From positions 930,001-994,000 of the forward strand of contig CM026547.1 of assembly GCA_014905635.1 (NCBI GenBank): 64,000 nt of DNA. The letters are read 5' to 3'. This DNA comes from Scenedesmus sp. PABB004. Lineage: Eukaryota. Every line of letters begins with the position of its first letter. The stretch's first letter is position 1. Under the pieces are notes generated by a model. It saw nothing but the letters and a program-made list of their open reading frames with translations. It had not been told where the DNA came from and made no database searches. The translations under genes were made by a program, and so were the position numbers. Shown here piece after piece: positions 1-64,000 of this stretch.

Positions 1-88
1 CACGGGCGCGGCGCCGGGCTGCCGCGCGGCGGCGGCGGCGCGCGCTCCAGGGCCCAGAGCCCACGCCTCGCCGCGCCGCGCCGCGCAG

Positions 89-722
89 TCGTGGGGCGAC
101 GAGGACATCCCGGCCCTGCTGGAGTCGCTGTCCGACGCGCTCAAGGAGCAGGCGGTGGCGCTCTCCAGCTGGGACAAGTACAAGAAGGAGGTGACCCAAC
201 GCCACCGCCCACAGCAGCGGCCCGGCTCAGCGCGCGCGCGCGCATGCGGCAGCGCCGCGTGCGCTGCAGCCGGCGCGGCGGCGCGCGGCCTCCGACGCGC
301 CGCGCGCCGCGCGCCCGCCCTCGCCGCGCCAGGTGCTGAGCGGCAGCCTCGACTGGAGCCCCATGCACGGCAGCGAGCTCTTCTGGCGGCAGCACGTCGA
401 CAAGTTTGAGGAGAAGGACTTCCAGACGCTGCGCGTGCTGCTGAAGCTGCTCGAGACGTCGCGCGAGACGCGCACGCTCGCGGTCGCGTGCAACGACGTC
501 GGGCGGTTCGTCGAGTTCCACCCGCACGGCCGCTTCATCGTGTCCGACCTGCGCGGCAAGGAGCTCATCATGCGGCTCATGAGCCACCCCGACCCGGAGG
601 TCCAGAAGCGCGCGCTGCTGGCGGTGCAGAAGATCATGCTGCCCCGCGACAAGCTCGGCTTCATCGCCGCCGCGGCGGGCGGCGGCGGCGGCGGCGCGCC
701 GGGCGCGACCGCGAGCGCGTGA
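89..722 (+). CDS. VHA-H: V-type H+-ATPase subunit H, last two exons (89-190, 333-722); 5' part lies outside the window
   Basis: Spliced peptide SWGDEDIPALLESL...SSWDKYKKE|VLSGSLDWSPMHGSELFWRQHVDKFEEKDFQTLRVLLKLLETS...LAVACNDVGRFVEFHPHGRFIV...LMSHPDPEVQKRALLAVQKIM matches the V-ATPase H C-terminal domain. GT-AG intron 191-332, TGA 720-722. Confidence 0.95.
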
Positions 723-768
723 GCCGGCGGCGGCGGCGGCGGCCGGTGTGTGGGCGGCGCGGGGGAGG

Positions 769-773
769 TTACA
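769..773 (-). terminator. Putative TGTAA poly(A) signal, minus strand (likely for the TZF gene)
   Basis: TTACA on the plus strand; the first minus-strand TGTAA I find downstream of the TZF stop at 1948. TGTAA is the established chlorophyte poly(A) signal. Confidence 0.4.
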
Positions 774-824
774 GATTTGCGGTCCGCCAAGATCCAAGGC
801 CCGATCGCCAGATGGGGCCGCCGC

Positions 825-829
825 TGTAA
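825..829 (+). terminator. TGTAA poly(A) signal of the V-ATPase H gene
   Basis: TGTAA about 100 nt after the stop codon. Confidence 0.65.
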
Positions 830-1947
830 CGAGGGCCCCGCCGCCGCGACGCGCATAGCATAGCATAGGGCCAGCACCACCACCCGCCGGCAGCCAGCCA
901 GGCCCGGCGGGGCAAGACGCCCCGCGCCGCCGTTCTTGGGAGAGGAAGAACCGGCTGCTGCTGCTCGCGATCATAAACAAACAGACGGCCAGACGGCTGG
1001 CCGCTAGTGCAGTGCCGCAGACGCAGACGACGGCGCAGCGCGCCAGGAGGCAAGGGGCCGCACGCGCGGCGCCGACGCGCGCGCTCAGGTGGCGCGGGTT
1101 CACAAGCAGGCCGGGGCTCAGATCATGATGGTCATTGGTTGAAGGGGGGGCGGGGCGCAAACACGACGCAGACACGCGACGCAGGCCAGGCGACAAAGGG
1201 AGCGCCGATTGTGTGCGAGCTTGCTGGCGCGGCGGCGGGCCGAGTGCCCCGCCCGCGAGCCCGAGCCGGCGCGCGCAGCGCCGGCGATCCCTGCCCCGCC
1301 GTCACCGTGTGTGCGTTTGAGGGTGCGCGTGCTGTGCCCCGGCACGCACACACGCGCACACCCTCCCCGGCCATCATCAGGCCGACGCGACGCCCAGCAG
1401 GACTAGCAACAACGGTGTGGTGCGACCCAAAGTTTGCAAGGAAGTAAACCTCGGGTGGCGACGGGGCGGGGCGGCGCGGGCGCGCTGACCAAGCGGCCGC
1501 GCTGCGCCCGCCCGCTCGCTCGCGACAGCCCACGCGCGGACGCGCGCGCCGTCCTCGGTGCAGCGCGGGGCAGTCCTGCCTGCGCGCCGCCGCTGGTGCG
1601 CCAGCAGCGCGCGGCGCGCCCCTGATTCGCATTCACACGCACCAGAGCGGACACCGCCCGTCCGCGCCCCTGCCCCAAGTGAAGAGAGTTCACGGACCTG
1701 GCCAAAGGCACACAAGCAATCAATGCCCCCAGACACCTGGTGCTTGTTAGTAACGTCTTGGGCGCCGGCGTGTGCATAGTACGGTGTGCGTGGTTGTGTG
1801 GGTGTTGTGCAGGTCGTCTGTGCGTGCGCGAGCGCGCGTGCGCACGCACGCGCGCGTCGGCGCGCGCGCACGCCCGGTGGCGCGCGCGGCTCGGTCGCGC
1901 CCTTTGGGCGGCCCAGCCGCCGCGGCGCGGCTGGCTCCGCGGCTGGC

Positions 1948-4106
1948 TCACTGCCCCGAGTGCTGCTGCTGGAACGTCTGCGCCGCCGGCGCGGGGGCGC
2001 CGACGTACGCCACCTGCACGGGCGCGCCGTCCAGGGTGTAGCACGCGCCGTCCGGGGCCATCTGGTACATCGCATGCCCGCCGGCGCCGCCCGGCGCGGA
2101 CGCCGCAGGCGCGGGCGCCGCGAGCACGCGCGGCATCGCCTGCGCGCTCGACGAGGCCATGCCGGGCGCGAGGCCCTTGCTGCAGGCGTAGGCGCCGCCG
2201 GGCTGCGCCGCCGTGCCCTGGCCAAGCTCGAGCAGGGGGGACAGGGGCATGGAGAGCCCGGGGCCCGACACCTGGCTGCTCGCGGAGCACTGGCTGGTGA
2301 AGCTGTCGTAGAGGTCGCCCGGCCCCATCTGCGCGGCGGGCGGCGCCGCCTGCGCGGGCTGCATCAGCTGCAGCCCGCGCCCGCTGCTGCCGCTGAGGCT
2401 GCACTGGCTCGTGAAGCTGTCAAAGTTGGCCAGCTCCTGGCGCAGCGCCGCGGCGGCGGCCTGCTGCTGCTGCGCCTGCGCCTGCGCCTGCGCCGCCTGC
2501 TGCTGCAGCGCCGCGGCGATGCTGCGCTGGCTGAACGAGCCCTGGCTCGTGAAGCTGTCGAAGTTGGCCAGGTCCAGCCGCTGGCCCGTGAAGCTGCGGT
2601 TGGGCGTGGTGAAGCTCCGGTTCAGCAGGCCGAGCGAGCCCTGGCTCGTGAAGCTGTCAAAGTTGGACAGGTCCTGGCGCTGCAGCAGCGCGACCGCCTG
2701 CTGCTGCTGGTGCTGCGCGAGCGCGGCCGCCAGGCTGCGCTGCCCGCCGCTGCCCTGGCTGGTGAAGCTGTCAAAGTTGTTGGACAGCTCCTCGCGCGTC
2801 ACGCCGGGCGCGCCGCCGACGCTCGTGAACGAGAGGCCGCTGCCCCCGACCAGCGCGCCGCCGGCGCCGGCCGGCGGCGAGACGACGCCGCCGTCGCTGC
2901 TGACCATCCACGGCGGCGCCTGCTGCTGCTGCTGCTGCTGGTATTGCTGCTGGTACTGCTGCTGCTGCTGGTACTGCTGGTATTGCTGCTGCTGGTATTG
3001 TTGCTGCTGCTGCTGCTGCTGCTGGAACTGGAGCTGCAGCTGCACGTGCGCCGGCAGCGAGTGCGGCGCCGGCGGCGCCTGGACGACGACCGTCTGCGCG
3101 CCGCCGCGGTCCGCCAGCGGCAGCGCCTCCAGCAGCGCCGCGGTGCCCATGACGTCCGGCTGGCCGCCCGCCGTGGGGCTGCCGTAGCCGCCAACCGCGA
3201 TGTGCTGCTGGGCCTCGCCGTTGCCGCCGCCGAGCGGGCCGCCGCCGTGGGGCGGCTGGCCCGCCGTGAAGGCCGCGCCGGAGCGCGCGACGAGGCCGCC
3301 CGCCGCGCTCGCGTGCTGCTGCTGCTGCGGCTGCTGGTGCGGCTGCGGCTGCTGGTGCTGCGGCGGCGCCGCGAGCAGCGCCGGCTCCGGCGTGCGCAGG
3401 TCCTTGTGGCTGTGCGCGAAGAAGCAGATCTCGCGGTTGCACTTCTCGCCCAGGTTGCACAGCGTCGTCTTGTAGCGCTCGGGGTGGAGGCTCATCTCGA
3501 ACGTGTTGTGCGAGAACGGGCAGGCCTCGCCCGCGGCGCACTCGCCCGTCTGGCGGCGGCGGCGGCGGCGGAGCGGGGCGGGGCGCGGCGCCGCGCGGCG
3601 GGCGCGGTTCAGCGCGCGCGCGTGCGGGGGGCCTCTACGCGCGCGTGCGGGGGCGGGGCGCGGTCGCGCGGCGCCGGCGGGAGGGCGAGGGCGGCGGGGG
3701 AGGGGGCATCAATCCAGCCCCCAGGGCGCCCGCCCTTACGCGCGCGCGGCCGCCCGCGGGCGCGCACCATCTTGAGGTTCATGCAGAACGTGGGCTTGTG
3801 GACCGACGGGTGGCGCCGCTGCGCGGCCACCTCGCCGGGGTGGCGCCAGGGGCAGTGCTTCCAGTTGTGGTGGTCCGCGCGCAGGCACGTCTTCACCTGC
3901 GCTCCGGACGCGGGCACGCCGGCGCGGCGCGGCGGCGTCAGCCGGGGCGGCGCGGCGACACGAGGGGGCCGCCGCGTGGGCACCAGCCCGAGCGGTCGCG
4001 CGGCGCCTACGCCGGCGCCGCGCCCGGCGCCGGCGTGCTCGCGTGGCCTTGCCTTGAAGGTGAACATCATGTAGTCGTCGTCATACTGCTTGTGCGTCTG
4101 AGGCAT
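1948..4106 (-). CDS. RR-TZF-type tandem CCCH zinc-finger RNA-binding protein (exons 4106-4053, 3896-3768, 3549-1948)
   Basis: MPQTHKQYDDDYMMFTFK|VKTCLRADHHNWKHCPWRHPGEVAAQRRHP...FCMNLKM|TGECAAGEACPFSHNTFEMSLHPERYKTTLCNLGEKCNREICFFAH is the plant RR-TZF signature. Q-rich low-complexity tail. Intron 1 has a GC donor. Confidence 0.92.
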
Positions 4107-5172
4107 GGTGCTGCCCCGCCCAAGCGGCGCCGACCGGCGCGCCGCGCGGCTGCACGCGGCCTCCCCGGGCGCCGGGCCCCCTGAGGACACGTCACCGGTC
4201 GCGCGCAAGGGGCTGCGGCCGGGCTGGCGAGCAGGGCGGGCGTGCGCGATGGCCGGCGGGGCGTGCGTGCTCGGGGCGGGCGCGCGCGGGGCGAGGCTGC
4301 GTCCTGCGAACTGCGGCGGCGCGATCCCGGCGTGTCGGGGGTCGGCGGGCGTCGCGGAGCTGGGAGGCCAGCAGCTGGGAGGCCAGCAGGCGAAAACTCC
4401 CTCAGGCCCTGCGCCCTGGACGCCGGGGCGCGCCCACCCTCCCAGTCTGCGCCGCGCCAGGCCAGCTGCCAGGCGAGCCCGCGGCCTCCGCGGCCGCCGC
4501 GGCCGCCGCTGCGGCGGCCGCCGCTGCCGCCGCGCACGCGCGCTGGGCGCCGCGCGGCGGCCTGCGCGCCGTGCGCTGCCGGCGCTCGAGGACCTGCTGG
4601 GGACCTCCTCCTGTTACTCTACTGGCTCTTGGTACAACATCACGCACCGCCCCGCCTGCGGGCGCGCGCCCCTCGCTGCCGCGCCGCCCGCGCTTGATTG
4701 TTTCCCCCGCTGCGCTCCCCGCGCGCCCACATGGCGTGCGTGCGACCTCGCGCAGAGCGCACTCGGCCCTCCCCCGCCATACTCCTCCCGCGCGCCGACA
4801 ACACGCGCGCACACGCTCGTATCGTACAACTGGCCTCGCCCAAGTGCAGGCCGCGGGCACGCTCCACGCAAACTCCGCTCGCTCGCTCGCGCTCGGACTG
4901 CGGCTCGCGCCAAGGGCCCCAAACACAAACACAAAAAGACCGAGGACGTCCCAGGACGGGCGCGCGGACCGCACACCCAGCGCGGCGCGGCACACCGCGG
5001 CGCGCGTGCCGCTGCCGGCGGCGGCAGCGCGCGCGCGGTGGAGCCACGACCCGGGCCGCAGAGCCCAGCGTGCGCCCCGCGCGGAAAAACCGTGGCGCAA
5101 CGCCTCGCGCCCCCGCCTGCCCTCCCCCGCCTGCGCCTCTCCCCCCTCGGCGCGCGCCCTCGCCGCGCGCGC

Positions 5173-5227
5173 GGCTCAGCGCTGCGGCTCAGCGCCAGGG
5201 CTCAGCGCTGCGGCTCAGCGCCAGGGC
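5173..5227. repeat. Short tandem repeat (GGCTCAGCGCTGC/GGCTCAGCGCCAG)x2 spanning the glyoxalase stop codon
   Basis: Four 13-bp units alternating two variants; each carries a minus-strand TGA. Confidence 0.8.
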
Positions 5228-6376
5228 TCCTGCTCCACGCACTCGAGCGTGTTGGCGTCGGGGTCACGGAAGAAGATGGCCGGCCGGCCGCTCATGCTGC
5301 GCGTGAAGGGCACGCCCGCGGCGTCGAGCTTGGCTGCGAGGTCGTCGAGGTGCGACACGCCGACGCAAAAGTGGCGGTCGCGCCCGCCGTGCTCGGGCCG
5401 CGCGTCGCGGTCGGCGGGGTCGGGGTTTGGCAGCTCCATGAGGTGAATCATCTCGGGGCCGATCCACAGCCACGCGCCGCGGTACGGGAGCTTGGCGTCG
5501 GGGCGGTCGGGGTTGAGCTCCATGCCTGGCCGCCGGGTTGGGGCGGCGGCGGGCGGGCGGGTGGGCGGGCGGGGCGGGGCGCGTGGGCGGGGCGCGCAGT
5601 GAGGGTGGGGGCGTGTGGCCGGGTTGGTGGGCGGTGGGAAGGGGGATGGACGTGGGAGGGGAGCACGCGGCGGACGCGCGGCGCACTCCGCGGGACAGGC
5701 TGTCCGGCGCGGCGCGCGGCCAGGCGGCGGCGGCGGCGGGCGGCCGGCGGCGCCCCCAGCCGCCGGCGCTGCGCGCGCCGCCGCGTGGCGCGGCGCGGTG
5801 CGGCGCCGGCGCCGCGGCCGCGGCGGCGCCCCGTCCCGCGCGCCTCGCTGCGCGCGGCCCTCACCCAGCACGCCCTGGTAGAACGCCAGGCTGCGCTCCA
5901 GGTTGGCGCAGATGAGCGCGACGTGGTGCACGCCCAGCACGCGGAACTGGCCTGCGGCGGGCGCGCGGCGGCGGGGGTCGGCGGACAACGCGGCGAGCGG
6001 CAGCCGCGGCGCGCCGCGCTGCGGCGCCCGCGCGGCTCCCGGGCACGCGCTCAGGCGCAGGGGCCGCCCTGGCGCGCACCCTTGGCCTCCTCCTGCGCCG
6101 CGCCGGGCGCTGCTGTCGCGCGCTCCGCGAGGGGGCTGCCCGCCGCGCGCGTGCGCGCCGGGGGCGACACCTGGGGCCGGCTGATGAGGCTGCGGGCGGC
6201 GCGCGTGCGGCGTCAGCGGGCGTCAGCGGGCGTCAGCGCGCGCGCCTGGGCGCCGGAAGCATCGCGTCCGCATCAGCAGCTCGCCTGGACACGCAGCACA
6301 CGCGCAGCGGGCCGCGCGCCGCGCGCCGGCCGGCGGCGCGCGCCGAGATCTGTCGCTGGGCGAGCGCGCACGCCAT
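5215..6376 (-). CDS. Plastid-targeted VOC/glyoxalase-I-like protein (exons 6376-6285, 6189-6080, 5951-5865, 5525-5215)
   Basis: Transit-peptide-like MACALAQRQISARAAGRRAARGPLRVCCVS; VOC motifs GVHHVALICANLERSLAFYQGVLG, LPYRGAWLWIG..IHLMELPNPDP, HGGRDRHFCV, SGRPAIFFRDPDANTLE. All splice phases are consistent. Confidence 0.9.
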
Positions 6377-6717
6377 GCCGAGCGACGGTGTGGCGCGTGG
6401 AGCGGTCGCGCTGCCGAGCGGTCGCGGCGCGGCGCGGAGGCCCGTGGGTGTGTTTGGAGGAGCGGCCCTGACGGCTCAGCGCCACGGCGCGCCGTGAATG
6501 AAGGCCCGATTGGGGGTTGGGCCCTGCGCCTGCTCCGCTGCCGCTCCGCCTCGTTCAGCGCGGGCAAGCCCCTGGCTGCCCCAGCCCGCGGCAGGAAGCA
6601 CCCGCGGTGCCCGGCCCACACGCACGCTGCGGCGCGGCGGCCGCGCCCGCAGCCGCCGCGCCCGCAGCCGCCGCCGGCCGCCGGCCGCTGCCGCCGCGCC
6701 GCGCGGCCGCCGCAGCC

Positions 6718-8245
6718 ATGTCGTTGTCAGGGGGCTTCCGCAAGCAGCAGAAGCGGCGGCGGTGGTGCGATCAGGGGCTGCTCGTGCCGGACGCCTTCCG
6801 CGCCGAGGTGCGGCGGCGGCTGGCGCGCCAGGCGGCGGCTGGGGGCGGCTCGCGTGCGGGGCGCGCCGCCCCCTGCCCGCCCAGCGCCGCGCCGCCGGGC
6901 CCGAGCCGCCGCCGCGACACACCCACCGCCACCGCCGCCGCGACGCACCCGCCGCGCCGCGCCGCGCAGCTCGAGGCGGCGGCCGCGCCGGGGGCCGCCG
7001 CCGCCGGCGCCGACCCGCAGCTCGCCGCGCTCGCGCGCGCGCTGCTGGCGCTCGCGGGCGTGCAGTTCACGTACGGCGAGGTGGAGGCGCTCAAGGCGCC
7101 GCTCGCGGCGGCCGAGGCGCTCGCGCGCGCCGCGCCGGCCGACGGACCGGCGTGGCGCGCCGGCGCGGCGCTGCTGCTGGAGGTGCTGCTGCTCGGCAAC
7201 TCGCGCCCGCTGCACCGCCAGCTGCTCTCGGCGCTGCGCCGCCTGCCGCCGGGCCACCAGGCGGCGGCGGGCGAGCTGCTGGGCGCGCGCGTCGCGGCTG
7301 AGGCGGCGGGCGTGCTGGCCGCGGCGCGCGGCGCCGACGCCGCGCGGCGCGCGGGCGGCGCGGCGGCGCCGCTGCCGCGGCTGCCGGCGTGCGCGGCGCG
7401 GCGCGGGCTGGTGCTCGCGCAGGCGGGCGTGTCGCTGCTGTGGCTGCCGGCCGCGAGCGCGTGGCTGCGGCCCGCGGCGGCGCCGCTGCTCGCGGCCGTC
7501 GCGGCGGCGGTCGCGGCGACGCTCGGCGGCGGGCACGCCGGCGGGTGCGGCGATGACGCGCCCACGCGGCACCTCACGCCCGCCGACATGGAGGCGGCGC
7601 AGGACGCGGTCAGCCTGATGTATTACACGCTGCAGCACCACGGCGCGGCCCTGGCGGCGAGCGCAGAGGGCGCCGACGCGGTCGAGGCCGCGGCGCGCGC
7701 CGCGCTCGCCGCGCTGCAGGGCGGCGCGCTCGCGCGCGAGTCGCTCAGCTCCGCCGCGGTCGTGGTCTGGGCGGCGGCCGCGCTGCCCGCCGCGCCGCCG
7801 GCGGCCGCGGCGGCCGCGCTCATGGCGGGGCTCGCGCCGGAGACGCTGCCGCCCGGCGCCGCCGCCGCGATGGCGGGCGCCGACGGCGGCGCCGGCGCGC
7901 CGCCGTGCGCGCGCGTCGCGGCGCTCGCGGCCGCGTGGGCGGGCGGCAGCCTCGTGGAGGCGCGCCTGCGCGCCGGCGGCAGCAGCCTCGCCGCCGAGCT
8001 CGCGGCCGCGCCGGCCGTGGCGCGGCTGTGCGCCATGAAGGGCCTGCTCACAGCGATGCCCCCCGACGCGCTCGCGGCCGACCTGGGTGGCGCCGGCAGC
8101 AGCACGGTGCTCATGCGCTGCGTGCTGCCCTTCGCGGTGGCGTCCGCGGGCGCCTCGCCGGACGCGCACTTCAAGCTGCATGCCATGTCTGTGCTGGCGC
8201 TCGCGCTGGACCGCGCTAAGGCGGTGTGGGAGGAGGTGGTGGACC

Positions 8246-8278
<33 letters not shown>

Positions 8279-11200
8279 TGGGGCAGCAGCTGGAGCAGCA
8301 GGCAGAGCAGCACCAGGCATCAGGCGAGCAGGAGTCAGAGCAGCAGCGGGGCCAGCGGCAACAGCGGGACCAGCTCGCGCCGCCCTGGCTGGGCGGGCGC
8401 GAGCTCGCCGGCGTCGTGGGCCTGCTGTGGGTCCACCTGGACGAGCCCATGGCGGCGACGCTGGCCAAGGTCCACGACGCGTTTGAGGCCCTGCTGGAGC
8501 TGCTGGTCTGCCAGGACCAGGCGGCCGCGCAGCTGGGCCTCGCAGCGCTGGCGCTCGACGGCGGCGGTGCCGGCGGCGCCGGCGGCGGCGACGCGTGCGG
8601 CGCGTGCGGCGCGGGCAGCGTGCTGGGCGTTGGCGCCTGGCGCGACGCGCGGGGCTTCCTCGAGGCTGCCGCCGCGGCCGTGCTGGGCATGCCGCAGGGC
8701 CGGAAGGGCCGCTACGCGCCGCTCGGCGCGCTGCTGCGCCGGCTCGGAGCGGGCCACCTGCTGCGCGCCGCGCCGGGGCTGGTGCGGCAGACGCTGGCCG
8801 CGATGCAGGACGACATGGTCGCCAACTCGGCGGCGAGCTTCTTCAGGGCCCTGCTGCTGCAGCTGCGCCGCGAGCTGCCGGAGCAGCCGGGCGCGCAGCA
8901 GGGCGCGCAGGCGCGCGCGCTGCTGGCGCTCGTGCCGGACCCGGAGCTGCGGCGCTGGTGCGCGTGGTGGCTGCCGCCGCTGCTCGACGTGCTGTGGGGC
9001 CCGGGCGAGCGCCTCCGCGGGTACGTGGCCAACCACGCACTCCCGGTGGCGCTGCAGCAGGAGGCGGCGCTGCTGCGGCCGATGGTGGCCATGGTGCTCG
9101 CGGCGCACGCTGGCGCGCTCGACGGCGGCGCGCCGCCGCCCAACGCCACGGCGGCGCTCGTCGTGGTGCTCAAGGTGGCGCGCAAGCTGCAGCTCGTGGG
9201 CAACCTGGACGCGCTGCTCGGCGCGGCGGAGCTGGGCGAGCTGCGCGCGGCGCTGGCCGCGCCCGGCGACGACGTGCCGGCAGCGGCCGCGGACGGCGGC
9301 GCCGCCGCCGACGGCGCGCTTGCGGCCGCGTCGCCCGCGGAGCTGCTGCTGGCGGCGGTGTCGTCGTCCTCGGCGGCGCTGCGCATCGAGGCGCTGGAGC
9401 TCGCCTGCATCAACGCGCGGTGAGCGGGCTGCGCGTGCTGCGCGGGCTGCGCGCGCGTGTGCGCGTGCGCGTGTGTGCGTGTGCAGCGGCTGCCGCCCGT
9501 GAGCGAGCCAATGAGGAACCTTGGAAGCTGGAATCCGACATGGGCCCTGCGCCCGCTGCGGACAAACAACCCTGCTCAGTCTGAGGCTCCCGGTGGTGGC
9601 GGTCGTGTGGTTCCGTGTGTGCTGCGGCGTGCGCAGACAGTGCTCGCTGTTGCTGCCGCTTGCCAATGAGGAACTTGGAAGCTGGAATCCGAGACGGGCC
9701 CAGCGCCCGCTGCGGACAAACAACCCTGCTCAGTCTGAGGCTCCCGGGTGCTGTTGCTGTTGCGGTTGCTGCGGCGCGCCGCGCGGCCAGGGAGGATCAT
9801 TCATTACCAATCCTTTTACCGAAGCGTAGCGGCCCCGCGCCGTCTGCCGAGAAACCACTGCTGAGGCCTGCGCGCGCGTGCTGCGTGCTGCGTGCTGCTG
9901 CGTGCCGTGTGCGCCGCGCGCTTCGTCGGCCGCCGCCTGACGCCCGACACCCCCCCCCCCCCGTGCGCAGCTCCACTGAGGCCCCGGGCGTGCTGGAGCT
10001 CGCCATCGCGCGCCGCTGGCTGGTGCTCTGCCTGCGCTGCACGGGCGCCAACAGCCGCAGCAAGTGCCTCGTCACGCTTGAGAAGCTGATCACCCGCCAG
10101 CGCGCCGCGGTGCACGCGATCCAGCACCGCGCCGCCAACGCGCGCAAGCCCGGCGCCACGGGTGCGCGGCGGCGCGCCAGGCACCCGCAGCCCCGGCGGC
10201 GCGGCGCGCCCCGCCGCGCCGCTCGCGCCCCGCCACGGAGCCTGCCAAGCCCGCGCCCTGCCCGCGTCCGGCCGCAGGCGGCGCGCACCCGGGGGCCTGG
10301 CCAAGGCCGGCCCCAACCTGCTCGGCCCCGGCGGCGCGCCGGCGGCGAGCGAGCCCGAGGCGCTGGCCCTGCAGTGCGCCTGGCTGCGCTGGGTGAGCCA
10401 GGCGCTCGTCGACAGCCTCTATCCGGGTGGGCCCTACGAGCGAAAGTACTTTGCCCTGGAGCTGCTGGCCCAGTTGCTGCAGGCGTGGGCGCCGAGCAGC
10501 GACGACGCGGCGCGCGCGGCCCGCCGCGGCGGCGCCGGCACCGGCGCTGGCGCGCACGCGATGCCGCTGTGCGACGCACTGATGTCGCCGGACGCGGTCC
10601 AGGTGCTGCTGGGCTGCCTGGTGGACTCGTGGGACAAGCTGCGCATGGCGGCGGCGCGGTGAGGCTGCAGCTCAGCCGCAGCCGCGCGTGCTCGCGCTGG
10701 GTCGCCCGCCCCGCCCCGCGCCGGCGCCGCCTCACCCCGCGCCGCCTCGCCCGCCGCGCAGCGTGCTTGAGCTGCTGCCGTCGCCGCTGCCGGGCCTCGA
10801 GACGCCGGCGCGCGTCACGCCGCTGCTGGAGTGGGCGGCGCAGCTGCTGGCGAGCCCGCGCATGCGCGAGAGCGACGCCGGCGCGCGCCTGCTGCGCCTG
10901 CTGTGCACCAAGTATCTCCTGGGCATGCGCTGGCGCCTCACGCTGCACGCGGCGCCGCTCGCGGCCGGCCCGCCGATCGGCGGCGGCGTCGAGGGCGCAG
11001 CGGCGGCGCAGAACGGCGGCGCACGGGACGGCGGCGGCGAGCTGCCGGCGTCGGTGCTGGTGGACCTGCTCGCCGGCCTCACCGCGCAGCTGCGCGCGGG
11101 GCTGGCGCTCGCGCGGGCCGACCTGCCCGCCGCGTGCCGGCGCGGCCTGGTGCACGGCACTGTGCTGGCGCTGCGCTACCTCACTGAAGACGTGCCGTGG

Positions 11201-14200
11201 TCCAAGCTCGCCGCGTGCGGCGGCGCCGCCACCGCCGTCGTGAGCGCCGCGGCAGCGGGCGACGTCTGCGACGCGCAGCCCGCGGGCGGCGGCGGCGCGC
11301 TGGTGGCCGTGAGCGGGCCGGTGCCGGCCGTGCTGCGGGCGTGGCTGGCCGACCTGCTGCTGCAGCTGGGCGAGGTGGCGGAGCTGGTGCGGCCGCAGCT
11401 GTGCGCGCAGGACATCAACGTCGCCGCCGATGAGGTGGAGGAGGAGGGCGACGGCGAGGGCGACGGCGAGCCCGTGAGCGACGAGGGCGACGAGGGCGAC
11501 GAGCCGGAGCAGGGCGGCGGCGCGGGCGACGGCAGCGGCGGCGGCGGCGGCCTGCTGATGGGCCCGGCGGTGCAGCTGCTGACGACTGGGTGCTGGACCA
11601 GCTTCAAGGAGGCCTCCCTCCTCATCGGCACGCTGGCGCGCCGGCTGCCGCTGCCGGGCGAGGGCGGCGGTGGCGGCGTGATCGAGCTGCTGCAGGCGGC
11701 GCAGCTCGCCGCCGGCGGCGACACGCTGCTCGCGCTGCTGCTGAGCGCGAAGCACAACGGCGCGGTGGACAAGAGCCAGCCCGGATTCATTGCGCTCGCG
11801 CAGCGCCTGCTGCAGAGCGGCGCGCCGGCGCTCAACGCGCTGCCCGCGGGCTGGCTGTCGCGCTGCCTCGCGCGTGTGAGCGAGCCGGGGCAGTGCCGCG
11901 ACGACATCGTCCGCCGCTCGTCGGGTGCGGGCCCCGCGCTGCCGCCGCGCCACGGCGCCGGCGCGCCGCCGCCACCTTCCCCGCGCTGCGCGTGCGAGGC
12001 CGCCGGCTCACGCTGCTGCTGCGCGCGCGCGTCGCAGGCCTGCCGTTTGCGGTGTGCGCACTGTTCCTGGCCGAGCCGTCGGGCGTGCCGCGCGTGCTGC
12101 TGCCGTCGGGCCTCACGCAGCTGCTCGCGGTCGCGGACGACGCGTCGCTGCCAGAGCCCTGGCCACGGGTGCGCGCGCCGCGCCGCGCGCCGCGCCCGCT
12201 GCGCAGCCCGCCCTCGCGCGGCGCGCGGCGCGCCGACGCGGCGCGCGGCGCGCCGACGCGGCGCGCGGCGCGCCGACGCGCCGCCGCCCCGCCTCTGCCC
12301 CGCCGCCGCGGCTGCGGGCCTCTCAGGTCCACGCGTTTAACGTGCTGCGCGCCGTCTTCAACGACGCGTCCATGGCGCTCGACACTAGCGGCTTCCACGC
12401 GGACGGCGTGGCCGCGGCGATCCGGGGCATGGACGCCCCCGCGTGGGAGGTGCGCGCACTGGCGGGGGCGGGCGCGTCGCCTCGCCCGCGCCGCGTGCCC
12501 GGCGCGCGCCGCCGGCGCCGACGCGCGCGCGCCGACCGCGCCGCCACCGCCGCCGCAGGTGCGCAACGCCGCAGCGCTCGCGTTCACGGCGCTCGTGATG
12601 CGCGTGGTCGGCTACCGCAACGCCGGCAACAAGGCGCAGCGCGTCAGGCCGCTCGCGCAGCTCGCGGCGGCGCCGCCCGGCGCGCACCTGCGCCTCGGCG
12701 GCGGCGCGTCAGCGCCGCCGCCGCCGCCGCCGGGCGCGGGCGGCGGCTGGTGCGTCAAGTCGCCGACCGCCGCCGACTTCTTCGCGCGCTACCCGCGCCT
12801 CCACAGCTTCCTGCTTGGCCAGCTGCGCGCCGCGGCCGCCGCGCTGGCGGGCGGCGCGGGCGGGCGCGGCGGCGGCGAGGCCCCGGCCAGCCTCTTCCCC
12901 GTCATGGTCATCCTCTCGCGCCTCAAGCCGGCGCTGCTGCGCGGCGGCCTCGCCGCCGGCGCGGCGCCCGGCGACGGGGCGGACGGCGACGAGGGCGGCG
13001 GCGGCGACGAGGGCGGCGGCGACGCGCTCACGCCCGGCGCGCTCGTCCCCGCGGTGCTGGCGGTGGGGCGCTCGGCGCCCATGGGCGTGCGGCAGATCGC
13101 CGCCGCGTCGCTCGCGCCGCTGGTGGCGGCCGACGCGCTGGAGGCGACGTGCGCGGCGCTGGCGGCGGAGCTGCCCCGCGACCGCGGCGCTGCCGCGGCG
13201 CTCGAGCACAACGTGCTGCACGGCGTGCTGCTGCAGCTGTGCGCGCTCCTGGCGGCACTCGCGAGCAGCGGCGGCGGCGGCGCTGCCGGCGACGCGTGGC
13301 GTGCGCAGGCTGCGGTGCTGGTCGCGCAGCTGCTGCCTGCGCTCGCGGGCGCCGCGTGGCTTGCAGGCAGCGCCGACTGCAGCAGCGCAGTGCGGCAGGC
13401 CTACCTCGCGGTGGCGGCGCAGCTGGTCATGCTGGCGCACGGCGCATGGCCGCAGCTGCTGGCGCTGGACGGCGGCGCCGCGGCGCAGCAGCTGCGCCGG
13501 CTCATGGCGGAGCTGGCGGCCGCGTGCGAGGCGGAGCTGCAGCGCACCGTGCCGGCGGCGCGCGGCGAGGCGGCGCCGCCGGCCGCCGCGGAGGCGGCCG
13601 ACCCGCAGCACTGCTGCCTGCTGCGCGACGCCGCGGCGCTGCTGCTTGGGCCGCTGCTGCGCGTGCGGCTGCTTGCGGAGCTGCAGGCGCAGCAGCAGCA
13701 GGGCGGCCCGGGGCCGCAGCAGGAGCCATTTGGCAGCGTGGACGCGGGCGCCTTTGTGCAGCGCCTGCTCGCCGAGCTGGTGGCGGCGCTGCCGCTGTGC
13801 GTCGACAGCGCCTCGTACGAGGTGCGCGGCGCGGCGCTCAAGGCGGCAGCGGTGCAGCTGGGGCAGGCCCGCGCGCTCGTCGCGGCGGCGCCGGGCCTGG
13901 CGCAGCTGCCGGGCGTGCCGGCCGCGCTGGCGGCGCTGGCGGCGGCGCTGTGGGCGGCGCTTGAGCGCGAGCCCAGCGTCAAGGTCACCAAACGCCTGCT
14001 TGCGGCGCTGGGCGAGCTCCAGCAGCTGCAGGCGGGCGGCGGCAGCGTGCAGCCGCAGCGCCTGGCCGCGGCGCTCGCGGTCGCGGCGCGGTGCAGGCAG
14101 GCCGAGGTGCGCGTCGCGGCGCTCGGCTGCGCAGCGCGCGAGGCGCGGCCGGCGGTCGCTGCGGCGGCCGCCGGCGGCGCGCCGCAGCAGCAGCAGCAGC

Positions 14201-15255
14201 TGGAGCAGCTGGCGCGCCTCGTCGAGCTCGTGCAGCTGTGCAGCCAGCCCAGCGCGCAGGAGGCCGTGCGCGCCGCCGCCGCCGCCGCGCTGGAGCAGAG
14301 CGGCCTGCTCTGGCCGGTCGCGGCACCGCCGGCGGGCGGCGCCGGCGACGCGGCCGCGCGGCTGTCACTGGCCGCCTGGGCAGCGGCGCTGCAGCTGATG
14401 GAGGACGAGGACGATGCGGTCCGGCAGCCGGCCGGCGACGCGGCGCAGCAGGTGCTCGCGTCGCTGCCGGGGGGCGGCGCGCCGGGCGGGGACGCGCCCG
14501 CGGCCGGGGCGCCGCCGAGCGCCGCGCCGGGCGGCGGCCCGGGGCGGTACGTCGAGGCGGTCGAGGCGGCCAGCTTTGCCCTGCTCGCGCGCTGCGTGGC
14601 GTGGCGGCCGGAGCTCGCGGGCGACGTCGTCGCGCTGCTCGCGGGCGCCGTGTTCCCGCCCGGCGCGCCGCTGCCGGCGGTGCTGGCGGCGGGGCAGCGC
14701 CGCCGCGCCGCGGCGGGCGGCGGCGGCGGCGGCGCGCCGGCGCTGCTCGGCGGCATCCTCGTGCGCCGCCTGTTTGAGCGCGAGGCCGACAACCACCACG
14801 AAGAGCCCGTGCTGCTGGCGCAGCACGCCGCGGGCGCGCTGCGCGGCCTGCTCGCGGCGCCGGCGCCGGCGCCGGGCGCGGCCGGCGCGGCCGCCGCGTG
14901 GGCGGCCGCCCTCGTGGGCTTCCTGTCGGCTGCCGCCGCCGCGCTCGCGGCGCCGCGCGGCGGCGCCGACGGCGGCTGGGTCGGCGGCGACACGGGCCAC
15001 CCAGAGGTCTTCCCGCCCCTCTACCGCTGCCTGCTGGGGCTGTGGGCGGCGGCGCCGTGCTGGGCGCCCGCGCGCGGCGGCGCCGCGTCGGGCCTGGCGG
15101 TGCAGGTGGCGGCCGGCGTGGCCGCGCTGCAGGGCGCGCAGCCCGCAGCGCTGCTGCAGCCGGTGCTGGCAGAGCTGGCGCGGTGCTGCGCAGGCGGGGG
15201 CGCCGACGGCGCCGGCGATGCGGCGGGCGTGCTCTTTCTGGCGCAGCCCACGTGA
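6718..15255 (+). CDS. THADA: THADA/Trm732-family HEAT protein (DUF2428), tRNA position-32 2'-O-methylation cofactor (exons 6718-6807, 6970-9419, 9971-10161, 10278-10658, 10762-11924, 12038-12168, 12327-12449, 12559-15255)
   Basis: Family motifs LVDSWDKLR, SPRMRESDAGA, GCWTSFKEASLL, KHNGAVDK, RRSSGLP, VHAFNVLRAVF, WEVRNAAALAFTAL, FFARYPRL, LFPVMVILSRL, RRLFEREADNHHEEP. In-phase GT-AG introns. Confidence 0.9.
9505..9589 (+). ncRNA. Intronic box C/D snoRNA candidate, copy 1
   Basis: Terminal stem GAGCC/GGCTC, box C ATGAGGA (9511-9517), D' CCGA (9535-9538), GGGC/GCCC hairpin, C'-like CTGCGGA, box D CTGA (9581-9584). D' guide TTGGAAGCTGGAAT is antisense to the conserved 18S sequence AUUCCAGCUCCAA with one bulged A. 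Confidence 0.75.
9662..9741 (+). ncRNA. Intronic box C/D snoRNA candidate, copy 2 (paralog of copy 1)
   Basis: Box C ATGAGGA 9666-9672, D' CCGA 9689-9692, D CTGA 9735-9738, stem GCC/GGC. Guides are identical to copy 1; differences fall only in spacer/hairpin positions. Confidence 0.75.
9785..9868 (+). ncRNA. Intronic box C/D snoRNA candidate 3 (different guide)
   Basis: Stem GGCC/GGCC, box C-like GGGAGGA (9790-9796), guide CCAATCCTTTT antisense to green-plant LSU AAAAGGAUUGG, D' CCGA (9819-9822), hairpin, C'-like CTGCCGA, D CTGA (9861-9864). Confidence 0.6.
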
Positions 15256-15350
15256 CCTTTGCGAGCAGGAGAGCTGACTGGGCGAGAGAGCGGGAGTGAC
15301 GGCGAGAGAGCGGAGTGAGTGCGGGTCGGTCACAGGCAACGCGCAGGGCC

Positions 15351-17217
15351 TCAACCTACACGGCCGCCCGACTCGTCCGACTCGTCCGACGACGACAGGC
15401 TGCCGTCCGAGCTGCTGCTGCCGCCAAGCAGCGGCTCCGGCGCGCCCCCGCCGCCGTCGTCCTCGCCCCCGTCCGCGTCCATCCAATGCTGCGGCTGGCC
15501 GCGCCGCCGCCGCAGCGGAGGCCGCTGCCCCTGCTGTGCGTCGTCGAGCGCCGGCCCGTGCGCCGGCGGCGCCCGCTGCTGTGGCTGCGGCTGCTCCTCC
15601 TGCTGCTGCTGCCGCTGCTGCGGCGGCTCCGCCTGCTCCTGCTGCTGCTGCTGCTGCTGCTGCGCGACGGGCTGCGCCGCCTGCCCCGCCTGCGCTGCCG
15701 CCATGCTCTGCCGATACGACGCCAACTCGGCCTTGTACGACTCGCGCGCCGCGCGCTCCTCGGCGGTCAGGCCCCCGTCCGGCGCGTCGGCCTGCGGCGC
15801 CGCCGCCGCCGCATGCGGGGCGGTGGCTGAGCGCTTCGCCGGCCGCGCGCCGCCGCCGCCCCGGCCCCGCACCGCCGCCGCCCGCCGCCGCCGCACCGCG
15901 CCGGCCAGGTACGCCTGGCTCGACCAGCGCAGCAGGGTCAGGATCTCGCCCAGCGCGCTGAGCCCGCGCTGGCGCAGCAGCGCGGCCGGCACCGGCTCCT
16001 GCTGCCCCGGGCGCGCCGGGCGGCCCGCCGCCCGCACGGCCAGGGCAGACAGCTCCAGGTCCTCCGGCGCCGGCGCCAGCGAGAGCAGGGCAAACGCGGC
16101 GTCGCGCTGTTCGTAACGGTCAGGGCTGTTGAGCAGCATGCCCATGAGCGGCACCAGCCCGTGCTCCTGCGGCGGCGGGTGCTGTCCGTCGGCGGCGGCG
16201 GCGGCGGCGGCGGCAGCGGGACCGCGGGCGCTGCAACCGCGGCGCTCGGCCGCCCCGCCCCCGCCGCACCCGCAGCCACGCGTCCACGCCGGGCTGCTGC
16301 TCGGCGAGCCTCGCGAGCGCCACGGCGGCGCGGTCCCGGTGGAAGGGCACCGCGTCGCGGTCGAGCGACACGAGCCGCAGCAGGGCCCCCACCGCGCCGG
16401 CGCGCTGCAGCAGCGGCCCCGCGCTGGCCACGCGCAGCGCAATCTTGTACAGCACCTGCGCGGCGCGGCGCGGGCGCGTCGTCGGGCAGCGCGCCCCGCG
16501 CCCCGTGCGGCCGCTGCGCGGCGGCGCCGCGGCGACGCAGCGGCGCCGCGGCGGCGACGCGCGACCTGCAGCGACCACTGCTGCGCCGAGCTGCTGCTGC
16601 TCTGCAGCATGGCGACCAGCGGCACGGTGCTGGTCGCCGCAAGCCAGGCGAGCTCGTCGTCGTCGTCGCAGCAGTTCAGGACGGACGCGGCCATCGCCTG
16701 CAGCTCCGGATCGCCGCCGTAGCGCACGAGCCAGGCCATGTCGTCGACGACCGCGCGCCGCACCGCGGCCTGCGCCGCCGCCGCCGCGCCATCGCCTGCG
16801 CTGCCGTCCTGCCAGCGCTGCAGCGCGCGCGCGAGCGCGGCCACGTCCGCCGCGCTCGGACTGCTGCTGCCGCGCAGCGCGCGCACGGCGGCGCCGATGT
16901 CGGCGTGCAGCGCGCCGACCGCGGCCAGGCTCGGCTGCCCCTCCGCCGGCGGCGGCCGCCCGCGCCGCGCCGCCCAGTCGGCGATCGCGGCGCGCAGCCA
17001 GGGGAGGCGCGCGACCTGCGCGTCGACGACCTCCACGTTGGTGCGCGGGCAGCGGTGGTGCCCGGCCGCAAACCAGCGCGCGAGGCTGGCGCGGTCATAG
17101 ACCATGCCCGTTGCGACGAGTATGACAGGCTCAGCCATCAGCTCAAACGTGATGGGGTCGCGGTACTCCTCCTGCGAGCGACCGCCACGCGCGCGCGCAC
17201 GGCCTGGGCGCGCCGCT

Positions 17218-17291
<74 letters not shown>

Positions 17292-17327
17292 AGTGGCGGC
17301 GGCGGGGCGCGGGCGCGCGCACCGGCA

Positions 17328-17361
<34 letters not shown>

Positions 17362-17463
17362 CCCCGCGCCGCGCTCGCGCCAGGCGGCGGCCGCCAGGGC
17401 GACGACGACAGCCGCCAGCGCCGCACCCGCAGCCAGCGCGGTGGCCCAAGCGGGCCGCTCCAT
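15351..17463 (-). CDS. U-box/ARM-repeat E3 ubiquitin ligase with N-terminal hydrophobic anchor (exons 17463-17323, 17171-16566, 16455-16270, 16166-15351; possible in-frame intron 15896-15792)
   Basis: MERPAWATALAAGAALAAVVVALAAAAW..DDDDDDD..VP|EEYRDPITFELMAEPVILVATGMVYDRASLARWFAAGHHRCPRTN...LRAAIADW is a U-box; ARM-like helices follow. Confidence 0.85.
17219..17290. repeat. (CGG)n microsatellite, about 24 units, in U-box intron 1
   Basis: Uninterrupted GCGGCG run visible in the sequence. Confidence 0.9.
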
Positions 17464-17806
17464 CGGCGGCGGCGGCGGCGGCGGCGCAGCAGCGGCGGCG
17501 GCGCAGCTGCGGCTGCAGCAGCGGCGGCGCGCCGGCCGGCCGCGCACGTGGAGCGCTGGTGCGGCGGTGGTGCGAGCAGACGGCGGTGAGGGCGCAGTGG
17601 GTGTGGCGCGGGGGCGTGGGGAGAGGAGACGCTCCTTCGGCGTCTCGCTCCTTCGCGGCGGCGGCGCGCAAACACTCGCCCCAGCGACAGCTGCGCAGTC
17701 CAGCCTCCCGGCGCTGCGCCCGTCCTCGTGTCGTGCCGGTCGAAGCGCCCGCTGCCCCTCGGCGCCCAGCTCGCGGCAGGCGGGGCGAGAGGGCGCGAGG
17801 GCCATC

Positions 17807-18276
17807 ATGCTGCTCCCGCGGCACCGCCTGCGCCCGGCGGGCCGCGAAGCCCAGGGCTGTGATCGACGCGTGCGATGCGTGGTCGTCCGGGTGGCGCGGC
17901 AGCCCGCGAGCGGGCGCGGCGAGGTGGGCCCGGCGTCAACCGCCCGCGCGGCGCGCTGCTGCCGCCGCGCCGCGCCGCAACCCGCCCGCCCGCCCGCCGC
18001 GCCCCGGCGCCGCAGGTGCAGGCGGCAGCGCAGGCAGCGCAGGCCGCTGCGGCGGCGCCGCAGCAGCCGGCGCGGCGGCAGCAGGCGCAACCGCCGGCGC
18101 CCGCGGTGCCCGCGCCGGCGCCCGCGGCCGCGCCCGCCACGTACCGCGAGGAGGCGGACGCGCTGGAGGGCGACATCAAGGTCATCGGCCTCGGCGCGCG
18201 CGGCATCAGCGCGACCTCGCGCCTCATGGGTGCGCGGCGGCGGCGGCGGCGCGCAACGAGCACGCCCCGCGCGGCC

Positions 18277-18328
<52 letters not shown>

Positions 18329-19818
18329 GCCGCCGCCCGTTGTGGCACGCGCGCGCAGGCAACAAGAACGTGCAGGGCGCGGAGTTTTGGGTGCTTGACA
18401 CCGACGCCAAGGTGCTGGGCGCGTGCGGCGCGCCCAACACACTGCGCATCGCGGTCGAGGACGACGCGCAGCTCTCGCCGGCGGAGCTCGCCCGCCTCGC
18501 GGGCGAGGCCGCGGTGGCGGCGGCCGCGGCGGCGCCGCAGCGGCGCCCCGGCAGCCCGGTGCAGACGTGCGGTGCGTGGCGCGCGCGGCGCGGCACGGCG
18601 GGGGCGGCACGGCGCGGCGCGGCGCGGAGACCCGAGCCGCGCCGCCGCCCCCATCCCCGCCACCCCCCCCTCCCCGCCAGGCGTCGCGTTCCTCGTGGCG
18701 AGCGCGGGCGGCATCCCGGGCGGCTCGACGCTGGTGGGCCGCGCGCAGCGCGCGCGGCACGCCCCCGATCTCCCCGCCGCCCTCCCCGCCGCCGCCCACG
18801 CCGTCCGCCCGCCGCCGGCCCGCGCGTACGCGCGCGCAGCTGCTGCAGGTCGCTGCGTACCTGCGGCGCGTGGGCTACTTTGTGGTGGCCGCGCTCACGC
18901 GGCCGTTTGACTTTGAGGGCCGGCGCAAGCTGGAGGAGGCGGACGCGGTCATCGAGGCGCTGCAGGACGTCGCGCAGCTCGTGGTGCGCGGCGCGGCGGG
19001 GGCCGGCTCAGCGCGAGCGCGCGGGCGGGCGGCCGGGCGCGCGCGCCGACGCCGCCGGCGCCGCGCAGGTGGTGGTGCCGCAGGGCGTGCTCACGCGCGC
19101 GAGCGCGGAGCTCACGATCAACGACGCCAGCGCGATCGCCGACAACACGCTGGAGGTCAGCTGCCGGGCGATCCTGTGGGCGCTGGGCGCGCCCGAGGTG
19201 CTGCGCGCGTCCGCAGGTGCGCCGCGGGCCGCGGCGACGGCGTCAGCGCAGCGCCCAGGGAGGCGCCCGCGCGGCAGCGGCGGCGGCGGCGGTGGCGGGC
19301 ACGGCCGAGCGCCGCCGCGCCGCCGCTGTTGCAGGCGCGATGCTGTGGCATGGCCGAGACCTGCGCCAGTACAAGCGCCTGCTGTCGCCGCCGCTGGAGG
19401 TGCTGCTGACCTGCCCCGGCGTCGGCGGCCTCGGCCGCGGCCTCGCGAGCCTGCCGGTCACGTCGCTGGTCGAGGCGGGGCTGGCGAGCGGGCTCAGCAC
19501 GCTCGCGGAGGACGCCGTCGCGGTGCGCGGGCGCGGCGGCGGCGAGCGAGCGGCGGCGGCTGGCGCTGCTGCCGCGGCCACGCGGCCCCAGCCGCAGCGC
19601 GGCGCCCGACGCGCGCCGCCGCCCCGCGCTGCCGCCGCCGTCCCGTCGCCAGGCCGCGGTGGAGTCGCCGTTCCTCGAGAGCGCCATGCCCAGCGCGAGC
19701 GCCGTGCTGTGCGTGCTGAGCCTGCCCGCGCGCGTGCTGGCACACGACCTCAGCCTCAGCTCGCCCAGCGCGGTCAACGACCCCGAGAAATACGCCATCC
19801 GCGCCGCGGTGCAGGTGC

Positions 19819-19861
<43 letters not shown>

Positions 19862-20912
19862 GCGCCGGCAGCGTGGCCTGGCCTTGAGCTGCGCGGGGGA
19901 GCTGCGCGCGGCCGCCGGCACCCAGCCCGCCGCGCCGGACCGCGCCCCAGGTGGCGGCGATGACGGTGGTTGACCTCGCGGGGCGGCACTGCCAGGAGGT
20001 CGTCGTCTGCGCGCACGTGCGCCCCGACTGGCCGCACACCGACCCCGCGCTCCTCTGCCTCGAGGCGACGCTGCTGGTGCTGGAGGACCCCGCCGCCGCG
20101 GAGGAAGGTGGGCGCCGCGCCGCGCCGCGCCGCACCGCGCGGGGGGCGCCTTGCGGCGGCGTGAGCCCCGTCCCCGCCTCGCGCCCCTGACCCCCCGCCG
20201 CTCGTGCTGCCGGCGCCCCGCAGCCGCGGCGGCCGCAGCGGGCGGGCAGGCCAGCTTCCCCTTTGTCACCCCGCCCCAGCGGCGCCGGCGGCGGCGCGCG
20301 GCGGCGGCAGCCCCATCCTGCACAGCGCGGCGCTGCGGCCGGCGGCCGCGGCGGCGCCGCAGCCGCCGCCGGGCGCGGCGGCGCGCGGGCCGCTGGGCCA
20401 GCCGCTGCCCGCGGGGCAGGCGGGGCAGGCGGCCCAGCCCGCTGCGCCGGCGCGGCAGGCGTCGCCGGCGGCGGGGTCGGCCAGCGCGCGCAGCGCGTGG
20501 AGCGCCATGTCTGCGATCGCCGGCGGCTCGGCGGCGGCGGCGGTGGGGCAGTACAAGAAGCAGGTGCGCGCCGCGCGCTGGCGCGCCGTGGGTTTGCCGT
20601 GGGGGCGGCGCCGCCGCGGCGCGGCCTCCCCCGACGCGGCGCCGTCCCCGACGCCGCAGGGCCCGCCGCGCGCGCCGGCGGCGCCGCCGCCGGCGCAGCA
20701 GGGCGGCATCATTGACGGCTCCAACCCCGGCAGGCTGGCGCCAGCGGCCAGCGCCAGCGGCAGCGCGGCGGCGCCCGCGCCCGCGGCCGGCGGCAGCAGC
20801 CCCAGCCCGAGCCGCGCGCGGCCGTCGTTCAACTTCTTCGCTGGCACGCCGCCGCCGGCCGCCGCCGCCGCGGGCGGCGGCTCCGCGAGCAGCAGCGGCG
20901 CTGGCAGCAGCC

Positions 20913-20948
<36 letters not shown>

Positions 20949-21534
20949 GCCCCGCGTTTGCCAGCCCCCTGGGCGGCCGCGTGTCGCCCAGCGGGGGCTC
21001 GCCCGCGCCGCAGCAGCCCAGCAGCGCGCAGGCGGCCCAGCAGCAGCAGCAGCAGCAGCAGCAGCACAGCGACAGCGGCGACCAGCTCACGCTGGTGCCG
21101 CGCATGGCCAAAAAGCTGGTGAGCTGCCTCCGCGATGCCGCTGCTGCCGCCTGCGGGCGTGCGGGCTCCTCGCCGCGCGCCGTTGCCGCTGGCGCGCACG
21201 GCCTGCCAACGGCGCCACGCCGCCGCCGCAGGTCGACTCCATGGTGGCGCAGTCCCTGGACCTGCCGCCCTCAGCGGCGCGCTGGCGGCACCAGCAGCGC
21301 CGCCAGGGCGGGGCACCCCGCCGCGCCGGCCACTTCCCGCTTGCCGCGGTGCCCTGGACGACCGGCGCGCCCGGCGCCGGCGGCGCCGCGCCCGACGGCG
21401 GCGTGGAGGGCTTTGTGGGCGGCAGCGCGGACGTGGACGAGCCGGGGGACGACGCGCCGCGGGACGTGCGCTCGCGCGTCGCGGGCATGCTGCAGCAGGA
21501 GCGCGGCCAGGGCTGGGCCAGCCGCGACGACTGA
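17807..21534 (+). CDS. ARC3: ARC3-like plastid-division regulator (degenerate FtsZ-like domain plus middle region; no MORN repeats), about 12 exons
   Basis: Transit peptide; FtsZ-like motifs DIKVIGLGARG, FWVLDTD, TRPFDFEGRRK, AAVESPFL. The GGGTGS/TG tubulin signature is degenerate (ASAGGIPGGST). Ends RSRVAGMLQQERGQGW, resembling the land-plant ARC3 segment just before MORN. Confidence 0.7.
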
Positions 21535-21794
21535 GCGGAGAGCGCGGCCGCCGTGGAGCGCTGCGCGGGCGGTCGGGCAGGGGCTGGCGACGCCGGTTGC
21601 CCGGTTGGCGCGCCGCGGTGACCAACGGCTGCCGCGCTCCGCGCCGCGCAGCGCCGGCAGTGCCGCCCGCGCTCGACCCCTCTCCTCGCGAGTCACAACC
21701 GGGCAGTCAACGCTGCGCGCGGTGCTTTGCAAATCACAATGTGTGCCGCAGACGCAGCGCCACAACGCCAGTACTGTACAATACCAGGGCCGGG

Positions 21795-24250
21795 TCAGGC
21801 CGCAGCGCTGCGGAACTTGGCGGGCACCGCGGCGCGGCCGCCCGCCCAGGGGTAGCTCGCGGGCGGGGCGTCGAGGCTGGCAAGACCTTCCCACGAGTCC
21901 CAGAAGGCGCCAAAGCCCTCCCAGCGCACCAGGAACTCGTCGGCGCCGCCCGCCCCCACGCGGTGCGCCATGAGGCACTCGACCGCAAACTCGCCGCCCG
22001 CCGCGTCGCGCGCGACCTCGTCCTCCGTCGGCGGCGGCACGAGCTGCGACGGGTCCACCGGCTGCGGCACGAGCGCGCCGCGCCGCGCCGCGCCGCCCGC
22101 CGCGGCGCGCTTGCGCGGGCGCTCGCCGCCGCCGCGCGGCCGCTGCTGCTGCTGGTCCCGCCCCTTGCGCGGGGGCTTGCCGGCGCGCGGCGGCGCCGGC
22201 GGGCTCGGCGGCGCCGCGGCGGCCGCGCGCTCGCCGGCGGCGGCGGCCGCCGCCCGGCGGCGGGCCTTCCTGGCGCGCGCGGGCGCCGGCGGGCTCGGCG
22301 GCGCCGCGGCGGCCGCCGCCTGCCCGCTGGGCTCCTGGCGCGCGATCTTGACGCGCAGCTGGCCCGCCTCTGCGGCCGCCATCAGCTCCCCGTCGTCGCG
22401 CAGCACCCGCTTGCGGCCGCGCGGCGGCGCATCCTGGTCGCGGCCGCCGCCGCGCTCCGCGTCAGCGGCGGGGCTGCCAGGCGCCGCGGCGCTGCTCGCG
22501 GCGACGCGCTGCGCGGCGGCGGCGCGCCGCTGCGCCAGCGGGGCGTCGGCCTGCGGCGACGCCACGTCGTCGCTGCCCGCCTGGCTGCCGGCGGCGCTGT
22601 GCGCGCTCGCGCCCGAGAGCTGGCTGCCCTCCGCCTCGTACCGCGTTGCGCGGAAGATGTGCGCCGCCAGGTGCGCGCGGCGGTGCGGCGCCACGCGCGC
22701 GCCGCCGGCCTCGCCCGCGCCCTCGCTTGCGGCGCCGGCGCCGGCCTCGGCCGGGGCGGCCGCCGCGGGCGGCGCGCCGGCGGCCGCGCCGGCGTCGCCG
22801 CCGGCCTCCGCGCCGCCGGCGGCCGCACTGGCGGCGGCGGCGCGCGGCGGCGGGGGCGGCGCGTCGAGGACCTCCAACACCACAGTGTCGTTGGGGTGGA
22901 TGCGCTGCGCGGTGCGGGGCGCGGCGCGGCGCGGGGCGCGGCGGCGGGTCGGCTCGGCGCGGCGGGGTGCGGCAGCCGGGGCTCGAGCGGCGGGGCGTTG
23001 GCGCGCGCTGGGCCCGGGCGCGCTGTGGCGGCGCCGCACCTGGTCGATGGCGAAGCCGCGCCAGCCGCCGGACAGGCCCGAGCCGCCGCCGTCGCCCTTG
23101 GGCAGGTACATGACAGGCCACGCGGTGCTGCTGCCGGGCCGGGCGTAGCTGCGGGCGCGCACGCGGGCGCGTGAGCGCCGGCCCGGCGGGAGGGAGGGGG
23201 GGGGTGCCCGCGGCGCCGGCGGCGCGCGCGGCGCACAAGAAGGTGTCGGGCGGCGCGTCGGCCTTGTCGGCGCAGTGCAGCGTGATGCCGCGCTTCGGGC
23301 CGGTGCCGTAGTGGGGCACCAGGTCGAGCGGGAGCTGCATCCAGAACCCGCCCGCCACCTGGCTCGCGCTCATCAGCTGCACACACACACAGCGCGCGGC
23401 GGCGGCGGCGCCAGGCGGCATCGCCGGCGGAGCGCGCGCGTGAGGCGCTGCCCGCGCGGCCGGGCACGCCCCGCGCGGCACGGCGCGGCGCGGCGCGGGG
23501 CCGGCGCGCGCGCGCACCTTGACAAACGCCGGTCGCCCCGCCTCGACGAGGCGGCGCTGCAGCGCGAGCGCCGCGTCGGTGGCGGCCTCGGCCGCCGCGA
23601 AGCTGGCGCTGCCGCACTCGGGCTTCCAGCCCTTGGGCGCCACCAGGTAGGGGTCGGTGCTCCGCGGCGCCCCGCCGCCGACGCCGTTGCAGCGCTGCCC
23701 GCCGCCGCCCGACCGCGCGCCGGGCACCCGCGGGGCGCGGCGCAAGCTGCGGCGGCGCGCGTGTGCGCGGCGTCAGCCGGCCGCGGCGGCCGCCGCGCGG
23801 GGCGCCAGGGCTGCGCGGGCTGCGCGGGCGCACGGCCGCGCCGCCGGGGCCCTGGGCTCACTCGGTGGGGTCGTCTTTGATGTAGTACAGCGGCGCGGGC
23901 ATGTTGATCAGCCGACCGCTGCGCCGCTTCTCGGCCGCCAGCCGCGGGCCGCCGCCGCCGCGCTTGCGCTGCACCACCGGCGCGCGCGGCCGCTTCTCCG
24001 GCCTGCGGCGCGCGGCGCGCGGACCGTGAGCAGCGGGCGGCACGGGGCGTCGTCGCGGGCGTGCGGCGCGGCACGCAGCAGCAGCAGCAGCAGCAGCAGC
24101 AGCGCCGGCACACGCTCACTTGGCCAGCAGGTCGGTCTGCAGGCCGCCCATGAGCGCGGCCATGCGCGCCGCGTTGGCGGCGATCCGCGCGGCGCGGTCG
24201 CGCTCGAACGAGCTCAGCCCCGCCGCGGAGACGCCCGCCGGCGCGGCCAT
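21795..24250 (-). CDS. B3 (REM-type) DNA-binding protein with C-terminal chromodomain (exons 24250-24120, 24002-23862, 23746-23518, 23376-23237, 23148-23040, 22904-21795)
   Basis: N-terminal FERDRAARIAANAARMAAL and RRSGRL motifs; B3 core AFVK|LMSASQVAGGFWMQLP...YLPK..SGLSGGWRGFAIDQ|RIHPNDTVVLEV...HIFRA; chromodomain EFAVECLMAHRV...EFLVRWEGFGAFWDSWEGLASL. Confidence 0.85.
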
Positions 24251-24993
24251 CTGGTCGTGGCCGGCGCGGCGGCGGGCGGGCGCGGTCTCTCGGCGACGCC
24301 GCCGGGGTCGGCGCTGCTGATGGCCGTGTGCGGGCGGCGCGGGCGGCGGGGCTGGCTGCGGCGCGGCCGGACGGGTGGGGCCTGATGACGCGCACGACGG
24401 CGCGGTGTGCTGCGGACGGGCGGGGCGGGAGTCGCAAGGGCGGGCCGCGGTGTTTCAAAATCGCCGCGCGCGTTTTTTGCGCCAATCGCTGCTGCGCCAG
24501 GCGCCGGCGCGCCGTCGCTCACCGACAACCGACCAGGCTGCGGCGCCCAGCCCCTGGGCGCCCAGCCCCTGGACGCACCTGCGGGGCCGCCGCTGCCCGG
24601 CCGCCGCGCGCAGCGGGCGCCGCGCCGGCGGCCGCCGCCGCTCGCCGCGCGCCCCGCGCCGGCGGGCGCGCGACGTTCCTAGCAGCTCAGAGCGCCACCG
24701 TAGCGGCGCTGCGCAGCTCTGGGCGCGATCGGCCCCGGCGAGTGCCCAGTGACCGCGCCGGCGAACGCGCGCGGGGGCGCGGCTGCGAGCTCTCAACTCT
24801 TCTCGCGTGGGAACGCGCCGCTGGGCGCGCATTGGAGTGTTAGTCGGGCCTCTGCTGCCCCGCCGCGCCCTGAGCCTCCCAGCGCGCCACCGTCCCCGCA
24901 CAGCTCGCCCCACACGCCCCCGCGTGCCGTCGACGCCCGGAGAGACGCCCGCGGCCGGCCGGCCTCGCCCTCACCCCAGTCCCCGCGCGCCGC

Positions 24994-25570
24994 ATGCTGC
25001 TGAGCGCATTGATGCCCGACACCACAATCTTGCTGGCGGCGAGCGAGGTGATGCCGGGTCCGGGGAAGGACGGCAAGGTGCTGGCCGAGCCCGGCGCATC
25101 GGCAGCATCAAAGCAGCAGGACGGCGCCGAGCAGGACACCGTCGGCGAGTTTGCCGAGCTCCCCGCGCCCAGGAGCCAGCGCTCCATCCTCAAGGTCGAG
25201 GGCAGCCTCAACAGCGGCGACGAGGAGCGGCTGAAGCGCACAGTCAGCTGGCACGACTTTCAGGGCAAGGAGCTCCACACCGTGAGAGAGTTCGTGCCCA
25301 GGTGCGCGCGAGGGGGGCCGGGCGGGGGCCCCCGCGCCCGGGGGCGCGGCGCCGGGCCGCGCCGCGCGCCCGCCGCGCGGCGCCGCGGGCCCGCGCGCCG
25401 CTGCTGCTGCTGTCGCTGCTGCTGCTCGCGCGCGCGCGCGTGCGCGCCGCGCCGGCACGCGCAGTGGTCGCGACGCCCGCGCCCGCGCCCGTCGCCGCCG
25501 CAGCGAGCACGACGACGACGAGCTGCTGTGCCAGCCGGAGGAGAAGGGGGCGTGCTGCGTGATCTGCTAG
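24994..25570 (+). CDS. Small protein with SILK and RVxW PP1-docking motifs and C-terminal CaaX (exons 24994 [or 25012]-25301, 25504-25570)
   Basis: RSILK...KRTVSWHDFQGKELHTVREFVPS|EHDDDELLCQPEEKGACCVIC*; phase-2 GT-AG intron 25302-25503. Confidence 0.8.
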
Positions 25571-26739
25571 CTAGCCGGCGCGCGCGCCGCCGGCGCGCGG
25601 CAGCTCCCGCGCAGCCCGTGCGGGGCCGCCGCGCCCGTGCGGGGCGGCGCCATGCCGCCATGCGCCCCTGCCGCCGCAGCGGCGGGCGCAGCGGCAGGCG
25701 CGGCGGCAGGCGCAGCGTCGGCGCCGGCGGGAGCAGCAGCAGCGCCGGCGGGAGCAGCAGCGGCGCCGGCGCGTGCGGTGGCCGGCCGGCGGCGGCGCAG
25801 CAGCCGTGGCGACGCCGGCGGCGACCGCAGCGGCGGTCGCACCGCGCCGGCGCCGGCGCCGGACTTGCCGCCGCCACGCAGTGAGCGAGGGGCGCACTGA
25901 GCTGAGGGGCGCAGCTGAGCTGAGAGATCGTTCGCGCCGGCAGGGCGCGGCGGCCCGCGCCCCGCGCCCCGCGCCTGCTGCCGCGGCGGGGCTGCGCCGA
26001 GCGAGCGAGCGGGGGGGAGGGGCGTGGGGCCGTTGCTGCTGCGCTGCAGCAGCGGGCGACACCGCGGCGTGCCAGGGCGCGCAGGGCTCGCGGCGCGCGC
26101 GGGCGGGGCGGCCGCGCCGCCGCCTCTGCTCGGCGGCGGCGGCAGGCCGTCGGGCGGGCGGGCGGCCGCGGCCCCGCGCGCGCCGCGGGAGGGCGGGGTC
26201 GATGTGCACTAGCCCTAGCGCGGCCGCGCGCGCGCGCCGGTGCCCGCGGCGGGCCGCCCCATGTTTTTTCCCGGCGCTTGGGGCCGTGTCTGTCATAACT
26301 GTGGGTTGTGCGGGGGGCGGCTCGAGGGCGGCGGCGGGCGCCTGCGCGTGTACCCTTATCGGTGGGTGAGTCAGTGTGCATTGCAAACTCAGTGCCTTTC
26401 CGAACACGCGGCGGGGCGGCGGAGCCGGCTGTGCCGGGCGCGCCGCCCCGGCGCGGCCTCGTCTCCTGGTTCCTCGCTTGGCAGGTAGCAGGCGGGCGGT
26501 TGAACGCCCGGCCAAAGGGCGGTTGGTCGGCGGCGGTGGTGGCGGGCTCAGAGCCGCGTGCCGCGCGCGCGCCTGCAGCGGCAGGCTGCGCCGCTGGCCG
26601 CGCCTGCCTCTGAAAACCCAACACACCGCCTGGCGTAGCTGAGCGACAGGAGGGGCCGACGACACTGCCGTCGACGGGGGGCCCGGACCCGGCGGCGCGG
26701 TAACCGCCGAGACAGGAAGGAGGCGGAGCAACCGTGGTG

Positions 26740-26744
26740 TTACA
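26740..26744 (-). terminator. TGTAA poly(A) signal of the ABCD gene
   Basis: TTACA on the plus strand, about 80 nt past the stop. Confidence 0.65.
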
Positions 26745-26821
26745 GCAGCAGCAGCAGCCGCCGCCACGCGGGCAGGCAGGCGCGGTGAGCAGGCAGCGCG
26801 CCGCCGCCGCCGCCGCTCTGA

Positions 26822-30649
<3,828 letters not shown>

Positions 30650-31037
30650 GGCGGCTGCCCTGGCCCGGCCGGGCCCGCTGGGAGCGCGGCTGCTTGGCCC
30701 TGGGGGTCGCAGCTGTTGATGGAGAGCAGTGCCCCGCCCTGAGGCCCCGCCCGCCTGCCTGCCCACGCTCGGCGGGGCCCACGGCGTCCGCCCGCGGTCA
30801 CGCCCGGCGCGCCAGGGCGTGCGGGCTGCGAGGGCTGCGAGGGCTGCGAGCTCGTTGTTGTGTGCGCGTCGCTGCCGCTGCGGCTGCGGCGTCGAGGACT
30901 GGCTGCTGGCTCGGCCGGATCGGGCGGCCCCGCAGCGCGCCCTTCGGCAGCGCGGGTTCACTGCTGCACGTCGCGGTGCTCGGAGGCTCCGAGCGGCGCT
31001 GCCCACCCGCCAAAGCAGGCCCAGGGACGCGCCCGCC

Positions 31038-33315
31038 ATGCACCGGGCGGCCGTGCCGCCCCGCGGCGCCGGCGCCGGCGGGGCCGCGGCCCGCGCTGGG
31101 GCGGCGCCGCGCCACGCACTGCCGCTGCCGCCGCCGCCGCGGCGCACGGCCCTGGCGCCCAGGCGGTGAGAGGCGGCAGCGGGCCCGCTCGGCCAGGGCG
31201 CGGCGGCACGGCACGACGCCGACGTTTGACCGCGCGCAGGGCGCTGCACCAGCCCTCTTGGGGCCCCGCCGACGCTGGCACCGCAGGCGGCGGCGGCGGC
31301 GCCGACGGCGCCGGCCCCTCGCTCGCGCAGCGCGCGGCCGACGCGACCGAGGGGGCGGACGAGAGCGCGGCCACGCTGCGGCGCATGGTGCAGACGCTGG
31401 TTCACGTCCAGGCGCTCGTCCGCGGGCGGCGGGCCGACGTGCCCGGCGGCGCGGCCTGCGCGGTCGGGGGCGGCGACGGCGGGCAGCTGGCCGCGACGCA
31501 GTCGCAGCTGTGCCGCGCGCTCGCGGCGCTGCAGCGCCTGCAGGCGGCGCACGCGGAGCAGGCGGCGCAGGTGCAGCGCCTGCAGGGCCGCCTCGCGGCG
31601 GCGGCGGCGGCGCCGTGCGGCAGCGCTGCCGCCGCCGGTGTCCCCGCCGCAGCGCTCGCGCTGCTCGCGGGCGCGGGCGCCGCCAGCAGCAGCTGGCAGG
31701 GCGAGCGCGCGGCGCTGCAGGAGCGGCTGGCAGCGGCGGCGGCGTCCGACGCGGCGCTCCGCGGCCGCCTCGCGGCGAGCGAGGCGCGCCTGGCCGGGCT
31801 CGCGGGCGAGCTGGACGCCGCGCAGGCGCAGCTGGCGGCGGCACGCACGGCCGCGCCAGCAGAGGAGCTCGGCGCGCGCGAGGCTGTGCAGGTGACCGGG
31901 GGGGGGGGGGGTCACGGGCCCGGAGGGCCCTTCCGCTCTGCCCGCGCTTAGCAGCGGTGGTCGCCCGAGGCGCGCCGCACTGCTGCTCCGCCGAGCGCTG
32001 CGCAGGGCGGCGAGCTGCCGGCCGGCGGGGACGCGCAGCTGCGCTGGGAGCTTCTCAGCAAGGAGGCGGCGCTCGCGGCGCTGGCCGCGCAGCTCGAGGA
32101 CGCGCGCGACACGAGCGGCAAGGCCGCGGCGGCGCAGGCGGTGCGCGCGGCGACGTGCCGGGCCTGCGCGGGCGCCGCGGGCGCCGCGCTGCTCGGGCTG
32201 CCGCCGCCGCCGATGCTGCTGCTGCTGCTGCCGCCACCGTGCGTGGGGCACAGGGGCTCGTGGCGCAGAAGGACGCCGCCATTGCCGACCTGCTGGAGAA
32301 GCTGCGCCTGCTGGAGGCGGGGGCGGCGGCCGAGGCGTCGTGGGCTCGGGACGAGCTCGAGCGCAGCCGGGCAGCGGCGGCGGCGCTGGAGCGAGAGGTG
32401 CAGCGCCTGGCGGCGCAGCTGGAGCGGGCGGCGGCGGCGGCAGATCAGGGCGCGGCGAGCGCAGCCGAGCTCGCGCGCGTCCAGCCGCGCCTGGCGGAGG
32501 CGCAGCGCGAGCGCACGCAGCTGCTGGCGCGGCTGGAGTGCGGCTGGCGCACAGCCAGACGGGCGCTGCGGGCGCGGCTGGCGCGGGCGCGGGCTGGACG
32601 TGCGCACAGCAATCGGGGACGGGGCAGCAGGAGTGGCAGCAGCAGCAAGAGGGGCAGCAGCGAGAGCAGTGAGGACGGCAGCACTGGCAGCGCGCGCGGC
32701 CACGGCGCGACCAACATAAGCATCCGCATCGGCGATGTGAGCATTACAAGCTGGGGCCAGCCTGGTCCTGAGAGCGGCAAGGTGGAGCCTGGCAACCCTG
32801 ATCAGGGTTGTCATGACCTGATTGTCGCCTGGCCGGCGCCCGCGAGCGGCGCTGTCGGCGGCGTGCGCCGCGAGGCGGCCGCCGAGGCCAAGGTCGCGCA
32901 GCTGCTGGGCCTGCTGGCTGCCACCGACGCGGCGCTCGCGCTGCAGCGGGCGCAGGCGCTCTGCCTGCGCGGCCGCCTGCTGCAGGTGGGCCGCTGGCGC
33001 GGCGCGGTCGCGGCGGCGGCGGCGCTGCAGGCGGCGGAGGCGGCGGTGGCGTCCGAGCTGGCGGCGCTGCAGCGCCGCGAGGCGCCGCCGTCGGGGGCGG
33101 CGGCCTGCAGGGTCGGGCAGCTGCTGGCGCGGCTTGCCGCGCGCCAGGACGAGCTCGGGCGCTGGCGCCGCCACGTGGGCCGCCTGGCGGCGGTGCTCAC
33201 CGTGGGCGCGGGCGGGCGGGAGCTGCAGCGCCAGCGCGCGCACCTGGAGCGGCAGCTGGAGACCGTCCAGCGAGCCCGGGCGGGCATCGATGCGCAGCTG
33301 GCGCGGCCGGTGTGA
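31038..33315 (+). CDS. Coiled-coil protein of unknown function (exons 31038-31165, 31240-31891, 32006-32140, 32254-33315)
   Basis: In-phase GT-AG introns; heptad-rich A/L/E/Q/R segments (ERAALQERLAAAAASDAALRGRL, KDAAIADLLEKLRLLE, LEREVQRLAAQLE). No recognisable domain. Confidence 0.7.
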
Positions 33316-33383
33316 CTCCCGTGCGTGGCCAGTGTTACTCTGCTCCTCCTGCCCCGCCGGTCCCGGCAGGAGACGGGGGGCAA

Positions 33384-33427
33384 TCAACCGCGCCGTCGCG
33401 CGCCGCCGCCGCTGCTGCCGCTCTCCG

Positions 33428-33480
<53 letters not shown>

Positions 33481-35526
33481 GCGAGCCCGAGCGCCGCGAG
33501 CGCGGCGGCCTCGTCGCCGTCGTCGTAGGCGCCGCCCTCGTCGTCCTCGTCCCCGCCACCAGCAGCAAGGTCGAGCAGCAGGTCATCCTCGCCCGCGTCG
33601 CCGCCGTAGAAGCCGCCGCCGCTGCTGCCCGCGCGCTCGCGCTCGGCGCCCGACACGCCGAGCATGCTCGCCGCCGCCTTGTCCATCACCTCCGCCAGCA
33701 GCTGCGGCGCAGCGGGGGCGCGGGCGCGCGCTCGGCGGCCCGCAGGCGCCGCGCGAGCGCCCGGCGGCGCCGTGCAGCACGGCGCGGCGGAGCGTGCGGC
33801 GCGGCGGCGCGGCGGCGCGGCGGCGGGGCGCGCGCCTTGCGTCGGTAGTGGGGCGGCACCGCGAAGAAGTCGTCGCCCGGGGGCGGGTCGGGCCCGCCGG
33901 GCGTGAGGCGCGTGAAGGCCTTGCAGGAGAGCAGCAGGTAGACGGTGAAGATGATGGGCACCTGATGCCAATAATACAGCGGGCGGCACAGCACCAGGGC
34001 GAGTCAATGGCCGGGCGAGTGGGGGCCGGGCGGGCGGGCGCGGGCACGCGCAGGCGCGGGCGGCGGCGCGCGGCCCCTGGCGCGCGGCGGGCGAGCGGCC
34101 GCGGCGGCGGGCGTGCGGCGGCGGCTGCGCGCGCCTGCAGCTTGACGGGGAAGGCGTCGAGCTGCGCCCACTTCGCGAGGAAGCGGCCCGCCTTGGCGAC
34201 GTGCTTGTTCGCGGCGCCGATGACGTCCAGCAGCGGCAGCAGCTGCGACAGGCTCATGGGAAAGGACTGGCGCACGCACGGCAACGCGGGGGGCGGGGCG
34301 CCGTGGATGGCAGCGCGGCAGCCGCGGCGGCGGCAGCACGCGTGCGCGCGCGCGCGGGCAGGGGAGCAGGGCTGGCGCGCAGGGGCAGGCGCGCGGGCGC
34401 CGCCGCGCTGCCCGCTGCCGCACCTGCGCCATCCAGCAGCGCGCCTTGAGCAGCCGCCCGCCGCCCGCGGCCGCGGCGCCGCCGTCGCTGCTGTCGCCGC
34501 CGCCGCCGCTGCTGCCGCCGCCGCCGCCGCGCCGCCGCGCCCCCGGCGCCCGCCGCCGCCTGCCGCCGCCTGCCGGCTCCTGCTCCCCGTCCTGCCACGT
34601 CAGCGCAGCATAGTCGGCCGCGTCGTGCGCGGCCATGCCGCCGTCGCTGCCGCGCGGCGCGGCGCCGCCGTCGCCGCTGCCGTCGCCGCCGCCGACGCCG
34701 TCGGTGCCCGGCCCGCCCGGCGCGAGCGGGTCGATCAGCGTCTCCGTCACCGCGTCCGCCTCGTACGCGGCCGCGAGATAGTCGGCAAACCCCGGCGCCG
34801 GCGGCAGGTGCAGGCGCGCCTTGGAGGTGCTCACCGCGAGGAGCTGCGCAACGGCGGCGGCGCGGCGGCGGCGCGCGTGGGCGCAGCGCGGGGTGCCGCG
34901 CTCGCCCGTCGGCCCCTGCGCGCCGGCCGCGCACCTTGCCGGTGGCCTCGTACACGGTGCAGCTCCAGCCCTCAACCCTCTCGGTCGCGACGCCGCCGAG
35001 CCAGCCCTTGACCGGCGCGAATTTGAACTCGCGTGGCTTGAGCCGCGTCTTGCCGACGTCCCTGCCGCGGCGCACCGCGCCGCGCGGGGTCCTGTGACCT
35101 GGCGCCGCTGCGCGCTCGCGCGCGCGCCCGCGGCGCCCGCCGCACCGGTCCATCGCGGCGGCCAGCTCCGCCTCCAGCTCCTCCTCCTCGCCCTGGCCCT
35201 CGAGCTTGAGGGCCTTCTTGTCGGCCGACAGGTCGACCCAGCTGCCCTTGCCGTGGTTTAGAAACAGCAGCCGCGGCCCGCCGCCGCCGCCGCTGCTGCC
35301 GCCGGCGGCCGTCCCGCTGCTGCTGCTGCTCGCGCCGCCGGCGGCCACCCTGCTGCTGCTCGCGCCGCCGGCGTGGCCGCTGCTGCTGCCCGCGGCGGCA
35401 GGCGCCGCCGCGTCCGGGGCCTCGTCCGCGTCGTAAAACTCGTCGTCGCCCGCGGGCTCGGCGCGCCGGGCGCCGCTGCTGCTGCTGGCGCCCGCCGCGC
35501 TGCCGCTGCCGCTGGCCTCGCCCCCC

Positions 35527-35557
<31 letters not shown>

Positions 35558-36705
35558 CGCCGGGCCGCCGCCGGCCGGCGCGGCGCGCGTCGCGCTCGCG
35601 CGCGCGCGCCTCGGCGGCGGCCGTCGCGTCGGCGACCGCCGCCGCGGCCGCCTCGGCCGCCGCCGCGACGCCAGCGGGCGAGCCGTCGACGACGATGCTG
35701 AAGTGCCCGCGCTTCCACTCGGGCACGAGGCTCTTGGTGTCCACGCCCATGAGGCTGCCGTCGACGCGCAGGCGTGAGCCGACCTTCCACACCGTGTACG
35801 TGTCGTGCGGGGCGTAGCGGCGCAGCAGCAGCCCCAGCCCCGGCACCGCGCTGCCGAGCTGCCACTTGAGCTGCGCGGCGCGCGGCGCGCGCGCGCGGGC
35901 AGCGGGCCGCCGCTCGATGCGGGCGCGGGCGGGCGGGCGCCTACGAGGCGGGCGGGCGGGCGGGGCGCGCCGGCGCCGCGGCCCCACCTGCAGCGAGTAG
36001 TCTGGCATGCCCCGCATGCTCTCCAGCAGCGCCGCGCGCTTGGCCTTCATCGCCGCCTTGCCCTCGGCGAGCAGCTGGCGCTGCAGCAGCCGCGCCGCGG
36101 GCGTCGCGCGCGCGGCGAGCGCCTCGTCGAGCGGCGACCAGCCGCGGCTGCTGCGCGCGCCGGGCGCGTGGCCCGCGTCGAGCAGCGCGCCCACCGCCGC
36201 TGCGTGGCCGCGCAGCGCGGCGACGTGAAGGGGCTGTGGGGCGGGCGGGAGCCAGTGGGCGCCGCTGTGCCGCCGCTGCCGCCGGCGCGACCGCCGGCGC
36301 CGGCGCGCGCACCGTGTTGCCGTGGCAGTCGTGTGACTGCAGCTCGCTCGCCGGCAGCTGCCGCACCAGGCGCCTGATCGCCTCCACGTCGTTCTCGAAG
36401 GCCGCCCTGCCGAGCGGGCGGGGTCGGCCAACAGCGGGCGCGCGCGCCGCGGCGACAGCGGCGCAGCCGATCGCGCCGCCGCGCTCACTTGTGCAGCGCG
36501 TAGGCCGATCCCTGCCAGAGGCCTGACGGGTCTGACGGGCCTGAAGGGCGCGCGGCGCGTGAGCGAGCGATGCGGGCGGCGTGGCGCCGTTCGGCGCTGC
36601 GCCGGCGTCGGCGCTGCGCCGCGCGCCGAGCGGCGCGCCTGGCGGCTCTTCCGGCTGCTCCTCGACGCCGTCGGCGTCGTAAAACACGTCGTCTTCGTCC
36701 TCCAT
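33384..36705 (-). CDS. ANKRD13-like protein (ankyrin repeats plus GPCR-chaperone domain), about 10 exons
   Basis: YALHK|AAFEND, DCHGNT|PLHVAA, GWSPLDEA, MPDYSLQ|LKWQLGSAVP, APHDTYTVWKVGSRLRVDGSLMG, WKRGHFS, LKARCWMAQ|SFPMSLSQLLPLLDVI..ANKH, FPVKLQ|VPIIFTV. Confidence 0.88.
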
Positions 36706-37327
36706 CGCCCTTGAGCCGGTGCGGCTCGCCGGACGCGGCGGCGGCGAGCGCTGCTGCCGCGCGGCGATCGGACAGCGTGTGCGGCGGGCGGGTGGCCGGG
36801 CGGGGCCGGCCGGCTGTCGCGAGTGCGGCTGGTGCTGCATTTCCGGGCGGGGAAGCGTTGGGGGCTTCGTCACACAAAACCGCGCCGAGGGCTTGCGCAC
36901 GCAAGCGCTGCCCTCGACGCCGCGCCGCCGCGCCCATGCTCGACGCCGCCGCTGTCGCCGCACCCGGGCTGCCGGCTCCTGCCTCCCCTTGGCACTCTTT
37001 GCACTCTCCTGCGAGCGGGCGGCGCGGCGGGCCCCGCACCCACGCCGCCCCGCGTGCCCGCCGCACCGCGCGCAGCAGGGCACCCAGCGGCAGCACCCAC
37101 CTCGGGGCGTCGCGCGCAGGCCATGCTGCGCTGCCGACGCGACGTCGCTCCGTGTGGTGTGACGGGCACGTGGCGGCGGCTCCCGCAAGGCCGTGCATGT
37201 GCAGAGTGCAGCTGGCCGGCTGCGCGGCTGCGTGGCTGCGCTGGCACGGGGCTGCGCGGCCGCCCACCTGCCGCCCGGCTCGCCCTCCCGACCCGCCGAC
37301 CTCCCCTCCCCCCGGAACCGCCACCAC

Positions 37328-39119
37328 CTGCTGGCCCTGGAAGGCCGCGACCGCCGGGCAGAGCCTTGACAGCGCCTCCACCGCGCCGCGTTGCCAGCCG
37401 CTGCCGCCGAGGCCGCCGCCGTCGCCGTTGTCACCGCCGGGCGCCGACCGCCGCACGAGCGCCTCGCTGCAGGCGCCCACCGCCGCCGCGAGCACCGCCG
37501 CGGCCGTGGGGCTGCGCGCCGCCAGCAGCTCGCGGCAGAGCTGCGCGCCCAGAGCAGCGCGGCGCGGCGGCGTGCACGCGCTCGAGGGGTGCGAGGGGCT
37601 CGCGGCCGCGCGACCGCGCAGCGCGCGCCGCGCGCCGCGGCCGGCCGCACCAGGTCGGCGGTCGCCGCGAGCACCGCCTCGGCCGTGTTGCGCATGTCCC
37701 GGTTGCCGCTGCCCGCCAGCACCACCATCAGGCCCTCCAGCAGCTCCACGCCGGCGCAGGGCGCGGCGGGCGCGGCGGCGGGCGCGGCCGCCGCCGCCGC
37801 GGACGACCCCGCACCGCCGCCCGCCGCGCCGGCGGCGGCAGCGCCTGGGGCGCTGAGCAGACGCGCGTCGGCCATGCGCGGCCCCAGCTGCCGGATCGCG
37901 GCGAGGGCCGCCCGATACTTTCCATACTGGGTGCCCGCGCCTGGCCCCGCCGCCAGCTCGCGCACCAGCGCGCGCGACAGACGCAGCAGGTCTGCGAGGT
38001 CGCCGTCGGCCTCGCCCGGCTGCGGCGCGGCGCGGCGCGTGAGCGAGGGCGGCAGCGGCGGCGGCGGCGGCTCGCTCGCGCGGCGCCGCGCGCCGGCCGC
38101 ACCTCCATGAGCAGCAGGGCAACGGTGAGGCCCTGCAGTGCGCCCTGGATGACCTCGCCGCTGCCGAGCCGCCCGTCCGGGCCCGCCAGCTCGGCGCGGC
38201 ACTCGGCGAGCAGCCAGTGCCGCGTCAGCGGCTCCACCAGGCCGACGGCGCCGCCGGGCGTGCTCGCCGCTGCGCGCGCCTGCGACGACGGCGCGCCCGG
38301 TGCGCTGCTGAGCTGCAGCAGCTGGCCGAGCACTCCGAGCAGGGAGGCCCGGAGCGTCTTGGCTTTCCGCGCGTCGCTCGACATCAGAGCGCGCTGCAGC
38401 GGCGCCGCGACCGCCAGCGGCGCCTCGGGCAGCAGCGCGGCCGCCAGGCTGCCCTCCAGGATGAGCCCCAGCACCAGCGACAGCACCTCCAGCGCCGCCG
38501 TCCTGCGCCCCGGGCGCGGCGATCGCGCGGCGGTTGCGGCTGTTGGCCGCAGCGCGGCAGCACGTCTGGTCGCTGCCGCCGCGCTGCAGACCCCGCGTCT
38601 GGCGGCGCAGGCGTCCCGTCCCACGCACACAGCACACGCACCTTGCCGGCACGCTCTCCTCGACCTTGGCGTGGTGCCGCGCCGCCTCGATGAGCCGCGG
38701 CGCCGCGCGTGCGAGCGCCGCCGGCTCCAGTCGCGGCAGCAACTCCCCCGCGAGCCAGCGCAGCGCGCCGGCACGCGCCTTGGCCATATGCCATTCCTTG
38801 CCTGCAGGTTGCGGGCGGCGGGCGCGGGCGCGAGCGTCGGCGGCGGAGAGGGGCGCCGCCGACGCAGCAGCAGCGGCGAGCAGCAGCTGCGCGGAGGGCG
38901 CGGCGACGCACCGCACGCTTTGTGGCTCTCCTTCAGCGCCGGCAGGACGCCGCCATCGGCCGCGAGCAGCGTCTCGCCCAGCAGCGACGCGTGCTCCTCG
39001 AGCAGGCCGCCGTCGGTCGCGTGCTGCTCGATCGCCTCCCAGGCGCTTTTCCAGGCCTCCGCATCCCCTGCAGCATCTGTGAGCTCGGCCACCGCCGCCT
39101 GGAGCTCGGCGGCGTCCAT
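37328..39119 (-). CDS. HEAT-repeat protein resembling the N-terminal ~380 aa of DNA-PKcs; 3' end unresolved (exons 39119-38912, 38801-38642, 38502-38103, 38019-37651, 37540-37328; 450 codons)
   Basis: Clean in-phase splicing. Ordered helices TLRASLLGVLGQLL, EVIQGALQGLTVAL, TQYGKYRAALAAI, SGNRDMRNTAEAVL and AVEALSRLCPAV parallel, by eye, successive DNA-PKcs N-HEAT helices. That it is a gene is solid; the identity is tentative. Confidence 0.55.
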
Positions 39120-39359
39120 GGGCGGCGATCACGGCGCGCGCCGCATGCTCGACGCGCCGCCGCTCCCCGCCTGGTGCAGCGCGTGCAGCGCGGCGCCGTC
39201 CCGCGTGAGTCGAGGGCGCTCCGGTGCTGAAGGCGCGAGCAGAAGACCGAGAGCCCGAAACCCCGACTGACGCGCGGCGCGCGTCGCGGCGAGCAGCGCG
39301 ACGGCGCCGGCGCGCGCCAGAGCTCCGCCCAGCCCCGCCCAATCCCTGGGAAGATCACG

Positions 39360-41248
39360 ATGGAGGAGGTTCACGACTATCACGACTATCGCGGCCTGAC
39401 CACGCTGAGCGACGAGCAGCGCACGGCGGTCGCGGCGCGCGCTCCTGGCTACGCCGCCGCGCCCGGCGGCATGCCGACGGCGCAGCTGAGCAGCGGTGCG
39501 GCGTCCAGCGGCGGTATGGCGGCCGCCGCCGGCGGAGCGGCCCACGCGCGCAGCACGCGCGCGGTGCGCCCTCGCAGGCTTTTCGATGCCGCTCGTCGGG
39601 CTCGGGACGTGGAAGTCGGACCCGGGCGTGGTGCGCGCTGCCGTCGCGGCTGCCGTGCGCGCCGGCTACCGACACATCGACTGCGCGTCCATCTACGGCA
39701 ACGAGGCAGAGGTGCGCTGCGCGTGAGGGGGGGGGGGGGGGCATCGTGCCGCCCGCTGGCCGGCCGACCGGCGCGGCGCGGCGCTGCCGCAGGTCGGCGC
39801 GGCGCTGGCGGAGGTGCTGGCGGAGGGCGTGGTGGTGCGGGCGGACCTGTTCATCACCAGCAAGCTCTGGTGCGCCTGCCCGTGCGCGCGCGCGCACCTG
39901 TGCCCCGCGCGCGGGGCCGCATCCGCAGCCGCAGCCGCAGCCTCGCCGGGCGGCGCGCGCTGATCGACCAGCGCCGCGGCGGCGGGCGCAGGAACACGCA
40001 TCACGCCGCCACCGACGTGCGCCCGGCGCTGGAGAAGACGCTGGCCGACCTGGGGGTGCGCGGTTGAGCGCGCGCGCCCAGCGGAGCGCGCGCCGCGCTG
40101 GCGCCGCCGCTCGGGTGCGTTGACCGCCCTCGCACCGCCGCCAGCTGGAGTACGTTGACCTGTACCTCATCCACTGGCCCGTGGTGGCGGGCTGCAGCGG
40201 GCCCACGCTCACGCCGAGCACGGCCGAGACGTGGGCGGCGATGGAGGCGTGCGCGTCGGCGGGCCTCGCGCGCAGCATCGGGTTGAGCAACTTCAGCGCG
40301 CGCAAGCTCGGCGACCTCCTGGCCGTGCCCGGCCTGCGCGTGCGGCCCGCGGTGCTGCAGGTGGAGGCGCAGGGGCGCGGCGGTGGAGGCTCTGGAGACG
40401 AGACGAGACAGACAACCCCCGCGCCGCGTTTGCAGGTGGAAGCGCACCCGTTCTGGCCCAACGCGGAGCTGCTCGCCTGGGCGCGTGGCCAGGGGCTTCA
40501 CGTCACGGCCTACTCGCCGCTCGGCAGCCCCGACAGCGCGGCGATCATGCAGCGCGCGGACACCACCAAGCGCCTGCTAGAGGACCCCCAGGTGCTGGGC
40601 ATCGCTCGCCGCCTCGGCAAGAGCGCCGCGCAGGCACGCGGGCGGAGCGCCGCCTGGCGCGGCGCGCCGGCCGCCCGCCTCGCGGCCGCGGCCGCGCGCG
40701 CAGCCGCCGACGGCCTGCGGCGCCGGCGCGCAGGTGCTCATTCGCTGGGCGCTGCAGCGCGGCACCAGGTGCGGTGCGGGCGGCTGGCGGCCGCAGCCCT
40801 GCGCGCGCGCAAGCCCAAGGGCGCGCCCTCACACCGCCGCCGCCCCTGCGCGGGCACGCTGGGCAGCGTGCTGCCCAAGAGCGCCAACCCTGAGCGCATC
40901 AAGGTGCGGTGCGGCTGCAGTCCTCCGCGCTCGCGGGCGCGCCCTCACACCGCCGCCGCCCCTGCGCGCCAGGCCAACCTCGACGTGCTGACCTGGTCGC
41001 TGCCGGAGGAGGACCAGGCGGCGCTCAGCAGCCTCGGCTACCGGGTGTGCGGGCGACAGGGGCTGCGCTCAGCCGGCTGGTGCCGGCATCGGGCCTGGCC
41101 GCCACCGCGTGCGCGCGCGCCGACCGCCGCCGCCGCGCAGTGCCGCATGGTGGGCGGCGGCATGTGGCTCAACCCCAAGGGTCCCTACAGGACGCTGTCC
41201 GAGCTGTGGGACGAGGAGGAGGAGCAGGAGCAGCAGGAGCAGGGCTAG
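39360..41248 (+). CDS. Aldo-keto reductase (AKR1/AKR4-like), 10 exons
   Basis: [85 protein letters not shown]. Catalytic D-Y-K-H tetrad present. Confidence 0.95.
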
Positions 41249-41401
41249 CGCGAGCTGACGGCGCGAGCTGGCTGGCGGCGGTGCGGCGCGCGCCGCGGTA
41301 CGAGAGTTGCCCAGACGTTGCAAGCGTTGCGACCCGCGCAGGTCGCCGGCGCATGCGCCGGCCCCGGCGCACGTCTTGCAGCGCGCGGCGCCCGCCGGCG
41401 C

Positions 41402-42794
41402 TCAGCCCCGCACCGCGCCCCACGTCGCCCTCTCCACCAGGGCCGGCAGCGCCTCCGGCGCCGCCGCGAGCAGGTCGCCCAGGCCGCCCACCGCCTGCTG
41501 CGCCGCGCCGAGCGCACCCGCCGTGCGCGCCGCGACCGCGGCGCGGATGCCGGACAGGGTCGGCAGGCCGCGCGCGGCCGCCGCCTGCGCCGCCTGCGCG
41601 TCCGCGCCGCGCGCCGCGGCCGCCGCGGCGAGGTCCTTGACGCTCTCCGCGCAGCGCCCGTCGGCGCGCTGCGCGAGCGTGAGTATGAACGTGTCGAGGC
41701 TGACCGCGGGGCCGGTGGAGAGGTCGCTGTAGGCCTTGGTCAGCGCCTCGGCGCACGCGGAGCGGTTGTCCGCCGTGATCGCGCGCGCGACGCTGTCGAC
41801 GACCGCCAGGCCCAGCGGCCCGTCGCCGCCGCCGCGCCCGTGCCGGCGTGGCCCGACGCGTCCTGCAGGCCGATGCCGACCGCCTTGTCGCGCGCGAGGC
41901 TCAGCCCCGGGCCCGACGCGGTCGCGTTGGCGGTGGACGCCGCGCCCGTGTCGCCGCGCAGCACCGCAAACGACTCCATCAGCGACTGTGACCCCGCGAC
42001 GCCGCCGCGCGCCGCCTGCGCCTGCGCCGCGGCGCTGCCGAGCGCGGCGCTGCCGTGCGCGCCGACGGCGATCGAGTCGGACCGCGTCGCGGCGACGCCG
42101 TGGTCGGCCGCGGCGCCCTCGGCGCTCGACGACGTCGACGCCGCCGCGCCCGGCCGACCGCGCCCGCAACGGCGGTGCCGCCGACGTTTGCGAGCGCGCC
42201 GCGCGCCGCCGCGGCGGCGCTGCTGATGTTGGCCACCGCCGCGTCGCCGCCGAGGCCGACCGCGCGCGAGCCGCCGGACGCGAGCGCGGCGGCGCTGCTG
42301 TCGGCGACCGCCGCCGACTGCGCCGCCGCGAGCGCGGCGCCCGCCTTGCCCGGGTTGCTCGCGTCCGCCGCGGCGCTCGCGCGCGCGAGCGCGGTGGTGT
42401 CGGCGACCGCCGACGCGTTTGAGAGCGCCGCCGCGCCCGCCTGCTGCGCGTTGGACGACGCCGACGCCGAGGCCTTGCCGCCGTTGAAGGCAAAGCCCGA
42501 CGCCGTGGCCGCGCTCGGCGCCGCCGCGGCCGCGGCGGGCGGCGGCGCGCCCGCCATCGCGCCCAGCCGGAGCAGCCCCGCGCCGGGCAGCGCCGGCAGC
42601 GCGAGCCGCGGCACGGCGGGCAGGCCCGCCGCGTGCGCCCGCCCCAGCGCCGCCGCGAGCGGCCCGAGCGCCGCCGGCGCGCCGCGCAGCTGGCGCGCGT
42701 GCGCCGCGCCGCGCGCGCTGGGCAGGCAGGCCGCGGCGGCGGACAGGGCCAGCGCCGCCGCCAGCAGCAGCGCCGGCCCCCGCGCCGCGCGCAT
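41402..42794 (-). CDS. Secreted Ala/Ser/Gly-rich protein (~464 aa), intronless, interrupted by two apparent 1-nt deletions
   Basis: Signal peptide MRAARGPALLLAAALALSAAAA. One compositionally continuous AxAxS-rich protein runs through three successive frames, switching at about 42152 and 41817, and ends ...LVERATWGAVRG*. Confidence 0.65.
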
Positions 42795-43243
42795 CGCTGC
42801 CGCCGGCGCGGGAGCTGCGTAAGTCTACTACGGAGCTCTGCGTGAGCTGCGGGGAGCTCGGCGGGGCTCGGGCCGCGCGCCCGCGCCCAGGCGAGCCGCT
42901 TCCCGCGCTTTGCCGTCCGGCCTTCTCGGCGCGTAAGACCGTGCGATGCGTCGTGCGCGATGGAACAAGCGGTGTTGTCGCTAGCGCGGGCGGCGCGGCG
43001 CGCAGGGCAAAGGAATGGCAGGCGGCCGGCTGCGACCCCCGCGTTCTTCGCGGCCGCATCATCGCGCGCCGTCATCACCAGCAGCTCGCGCCGTCCCGGC
43101 GCGCAGCAGCAGCACGGCGGCCAGCCGCGCGGCGAGCAGCGCAGCGGCGGCGGCCTCACCCTGCCGTGTGCGATCGGCACCCGCAGCGCCCGCAGCAAGC
43201 GCTCCCCGCAGCAGCAAGCGCTGCCCGCAGCAAGCGCAGCAGC

Positions 43244-44621
43244 ATGGCGGCGCAGGGGCCGAGCGCGGCGGCCTGTCGCAGCGTGTGCGACGCTCTCGCC
43301 GCGCTGCACGGCCGCCCGAGCGAGCGGCGCGCCGTCAAGCGCGAGGGCTGCGAGATTCAGGAGCCCCACTCCGTCCTGGACTCCCTGGTGGGCAGGGGAG
43401 GGCACCCAGCGCCGCCGCTGCCGCCGCGCCGCGCGTCGCCGCGCCGCCCGCGCCGCTCTGCCGTCTGCGCCGCTCTGCCGCCTGCGCCCACAGCGCCGCC
43501 CGCGCGCGCGCGCGTGCAGGTGCGGACGATGCTGAGCCAGAACACGACCGACGTGACCTCCCAGCGCGCCTTCGCCGCGCTCAAGGCCGCGCTCCCGAGC
43601 TGGGAGGCGGTGCGCTGCGCGGCGCCGGGCGACGTCGCAGACGCGATCCGCGTCGGCGGCCTCGCCGACATCAAGGCCGCGCGCATCCAGGCGCGGGCGG
43701 CGCCGCGGCGCCGGGGCGCGGCGGCGGGGCGGGCGCCGCCTCGCGGCCGGCCGGCGTGCGCCCACGCTGCCGCCCGCGCCCGCCGCGCGGCGCCGCGCGG
43801 CGCCGCGCCAGGCCATCCTGGACTGCCTGCTGGAGGAGCGCGGAGAGCTCAGCCTCGAGCACCTCCGCGCACTGCCAGAGGCCGCGGTCAAGGCCGAGCT
43901 GTCGCGCTTCAAGGGCGTCGGCCCAAAGACCATCGCGTGCGTGCAGCTGTTCTGCCTCGGGCGGGCCGAGTTCCCGGTCGACACCCACGGTGCGCCGCGG
44001 GGCGGGGGGGGGGGGGGGGGGGGGGCGGCGGCATGCCGAAAGCCGCGCGCGCCATCGCCGCCGCCGCCCACGCGGCCGCCCGCACGCGCCGCAGTGTGGG
44101 AGATCGCGAAGCAGCTGCGCTGGGTGCCTGCGGCTGCGAGCCGCGAGGCCGCGTACGAGCTGCTCAACTCGAGGGTGCCGGACGACATCAAGTATGACCT
44201 CCACGTGCTGCTCGTCGAGCACGGCAAGGCCTGCCCCAGCTGCGGCAAGGGCGGCGGTGGCAAACGCAAGGCCGCGGGCGCGCCGCCCTGCCCGCTGGCG
44301 GCGCTCAAGCGCGGTGGCGGCGGCGGCGCCGACGGCGGCGGCGCCGACGGCGGCGCCACGACGGCGGCTGGCGCTGCCGGTGTGGACGGCAGCGGCGGCG
44401 GCGGTGGCAAGCGCCAGAAGCACGCGGCGGCGGCGCGGGAGGCGCTAGCGGAGGTCAAGCAGGAGCCCACGTCGCCGGCGGTCAAGCTGGAGCCCGCGTC
44501 GCCGGCGGTCAAGCAGGAGCCCGCGTCGCCGGCGGTCAAGCTGGAGGCGCCGGCGACGCTGGCAGCGGCGGCGGCGCAGCCCGGGGCCGCGACGAAGCAG
44601 CGGCAGCGGCGGCGTCCGTGA
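43244..44621 (+). CDS. HhH-GPD superfamily (endonuclease III-like) DNA glycosylase, 4 exons
   Basis: SVLDSL|VRTMLSQNTTD, AIRVGGLADIKAARIQ, HhH LSRFKGVGPKTIACV, FPVDTHV, LHVLLVEHGKACPSC...CPL. Confidence 0.92.
44454..44546 (+). repeat. Coding 27-bp tandem repeat, about 3.5 units (VK[QL]EP[TA]SPA)
   Basis: Unit GTCAAGCWGGAGCCCRCGTCGCCGGCG starts at 44454, 44481 and 44508, with a partial unit at 44535. Confidence 0.9.
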
Positions 44622-45135
44622 TCGAGCGCAGGGAGCAAGCGGCGCGAGCGAGGGCTGTACGCGACGCGGCGCGGCCGCCCCACCTCAACCCTGCTCCTTC
44701 CCCGGCACAGGTGCCGACCCGGTGTGCCACCTGCGCCCGCAGAGCAGCTTTCCCAGCCTGCAGACACTCGCACGCGCAGCAACACGGGCAGCCGCACGCG
44801 CGGCGACAAGCGAGGGAGCCGCGCGCAACCTGCCCCGCCTCCTCGCCAAAAGGCATCGTCGGCCCGCGGCAAGCAGCGCTTCAGGTAATTGGGATGAAAC
44901 GTGTGCTTTTCAGCGCAGGCAGGGAGCATGTGCGGCCCGGGAGCGCGCGGCAGTACGCGGGGATGGCGGGGGAGCGCGCCGCGCCGCGCCGGGCCCACAG
45001 CGCCGCGGGGAGGGCGCCCCCACCTCCACGGAGGCCTGCGCGCCCGCATGCGCCCCGCGCAGCAGCGTCGGGCTCACGCAGCGCCGCCGGCCCGGCCGCC
45101 GCGCCGCAGGGCGTCGTCGCCGGCAGCCAGCTGAC

Positions 45136-46864
45136 ATGGCGCGCGGGCGCACCGCGGCCCTGCTGCTGGCGCTGGCCTGCCTGGCAGCGGTGGCGGTGGC
45201 CGAGGACCCGGTGTGCAGCCCCGGCAGTGGCGTGAGGTCGTTTGACTTCCTCGGCCTCATCGGCAGCCTGATCGGCGCCGGCGGCGGCCTCAGCAGCGAG
45301 CCCAGCTGCCAGCCGTGCAGCGCCTGGGAGGCGAGCGCCGGCGGCGCCGGCGCCAAGTGCGAGGTGAGCAGCGCGGGGGGGGGGGGGGGGGTGGGTGGCC
45401 CCCAGCGCGCGCGCGTGCGCGCAGGCCCGGCGCCGACACCCCTCCGCGCCCGCAGCTGTGCACGCCGGTGCTGTCGGCGCCCAACGCCTTCAAGACCGCC
45501 TGCGACTGCATGCCCGGCACGTACGTGGGCGAGCCGGCGAGCCCCTCGGCGGTGGTCAAGAACTGCGTGCCGTGCGCCGAGGCCGCGGTCAGCACCGACA
45601 AGAACTCCCCCGCCTGCACGCCCTGCCCCGCCGGCGCGGTCGCGGGCAAGGGCAACATGTGTGTCTGCCCGCCCGGCTGGCGCGCGACGGGCGTCACGCC
45701 CGACGGCGTCACGGGCTGCGAGCAGTGCGCCGCCGGCACCGTGAGCCCGGGCGGCTTCGCGGACGCGTGCGAGGCGTGCGCCGAGGGCTCGCTGCCGCTG
45801 CCCGCGGGCGACGCGTGCGGGTGCCCCGCCGGCACGCGCATGTCGTCGAGCGACCCCATCAAGTGCGTGGCGTGTGGGTCGGTGTTTGAGTACAGCAGCG
45901 AGCCCAACCGCCTGCTCATGTGCAAGCAGGTGCGCCCCGGCGCGTGGGGCGGCGGCAGCCTAGCAGCGCTAGCGGCGCTGCCGGCGGCGCCGCGGCGACC
46001 GCGCGCGCGACGCCGCGGCGGCCGCGCGCGACGCCGCGGCGGCGCCCCACGCCGCCCGGCGCGCGCGCCCGCAGTGCTTTCCCTTCAGCTACGCCAACGC
46101 AAACCACACCGCCTGCGAGTGCACGGGCGGCTACTACGCGCCCGACCCCGCGGCGACGCCCATGGCCTGCCGGCCCTGCCCCCCGGGCACCGTCAAGGCG
46201 GCGTCGGGCAACGACGCGTCCGCGTGCGTTGCCTGCCCGGCGGGCCTGGAGCCCAGCACCTCCGGCAAGTCGTGCGGTGAGTGGCGGGCGGGCGCGCACG
46301 CACGCGCGCACACGGGCGCGGGCGCGGGCGGAGCGCTGCCGCGGAGAGGCCGCGCCCACGACACGCCGCCGCCGACCCGGCCGCGCCGCCGCCGCCGCCG
46401 CAGTGACGCCGCTGTGCCCGCCGGGCACCGAGACGGCCGCCGACGGCGCGTGCGTGGCGTGCGGCGCGACGTCGTTCAACTACCGGCGCGCGGGCACGTG
46501 CCAGCCGTGCTCCAACCACACGGTCGCCAGCCCCGACCGCACCAAGTGCGACGCGTGCGACCACGGCTACCTGCAGACGTCGGGCAGCGGCGAGAGCCTG
46601 TCCTGCATGGCCTGCATGGCCGGCTGGACCTGGAACGCGGCCACCCAGGCCTGCGACCTGGACCTGGTCGGCGCCGCGGCGGAGCTGCCCGACCTCAACG
46701 ACGACGAGGCCTGGAAGCAGCACGTGGGCGTGCCGTCGACGGCGATCATGCAGCCCGCGCGCATGATCGCGACGAAGGGGCTGGACAAGGCCAAGGAGCA
46801 GTTCCAGACTGCGGGGCGCTTCGAGGGCGAGATGCCCATGCCGCCGCGCCCCCAGATGCCCTGA
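45136..46864 (+). CDS. Secreted cysteine-rich protein with CxxCxxG (ephrin-receptor-like/GCC2-GCC3-type) repeats (exons 45136-45363, 45456-45929, 46075-46276, 46404-46864)
   Basis: Signal peptide MARGRTAALLLALACLAAVAVA; repeated CTPCPAG, CEQCAAGT, CRPCPPGT and CVACPAG modules; no transmembrane helix. Confidence 0.85.
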
Positions 46865-47064
46865 GACGCGCGCGCAGCACGCAGCCGCAGCTGGGCGGCG
46901 GGCGCGGCGGTGGCCTGGAGAGTATCAGATAGCACAGCTGTGCCGCGCTGCGCACTCAAGCGAGCTGCGCGCGCGGGGTGGGCAAGGCTAGCCAGGCGCA
47001 GGGTGACAGACGGCGTCGTGTGCACGAGGGATGCGCGCGGCCGCGAGCGCTGCGGGGTTTTGCG

Positions 47065-47631
47065 TGCTGCGGTGCGAGCGTGTGCGGCTGAGGCGCCTGT
47101 GTGCAACCCCTGCCGGCGCCGGCGCCGCCGGCCGCGAGCGAACCCCGCACCCTCAGCGGTTGGACTGCTGCGGCTGACCGGCGGCGGCGTGCAGCCTGGC
47201 GGAACGCCCGGCAGCTCACACGCCGCGGCCTGCGAGCTCGGGATTGCTGCGCAGCGCGGCCGGGGCTGCGCACGCCAGCGGCGGCGGTGGGCTGACGGCG
47301 GGCGCTGGCGCCGAGGCGGCAGCGCCGGCGGCCGCCGGCGCCACCGACAAGCGGCGGGCGTGCGTCCAGGTGCCCCGGCACCCGAACACGTGTCAACGAC
47401 GGCGCCCGCGGCGCGCACTGGCTGTGGTTTGGCGGGCCAGGGCCCGCCAGCTCAGCCCCGACCCTGGGCACCCGCGCGCGCCTGCCCAGCGCCGACCCGC
47501 GACGCCGACTCAGACCGCCGCCGCGCCCCTCCTGCGCCACCCGCGCTCGCACACCCGGGCGCCGCGGCCGCCTCGGCCCCGGCCATCAGCGCCTGCGTGG
47601 CCCCCCAGCACCATGGCGGGCGCGCTCGCGC
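47065..47631 (+). repeat. Long inverted repeat, left arm (upstream region plus first 6 codons of the partial-CCT gene)
   Basis: Reverse complement of 49639-50203. Inner ~440 bp differ at about 2 positions by eye; outer ~125 bp are more diverged. Confidence 0.95.
47387..47392. promoter_or_regulatory. G-box CACGTG (ACACGTGTC context), also present at 49878-49883 in the other arm
   Basis: About 220 bp upstream of the ATG at 47613; established bZIP/bHLH element. Function here is untested. Confidence 0.35.
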
Positions 47632-48696
47632 TGCTCGCCGATGTGGCTGAGCTTGCGGACGGCGACGACAAAGCCTTCGCCGCGGCCGCGGGCGGCCCGC
47701 CGGCGCTGGCGGGCGTGCTGCACGGTGGCGCTGCTTCGGGGCCGAGTGCCGGCGGCGCGGCGCGCGTGACCGCGGAGCAGGAGCAGCAGCTCTGCGCTCT
47801 CGTTTGCAGCGTGGTGGACGGCTACGTCGCGCGCACGCCGCCCGGCGGCGTCGTCGCCGTCGAGCAGCGCCTGCTGCTGGAGCTCTGCTCCCAGCTCGCG
47901 GTGCTCGTGCGCCGCGCGGCGGCGCTCGCGGCGGCCACGCCGCTGCCGCAGTCGCTGGAGGCGGAGCTGGCGGTCATGGACGTGCTCGTCAAGCTGCTCA
48001 ACAGCCAGAGCCACGCGGGCCCGCCGCCCGCGGCGGCCGCGGCCGCGGCGGCGCGGCTGCTCAAGCAGCACGGCAGCAGCAGCTGCCTGAGCAGCGAGAC
48101 CACCAACGCGGCCGCCGCGGCGGCGGGCGCGCCGCCGGCCGCGGCGGCGCCGGCGGCCGTTGCGGCGCCCGACCCGGCGGCCGCGGTGGCGCTGCCGTCG
48201 TCGCCCGTGCAGGTCTCGTCGCGCCGCAACGCGACGCCCGCCGGCGGCGCGCCGTCTGAGGCGAGCAGCCCGCGCGCGGCGGCGGCGGCAGCGGCGGCGG
48301 CTGCCGCAGCCGCGGCGGCCGCCGCAGCCGCGCCCGACGCCGCGGCCGCCGCGGCGGCGCTCGCGGCCGGCGGCGGCTACGGCGACGTGGTGGAGATGCT
48401 GAAGCGGCTCTTCTACAGCTCCGACCCGGCTGCGCAGAGCACCGCGCTGGCCCTGGCGGCGAGCCTGGCGGGCCAGGGCGACGCCGGCGCGGCCGCGCCC
48501 GCGCCCGCGGCGCCGAGCCTGCAGAGCTTTGCCATCGCGCAGAGCGCGGCGGCCGGCGGGGCGCTGCCAGGCGCGGGGCTGGCGCCGCAGGCGCTGCTGC
48601 AAGCGCAGCTGGCGCTGCAGCAGCAGCAGCTGCTGGAAGCCGCGGCGGCGGGGAGCGCCGCCGCGGAGCTGATGCAGCGCCAGGGAAGCACGAGTC

Positions 48697-48739
<43 letters not shown>

Positions 48740-49238
48740 CGCCGGCAGCCTCTTGGCGGGGGCTGGTGCGGACCCGGCGATGATCGCGGCGGTGATGGCT
48801 GCCGCGGCGGCGGGGCAGACCGACCCGGCCGCGGTGGCGGCGGCGGCCGCCGCGTTTGCCGCCGTCGCGGGCACCGCGCCCGGCGGCGGCGCCGGCGCCG
48901 CCACCGGCGCGGCAGACCCCGCGCAGGCGCTCAGCCTGCTGCACCTGCTGTCGGGCGGCGCGGCGGGCCTGGCGGGCGGCCTCGACGCCGAGGGCTTGGC
49001 CGCGGCGCTGGCGGCCGGCGGCGGCCGGCCGCCGCACCTCAACGACCGCCAGGCCAAGGTCGGGCGCTACCGCGAAAAGCGCGCCGCGCGCGCCAGCGGC
49101 GGCCGCGCGGCGTCGCCGCCCGCGGGCGCCGGCGGGCGGGCGCCGGCGTCGCCCTTCCAGGCGGCCCTGAGCGGCATGCGGCGCTCGCGGTCGACCAACG
49201 GCATTGCCGCCGCCGGCGTCATGGCGATGCAGGAGTGA
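47613..49238 (+). CDS. Intronless Ala/Gln-rich putative nuclear regulator with a partial CCT motif
   Basis: CACCATGG start, typical codon usage for 541 codons, RQAKVGRYREKRAAR matching the first CCT helix, TGTAA at 49586. Confidence 0.75.
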
Positions 49239-49585
49239 GGGGCAACAACGGGGGGGGGGGGCACCGGCCTTGTGCAGCGAGATGCTTGTGCGGGGTGAAA
49301 CGGCCGCCGGCCGCTGCGGCTGGCTGAGGCCGGCAATGGTGTGACAGCATTCGGCGTCGGCACGCGCCGACGTAGCCGGGGCTAGAGAGTGCCGCCGAGG
49401 CGCGTGCGTGGCCCCCATTGGGCGCGTGTGACCGCTCGTGGTGGGGTCTGGTGCTGCCGGGCGCGGTTGGGAGTTGTTGGTGCACCGCTGCGGCGGTGCA
49501 AAACCGGGATCATTGCCCTCGCAGGGCTGGGCCGCCGCTGCAGGCAGTTATGTGGAGAGTGCCGTGCCGCTCGTTGCAGCGCGGT

Positions 49586-49590
49586 TGTAA
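49586..49590 (+). terminator. TGTAA poly(A) signal of the partial-CCT gene
   Basis: First plus-strand TGTAA after the stop at 49238; lies about 50 bp before the right IR arm. Confidence 0.6.
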
Positions 49591-49638
49591 CGCAGGCGCG
49601 GCCTGAACCCCTGCGCCGCCACACACGCCGCGCAGCGC

Positions 49639-50203
49639 GCGCGAGCGCGCCCGCCATGGTGCTGGGGGGCCACGCAGGCGCTGATGGCCGGGGCCGAGGC
49701 GGCCGCGGCGCCCGGGTGTGCGAGCGCGGGTGGCGCAGGAGGGGCGCGGCGGCGGTCTGAGTCGGCGTCGCGGGTCGGCGCTGGGCAGGCGCGCGCGGGT
49801 GCCCAGGGTCGGGGCTGAGCTGGCGGGCCCTGGCCCGCCAAACCACAGCCAGCGCGCGCCGCGGGCGCCGTCGTTGACACGTGTTCGGGTGCCGGGGCAC
49901 CTGGACGCACGCCTGCCGCTTGTCGGTGGCGCCGGCGGCCGCCGGCGCTGCCGCCTCGGCGCCAGCGCCCGCCGTCAGCCCACCGCCGCCGCTGGCGTGC
50001 GCAGCCCCGGCCGCGCTGCGCAGCAATCCCGAGCTCGCAGGCCGCGGCGTGTGAGCTGCCGGGCGTTCCGCCAGGCTGCGCGGGCGCCGCCGCTGGTCAG
50101 ACTGCAGCAGCAGTCCAACCGCTGGCGGTGCGGGGCTCGCTCGCGGCCGGCGCCGGCAGCAGTTGCACAGGCGCCGCCAGCCGCACACGCTCGCACCGCA
50201 GCA
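49639..50203 (-). repeat. Long inverted repeat, right arm
   Basis: Inverted copy of 47065-47631, including the CACCATGGCGGGCGCGCTCGCG start context. Confidence 0.95.
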
Positions 50204-50226
50204 AGTACGCAGCGCAGCCAGCGCGC

Positions 50227-53200
50227 TCAGTAGCCATCGCCATCCACCGGCACGACGGCGCGCTTCGACGGCGAGCGCCGCCCGCCGCCCCCGCCGACGT
50301 GCCGCCGCCGCAGCGCCTCGGCGGCGCCGCCCCCCAGCTGGCCTCGCCGCCGCCGGCCGAGCCTTGCGCCCGGCCGGCGAAGCCCCGCGGCGGCCCGAAA
50401 GGCTGCTCCACGGACGCGCGCGGGCTGAACAGCCGCTCGCTGTCTGCGCCGAGCCGCGCGCGCGCGCTGAGCGGCGCGAGCGGCGCGAGCGGCGGCGCCA
50501 GTGGCGGCCGCAGCACTGGGCGGCGCGGCGCGGAGAAGCTGAGCGCGCCGCTGATGGAGTCGATGAAGCTCTTGCCGCTGCGCTCCGCCAGCAGGCGCTC
50601 CTGCGGGCGGCGCGGGGGGCGGCCAGCGCTGCGCAGCCCGGCCAGCGGTGCGCGTGCAGCTGGCAGGCGCGGGCGCGGAGCCCACCGCCGTCCCCCGCCG
50701 CCGTGCCCAACGCGCGCCTGCTTGACCACGCTCCAGGTCGCCGCGACCATGCCCTCCACGTCCATGTCCGGCGGCAGCTGCGCGAGCAGCTCCGCGCAGC
50801 GCCGGCTCTCCTTGGAGATGTGCTTGAGGAAGGGCCGCAGCATCAGGACCAGGAACGCCGTGCCCGCCACGAGCTGCGCGCGCGGCCGCGGTGGGCGCGG
50901 TGGGCGCGCGCGCCGGCGGGGCCGGCGTGCGCAGCGAGCCTGCGTGCTGGCATGCTGGTGCAGCGCCCCGGCGCCGGTGCCGGCGCCGGCGCCGCGCCGT
51001 GCCGCCACGCACCATGACGGCGACCAGCACGACGTGCGTCGTGCGCTGCGCGCCAAATGCGGCGCGCGCCTCGTCGCCGTACATCGTGCTCAGGCGGGAG
51101 AGGCCGTCGTGCAGGTCCTCCCACGCGACGCCCCAGACAAACTGGAACCTGCGGCGGCGCGGCGGCGGCGTGGGCGAGCTGAGCGGGCCGCCGGCCACGC
51201 CGCGCGGCGCGGCGCGGCGCGCCGGGCCCGTCCCGCCCCGCCGGGGCGCGCGCACTGGTCGCGGTCGGGCGTGATGTCGGCCGCCGGCTCCACCGCCATG
51301 ACTACCGCCTCGCTCACGAGGCGCTGCACCATCGGGTCGACGCCGTGGCGCGAGACGTCAAAGTAGCGGCTGCCCTCGGCGTGGCACCCCGAGCCGTCGT
51401 AGCGCAGGCAGTCGCTGGTCGTGAAGAGCAGCCGCTTGTGCCTGCGCGGCGCCGCCGGCGGCGGGGCGGCGGCGGGGCGCGTGTGACGCGGCCGCCGACG
51501 CGTGCGGCTCCCGGACGGCGGGCCAGCGCGTACGCCGTCCTCGCGCGCGCGCACGTCTCCGAGGTGAAGAGGCTGCCGTGGCCCTCGTCGGGCGTGCTGC
51601 CGCCGTAGACGTTGGCAAAGTAGACCTCCTGCAGCCGGGCCGCCTCGTCGTGCAGCGCGCCCTGCAGCGCGGCGCGCTTGGCGGCGTCCTGCGCGGGGGG
51701 CGGCCGGCGGCTGAGCGCGCGCGCGCGCGCGCGCGCGCGCGCGCGCGCGGCGCGGCGCTGCGCGGCTCCCAGCGGCGCGCGCGCACCGGCTCCAGCGCGG
51801 CGCGGGTGGCGTGGTAGGTGACCCGGCTGGCCTGCGCGGTGCTGAGGTGGCTGAGCTTGACCGACAGGAGGCCCTCGTCGATGCGGCCGAGCGCCTGGAA
51901 GCTCAGGCCGTAGAGCAGGACCACGACCGCGCCCCACAGCGCAAACGGCCACGCGAGCTGGTACGCGGAGCGCGCGCTCGTGGCGAGCTGCTTGCCGTTG
52001 AACAGCCGCGCCCGGTCGGCCGTGCCAAACGTGCTGCCGCCGCCGCCGCCAAAGGAGCACGGGCCGAGTGACTCGAACCCCTGAGCGCCGCGGTGCGGCC
52101 CGGATCGGACTGGGGCGGGGTGGGCGCGGCGGCGCGGCGGCGCGGCTCGGCCGGGCGGCGGCCCCGCCAGCCGTTTGCGCACCTTGTTGCCGCCGCGGCT
52201 GCTGGCGCTGCCGCCCTGCGCGGTGACAAACACCGCCGCGTCGCCGTTGAGGGTGCCCTCGAGCACAAAGCTCGCTCGGCGCTGCTGCCGCCCCGACGCG
52301 GAGCCGGCGGCCGCGCCCTCGGCGCCGCCGCCGCCGGACGCCGACGGCTGCGGCGCGTCGGCGTCGGCGCTGGCGTCGCCGCGCTCGCGGCGCTTGCGCT
52401 TCATCTTGGCCTCCTGCGCCGCCTGCAGCGCCTTGTCGCCCTCTGCGGCCGCCGCCGGCGGCGCGGGTGGTCGGGGCGGGCCGAGGCGGCGCGCGCCGCG
52501 GCGGCGCCCCGTGAGCGCGCCCGCGCGCGCGCGCGCACCGTCCTCCTCGTCCGAGCCCTCGTCGTCGATGCTCGCGCTCTTGCCCGCCAGCGCACGCAGG
52601 TAGCCGTGGGGGATGGCCAGGAAGACGCTGAAGAGCGCCTGGCGGTGCACGCTGATGCTGCCCAGCAGCCGCGTCACGAGCGCGACCGCGCCAAACGTGA
52701 TGGCCACGCCCTCGATCAGCAGCAGCGCCAGCACCACCGCACGCAGCGTCGCGATGCCGCGCTGCGCGCGCAGCGTCTGCGCGGCGCGCGGCGGCGGGCC
52801 GTCTGCGCGCGCGCGTGCGCGCGCGCGGGCGCGCGCGCGCCCCTGGCCTGCTCGCCGCCCCGCGCCAGCAGCTAGCGGCGCCGTGGCGCCGGCCGCGTCG
52901 GGGCCGCGGCGCACCATGAGGTCGAGGCTCTTGAGGTAGGCCTGGTGCAGCACGGTCGGCGCGTTGGCCTGCAGGAAGAGCCACTGCCGGTTGGCCGCGA
53001 GCGGGCCGCCGTGCGCCTGCTCGCCGTCGGGGTGCAGCGCCGCGTACTCGACGTCGCGCGCCGCGGAGGCGAGCAGGCCGCCCAGGTTGAACAGCGTCGT
53101 GTTGGACGCCGAGGCGCGCTGCGGCGCGGTCGCGTCGTCAAAGACGGTCGCCACGGTGTCCTCGGCGTTCCACAGCGCGTGCAGCGCGGGCGTGTCGAGC

Positions 53201-56200
53201 GCGCGCAGGCCGCCAAAGCCGAGGTACAGGCCCAGGTGCAGCGCCTCGTACCTGCGCGCGCCGCGGGCGGGCGGGCGGGCGCTGGGCAGGGCAGGGGCGC
53301 GCCGCGGCCGGCGGCGCCTCGCGCTCTCTCTCTTGCTCGCGCGCGCGCACGCCGCGCGCACCGGCTGCTGGCGGCGGCCAGCTCCGCCGCATACTTGGGC
53401 GTGTCGGCGGGCGCAAAGCCGTGGCCGCGCTGCGCCGCATCGAGCACCAGCCCGAGCGTGGCGGTGCGGTGCAGCGCGTCGAGCACCTCGCCCGCCGCGC
53501 CGAGCTCCGTGACGCGCGCCGCCTGGGTGGTGATGAAGGCGATGATCGCGCCAAAGCTGCCCAGGTGCAGCACCAGCACCGCCGCGGCGAGCAGGATGAC
53601 CTTGGAGCGGAAGCCCACCACGACCGCGAGCGCCGCGGGGCTGCTCAGCAGGCGCGTGAGCTTGCGCAGGCGCTTGCCGCGCGAGAAGTCGCCCGATGCG
53701 CTGCCGTCGACGCTCGCGCTCGTCTCGCTGGCCGCGCCGCCGCCGTCGTCAGCCGCCGCGGGCGCGTCGCCGTCGTCGTCGCTGCCGGGCGGGGCACCGC
53801 GCGGGCCGTGCGCGAGCTGCAGCGGCGCGTCCGGGTCGTCCACCGCGCCGGGCAGCACGCCGCCATCATCGCCCTGCGCGGGCGGGCGTGCGCGCGCGCG
53901 GGGTCAGCGCCAGCGAAGCCCCTCGGTCGCGCCGCCTGAGCCAGCCGAGTACAGCCGAGCCGGTCGTCCGCGCACCGAGCCGGAGCCGTCGGCGTCATCC
54001 ATCCACTCCGACGCCCTGAGCGCGCCCGCGCCGCCGCGCGCGCGAAAGCCCATGCGCTGCGCGCGCGGTGACGCGCCGTCGCCGTCCTCCGAGCCGCGCC
54101 CCGTCGGCGAGCGCGCCAGTTCCGGCGCGCCGCGGTGCCTGCCGCGCGCCGTGGCGCCGCCATCGTCCGCCTCGACGTCCAGGTTGACCAGGCGTGCGGT
54201 GGCGAGGGTGCTGTCCGGCGCGCCGCTGCGCGCCGTTTCGCGGTGCGTGTTGGCGCCCAGCAGCCCCTCCGCACCGCTCGCCGGGCCGACCTGGCACGGC
54301 AGGCAGGGGCATCGCGTCGGCCAGCTGCCGCTTCGAGCGCCGCTCGCGCCGCTGGCGCAAACGCGCCCCGCTGCCACGCACCTTGTGCATGGCCAGCGCT
54401 GGCACGCCGCCGCCGCCGCCGCCGGCTGGGGTGCTGGCCAGCTCGCCCGCGCCGCCGAGCCCGCCGGCCGCGTCGCCGGCCCCCCAGGCGGCGTCGCCGA
54501 GGCCCGCTGCCTCGGCTGCGACGAGCGCGGCGAGCAGGCCGGGCGCGCCGGTGAGGGGCTTGATGACCTTGAGGCTCAGCACCAGGCGCGTGGCGTCGTG
54601 CGTCCCGTCCCTGAGAGTGGCCTGGCGCGGCGCGGCGCGCGGCCGGGTGGCGGCCACGCGGCGTCGGCGCGCCGCGGCGCGACCCGCCCGCCGCGCCGCC
54701 GCGCGGCGCCCCGCCGCGGCGTGGCCCGCGCCGCGCCTCCAGCCGCTCAGGGCGCGCACCTGCACTTGCACCTGCACCGGCCGCTGGTCGGCGTGGCGCC
54801 CGCTGGCCTCGATGCGTGGGCCGACGCGCGCGCGGCTGGTCTTGAGCAGGCCGCCGCGCTTGGCGCCCTTGCTGGCCATGAGGCCCTCCAGCTGGCCCCG
54901 GCCAGGCAGGCGCAGCCACCTGGGCGGCGGGGCGGCAGGTTTGGCCCAGCACGTGCGGGGGGCCGGCGCGGTGCCGGCGCACGGCCGCCACTGGCGGCCG
55001 CCACCAGCCGGGCGGCCGCGCGGCTCATTGAGCCCCGCCCCGCGGCGCGCCCTGCTCACTTCTGCAGGCTGGTGCTGACCATGGAGGCACGCGGCACACC
55101 GAAGAGCAGCCCCACGCTCGGCTCGACCCGCACGAGGTGGCAGCCCTCCTCCACCTCCGCCACGGCGAGCAGCAGGTCGGCGCGCCAGAGCTCCACCACG
55201 AGCGCAGACTCGGCGCCGCTCGCCGCCAGCGCGGCCTCCGGGACGCACTCCTTGCTCGGCACGCCCACCTGCGGCGGGCGGGCGCGGCGGTGGGGGGGGG
55301 GGGCGTGGCTCGCACAGCGGGCGCGCAGCCACGCCCTCGTCGCGCAGCCCGCCCCACCGTCATGACGGCGGGCTTGAGCCGGCTGCGCCTGGACTTTTGG
55401 CGCATGAAGTGGCTCCGCCCGGCCCCCGCCGTCGCGGCCGCCGCGGCGTCGGCCGCGCCCTCGGCCGCCGCCGTGCCCACGCCCACGCGCCAGGACGCGC
55501 CCGGCCGCTCAGTGCTGCAGCTGAGCAGCGCCGTGAGCGCCGCCGCCATGTCGACGTCCGCCGCGCCTGCGGCGGCGGGGCGGGCGCGAGTGGCGCGCCA
55601 GGCCCGACCTGCCCGCTGGCTGCGCCGGGTCCGCCCAGCCGGCTGCCGCCGACCCGTGTGGCCCCGCCCACCCGCCCGCCTGCCCGCGGGTGCAGCCCAC
55701 CGTGCAGGTAGTCTGCAAACACGTCCACCACCGACGCCAGCTCCGCGCCGACGAGCTCGGCCGGCTCCATGCCAAAGAGCGCCGCCGGCGACGCGCCGTC
55801 GGCCCACAGGATGCGGCCGTCCGCGCCCGCCAGCAGCAGCAGGCGGCGCTCCGCCACCAGCTGCTCCCTGCTGCTGCGCTCGACCTTGACCGCCCAGGTG
55901 ACGTCCGCCGCCCCGCCGCCGCCGGCGCTCGCCGGGCCGCCCGGCGCCGGCGCGCCGCTGTGGAGCGTCACGGTGGCCTTGACAAAGACGGGCGTCCCGT
56001 TGGAGGAGAGCATGACGCTGCTGGTGCCGCTGCGGCAGCTCACGGGCGGCGGCTTGTCCGCGACCGTGCTCTCGGCCTCCTGAGGCGGCGGCGGCGGCGC
56101 GAGCGCGGTCGCGCGCGCTCTAGCCCCGGGGCCCCGCCGGCGGCGCCTCTCCCCTGTGCACCGCGCCCGCGCCCGCCCGCCGCGCGGGCGCACCTTGACC

Positions 56201-59200
56201 CACTTGCCGTGCAGCGCGCCGTACGGCGGCGGCAGCAGCTGCCCGATCTCCTTGGCGCGCAGCTCCTTGAGCGTAAAGCCCAGCATGCTCGCGAGCGGCG
56301 TGTTGGCGTAGACCGCGCGGCCGCGCCGGTCGAACGCCGCCATGGGCTGCGCGTCGGACAGGCGGCGCATGACGGCCACGATGATGCGCTGGTCCTCCGT
56401 GCCTGCGCGGCAGGCGGGCCGGCGGCAGCGGTGGCGGCGCTCCGCTCTGCAGCCGGGGGGCCGCGCGCAGCCGGCCACCGCCTGGTGGCCGGCTGCGCAG
56501 CATGCTGCGGCGCTCACCGCCCATCTCAAACTTGATGTGCACCGGCACCGCGTCGGCGTACTTGTGCCGTATGCTGGTGGTCGCCTGCACCGCGCCCGCG
56601 GCGAGCTGCTCCTCGTTGAAGCGCGCACACTGCGCGATCAGGCTGCGTGCCCGGGGCGCGGCCGCGGCGGCGGGCGGTCAGCCGCGCCGGCGGGCGCCGG
56701 GGCGGCGAGCGCAGCCGAGCCTCGGCGCGGCGGCCGCCCACCCCTCGAGCTCGCCGGCGTCGGCGCCGAGGCTGCCAAAGGGCCGGCCGATAAGCTCCTC
56801 GGGCGCCCAGCCCGCATAGTCCAGGAAGCTCTGGTCCACGCACAGCACCGTGCCGCTGGTCAGCAGCCACGCGTTGATCACGTCCGCGCGCGGCGGCTTG
56901 GCCTGCGCGCGGCGACCCGGCGCTGAGCCCGCTCAGCGGCGCGCGGCGGCAGCAGCCGCTGGGCTGCGGCCGCCTCAAGGCTGCTGCCACGCGCCGCGCC
57001 GCGCGCTGTTGTCGCCGCCTGCCGCGCTGCCGCCGCTGCGGCGCGCGCCTTGCAGAGGCCCATGAAGACCGCGTCGGCGCCCGCGCCGCTCACGCGGCTG
57101 ACCGTCAGCGACAGCGGGAACACGTAGCGCTCCTTGTGCAGCGCGACGACCTGCGTGCGCGGGCGCGCACACAGCGGCGGCGGCGGCGGCCCCGGCTCGG
57201 CGCCGGCGCGCGGGCGGCGGCCCTTGTCTGCGCGCGCCGGCGCTGCCGCGCTGCTCGCTGTCGCTGCCGCCCCCTGCCGCCCCCAGCCGCCGCGCGCGCG
57301 CCTCGCGCGTGCTGTCCAGGATCTTGGCCTTGCCGGAGGCGAGGAAGTTGCGCAGGTAGCCCGCGTGCCGCGTGCTGAAGGGCGCGGGCATGAGGCACGC
57401 CACGTTCTTGCCCTCCAGCTCGCCCTTGCGGTACCTGCGGCGGGGGGCGGTGAGAAGCGCGCAGGGGCGGCATGCGTGCAGGCGGCGCGGGCACAGGGCG
57501 CGGCGCACGCGCCACGACGTGCTGTGCGCGCCGCGCACCCGAACATGGCGCAGACGGCCTTGTTGGCGCTCTGGATGGTGCCCTGGGCGTTGATGACGAT
57601 GATGGCGTTCTTCTCACCCACCGCGCTCACCGCGCCGTCGCCCAGCTGCGGCGCGCACGCCACGCGTGCGTTGAGCCAGCGGCCCCGTCGCGGCGCCTCG
57701 CCCCGCGCGTGTGCCCGCGCGCCCGCACCTCTGCCTCCTCCGCCGCCGCCTCGGCCAGCTCCTCCTGCTTCTCCGCCTCGGCGTAGAACCGCGACGCCGC
57801 CCAGGGGTCGTTCTGCGGCGGGGCGGCGGCGCGTGGTGGGGTCTCCCTCGCAATCCGCGCGGCCGGGCGGTCGCGCGCGTGCCGTCTCGCGGCGCCGCTG
57901 CCCGTTGCAGCGTGGGGCAGCCCCTGGCGGCCCGCCGCCGCACCTTGACGTTCTCCAGGAACTTGCCGTAGCTCTTCAGCAGCTTGGCGTTGGTGGGGTA
58001 CCGCTCCAGCACCAGCCTGCGACGCGGCGGCGGCGGCGCGCGCTGGTCAGCCGACCCCGCGCCGGCGCGGCGCGGCGCCGGCTGCCCGGCGCGTGCCACG
58101 CAGACCCAGGCCGCTGCCCGCGCGGCGCGGGCGCGCACTTGTAGGTCTTGGTCGCGGTGGACTCCATCTCGTCCATGCGCTTGAAGGCCAGCCCCAGGCG
58201 CTCGAGCGGGACGTCGTCGCGCGTGAGCAGGCGCCAGAAGTCGCGCGTCGCGACGAGGCTGGCCTTGTGGTACACCATGATCGCCCTGCGCCGCGCGGCG
58301 CGCACACAGCGCACGCGTGGGCGGGCGAGCGCGGGCCCTGGCCGCCGCCGGCGGCCAGCCCAGCCCGCCCGCCGCCTGCGCTGCGCAGCAGGGCTGGCGC
58401 GACGCCCGGCCCCGCCCGCCCGGGCCCAGCGCGGCGCGGCGAGCGCACCGGTAGTTCTTCTGCAGCTCCACGTAGCTCACCAGGTCCACGCTGCCCTCGC
58501 CGCTCGTCGCGCTCTTCTGCTTGTGCTCCTGCGCGCGCGCAAAGATGCTGAACTGGTAGGACAGGTTGGGGTCGAGCGCCTTGGCGGCCTCGAGGTGGCT
58601 CCAGCCCAGCTGGGCGTTGTGCCGCACGTCGATGAGGAAGTTGGAGTAGACGATGTGCAGGAACACGCTGCCCGGCTGCATCGCGGTGCCCGCCTGCGCG
58701 GCGGCGGCGGCGGCGGCGAGCGTGCGGCCGCGCTCGGGGGCGGGCGCGCCGGCGAGCGCCGCGCCGCGGCGCGCCAGGCCGCCGCGCGCGCGCCCGCGCG
58801 CCGACCGCCTGCGCCCGCCCCGACCACGCGCCGCGCCGCGCCTTGAGCACGTTCTCCGCGAGGTCCAGCGCCGTGGCGTCGAGGCCGCCCTCCTCGTCCC
58901 ACACGCGCCCGACGCGGCTGGCGACCTCGACGTCAAACTCGGTGGCAAAGCGGTGGATGCTGCTCGGCCGCACGCCCGGTGACAGGCGGCGGAACTTGAG
59001 CGCCACGCGCCACCCGTGCACGAGCCGCGCCCAGCAGACGCCGCCGCCGAGCGCAAACGCGACCGGCACGCCGACCGCCATGACCTGCGGCGCGGCCGGC
59101 GGCCGCGCGTGCGCGCGTGCGGCCGCGCGTGCGCGCGTGCGTGCGAGCGCGCGCCCCCCGCCGCCGGCGCCGCGCAGCCCTTGCCGCGCGCGCGCACGAT

Positions 59201-61090
59201 GGTGAGGCGGTTGCGGTACGCGTCCTCGTGCCACACCGGGTGCCCGTGGTCCCACGCCCAGTCGACGGTCCAGGTCAGCACCGTGACCATCAGCGCGACC
59301 CACGCGAGCACCGCGTTGAGGCCGCCGCGCAGGACGTTGATCCAGGGCGTGTAGTGCGGCACCTGCGCGCAGCGACCGGCGCACCGCGGCGCGCGGTCTG
59401 GGCGCAGCCAACGGCGGCGCTCCCCGCGCGCGCTGGCGCACGCGGCCGAGCGTGCGTGCTGCGCGTGCTGCGCGTGCGTGCTGCGCGTGCTGCTGCTGCG
59501 CGCACCATGCGGGCGTGGTAGTAGAACAGCAGCCCGCAGGCGCAGCAGTAGGCCACGACCTGCGCGCCGGCGGGCACACGCGCGCCGGCAGCAGCGGCGG
59601 CGGCGCCCGCGGCTGAGCAGCCACAGCTGCGCGCCGCCGCGCGCGCAGCCGCGCGCGCGCAGCCACCGGCGCGCCTGCACATGGGGCAGCGGCTTGAGGA
59701 GGATGTCGGCGATGGTGATGACCGTCTTGCACAGCAGCGCGCGCAGCTCGCACATGCTGTGCGGCGCGGCGAGCAGGCTGCGCGACATCGGCTCGAGCTC
59801 GTGGTCCCCCAGCACGAGCAGCAGCGCGACGACGAAGAACACCACGCCGCTGGTCAGGCTGAACGCCGCGTGCACGACGTGCGGGAAGCTCAGGCAGTCT
59901 GGGGCGGCGCGGCGCGGCCGGTGCACGCGCGCGCGCGTCGGCGGTGCGCCGACCGCCGGCTGGGCCGCTCCCGCGCACCGCGTCGCCCGCCGCCCGCCGC
60001 TCCGCGTGCCCGCGCGGGGCGAAGCGCACCGAGGTGGAAGACCAGGTGCATCCAGCGCCCCTCCTCCTTCCTGCAGGCGCAGGCCATGAGGAATACGTTG
60101 AGCGAGGCGATGTAGAACATGCTCACAAACAGGCTGACCACGACGCGCGCGACCTTGATGGGCCAGAGGAAGGGGAAGCTGTCGTTCATGAAGCACCACC
60201 CCACCCACGCGCAGATCGCGACGCTGAGGAAGAGCACGCCCACGAGGATGTAGAAGATGACCAGGTAGAAGGTGTAGCCCTGCGCGCGTGCCCCCGGCGC
60301 GGCGCGCGCGGCGCGGCGCGGGGGTGTTTCTGCGGTGCGGCGGGCGCGGCGCGCGGCGGCCGGCGCGGCGGCGGCGGCGGCCGCGGCGGCGCACCGCGTT
60401 GGCGATGGGCAGGTGGATCTGGATGTAGTAGAAGACCTTGAACACCCTGCGGGCGCGCGCACGGGGGGGGGGGGGGGGCTGACGTCGTCACGGGGCGCCG
60501 CGGGGCCGGCCGGCAGCCCGGCGCGCCCGCGCGCCGGCGCCGCCGAGCCCGCCCGTTCCCTCCCTCTCCTTGTGGCGTACGCACGCACACCCACGCCACA
60601 CCCCCCACACCCACACACCCCCACGCGCGCGCGCACCAGAGGTTGGGGTCGGTCTTCCAGGGATACTCGGGCATGAGGAGGAGCGTGAAGATCATGAGGA
60701 AGTCGACCCAGATCGCGAGCATCGCGACGTTGGCGCTGTCATTGATCTTCTCCTTGGCGAGCGTGTAGAGCGCGCCGAACAGCGCCGTCAGCAGGCTCTG
60801 CCCCTGCGCGTCCAGGCCACCCTGCTCCTTGTCCGCGTCGGACGCGTGCCTGCGCCGGGCGCCGGCGAGCGCGCGCGAGCGCGTGAGCGCGGCCCGCCGG
60901 TGGCTGCTGCGGCCATGCCGCCGGGGCCGTGCCGGGCACCGATCCACCTCCGGGCGCCGTGCGGCGCCTGCGCTGGCGCGCGCGCACGGCGGCAGCAGCG
61001 CGCGGCGCACTTGGTGCCGCCGCCGCCGGAGCGGCCGCTGAATGCCGACCCGGCGCTGGAGTTGGAGCTGAAGCTCGACTGGCGCTCCAT
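50227..61090 (-). CDS. Large multi-pass membrane protein with TPR-like region and several PAS domains (TmcB/TmcC 'tiny macrocysts'-like), roughly 30 exons
   Basis: N-terminal TM bundle (LFGALYTLAKEK, FPFLWPIKVAR); TPR-like HIVYSNFLIDVR...NLSYQFSIFARAQEHKQ and VLERYPTNAKLLKSYGKFLE; PAS IIVINAQGTIQSANKAVCAMFG|YRKGELEGKNVACLMPAPFSTRHAGYL plus further PAS units; DFSRGKRLRKL; C-terminal TM and ESRRCAELLAQLP. The stop is at 50227 if a 1-nt deletion near 50330 is assumed, otherwise 50097. Confidence 0.85.
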
Positions 61091-61567
61091 GGCGCGGGCG
61101 CTGCGAGGGCCTCAGGCCACGTGGGGGCCGGGGGGCGCGGTTGACCGCCGGAGCAGTAGATGGCCCCCGCTCCTCGCGCCACCGCGACGCCGCAGCGCCT
61201 CAGCGTCGCCGGCCGATCGCTGGCGTCAGCGGCACCGCAGCAGCAGCCGCTGGCGCGGGGAGGCGCGAGGCGAGGGCATCGCGCGCGAAGGGCCCCCGTG
61301 CGTCGCGGGCGCCTCACGCGCCCGAGTGAGGCGGGCGCGCCGCGCCGCGGCTGTCCGGACAGGTCTGCGGAGCGCGTTCGATCGCAGCGATGGGGTGGGG
61401 ATCGGCCTGGCTGACGCGCCGCGGCGGCGCCGTCGACGTCGGCGGCGTGGCTTTGCGCAGCCGCGACGCATGCGTCGCGCGGCGGCACGAAATGCTTTAC
61501 AGGCGGTCCAGCTGCGCTGCCCTCTGCGATGCGTGCGGATCCCGGCAACTGCAACTCTCAGCGGTCC

Positions 61568-64000
61568 TCACGGGCCCTGCAGGAGCCGGTCGACCGCGGC
61601 GTTGACGTTGCCGCCGGTGGCCTGCAGCGCGCGGATGTTGGCCTCCTGGTCGAAGAAGCCCATGTCCTGCGCCCGGCCGGCAGCGAGCGGCGGCGCGCGT
61701 GGGCAGGCGAGCGCGCGCAGGCGCGGCGCCGTATTGCCGGACGGCGGCGGCGGGCCCCCGAGGCGCCGCACCTGCAGCTGCTGTATCTGCGACGCGTACG
61801 CCGTCGCGGGGTCGGCCACGGGCGGGGGCGCGCCAAAGCCGCCGAGGCCGCCGAGGCCGCCGCCCATCTGCATCGCGTTGAGCATGCCCATGAGCCCCTC
61901 CATGCCCGCGCCCGGCGCGCCGCCGGCGCCGCCGGCGCCGCCCATGCCCGACAGCAGCGACGCCAGCATCGCGGGGTTGACCCCCGCCGCGCCGGCCGCG
62001 CCGCCGCCCGCGCCCGCACCCGCGCCGGCGCCGCCCTGCGTGGCACGCCGCGCGTCAGCAGCGCGCTGGCGACGCTGCGCCCCCGCCGCGGCGCCCCCGC
62101 CACCGGCCGCGCGCCGCGCGCCCGCCGCGCCCGCACCGCGCCGCCGCCCTGCGAGGTGAGGCCCATGGTCATGCGCATGAACTCGGGGTTTAGCATCATG
62201 CGCAGCATCTCGGGGTTGGCCATCGCCTCGCGCACGCCGGGCATCGCCGACAGCATGCTGTTGAGCTGCGGGTTGCTGCCCGCAATCATGTCCATGACGC
62301 CCTGCCAGGCCGCGGCGAGGATGCCCACGCGCCGCGCGCGCGCACGTGAGCGCTCGCGCCCGCGCGCCGCCGCCCGCGCGCCGCCCGCGGCGCCGCAGCG
62401 GCCCGCGCTGCTGCGCCGCCGCGCTGCTGCGCCGCCGCGCCGCGAGCCGCGCGCACCGGCTGGCTCATCATCGCGACCATGCTCTCCCGCACGCTCGGGT
62501 CCTCCAGCATGCGCGCCGTGAGCTCGCCCATGCCGCCGGGGCCGCCGAGGCCGGCGCCGCCCGGCGGCATCGCGCCGCCCAGCAGCGCCGAGAGGTCGGG
62601 CAGCCCGCCGGCGCCGCCGGCGCCGCCGCCGCCGCCAGCGCTCGCCGCCGGCGCCGCCCAGGGGTTGGGCAGCGGCTGCGAGCCCGGCTGGTCCCCGCCG
62701 CCGCCGCTGGTGCTGGTGCCGGTGCCCGCGGCCGCGGCGCCGCCCGCGCCGCCCGCGGCCGCGCCGCCGCCCGCCGCCTGCAGTAAGCTCGCGTAGGGGT
62801 TGGCGGCCCCCGCGCCCGCGCCCGGCGCGGCGGCATTGAGCAGCGGCTCCTGCACGTTCTGGTATAGCTGGCGCAGCGCGTTGAAGCCGCCGGGCAGCGC
62901 CTCGATGTTGCTGATCGCGCGGTCGTTGTTGCGCATGTACTCGCGCATCAGGTTCTGCACGCAGCGCGCCGCGCAGCGCCGCGCAGCACAGCGCGCCCAG
63001 CGCGCTCAGCGCGGCGGCGGGGCCGCTCCGCCCGGCGCGGCGCGGCGCGGCGCGGCGCGGCGCATGTGCGTGTGCGCTGCGGCAGCTCTGTCGCTCACTG
63101 GGTTTGAGATGAGGTTCATGCTGTCCCGCAGCAGCTCGGGGTTGTTCAGCAGCTGCGCCATCTGCGGGTCGCGGTCCATCAGCTGCGCGGGCGAGAGCGG
63201 GCGCGAGTGTCATCGCCAGGGGGGCGCGGCCGCCGCGCGCGGGCGGCGCGGCCGCGGCGGGCGCGCCGCACGTCTCGCAGCGCCGGGTTCATCTGCAGCA
63301 TGCTGCGCAGCATCTCCGGGTTGTTCAGCAGCTGCTGCATCAGCGGGCTCTGCATCATCTGCTGCATCGCTGCCGGGTCCATGAAGCCCTGCCGGGCGGC
63401 GGCGGCGGCCGCGGCAGCGGCGTGGGCGGCAGCCAGCCAGCCGGGCGCGCGCGCGGGGGCGCGCCGCTGCCGCCCGCCCCGCGCGGCGCCGCTGCGCGCC
63501 GGCGCGCGCTCACCCCGAGCGGGTGCGGCAGCGCGCCGGCGCCGCCGCCGGCGCCGCCTGCCGCCGCTGCTGCGGCGGGCGCCGGCGCGCCCGAGGCCGA
63601 GGCGCCGCCGGAGCTGCTGCTGCGGCGGGTGCGGCGGTGTGAGGGCGCGCGTGGCGCGCAGCAGCGGCGCCGCTGCTCTTTCGGCGCGCGGCGGCGCGCG
63701 GCGCGGCCCGCTGCGTCTGGCGCCCACCTCTGGCCGCCCGCGGAGGGCTTGCCGCGCACGAGGTGCAGCACGTGGTCGTTGGCGATACCTGCATGGACAG
63801 GTGCCGGCCTGAGAACGCCATCCCGGCCTCGCCGCGGCGCCGTGCGCGCGCCTGCTCACCGTAGCTCTCCACCGTGCGCTCGTCGCGCAGGATCTGGCCC
63901 TTGTAGATGAGGCGCTGGTCCTCCGCGGCGATGCCGCAGCCGGACGCGGCGAGGGCCTCCTTCACCTCGCGCACCGTCGCGCCCGGCTCCACGCTGCGCT
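61568..64000 (-). CDS. DSK2: Ubiquilin/DSK2 ubiquitin receptor (UBL-STI1-UBA); 5' end outside the window
   Basis: [39 protein letters not shown]1 LLNNPEMLR and [69 protein letters not shown]. Confidence 0.96.

Follow-up and report, generated by a model that had tools for sequence, protein, structure and literature searches.

An intron of a THADA gene in this green alga (positions 9420 to 9970 of the window, by which we mean the whole 64-kb stretch of DNA analysed) contains three similar units. Judged from their sequence, the units are with a probability of about 75% three box C/D snoRNA genes clustered in tandem, and the cluster is most probably a genuine, rather ordinary one. The idea of an earlier note on this DNA, that guide-RNA-like units are clustered in a THADA intron, is borne out by their full C/D architecture, their enrichment over chance, their paralogy and the occurrence of related THADA-hosted snoRNAs elsewhere; the depressed GC content of the units and the identity of the host gene are likewise matters of observation. 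That the units are expressed, assembled into snoRNPs and actually direct methylation is what we infer.

The host gene and the three units

The host gene encodes THADA, or Trm732, which is the partner of the Trm7 tRNA 2'-O-methyltransferase. In a domain search, it scores 93.4 bits for PF10350 and 34.6 bits for PF25151 (cut-off 27 for both), and 23.9 bits for PF25150, under the cut-off of 27. The closest THADA relatives found are algal DUF2428 proteins with 36-38% identity. These three domain matches and the homologue alignments confirm the assignment of the host made earlier. Exon 1 is supported by an open reading frame at 6502-9423 and by the alignment of the homologues P0002 (residues 1-25 at 6724-6798), P0003 and P0004 (at about 7969-9219). 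The reading frame runs on across the intron (the codon being split as CG and C), and THADA homologues align on either side of it in tblastn searches. The previously reported length of 551 nt is exact, with GT and AG ends and a continuous frame, and the neighbouring introns are indeed short, at about 100-165 nt as measured from the gaps between tblastn segments. The features of the locus are as follows.

6718-9419, forward strand: THADA exon 1, a long open frame that starts with the ATG at 6718, with the final codon cut after 2 nt
9420-9970, forward strand: first THADA intron, 551 nt, GTGAGC...CAG, with GT at 9420-21 and AG at 9969-70 and the three units inside
9505-9589, forward strand: u1, with a stem GAGCC/GGCTC of 5 bp and a hairpin GGGC..GCCC
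9511-17, 9535-38, 9556-62 and 9581-84, forward strand: u1 boxes C (ATGAGGA), D' (CCGA), C' (CTGCGGA) and D (CTGA)
9518-34 and 9563-80, forward strand: u1 D' guide and D guide
9659-9743, forward strand: u2, tandem paralogue of u1, with a terminal stem GCC/GGC of only 3 bp
9666-72, 9689-92, 9710-16 and 9735-38, forward strand: u2 boxes C (ATGAGGA), D' (CCGA), C' (CTGCGGA) and D (CTGA)
9781-9873, forward strand: u3, with the scaffold of u1/u2, new guides and a stem GCGCGGCC/GGCC-T-GCGC
9790-96, 9819-22, 9844-50 and 9861-64, forward strand: u3 boxes C (GGGAGGA), D' (CCGA), C' (CTGCCGA) and D (CTGA)
9797-9818 and 9851-60, forward strand: u3 AT-rich D' guide (GC 0.27) and short D guide
9971-10160 (end approximate), forward strand: THADA exon 2, where P0003 residues 833-896 align at 9966-10157
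11348-11926, forward strand: part of a later, DUF2428-encoding THADA exon (PF10350, E=1.9e-26, residues 176-368 of 10823-11977)

The guides are referred to below as g1 (u1/u2 D'), g2 (u1/u2 D), g3 (u3 D') and g4 (u3 D).

The units lie on the sense strand and are about 85-93 nt each. All have the layout described previously, namely a terminal stem, a C-like box, a D' box, a hairpin, a C' box and a D box, and the box sequences (C boxes ATGAGGA twice and GGGAGGA once, D' CCGA, C' CTGC(G/C)GA, D CTGA) also read as they were given. The boxes are found on the sense strand only. The D' and C' motifs are conserved in all three units, and the terminal stem is present in each, with 5 bp in u1, 3 bp in u2, and 4 bp (GGCC/GGCC) in u3, followed there by a 1-nt bulge and 4 more pairs (GCGC). 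The C boxes do not follow the consensus RUGAUGA, from which u1 and u2 depart once and u3 twice; they retain GA at positions 3-4 and G at position 6. Box D is CTGA throughout, and the GA dinucleotides of the C and D boxes are intact in all three units, in keeping with the claim that the G.A pairs of the kink-turn are preserved.

The kink-turn of the units would keep its tandem G.A pairs as well as the 4b:4n G-C pair. Because position 5 of the C box is G, a G.U pair would take the place of the usual U.U at 3b:3n, and u3 would additionally have G instead of U at position 2. This speaks against the units as functional snoRNAs, for in human box C/D RNAs the 3b:3n U:U is described as subject to strong conservation (PMC5689011). 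As a structural analogy only, the kink-turn in the 5' stem-loop of U4 snRNA resembles u1/u2 in having AAUGAGG on the bulged strand (Arabidopsis U4 reads UAAUGAGG...CCGAGG), and resembles the units in having a Watson-Crick or wobble pair, not U.U, after the two G.A pairs. Unlike the units, U4 is a spliceosomal RNA with neither guide nor D box. A closer parallel is encountered in Ostreococcus tauri, where Ot-CDsno123 and Ot-CDsno124 (PMC7671301) have ATGAGGA at the place of the C box, as in u1/u2, according to our reading of the boxes and not that of the authors. Ot-CDsno123 also has a CTGA D box at its end, like the window units, and was detected at 116-564 TPM (PMC7671301). These two RNAs differ from the window units in coming from an intergenic cluster and in having unrelated guides. 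An ATGAGGA C box would appear to be no novelty, being present in an expressed Ostreococcus snoRNA.

The architecture is rare in the window. When the two strands (128 kb in all) are searched for a relaxed C...D layout whose stem has 4 bp or more, this intron supplies the only two matches, against a mean of 0.1 in 30 dinucleotide shuffles. The scaffold GAGGA..CCGA..CTGCSGA is expected 0.03 times in the window but is found there three times, a count that none of 100 shuffles reaches. u1 and u2 are 96% identical over a 74-nt block and 100% identical over a 13-nt block; their likeness is limited to an RNA-sized stretch of 86-87 nt, beyond which identity is 0.20 upstream and 0.40 downstream. They had been described as tandem paralogues with identical guides, which is true of the D guides, but a one-base deletion separates the D' guides. 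All three units share the scaffold and differ in guides, as snoRNA paralogues do. The GC content is 0.61-0.63 in the units and 0.27-0.50 in the guides, compared with 0.76 in the remainder of the intron and 0.79 in the window; only 25 low-GC islands exist in the 64 kb, two of them in this intron.

Such units could, in principle, be a chance resemblance or an intronic repeat acting on splicing or transcription rather than as RNA. Short stems arise readily in GC-rich sequence, and the fold energies of the units on the sense strand are no better than those of shuffles (z-scores of 0.06 to 0.34); fold stability is uninformative for C/D snoRNAs. Coincidence or a repeat of this kind is nevertheless very improbable, since layout and scaffold stand 20-100 times over shuffle expectation, and do so in this intron only, the boxes keep to one strand, and the guide core is common to THADA-hosted snoRNAs of other algae.

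THADA-hosted snoRNAs in other green algae

Several lineages of green algae have C/D snoRNAs inside THADA. Among metagenome THADA loci, 12 of 59 (7 distinct sequences) have a C/D snoRNA of 104-105 nt in a THADA intron; in each of the eight loci examined, it is encoded in the orientation of THADA, after the NSRPLHR exon and before the one that follows. This RNA is of the canonical SNORD65/snR77 type and homologous to Ot-CDsno89, its guide reads (A)GCTGGAATTACC, and 3 base pairs of its stems have compensatory changes. The match to Rfam SNORD65 is weak (20.8 bits, E=0.025, under the gathering score of 41), and one homologue, L070, has ATGACGA as C box and CCGA as D box. A 10-nt guide core, AAGCTGGAAT, is common to these snoRNAs and the D' guide of u1/u2. 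The host gene is also common to the window units and the 12 loci, but the intron differs: it is N-terminal in the other algae, at about residue 165 of P0003, and in the middle of the protein in the window, at about residue 820.

A lack of conserved boxes and guides in relatives had been named as a sign against the units, and this is not what is seen. A SNORD65-type snoRNA with the shared guide core is present in THADA introns, but the region of the orthologous intron has no C/D-like unit in seven algal THADA loci (L082, L083, L091, L094, L096, L097 and L102). In L050 and L051, THADA is intronless there and carries no snoRNA. The motifs of g1, g2 and g3 were found in no snoRNA context in 30 loci, the two matches being in coding or GC-rich sequence. 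Among the matches listed in a search of the literature for THADA as a host of snoRNAs, no paper dealt with that subject.

A close known relative is Ot-CDsno89 of O. tauri, which is expressed at 642-2250 TPM, annotated as an snR77 orthologue and listed as intergenic, on chromosome 10 at 282529-282644 (PMC7671301). It belongs, with its metagenome homologues, to the SNORD65/snR77/AtsnoR77Y lineage (Rfam clan CL00057). RNAs of this lineage share with u1/u2 the box C/D layout and a D' guide with AAGCUGGAAU, complementary to the 18S GGUAAUUCCAGCU region, and the metagenome homologues also share the position in a sense-strand THADA intron. They are, however, 104-114 nt long with mostly canonical boxes (AUGAUGA or GUGAUGA), whereas u1/u2 are 85 nt long with AUGAGGA. 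Their guide pairs over 12-13 bp in the register of U582 (Arabidopsis), U578 (yeast) or U627 (human), whereas that of u1/u2 pairs over 9 bp at C588. Finally, their internal hairpin covaries and has an AUGG loop, and a model of the family fails to score u1/u2 significantly. As for clustering, Chen et al. (2008, Genetics) are said to have found several snoRNAs per intron of a protein-coding host in Chlamydomonas, a likeness to the window cluster by description only.

The expectation that standard finders may miss such units is correct for Rfam, which does miss u1-u3. There is no match at the gathering score, and at E<=10 only snoTBR2, symR and snoU83B appear (E 4.9-7.4), with no SNORD65 match in the intron. 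R1, a covariance model built from the 7 algal THADA snoRNAs, gave no match in the whole window with default filters; with the filters off, it gave matches only at E of at least 0.8, u1 scoring 1.6 bits (E=2.3). Metagenome contigs contained no exact-pattern match to u1-type snoRNAs, and a literature search by sequence strings returned nothing relevant.

Guides and predicted targets

Pairing of the guides was assessed on stand-in rDNAs and Arabidopsis rRNA, and positions follow Arabidopsis numbering. Compared with the algal homologues, u1/u2 have a D' guide shortened by 6 nt; it keeps AAGCUGGAAU, complementary to 18S AUUCCAGCU, and has lost the 3' UACC part. With AAGCUGGAAU alone retained and the box immediately after it, the fifth-nucleotide rule points to 18S C588, not U582. 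The SNORD65/snR77/snoR77Y guide AGCUGGAAUUACC, in register for 18S U627/U578/U582, is not found in u1/u2. Pairing of g1 is limited to 9 bp (87-120 of 400 shuffles as good). With g2, there are 9 Watson-Crick pairs and one G.U in L042 (28 of 400 shuffles as good) and, by eye, 10 Watson-Crick pairs and one G.U to Arabidopsis 25S, where it fits CCUGAGC(A/G)GGGU with a predicted target at about A836. If this is right, the LSU of the alga would read CCUGAGCAGGGU(U) where Arabidopsis has CCUGAGCGGGGU. An LSU pattern had no matches in viral contigs. g3 forms 11 Watson-Crick pairs with the LSU in L038, L042 and L047 (10-19 of 400 shuffles as good) and fits 25S GAAAAGGAUUGG, with a predicted target at about A1937. 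No target for g4 was found on the stand-in rDNAs or Arabidopsis rRNA. Antisense rDNA, too, gives pairing runs of about this length.

The three predicted sites are absent from Table 1 of PMC8583080, which gives Arabidopsis Nm sites with yeast and human equivalents, and the main text of a second Arabidopsis map (PMC8053127) does not mention them. No guide of the g2 or g3 type was found in the parts searched of the O. tauri and plant snoRNA family supplements, where line breaks may split strings.

These results might suggest that the units are real kink-turn small RNAs of an orphan, non-methylating kind, serving as chaperones of pre-rRNA folding or acting on tRNA or snRNA, and that the complementarity to rRNA is fortuitous. 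The shuffle tests are weak (about 0.25 for g1, 0.07 at best for g2 and 0.01-0.05 for g3), the predicted sites fall outside the known Nm sites, and the C' boxes lack the second GA needed for a k-loop, while D' and C' are able to form Watson-Crick pairs. Orphan RNAs are still a rather improbable explanation, as the core of g1 is the guide core of the SNORD65-type methylation guides hosted by THADA elsewhere. Other targets were also considered. For tRNA, an idea that comes from the role of the host, the window has no tRNA gene to test against; g1 resembles the anticodon loop of tRNA-Gly(UCC) by eye, but it misfits the anticodon stem and its register leads to position 29, and this candidate was dropped. 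For snRNA, there is no match by eye to Arabidopsis U1, U2, U4, U5, U6, U6atac or U12.

It is also conceivable, though unlikely, that the units are decaying relics of a duplicated THADA-hosted snoRNA of the SNORD65 type, which erode under extreme GC pressure and neither form stable snoRNPs nor guide methylation. Loss of the consensus in all three C boxes, at two positions in u3, would fit such decay, as would the short stem of u2, the lack of a predicted site among the known Nm sites (PMC8583080, Table 1) and the failure of both the covariance model and Rfam to recognise the units. In u1/u2, the D' guide being 6 nt shorter than in algal homologues, the conserved U582 register is lost. Erosion is harder to reconcile with the persistence of AT-rich guides in sequence of 0.79 GC, with a likeness of 96-100% between u1 and u2 over exactly the RNA-sized block and unalignable flanks, and with D boxes and GA dinucleotides that are intact in every unit; moreover, the ATGAGGA box is also that of an expressed Ostreococcus snoRNA.

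Formation of the cluster and its meaning

As a cluster of box C/D snoRNA genes, which is the reading that we prefer, the units would be transcribed within the THADA pre-mRNA and freed as exonucleases trim back to the snoRNP assembled on the terminal stem and C/D kink-turn, a step proposed by analogy with other intronic snoRNAs. u1 and u2 would be diverged members of the SNORD65/snR77/Ot-CDsno89 lineage, kept in THADA of other green algae too, and u3 may have originated by duplication and then acquired a new D' guide.

It is tempting, but for the present doubtful, to join these points into a bolder proposal, in which THADA has hosted guides for rRNA 2'-O-methylation across Chlorophyta repeatedly and since ancient times. 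Here, a SNORD65-type guide would have been duplicated, rebuilt on a kink-turn with G.U at 3b:3n and retargeted by the 6-nt truncation, with sister copies gaining two new 25S sites. The target would shift from the universally conserved 18S Um582 to C588, adjoining the 530 loop of the decoding centre. If true, the cluster would show, as in a snapshot, how guides that slip and duplicate within a conserved host gene give rise to methylation sites.

The linkage of THADA and snoRNAs is a curiosity and not a mechanism, with no sign of a functional coupling of tRNA and rRNA methylation. If the units are expressed, they would be additional, lineage-specific methylation guides from a green alga whose sequenced relatives are all distant (best THADA identity found 38%). 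Their expression would also mean that G is tolerated at position 5 of the C box, and even at position 2, which matters for snoRNA finders that miss such units.

THADA and its first intron

The host gene named in the earlier note, THADA/Trm732, is encoded on the forward strand of the window. Its product matches PF10350 (DUF2428) at 93.4 bits and PF25151 at 34.6 bits; PF25150 scores 23.9 bits, under the cut-off of 27. A large protein search places green-algal DUF2428 proteins closest, at 36-38% identity, with Sanguina aurantia and [Myrmecia] bisecta as source names; this makes the source of the window a chlorophyte lacking any recorded close relative. Homologues match both flanks of the gap at 9420-9970, the borders are GT and CAG, and the frame is kept across it (CG/C into exon 2). 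Gaps between aligned homologue segments put the adjacent introns at about 100-165 nt, so the described contrast between a 551-nt intron and far shorter neighbours stands.

Features of the THADA locus (u1-u3, the three box C/D-like units)
6718-9419, + strand: THADA exon 1, from ATG (open frame, homologue alignment)
9420-9970, + strand: THADA first intron, GTGAGC to CAG, 551 nt (splice borders, frame, homologues)
9505-9589, + strand: u1; C ATGAGGA, D' CCGA, C' CTGCGGA, D CTGA; terminal stem 5 bp
9659-9743, + strand: u2; C ATGAGGA, D' CCGA, C' CTGCGGA, D CTGA; terminal stem 3 bp
9781-9873, + strand: u3; C GGGAGGA, D' CCGA, C' CTGCCGA, D CTGA; terminal stem 4 bp, with 4 more past a 1-nt bulge

Three units with a putative variant kink-turn

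The common layout of stem, C, D', C' and D claimed earlier can be read in all three units. The tandem paralogy of u1 and u2 is likewise upheld, since they are 96-100% identical across 86-87 nt, against 20% in the upstream and 40% in the downstream flanks. In a three-way alignment the boxes and the internal hairpin core (GGCCCnGCGCC) are conserved, while the guides of u3 differ; its D guide is short and resembles that of u1 minus the final six bases. At the level of sequence, this is how duplicated snoRNA genes typically look: the protein-binding scaffold is kept and the guides change.

A search of both strands of the window for a relaxed C...D layout closed by a terminal stem of 4 bp or more gives two occurrences, both in the THADA intron, versus a mean of 0.1 in 30 dinucleotide shuffles. 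The scaffold GAGGA-N-CCGA-N-CTGCSGA is observed three times against 0.03 expected, and none of 100 shuffles reaches three. Base composition also sets the units apart: their GC content is 0.61-0.63, compared with 0.76 in the remaining intron and 0.79 in the window (0.74-0.84 per 2 kb), and that of the u3 D' guide is 0.27. Islands with GC of at most 0.47 (30-nt windows) number 25 in 64 kb, and u2 and u3 are two of them. The persistence of AT-rich stretches in so GC-rich a genome argues for constraint on the units. The main rival explanation is that u1-u3 are eroding relics. The most deviant box is GGGAGGA of u3, with G in place of the flipped-out U, a position at which U matters for 15.5K binding. 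Fold energies are no better than those of shuffles, which is usual for the box C/D class and thus neutral. Across the window Rfam gives no match at gathering score, and in the intron only three matches (E 4.9-7.4), as expected if standard finders may miss such units.

For a eukaryote, an overall GC of 79% is unusually high. At 28800-28880 a long (GT)n microsatellite adjoins one of the few low-GC islands.

Read from the sequence in standard k-turn terms, a box C of AUGAGGA with a box D of CUGA retains both G.A pairs and the G-C at 4b:4n, and has G.U instead of U.U at 3b:3n. In human box C/D, U:U at 3b:3n and G:C at 4b:4n are strongly conserved (PMC5689011). The putative G.U-type variant does have green-algal precedent in printed sequences: Ot-CDsno123 and Ot-CDsno124 of Ostreococcus tauri have ATGAGGA at the place of box C, as in u1 and u2, and the former is expressed; by our own reading Ot-CDsno122 apparently has GCGAGGA (PMC7671301, where one mismatch to the box consensus was tolerated).

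Two further features of the units were observed. The C-box region of u3, GGGAGGAU (9790-9797), is able to pair with AUCCUUUU of the guide (9811-9818), and this helix of 7-8 bp appears in the MFE as well as the centroid structure from RNAfold; the C box imitates the predicted rRNA target via G.U pairs. Such modelled pairing could be chance or guide self-masking. By eye, the u1 internal hairpin CAUGGGCCCUGCGC (9539-9553) is nearly the same in sense as CAUGGCCCCUGCGC of Arabidopsis U6, the u2 hairpin less so; this is probably a coincidence of GC-rich sequence.

THADA-hosted snoRNAs in other green algae

An exact-pattern search of metagenome contigs for u1-type RNAs gave zero matches. Alignment of the window DUF2428 region and four homologues fetched 59 metagenome THADA loci, in which a blind scan for the C/D layout gave 13 matches. 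Seven of these, together with five loci from a motif search, carry a 104-105-nt snoRNA (12 loci, 7 distinct sequences) with a canonical or near-canonical box C and the guide (A)AGCUGGAAUUACC, then CUGA or CUCA. Its terminal stem and internal hairpin covary (three pairs changed on both sides, 97% of cells paired). It has the orientation of THADA and precedes the DUF2428 match by 2.7-4.0 kb. Each of the eight loci examined has, upstream of it, an exon homologous to the N-terminal NSRPLHR exon and, downstream, the next THADA exon; in locus L060 the snoRNA is surrounded by GTAAGC, a branch-like CTAAC and CAG. These flanking exons and splice-like signals indicate that the snoRNA is intronic in THADA. 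Among the other 22 loci of the group, L050 and L051 span the snoRNA region and the remainder end short of it upstream. In these two (GC 0.68-0.70) THADA runs as one open frame over more than 2100 codons and the site has neither intron nor snoRNA, so the hosted snoRNA was either relocated or lost where the intron was lost.

The match of the 104-105-nt snoRNA to Rfam SNORD65 is weak, at 20.8 bits (E=0.025) against a gathering score of 41. Over 13 nt the guide of this snoRNA is exactly complementary to the SSU in all four stand-in eukaryotic rDNAs, which are contaminant contigs in prokaryote assemblies, found via an 18S primer and verified with Rfam. By register, the predicted target is the U of GGUAAUUCC, equivalent to Arabidopsis Um582, yeast Um578 and human Um627. 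The sequence printed for Ot-CDsno89 (PMC7671301 supplement) is closely similar; the tables there give it as a 114-nt intergenic rRNA guide and snR77 orthologue with 642-2250 TPM, present in five of six Mamiellophyceae and absent from the Trebouxiophyceae and Chlorophyceae columns.

One SNORD65-type snoRNA, L070:3201-3305 (identical in L071 and L073; contig GC 0.68), has C AUGACGA and D CCGA. Both 3b:3n partners are altered, from U.U to C.C, possibly a coordinated change at the k-turn position where the window units have G.U. It is a further green-algal precedent for a departing box C.

A third group of loci (GC about 0.50) holds a different canonical C/D snoRNA (AUGAUGA ... CUGA, stem UUGCA/UGCAA).

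Third-group THADA snoRNA
L094:1272-1356, + strand
L087:982-1053 and L088:518-589, further loci of the group

In L094 it lies between matches to N-terminal THADA exons (residues 130-192 at 786-974 and 334-387 at 2232-2384). The D guide and the SSU of stand-in rDNA L042 are exactly complementary over 11 nt (AAAGTTTTTGG), and Rfam gives weak matches alone (SNORD36, snoR72, sR1). Which snoRNA THADA hosts thus differs between green lineages.

The units u1 and u2 share with the 104-105-nt snoRNA a 10-nt guide core, AAGCUGGAAU, which in u1 and u2 stands beside box D'. The chance of such identity among the few guide regions compared is put, as a rough estimate, at well below 0.001. Since the host gene is also the same, u1 and u2 are read as derived from a SNORD65/snR77-type snoRNA hosted in THADA. 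This reading is tempered by three results. A covariance model of the seven algal THADA snoRNAs does not detect u1 or u2. The snoRNA-bearing intron lies at about residue 165 of the reference homologue P0003 in other algae versus about 820 in the window, where the N-terminal part of THADA is one exon. Finally, the conservation in the orthologous intron that the earlier note proposed as a check was not found: this region held no such unit in any of seven other algal THADA loci.

Predicted rRNA targets and overall reading

In the 104-105-nt snoRNAs the guide continues with a 3' UACCNU, whereas in u1 and u2 the box directly follows GGAAU. Because of this difference the predicted target lies six nucleotides away, at C588 instead of U582. 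The D' guide of u1/u2 forms nine Watson-Crick pairs in register with 18S AUUCCAGCU, with four more possible past a 1-nt guide bulge, and the fifth-nucleotide rule predicts C588. The D guide of u1/u2 forms nine Watson-Crick pairs and one G.U with the L042 LSU and, by eye, ten and one with Arabidopsis 25S CCUGAGCGGGGU, predicting about A836 in a stretch variable among eukaryotes. The u3 D' guide matches LSU GAAAAGGAUUGG of L038, L042, L047 and Arabidopsis over 11 Watson-Crick pairs, predicting about A1937. The fourth guide has no in-register complementarity in the stand-in rDNAs or in Arabidopsis rRNA, the latter taken as 18S and 25S from the PMC8583080 supplement. Shuffled guides equalled these three in 87-120, 28 (L042; 225-288 on the other three rDNAs) and 4-19 of 400 cases, respectively, and antisense rDNA yields runs of like length, so guide complementarity by itself is evidence of weak to moderate strength.

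Table 1 of PMC8583080, which was covered for all 18S sites and for 25S sites to 2410, lists none of the three sites; there, Um582 is the sole 18S site in the region of the u1/u2 D' guide, and the 25S entries leave gaps at Am826-Am885 and Um1892-Um2114. Nor are the three sites named in the main text of PMC8053127. The 18S printed in the PMC8583080 supplement (line 12) reads GGTAATTCCACTCC and the four stand-in rDNAs GGTAATTCCAGCTCC; this printed 18S appears to be short of one G. Around 826-1892 the printed 25S lags the Table 1 numbering by one position.

The snoRNA-cluster interpretation is supported by the layout, the excess of the scaffold, the low GC and the THADA-hosted relatives. Judged from sequence, the first THADA intron most likely houses three candidate box C/D snoRNA genes, u1-u3, in a tandem cluster, all with the G.U variant kink-turn and with predicted rRNA targets that are not among known methylation sites. 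Elements of this kind are familiar from the intronic snoRNA clusters of green algae; what is added is THADA as a recurrent snoRNA host and a truncated, re-registered guide.

Follow-up and report, generated by a model that had tools for sequence, protein, structure and literature searches.

Organization of the locus

The window analysed here is a 64,000-nt stretch of the Scenedesmus sp. PABB004 genome (C1:930001-994000), with a GC content of about 79% and short introns. Within it, a single gene is bracketed by two inverted copies of its own 5' flank. A gene for a cysteine-rich secreted-type protein, with sub-threshold Pfam matches to the NCD3G and ephrin-receptor-like families, lies upstream, and a convergent PAS-domain gene lies downstream. 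The features of the locus are listed in Table 1, together with the related loci described below.

Table 1. Features of the studied locus and related inverted duplications. Positions are those of the window unless a contig (C) is given.
Feature	Position	Strand	Remarks
Stop codon of upstream cysteine-rich secreted-type protein gene	46862..46864	+	ORF 46607-46864; followed by 200 nt of 3' flank, then the left arm
Left arm, outer diverged part	47065..47187	+	TGCAA at 47102
Left arm, inner near-identical part	47188..47631	+	Presumed promoter, G-box 47387, 5' leader, ATG 47613, first 5-6 codons
Enclosed gene, 541 codons, alanine/glutamine-rich	47613..49238	+	ORF with one homologue; conserved N-terminal block, basic C-terminal motif
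Antisense ORF opened by the copied ATG	49382..49657	-	91 codons plus stop; chance-level length, non-coding codon usage
TGCAA	49574..49578	-	May originally have been the 3' signal of the PAS gene; alternatively, putative first stop for an antisense transcript
TGTAA, presumed poly(A) signal of the enclosed gene	49586..49590	+	48 nt before the right arm
8-nt direct repeat flanking the right arm alone	49631..49638 and 50208-50215	+	Possible target duplication
Right arm, inverted copy of the gene's 5' flank	49639..50203	-	G-box 49878, ATG 49657-49655, TGCAA 50167-50163
PAS-domain gene, probable stop	50227..50229	-	PAS_4 E 1.7e-7; codon usage
Locus A	C1:904729-906705
Locus B (studied locus)	arms 47065-47631 and 49639-50203
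Locus C (KH gene)	C1:999679-1004602
Locus D	C1:1066310-1071952
Locus E (MATE gene)	C3:314250-317550
Locus F	C3:324925-330624
Locus G	C3:383289-387960
Locus H (ArsJ-linked GAPDH)	C35:1017133-1020749
Locus I	C1:2031742-2037993

The preliminary description had reported two inward-facing arms, each with a G-box and the start codon, and a blastn alignment bore this out. The left arm matches the right arm, read from 50203 to 49639, with 94.6% identity over 576 columns, and each arm carries a G-box (CACGTG), the ATG and five to six codons. The runner-up inverted pair in the window is a simple repeat of 108 nt with 76% identity. In total, the arms differ by 11 substitutions and five indels, and 14 of these 16 differences fall in the outer 126 of the 576 columns (P ~4e-8). 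The inner 444 nt (47188-47631 / 49639-50082) hold three mismatches only, at 47190, 47356 and 47417, while 20 gap columns and eight substitutions were counted in the 132 columns of the outer part, in line with the near-identical inner ~440 bp and indel-rich outer ~125 bp noticed earlier. The strong clustering of the differences also supports the idea of an older duplication under homogenisation, as do other inverted pairs of this genome in which perfect tracts stand beside diverged ones.

Judging from its position, the inner part of the left arm would act as the promoter of the enclosed gene. We infer that it is probably the native copy and that the right arm is probably derived from it. A 239-nt contig of a related strain (depth 2.3) covers positions 46877-47114, across the left outer junction. 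Contigs from one DNA sequencing run contained no long piece over the right arm, and metagenome scans with the arm motif and with protein alignment yielded no syntenic locus. Rfam gave no matches at gathering score in 46500-50800.

The enclosed gene

The open reading frame of the enclosed gene has no internal stop and is single-copy in the genome. The gene is real, with one clear homologue, P0001, found among 1.84 billion representatives. P0001 aligns to the enclosed protein end to end, the match starting at the first residues and reaching the basic C-terminal motif, and this fits the earlier view of the gene as intronless. P0002 was dropped as a low-complexity match; two word-indexed protein searches revealed no homologue, and an atlas search gave no usable match. 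The proposed partial CCT domain was not upheld, as the protein has no CCT match at E<=1 in Pfam and a search of the genome with the CCT profile (PF06203) returned three other loci, the enclosed gene not among them. P0001 keeps the basic motif and lacks the second CCT half. A PF06203 match over both halves was not obtained, and the enclosed protein is not assigned to the CCT family.

UGUAA is the main poly(A) signal in Chlamydomonas (PMC6413133), and TGTAA is enriched in the present genome (O/E 1.57). The TGTAA previously seen in the spacer is present and is the sole one there on the plus strand. The normal mRNA should end after it, about 48 nt before the right arm. RNA folding around the motif is ordinary (z 0.86). 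A decayed duplication of the whole gene was considered and finds no support: no degenerate second copy of the ORF follows the right ATG, where the score of 35 is below the 5th percentile of random chunks (44).

Neighbouring genes and 3' signals

In the assembled sequence, the frame of the last PAS exon stays open as far as 50097-50099, where it meets a stop within the right arm. Codon usage, on the other hand, changes at a six-G run near 50335 to the frame that ends at 50227-50229, 23 nt from the arm, and this is probably the true stop, given a one-base slip in the assembly or in the gene. The earlier statement that the PAS stop abuts the right arm is therefore probably right, although it fails for the sequence as assembled. 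With either stop, the PAS transcript has to reach at least into the right arm, which now doubles as the 3' end region of this gene; this is the most defensible present role of the arm.

An antisense ORF of about 92 codons had been pointed out and does exist. It is at chance level, since 57% of random 85-codon frames in the DNA of the window are stop-free and its codon usage is non-coding (score −1.02, against +0.38 for the enclosed gene). TGCAA is the commonest variant signal in Chlamydomonas (6.4%; PMC6413133) and occurs in each arm. The copy at 47102 may possibly be a minor poly(A) signal of the upstream gene, but the idea that the two arms supply such signals to both neighbours is weak because the genome shows no enrichment of TGCAA (O/E 0.87).

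A recurring class of inverted duplications

Self-comparison was applied to the window and to 80 other 10-kb stretches (864 kb in all), and a further 140 kb was taken after the pattern had been noticed. The first sample contained seven spaced inverted duplications outside one multigene cluster, and the later one added loci H and I, which brings the class to nine loci in 1,004 kb. Among the 30 self-comparison rows, 14 pairs belonging to the C5 multigene cluster and seven palindromes without a spacer were left out, and the two rows of F and the second pair of G were merged into their own loci. For the later sample, four short repeat-shifted rows and a pair J were assigned to I and a third partial copy to H. 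The arms of the class measure about 0.45-2 kb with 86-98% identity, and the spacers 0.9-5 kb. The loci are clustered, with three in the C3 block and none in the 100-kb blocks of C2, C9, C20 and C24. Five loci lie in the 740 kb of blocks picked independently of the finding, and extrapolation from these blocks, away from the window, suggests a genome-wide number of about 270 (95% range 88-630). The earlier reading of the single locus lacked sight of this genome-recurrent class.

The arms of A and C are also present in two copies in the genome, and those of H are repeated solely in a segmental duplication close by, apart from one partial local copy. Locus H brackets the GAPDH of an ArsJ-GAPDH-PGK cluster, an arrangement known from green algae (PMC7826186). 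This is an arsenate-detoxification cluster, and mutants of the neighbours of the GAPDH have a measurable phenotype in Chlamydomonas (PMC7826186).

Perfect tracts of 214-571 nt were found beside diverged tracts in the class, those of the sister pairs measuring 282-571 nt. They are located mid-arm in A, E, F and G and at the inner side in B, as would be expected of conversion tracts, and the class does not follow a rule of identity always peaking innermost. The arms have probably been homogenised by gene conversion with one another, and this affects sequence other than promoters too.

Origin of the inverted copies

The spacer is non-inverted in all five loci where gene continuity is informative (A, E, F, G and I). 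In A, the copy sits within an intron, carries a 37-nt extra piece, and the surrounding gene runs on along the same strand. Internal exons of the MATE gene of E were copied upstream of the intact gene, and F combines an inverted copy of a gene labelled AP2-like, which has no Pfam match, with a direct duplication of 950 nt from the 5' region of the neighbour. One arm has both native junctions in G and in I, and the copy bears a second inverted piece from farther off. Presumed derived copies are placed in an intron, in intergenic DNA, behind TGTAA, or such that an intact gene copy is left. Together, the non-inverted spacers and the composite copies argue for locally templated inverted insertion with gene conversion afterwards. 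The multi-piece copies look like the products of template switching, the process behind FoSTeS/MMBIR rearrangements.

For locus B, where the donor is within a few kb and the copy is inverted relative to it, we favour such an insertion, with modest confidence, as the origin of the right arm; the locus is probably a scar left by DNA repair, a type found repeatedly in the genome. A break would have fallen just behind the poly(A) signal of the gene, in the narrow stretch between this gene and the convergent PAS gene. Repair would then have used the nearby opposite strand as template for about 565 nt, starting just within the start codon and moving back across the promoter, and rejoined the ends after copying, presumably by template switching. 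The copy could have been retained because it lies outside the mRNA of the gene, so that no hairpin forms, and may by now serve as the 3' end of the PAS gene. Later gene conversion between the arms would account for the observed near-identity of the inner 444 nt. The mirror promoter and the harmless flip would be by-products rather than an evolved switch. The repeat, its copy number, the class to which it belongs and the position of its junction are established by the sequence; the course of events is an interpretation.

Templated inverted insertions at double-strand breaks have been described in yeast (PMC11724301). As in the class found here, unique local sequence is copied inverted near its source, and some insertions consist of two pieces. 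The local inversions reported in that work are 5-34 nt long, whereas the present copies measure 0.4-2 kb; furthermore, and unlike the yeast insertions as described there, several per Mb occur here in a reference genome and a subset joins a poly(A) signal to the gene's own promoter.

Inversion of a single gene is an unlikely origin, though one to be taken seriously. The enclosed gene would once have followed the PAS gene on the minus strand, and staggered nicks on both sides of the shared terminator/promoter region, with a blunt break behind TGTAA, would have flipped it and duplicated that region, leaving one copy each for the gene and its neighbour. A single event yields the exact layout in this way, and DNA that was originally single-copy ends up duplicated and inverted at both ends, as is observed in B. 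Both copies would be needed, since the PAS gene stops either within the right arm or 23 nt away from it, and the other break would be forced to just behind the poly(A) signal, as in four of the nine loci. Precedent comes from Drosophila mojavensis, where at breakpoints 2h and 2q single-copy DNA is duplicated inverted on both sides and no transposon is involved (PMC3355041). Those duplications flank large chromosomal inversions, whereas here one or two genes are enclosed and are non-inverted in the five informative loci.

Staggered nicks are not expected to give composite copies, and A, E and F are not inverted. These three could not have survived inversion, so the five-locus sample is biased and the fair cases are G and I only; both could tolerate inversion, and yet both native junctions lie on one arm. 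In B, C, D and H, the sequence fits insertion and staggered-break inversion alike. The related strain has the left outer junction that the inversion model calls new, a weak point against it, as this fits insertion or else an inversion that predates the split of the strains. Similarity beyond the arm end was patchy, being above the 95th percentile of the null in three of eight junction pairs, and the inner junction of B scored 15, at about 3-5% of the null; in both cases the anchors were set by eye.

Junctions at the poly(A) signal

Loci B, C, D and H have an arm that duplicates the 5' flank of the enclosed gene and starts 48, 8, 2 and −1 nt, respectively, after a TGTAA that is the sole one on the gene's strand in the spacer. 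Such junctions make up 4/18 of those in the nine loci (4/20 if J is counted apart), while 0.36% of background positions lie within 50 nt of TGTAA and 0.09% within 10 nt. With B excluded, three of 16 junctions fall within 10 nt (P ~4e-7, or 4e-4 with the background raised tenfold for non-coding DNA). As controls, the ends of direct local duplications (0/32) and outer ends (1/18) were used (Fisher P 0.013, or 0.032 without B). The pattern was noticed post hoc; H comes from the later sample, which taken alone has one of four junctions at TGTAA (P 0.004 to 0.035). Relative to the start codon, the other end of the copy is at about +15 in B, about −35 in C and about +46 in H, and 310 nt upstream in D.

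Selection accounts for part of this bias, as the gap behind a poly(A) signal spares mRNAs and promoters in a compact genome, and an inversion of one gene has to break there as well. Offsets of −1, 2 and 8 nt, all under 10 nt, are not readily accounted for by selection alone. Possible causes are breaks at terminators, a looped promoter used for repair, trimming at a later stage, and a TGTAA newly arisen against read-through. In H, the sequence right past the junction resembles the continuation of the donor, which fits microhomology or a newly arisen signal.

Gene loops, in which terminator and promoter touch during transcription, are known from yeast work. It is conceivable, if doubtful, that in this alga breaks at the poly(A) signal are repaired by copying the gene's own start region backwards within such a loop. 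The two ends of the first switch would be in keeping with this, since its departure points are −1, 2, 8 and 48 nt after TGTAA and its landing points are within about 50 nt of the start codon in three of the four loci.

Regulation, mobile elements and inversion of the cassette

The mirror promoter proposed in the preliminary description is present as a layout, the right arm being a full inverted copy of promoter and ATG; it is complete and could fire. We think it improbable that the copy was kept because it limits the gene through co-regulated antisense RNA or a read-through hairpin siRNA. Such a role would suit the presence of all 548 nt upstream of the ATG in the copy, with the inner part 99% identical, the recurrence of the layout at the KH gene, at the ArsJ-linked GAPDH and, past a neighbour, in G, and the old diverged fringes, which indicate long retention. 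However, promoter-free copies of internal exons and introns (E) are also high in identity, the enclosed genes have no common function, and the antisense ORF looks non-coding by codon usage. A hairpin would require read-through, since the mRNA is expected to end ahead of the arm, and the minus-strand TGCAA could end an antisense RNA after about 60 nt.

In Antirrhinum, an inverted duplication of a promoter, niv-525, reportedly silences its gene. Both there and here an inverted copy of promoter and leader is able to drive antisense RNA, whereas in the present locus the copy stands 2 kb away, behind a poly(A) signal.

A Pack-MULE or foldback element, or else an artefact of assembly or polishing, is very improbable. 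Elements of this type have long inverted arms, a family of copies and a target-site duplication, which spans 8-11 nt around the whole element for a Pack-MULE/TIR transposon. Long inverted arms around genic sequence are shared with the locus, but here the arms are a single-copy host promoter that reaches into the start codon, no family exists, and no target-site duplication surrounds the unit. The genome (40 Mb, 80 contigs) holds two full copies of the arm; the other 20 of 22 arm matches are GC-rich pieces of 40-122 nt, mostly at 72-82%. No direct repeat of at least 4 nt was found within 6 nt of either end of the whole unit, which confirms the absence of a target-site duplication noted before. 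With two genome copies and no credible target-site duplication the unit is not a transposon, and the suggestion of a Pack-MULE or foldback element is not supported, the arms of two sister pairs, A and C, being unique as well. The 8-nt repeat flanking the right arm is not significant, as 153 of 1500 random sites give at least 8 nt, and none of four other presumed derived copies has a flanking repeat of at least 7 nt; target-site duplications around derived copies are not a general feature of the class. For an artefact speak a homopolymer slip that the assembly may carry nearby, the fact that no arm-spanning reads were found, and repeat collapse, which could raise the identity of the inner tract; the 11 substitutions and five indels between the arms argue against it, as do the sister pairs, 86 to 98% identical as if of different ages.

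A flip would, as predicted, keep the gene intact, since a crossover in the arms preserves promoter and ORF. Recurrent inversion of repeat-flanked segments is documented in humans (PMC3961182), and the conversion tracts show that arms pair. Even so, a regulated cassette that swaps the distal upstream context of the gene deserves hardly any credence, as the loci share no site-specific motif, each having unique arms unrelated to those of the others, either orientation would give the same 548-nt promoter, and both copies of locus H in the segmental duplication share one arm arrangement. Occasional unregulated, neutral flips are likely. Human HsInv0389 (FLNA-EMD) and others likewise have near-identical inverted arms, intact genes, a harmless flip and possible exchange between arms; the arms of HsInv0389 are much longer segmental duplications, and both orientations are documented there, against one assembled orientation here (PMC3961182).

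Significance

In the literature searched, with subscription journals mostly outside the search, this layout was not found described in algae and the bias of junctions towards TGTAA was not found in print. Most duplications and inversions in Chlamydomonas are tied to transposons (PMC9977147), and the available part of that report contains no description of the mirror layout.

The single locus is a rearrangement scar, and the greater weight lies in the class. Local inverted duplications may number a few hundred in the genome, and in a subset of them the 3' signal of a gene and its own promoter are linked far more closely than in the background. If the proposed templating within gene loops were true, in the order of a hundred genes would be furnished at the 3' end with a mirror promoter, every one of which would provide an antisense promoter ready for use as well as a flip-tolerant cassette, and together they would be a sequence record of contact between promoter and terminator. 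Should the bias hold genome-wide, sequence could be used to test whether termination or gene loops steer structural mutation, and to test the birth of natural antisense promoters.

The PAS gene and repeats in the window and genome

The PAS gene, the minus-strand neighbour convergent with the gene enclosed by the inverted arms, appears to switch coding frame at a run of six G residues, possibly through an assembly slip or a real frameshift. As read from the sequence, this gene and a RanBP1-like gene each contain an apparent intron start of GC rather than GT. The window also carries an 87-nt direct repeat (95% identity). Elsewhere in the genome, units of about 172 bp are arrayed across 8.5 kb with 99% identity and constitute a satellite. 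About ten 1.6-kb repeats are clustered in both orientations on contig C5 with 80–88% identity, probably representing a multigene family; one frame tried against Pfam gave no match.

Coordinates of the features discussed (G000:Cn, contig n of the genome; L, sampled stretches)
Feature	Position	Stretch
Six-G run, PAS gene (minus strand)	window 50330-50337
GC intron start, PAS gene	window 50720
GC intron start, RanBP1-like gene		L022:5200
87-nt direct repeat	window 9507-9593 / 9662-9747
~172-bp array	G000:C1:2003777-2012272
1.6-kb repeats	G000:C5:310000-400000
Arsenate cluster	G000:C35:1016300-1021600	L100, L101
GAPDH region copies	G000:C35:982206-988826 and 1014130-1020749
KH-domain locus	G000:C1:999679-1004602	L022, L023
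KH gene 3′ UTR		L022:8170 to L023:140
CCCH gene 3′ UTR		L029:5231-7460
Convergent genes	G000:C1:2031742-2038572	L095
Second inverted piece	source 2028072-2028492
AP2-like/TatD-like locus	G000:C3:324925-331611	L044, L045

Inverted promoter duplications at other genes

An algal arsenate cluster was found on contig C35, consisting of genes for an ArsJ-like MFS protein, an ArsJ-associated GAPDH and a PGK-like protein. The GAPDH gene lies between two 750-nt arms in inverted orientation, each a copy of its promoter with exon 1; the locus is a twin of the layout in the window. This region is present twice in the same orientation, 32 kb apart, with 100% identical left arms; either it underwent segmental duplication very recently or the assembly has duplicated it.

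Inverted promoter copies also bracket a KH-domain gene. There the copy sits between a pair of TGTAA signals that converge, and short GGGTTGA repeats, which may be filler DNA, come after it. The apparent 3′ UTRs of this gene and of a CCCH RNA-binding protein gene, about 2 kb each, seem long given the compactness of the genome. At another locus on contig C1, the same copied G-box promoter sequence faces each of two convergent genes, and a second inverted piece adjoins the copy.

On contig C3, an inverted copy of a gene which we take to be AP2-like lies behind a promoter and exon 1 duplicated from a presumably TatD-like gene; neither gene had a Pfam match. This arrangement may yield a chimeric gene.
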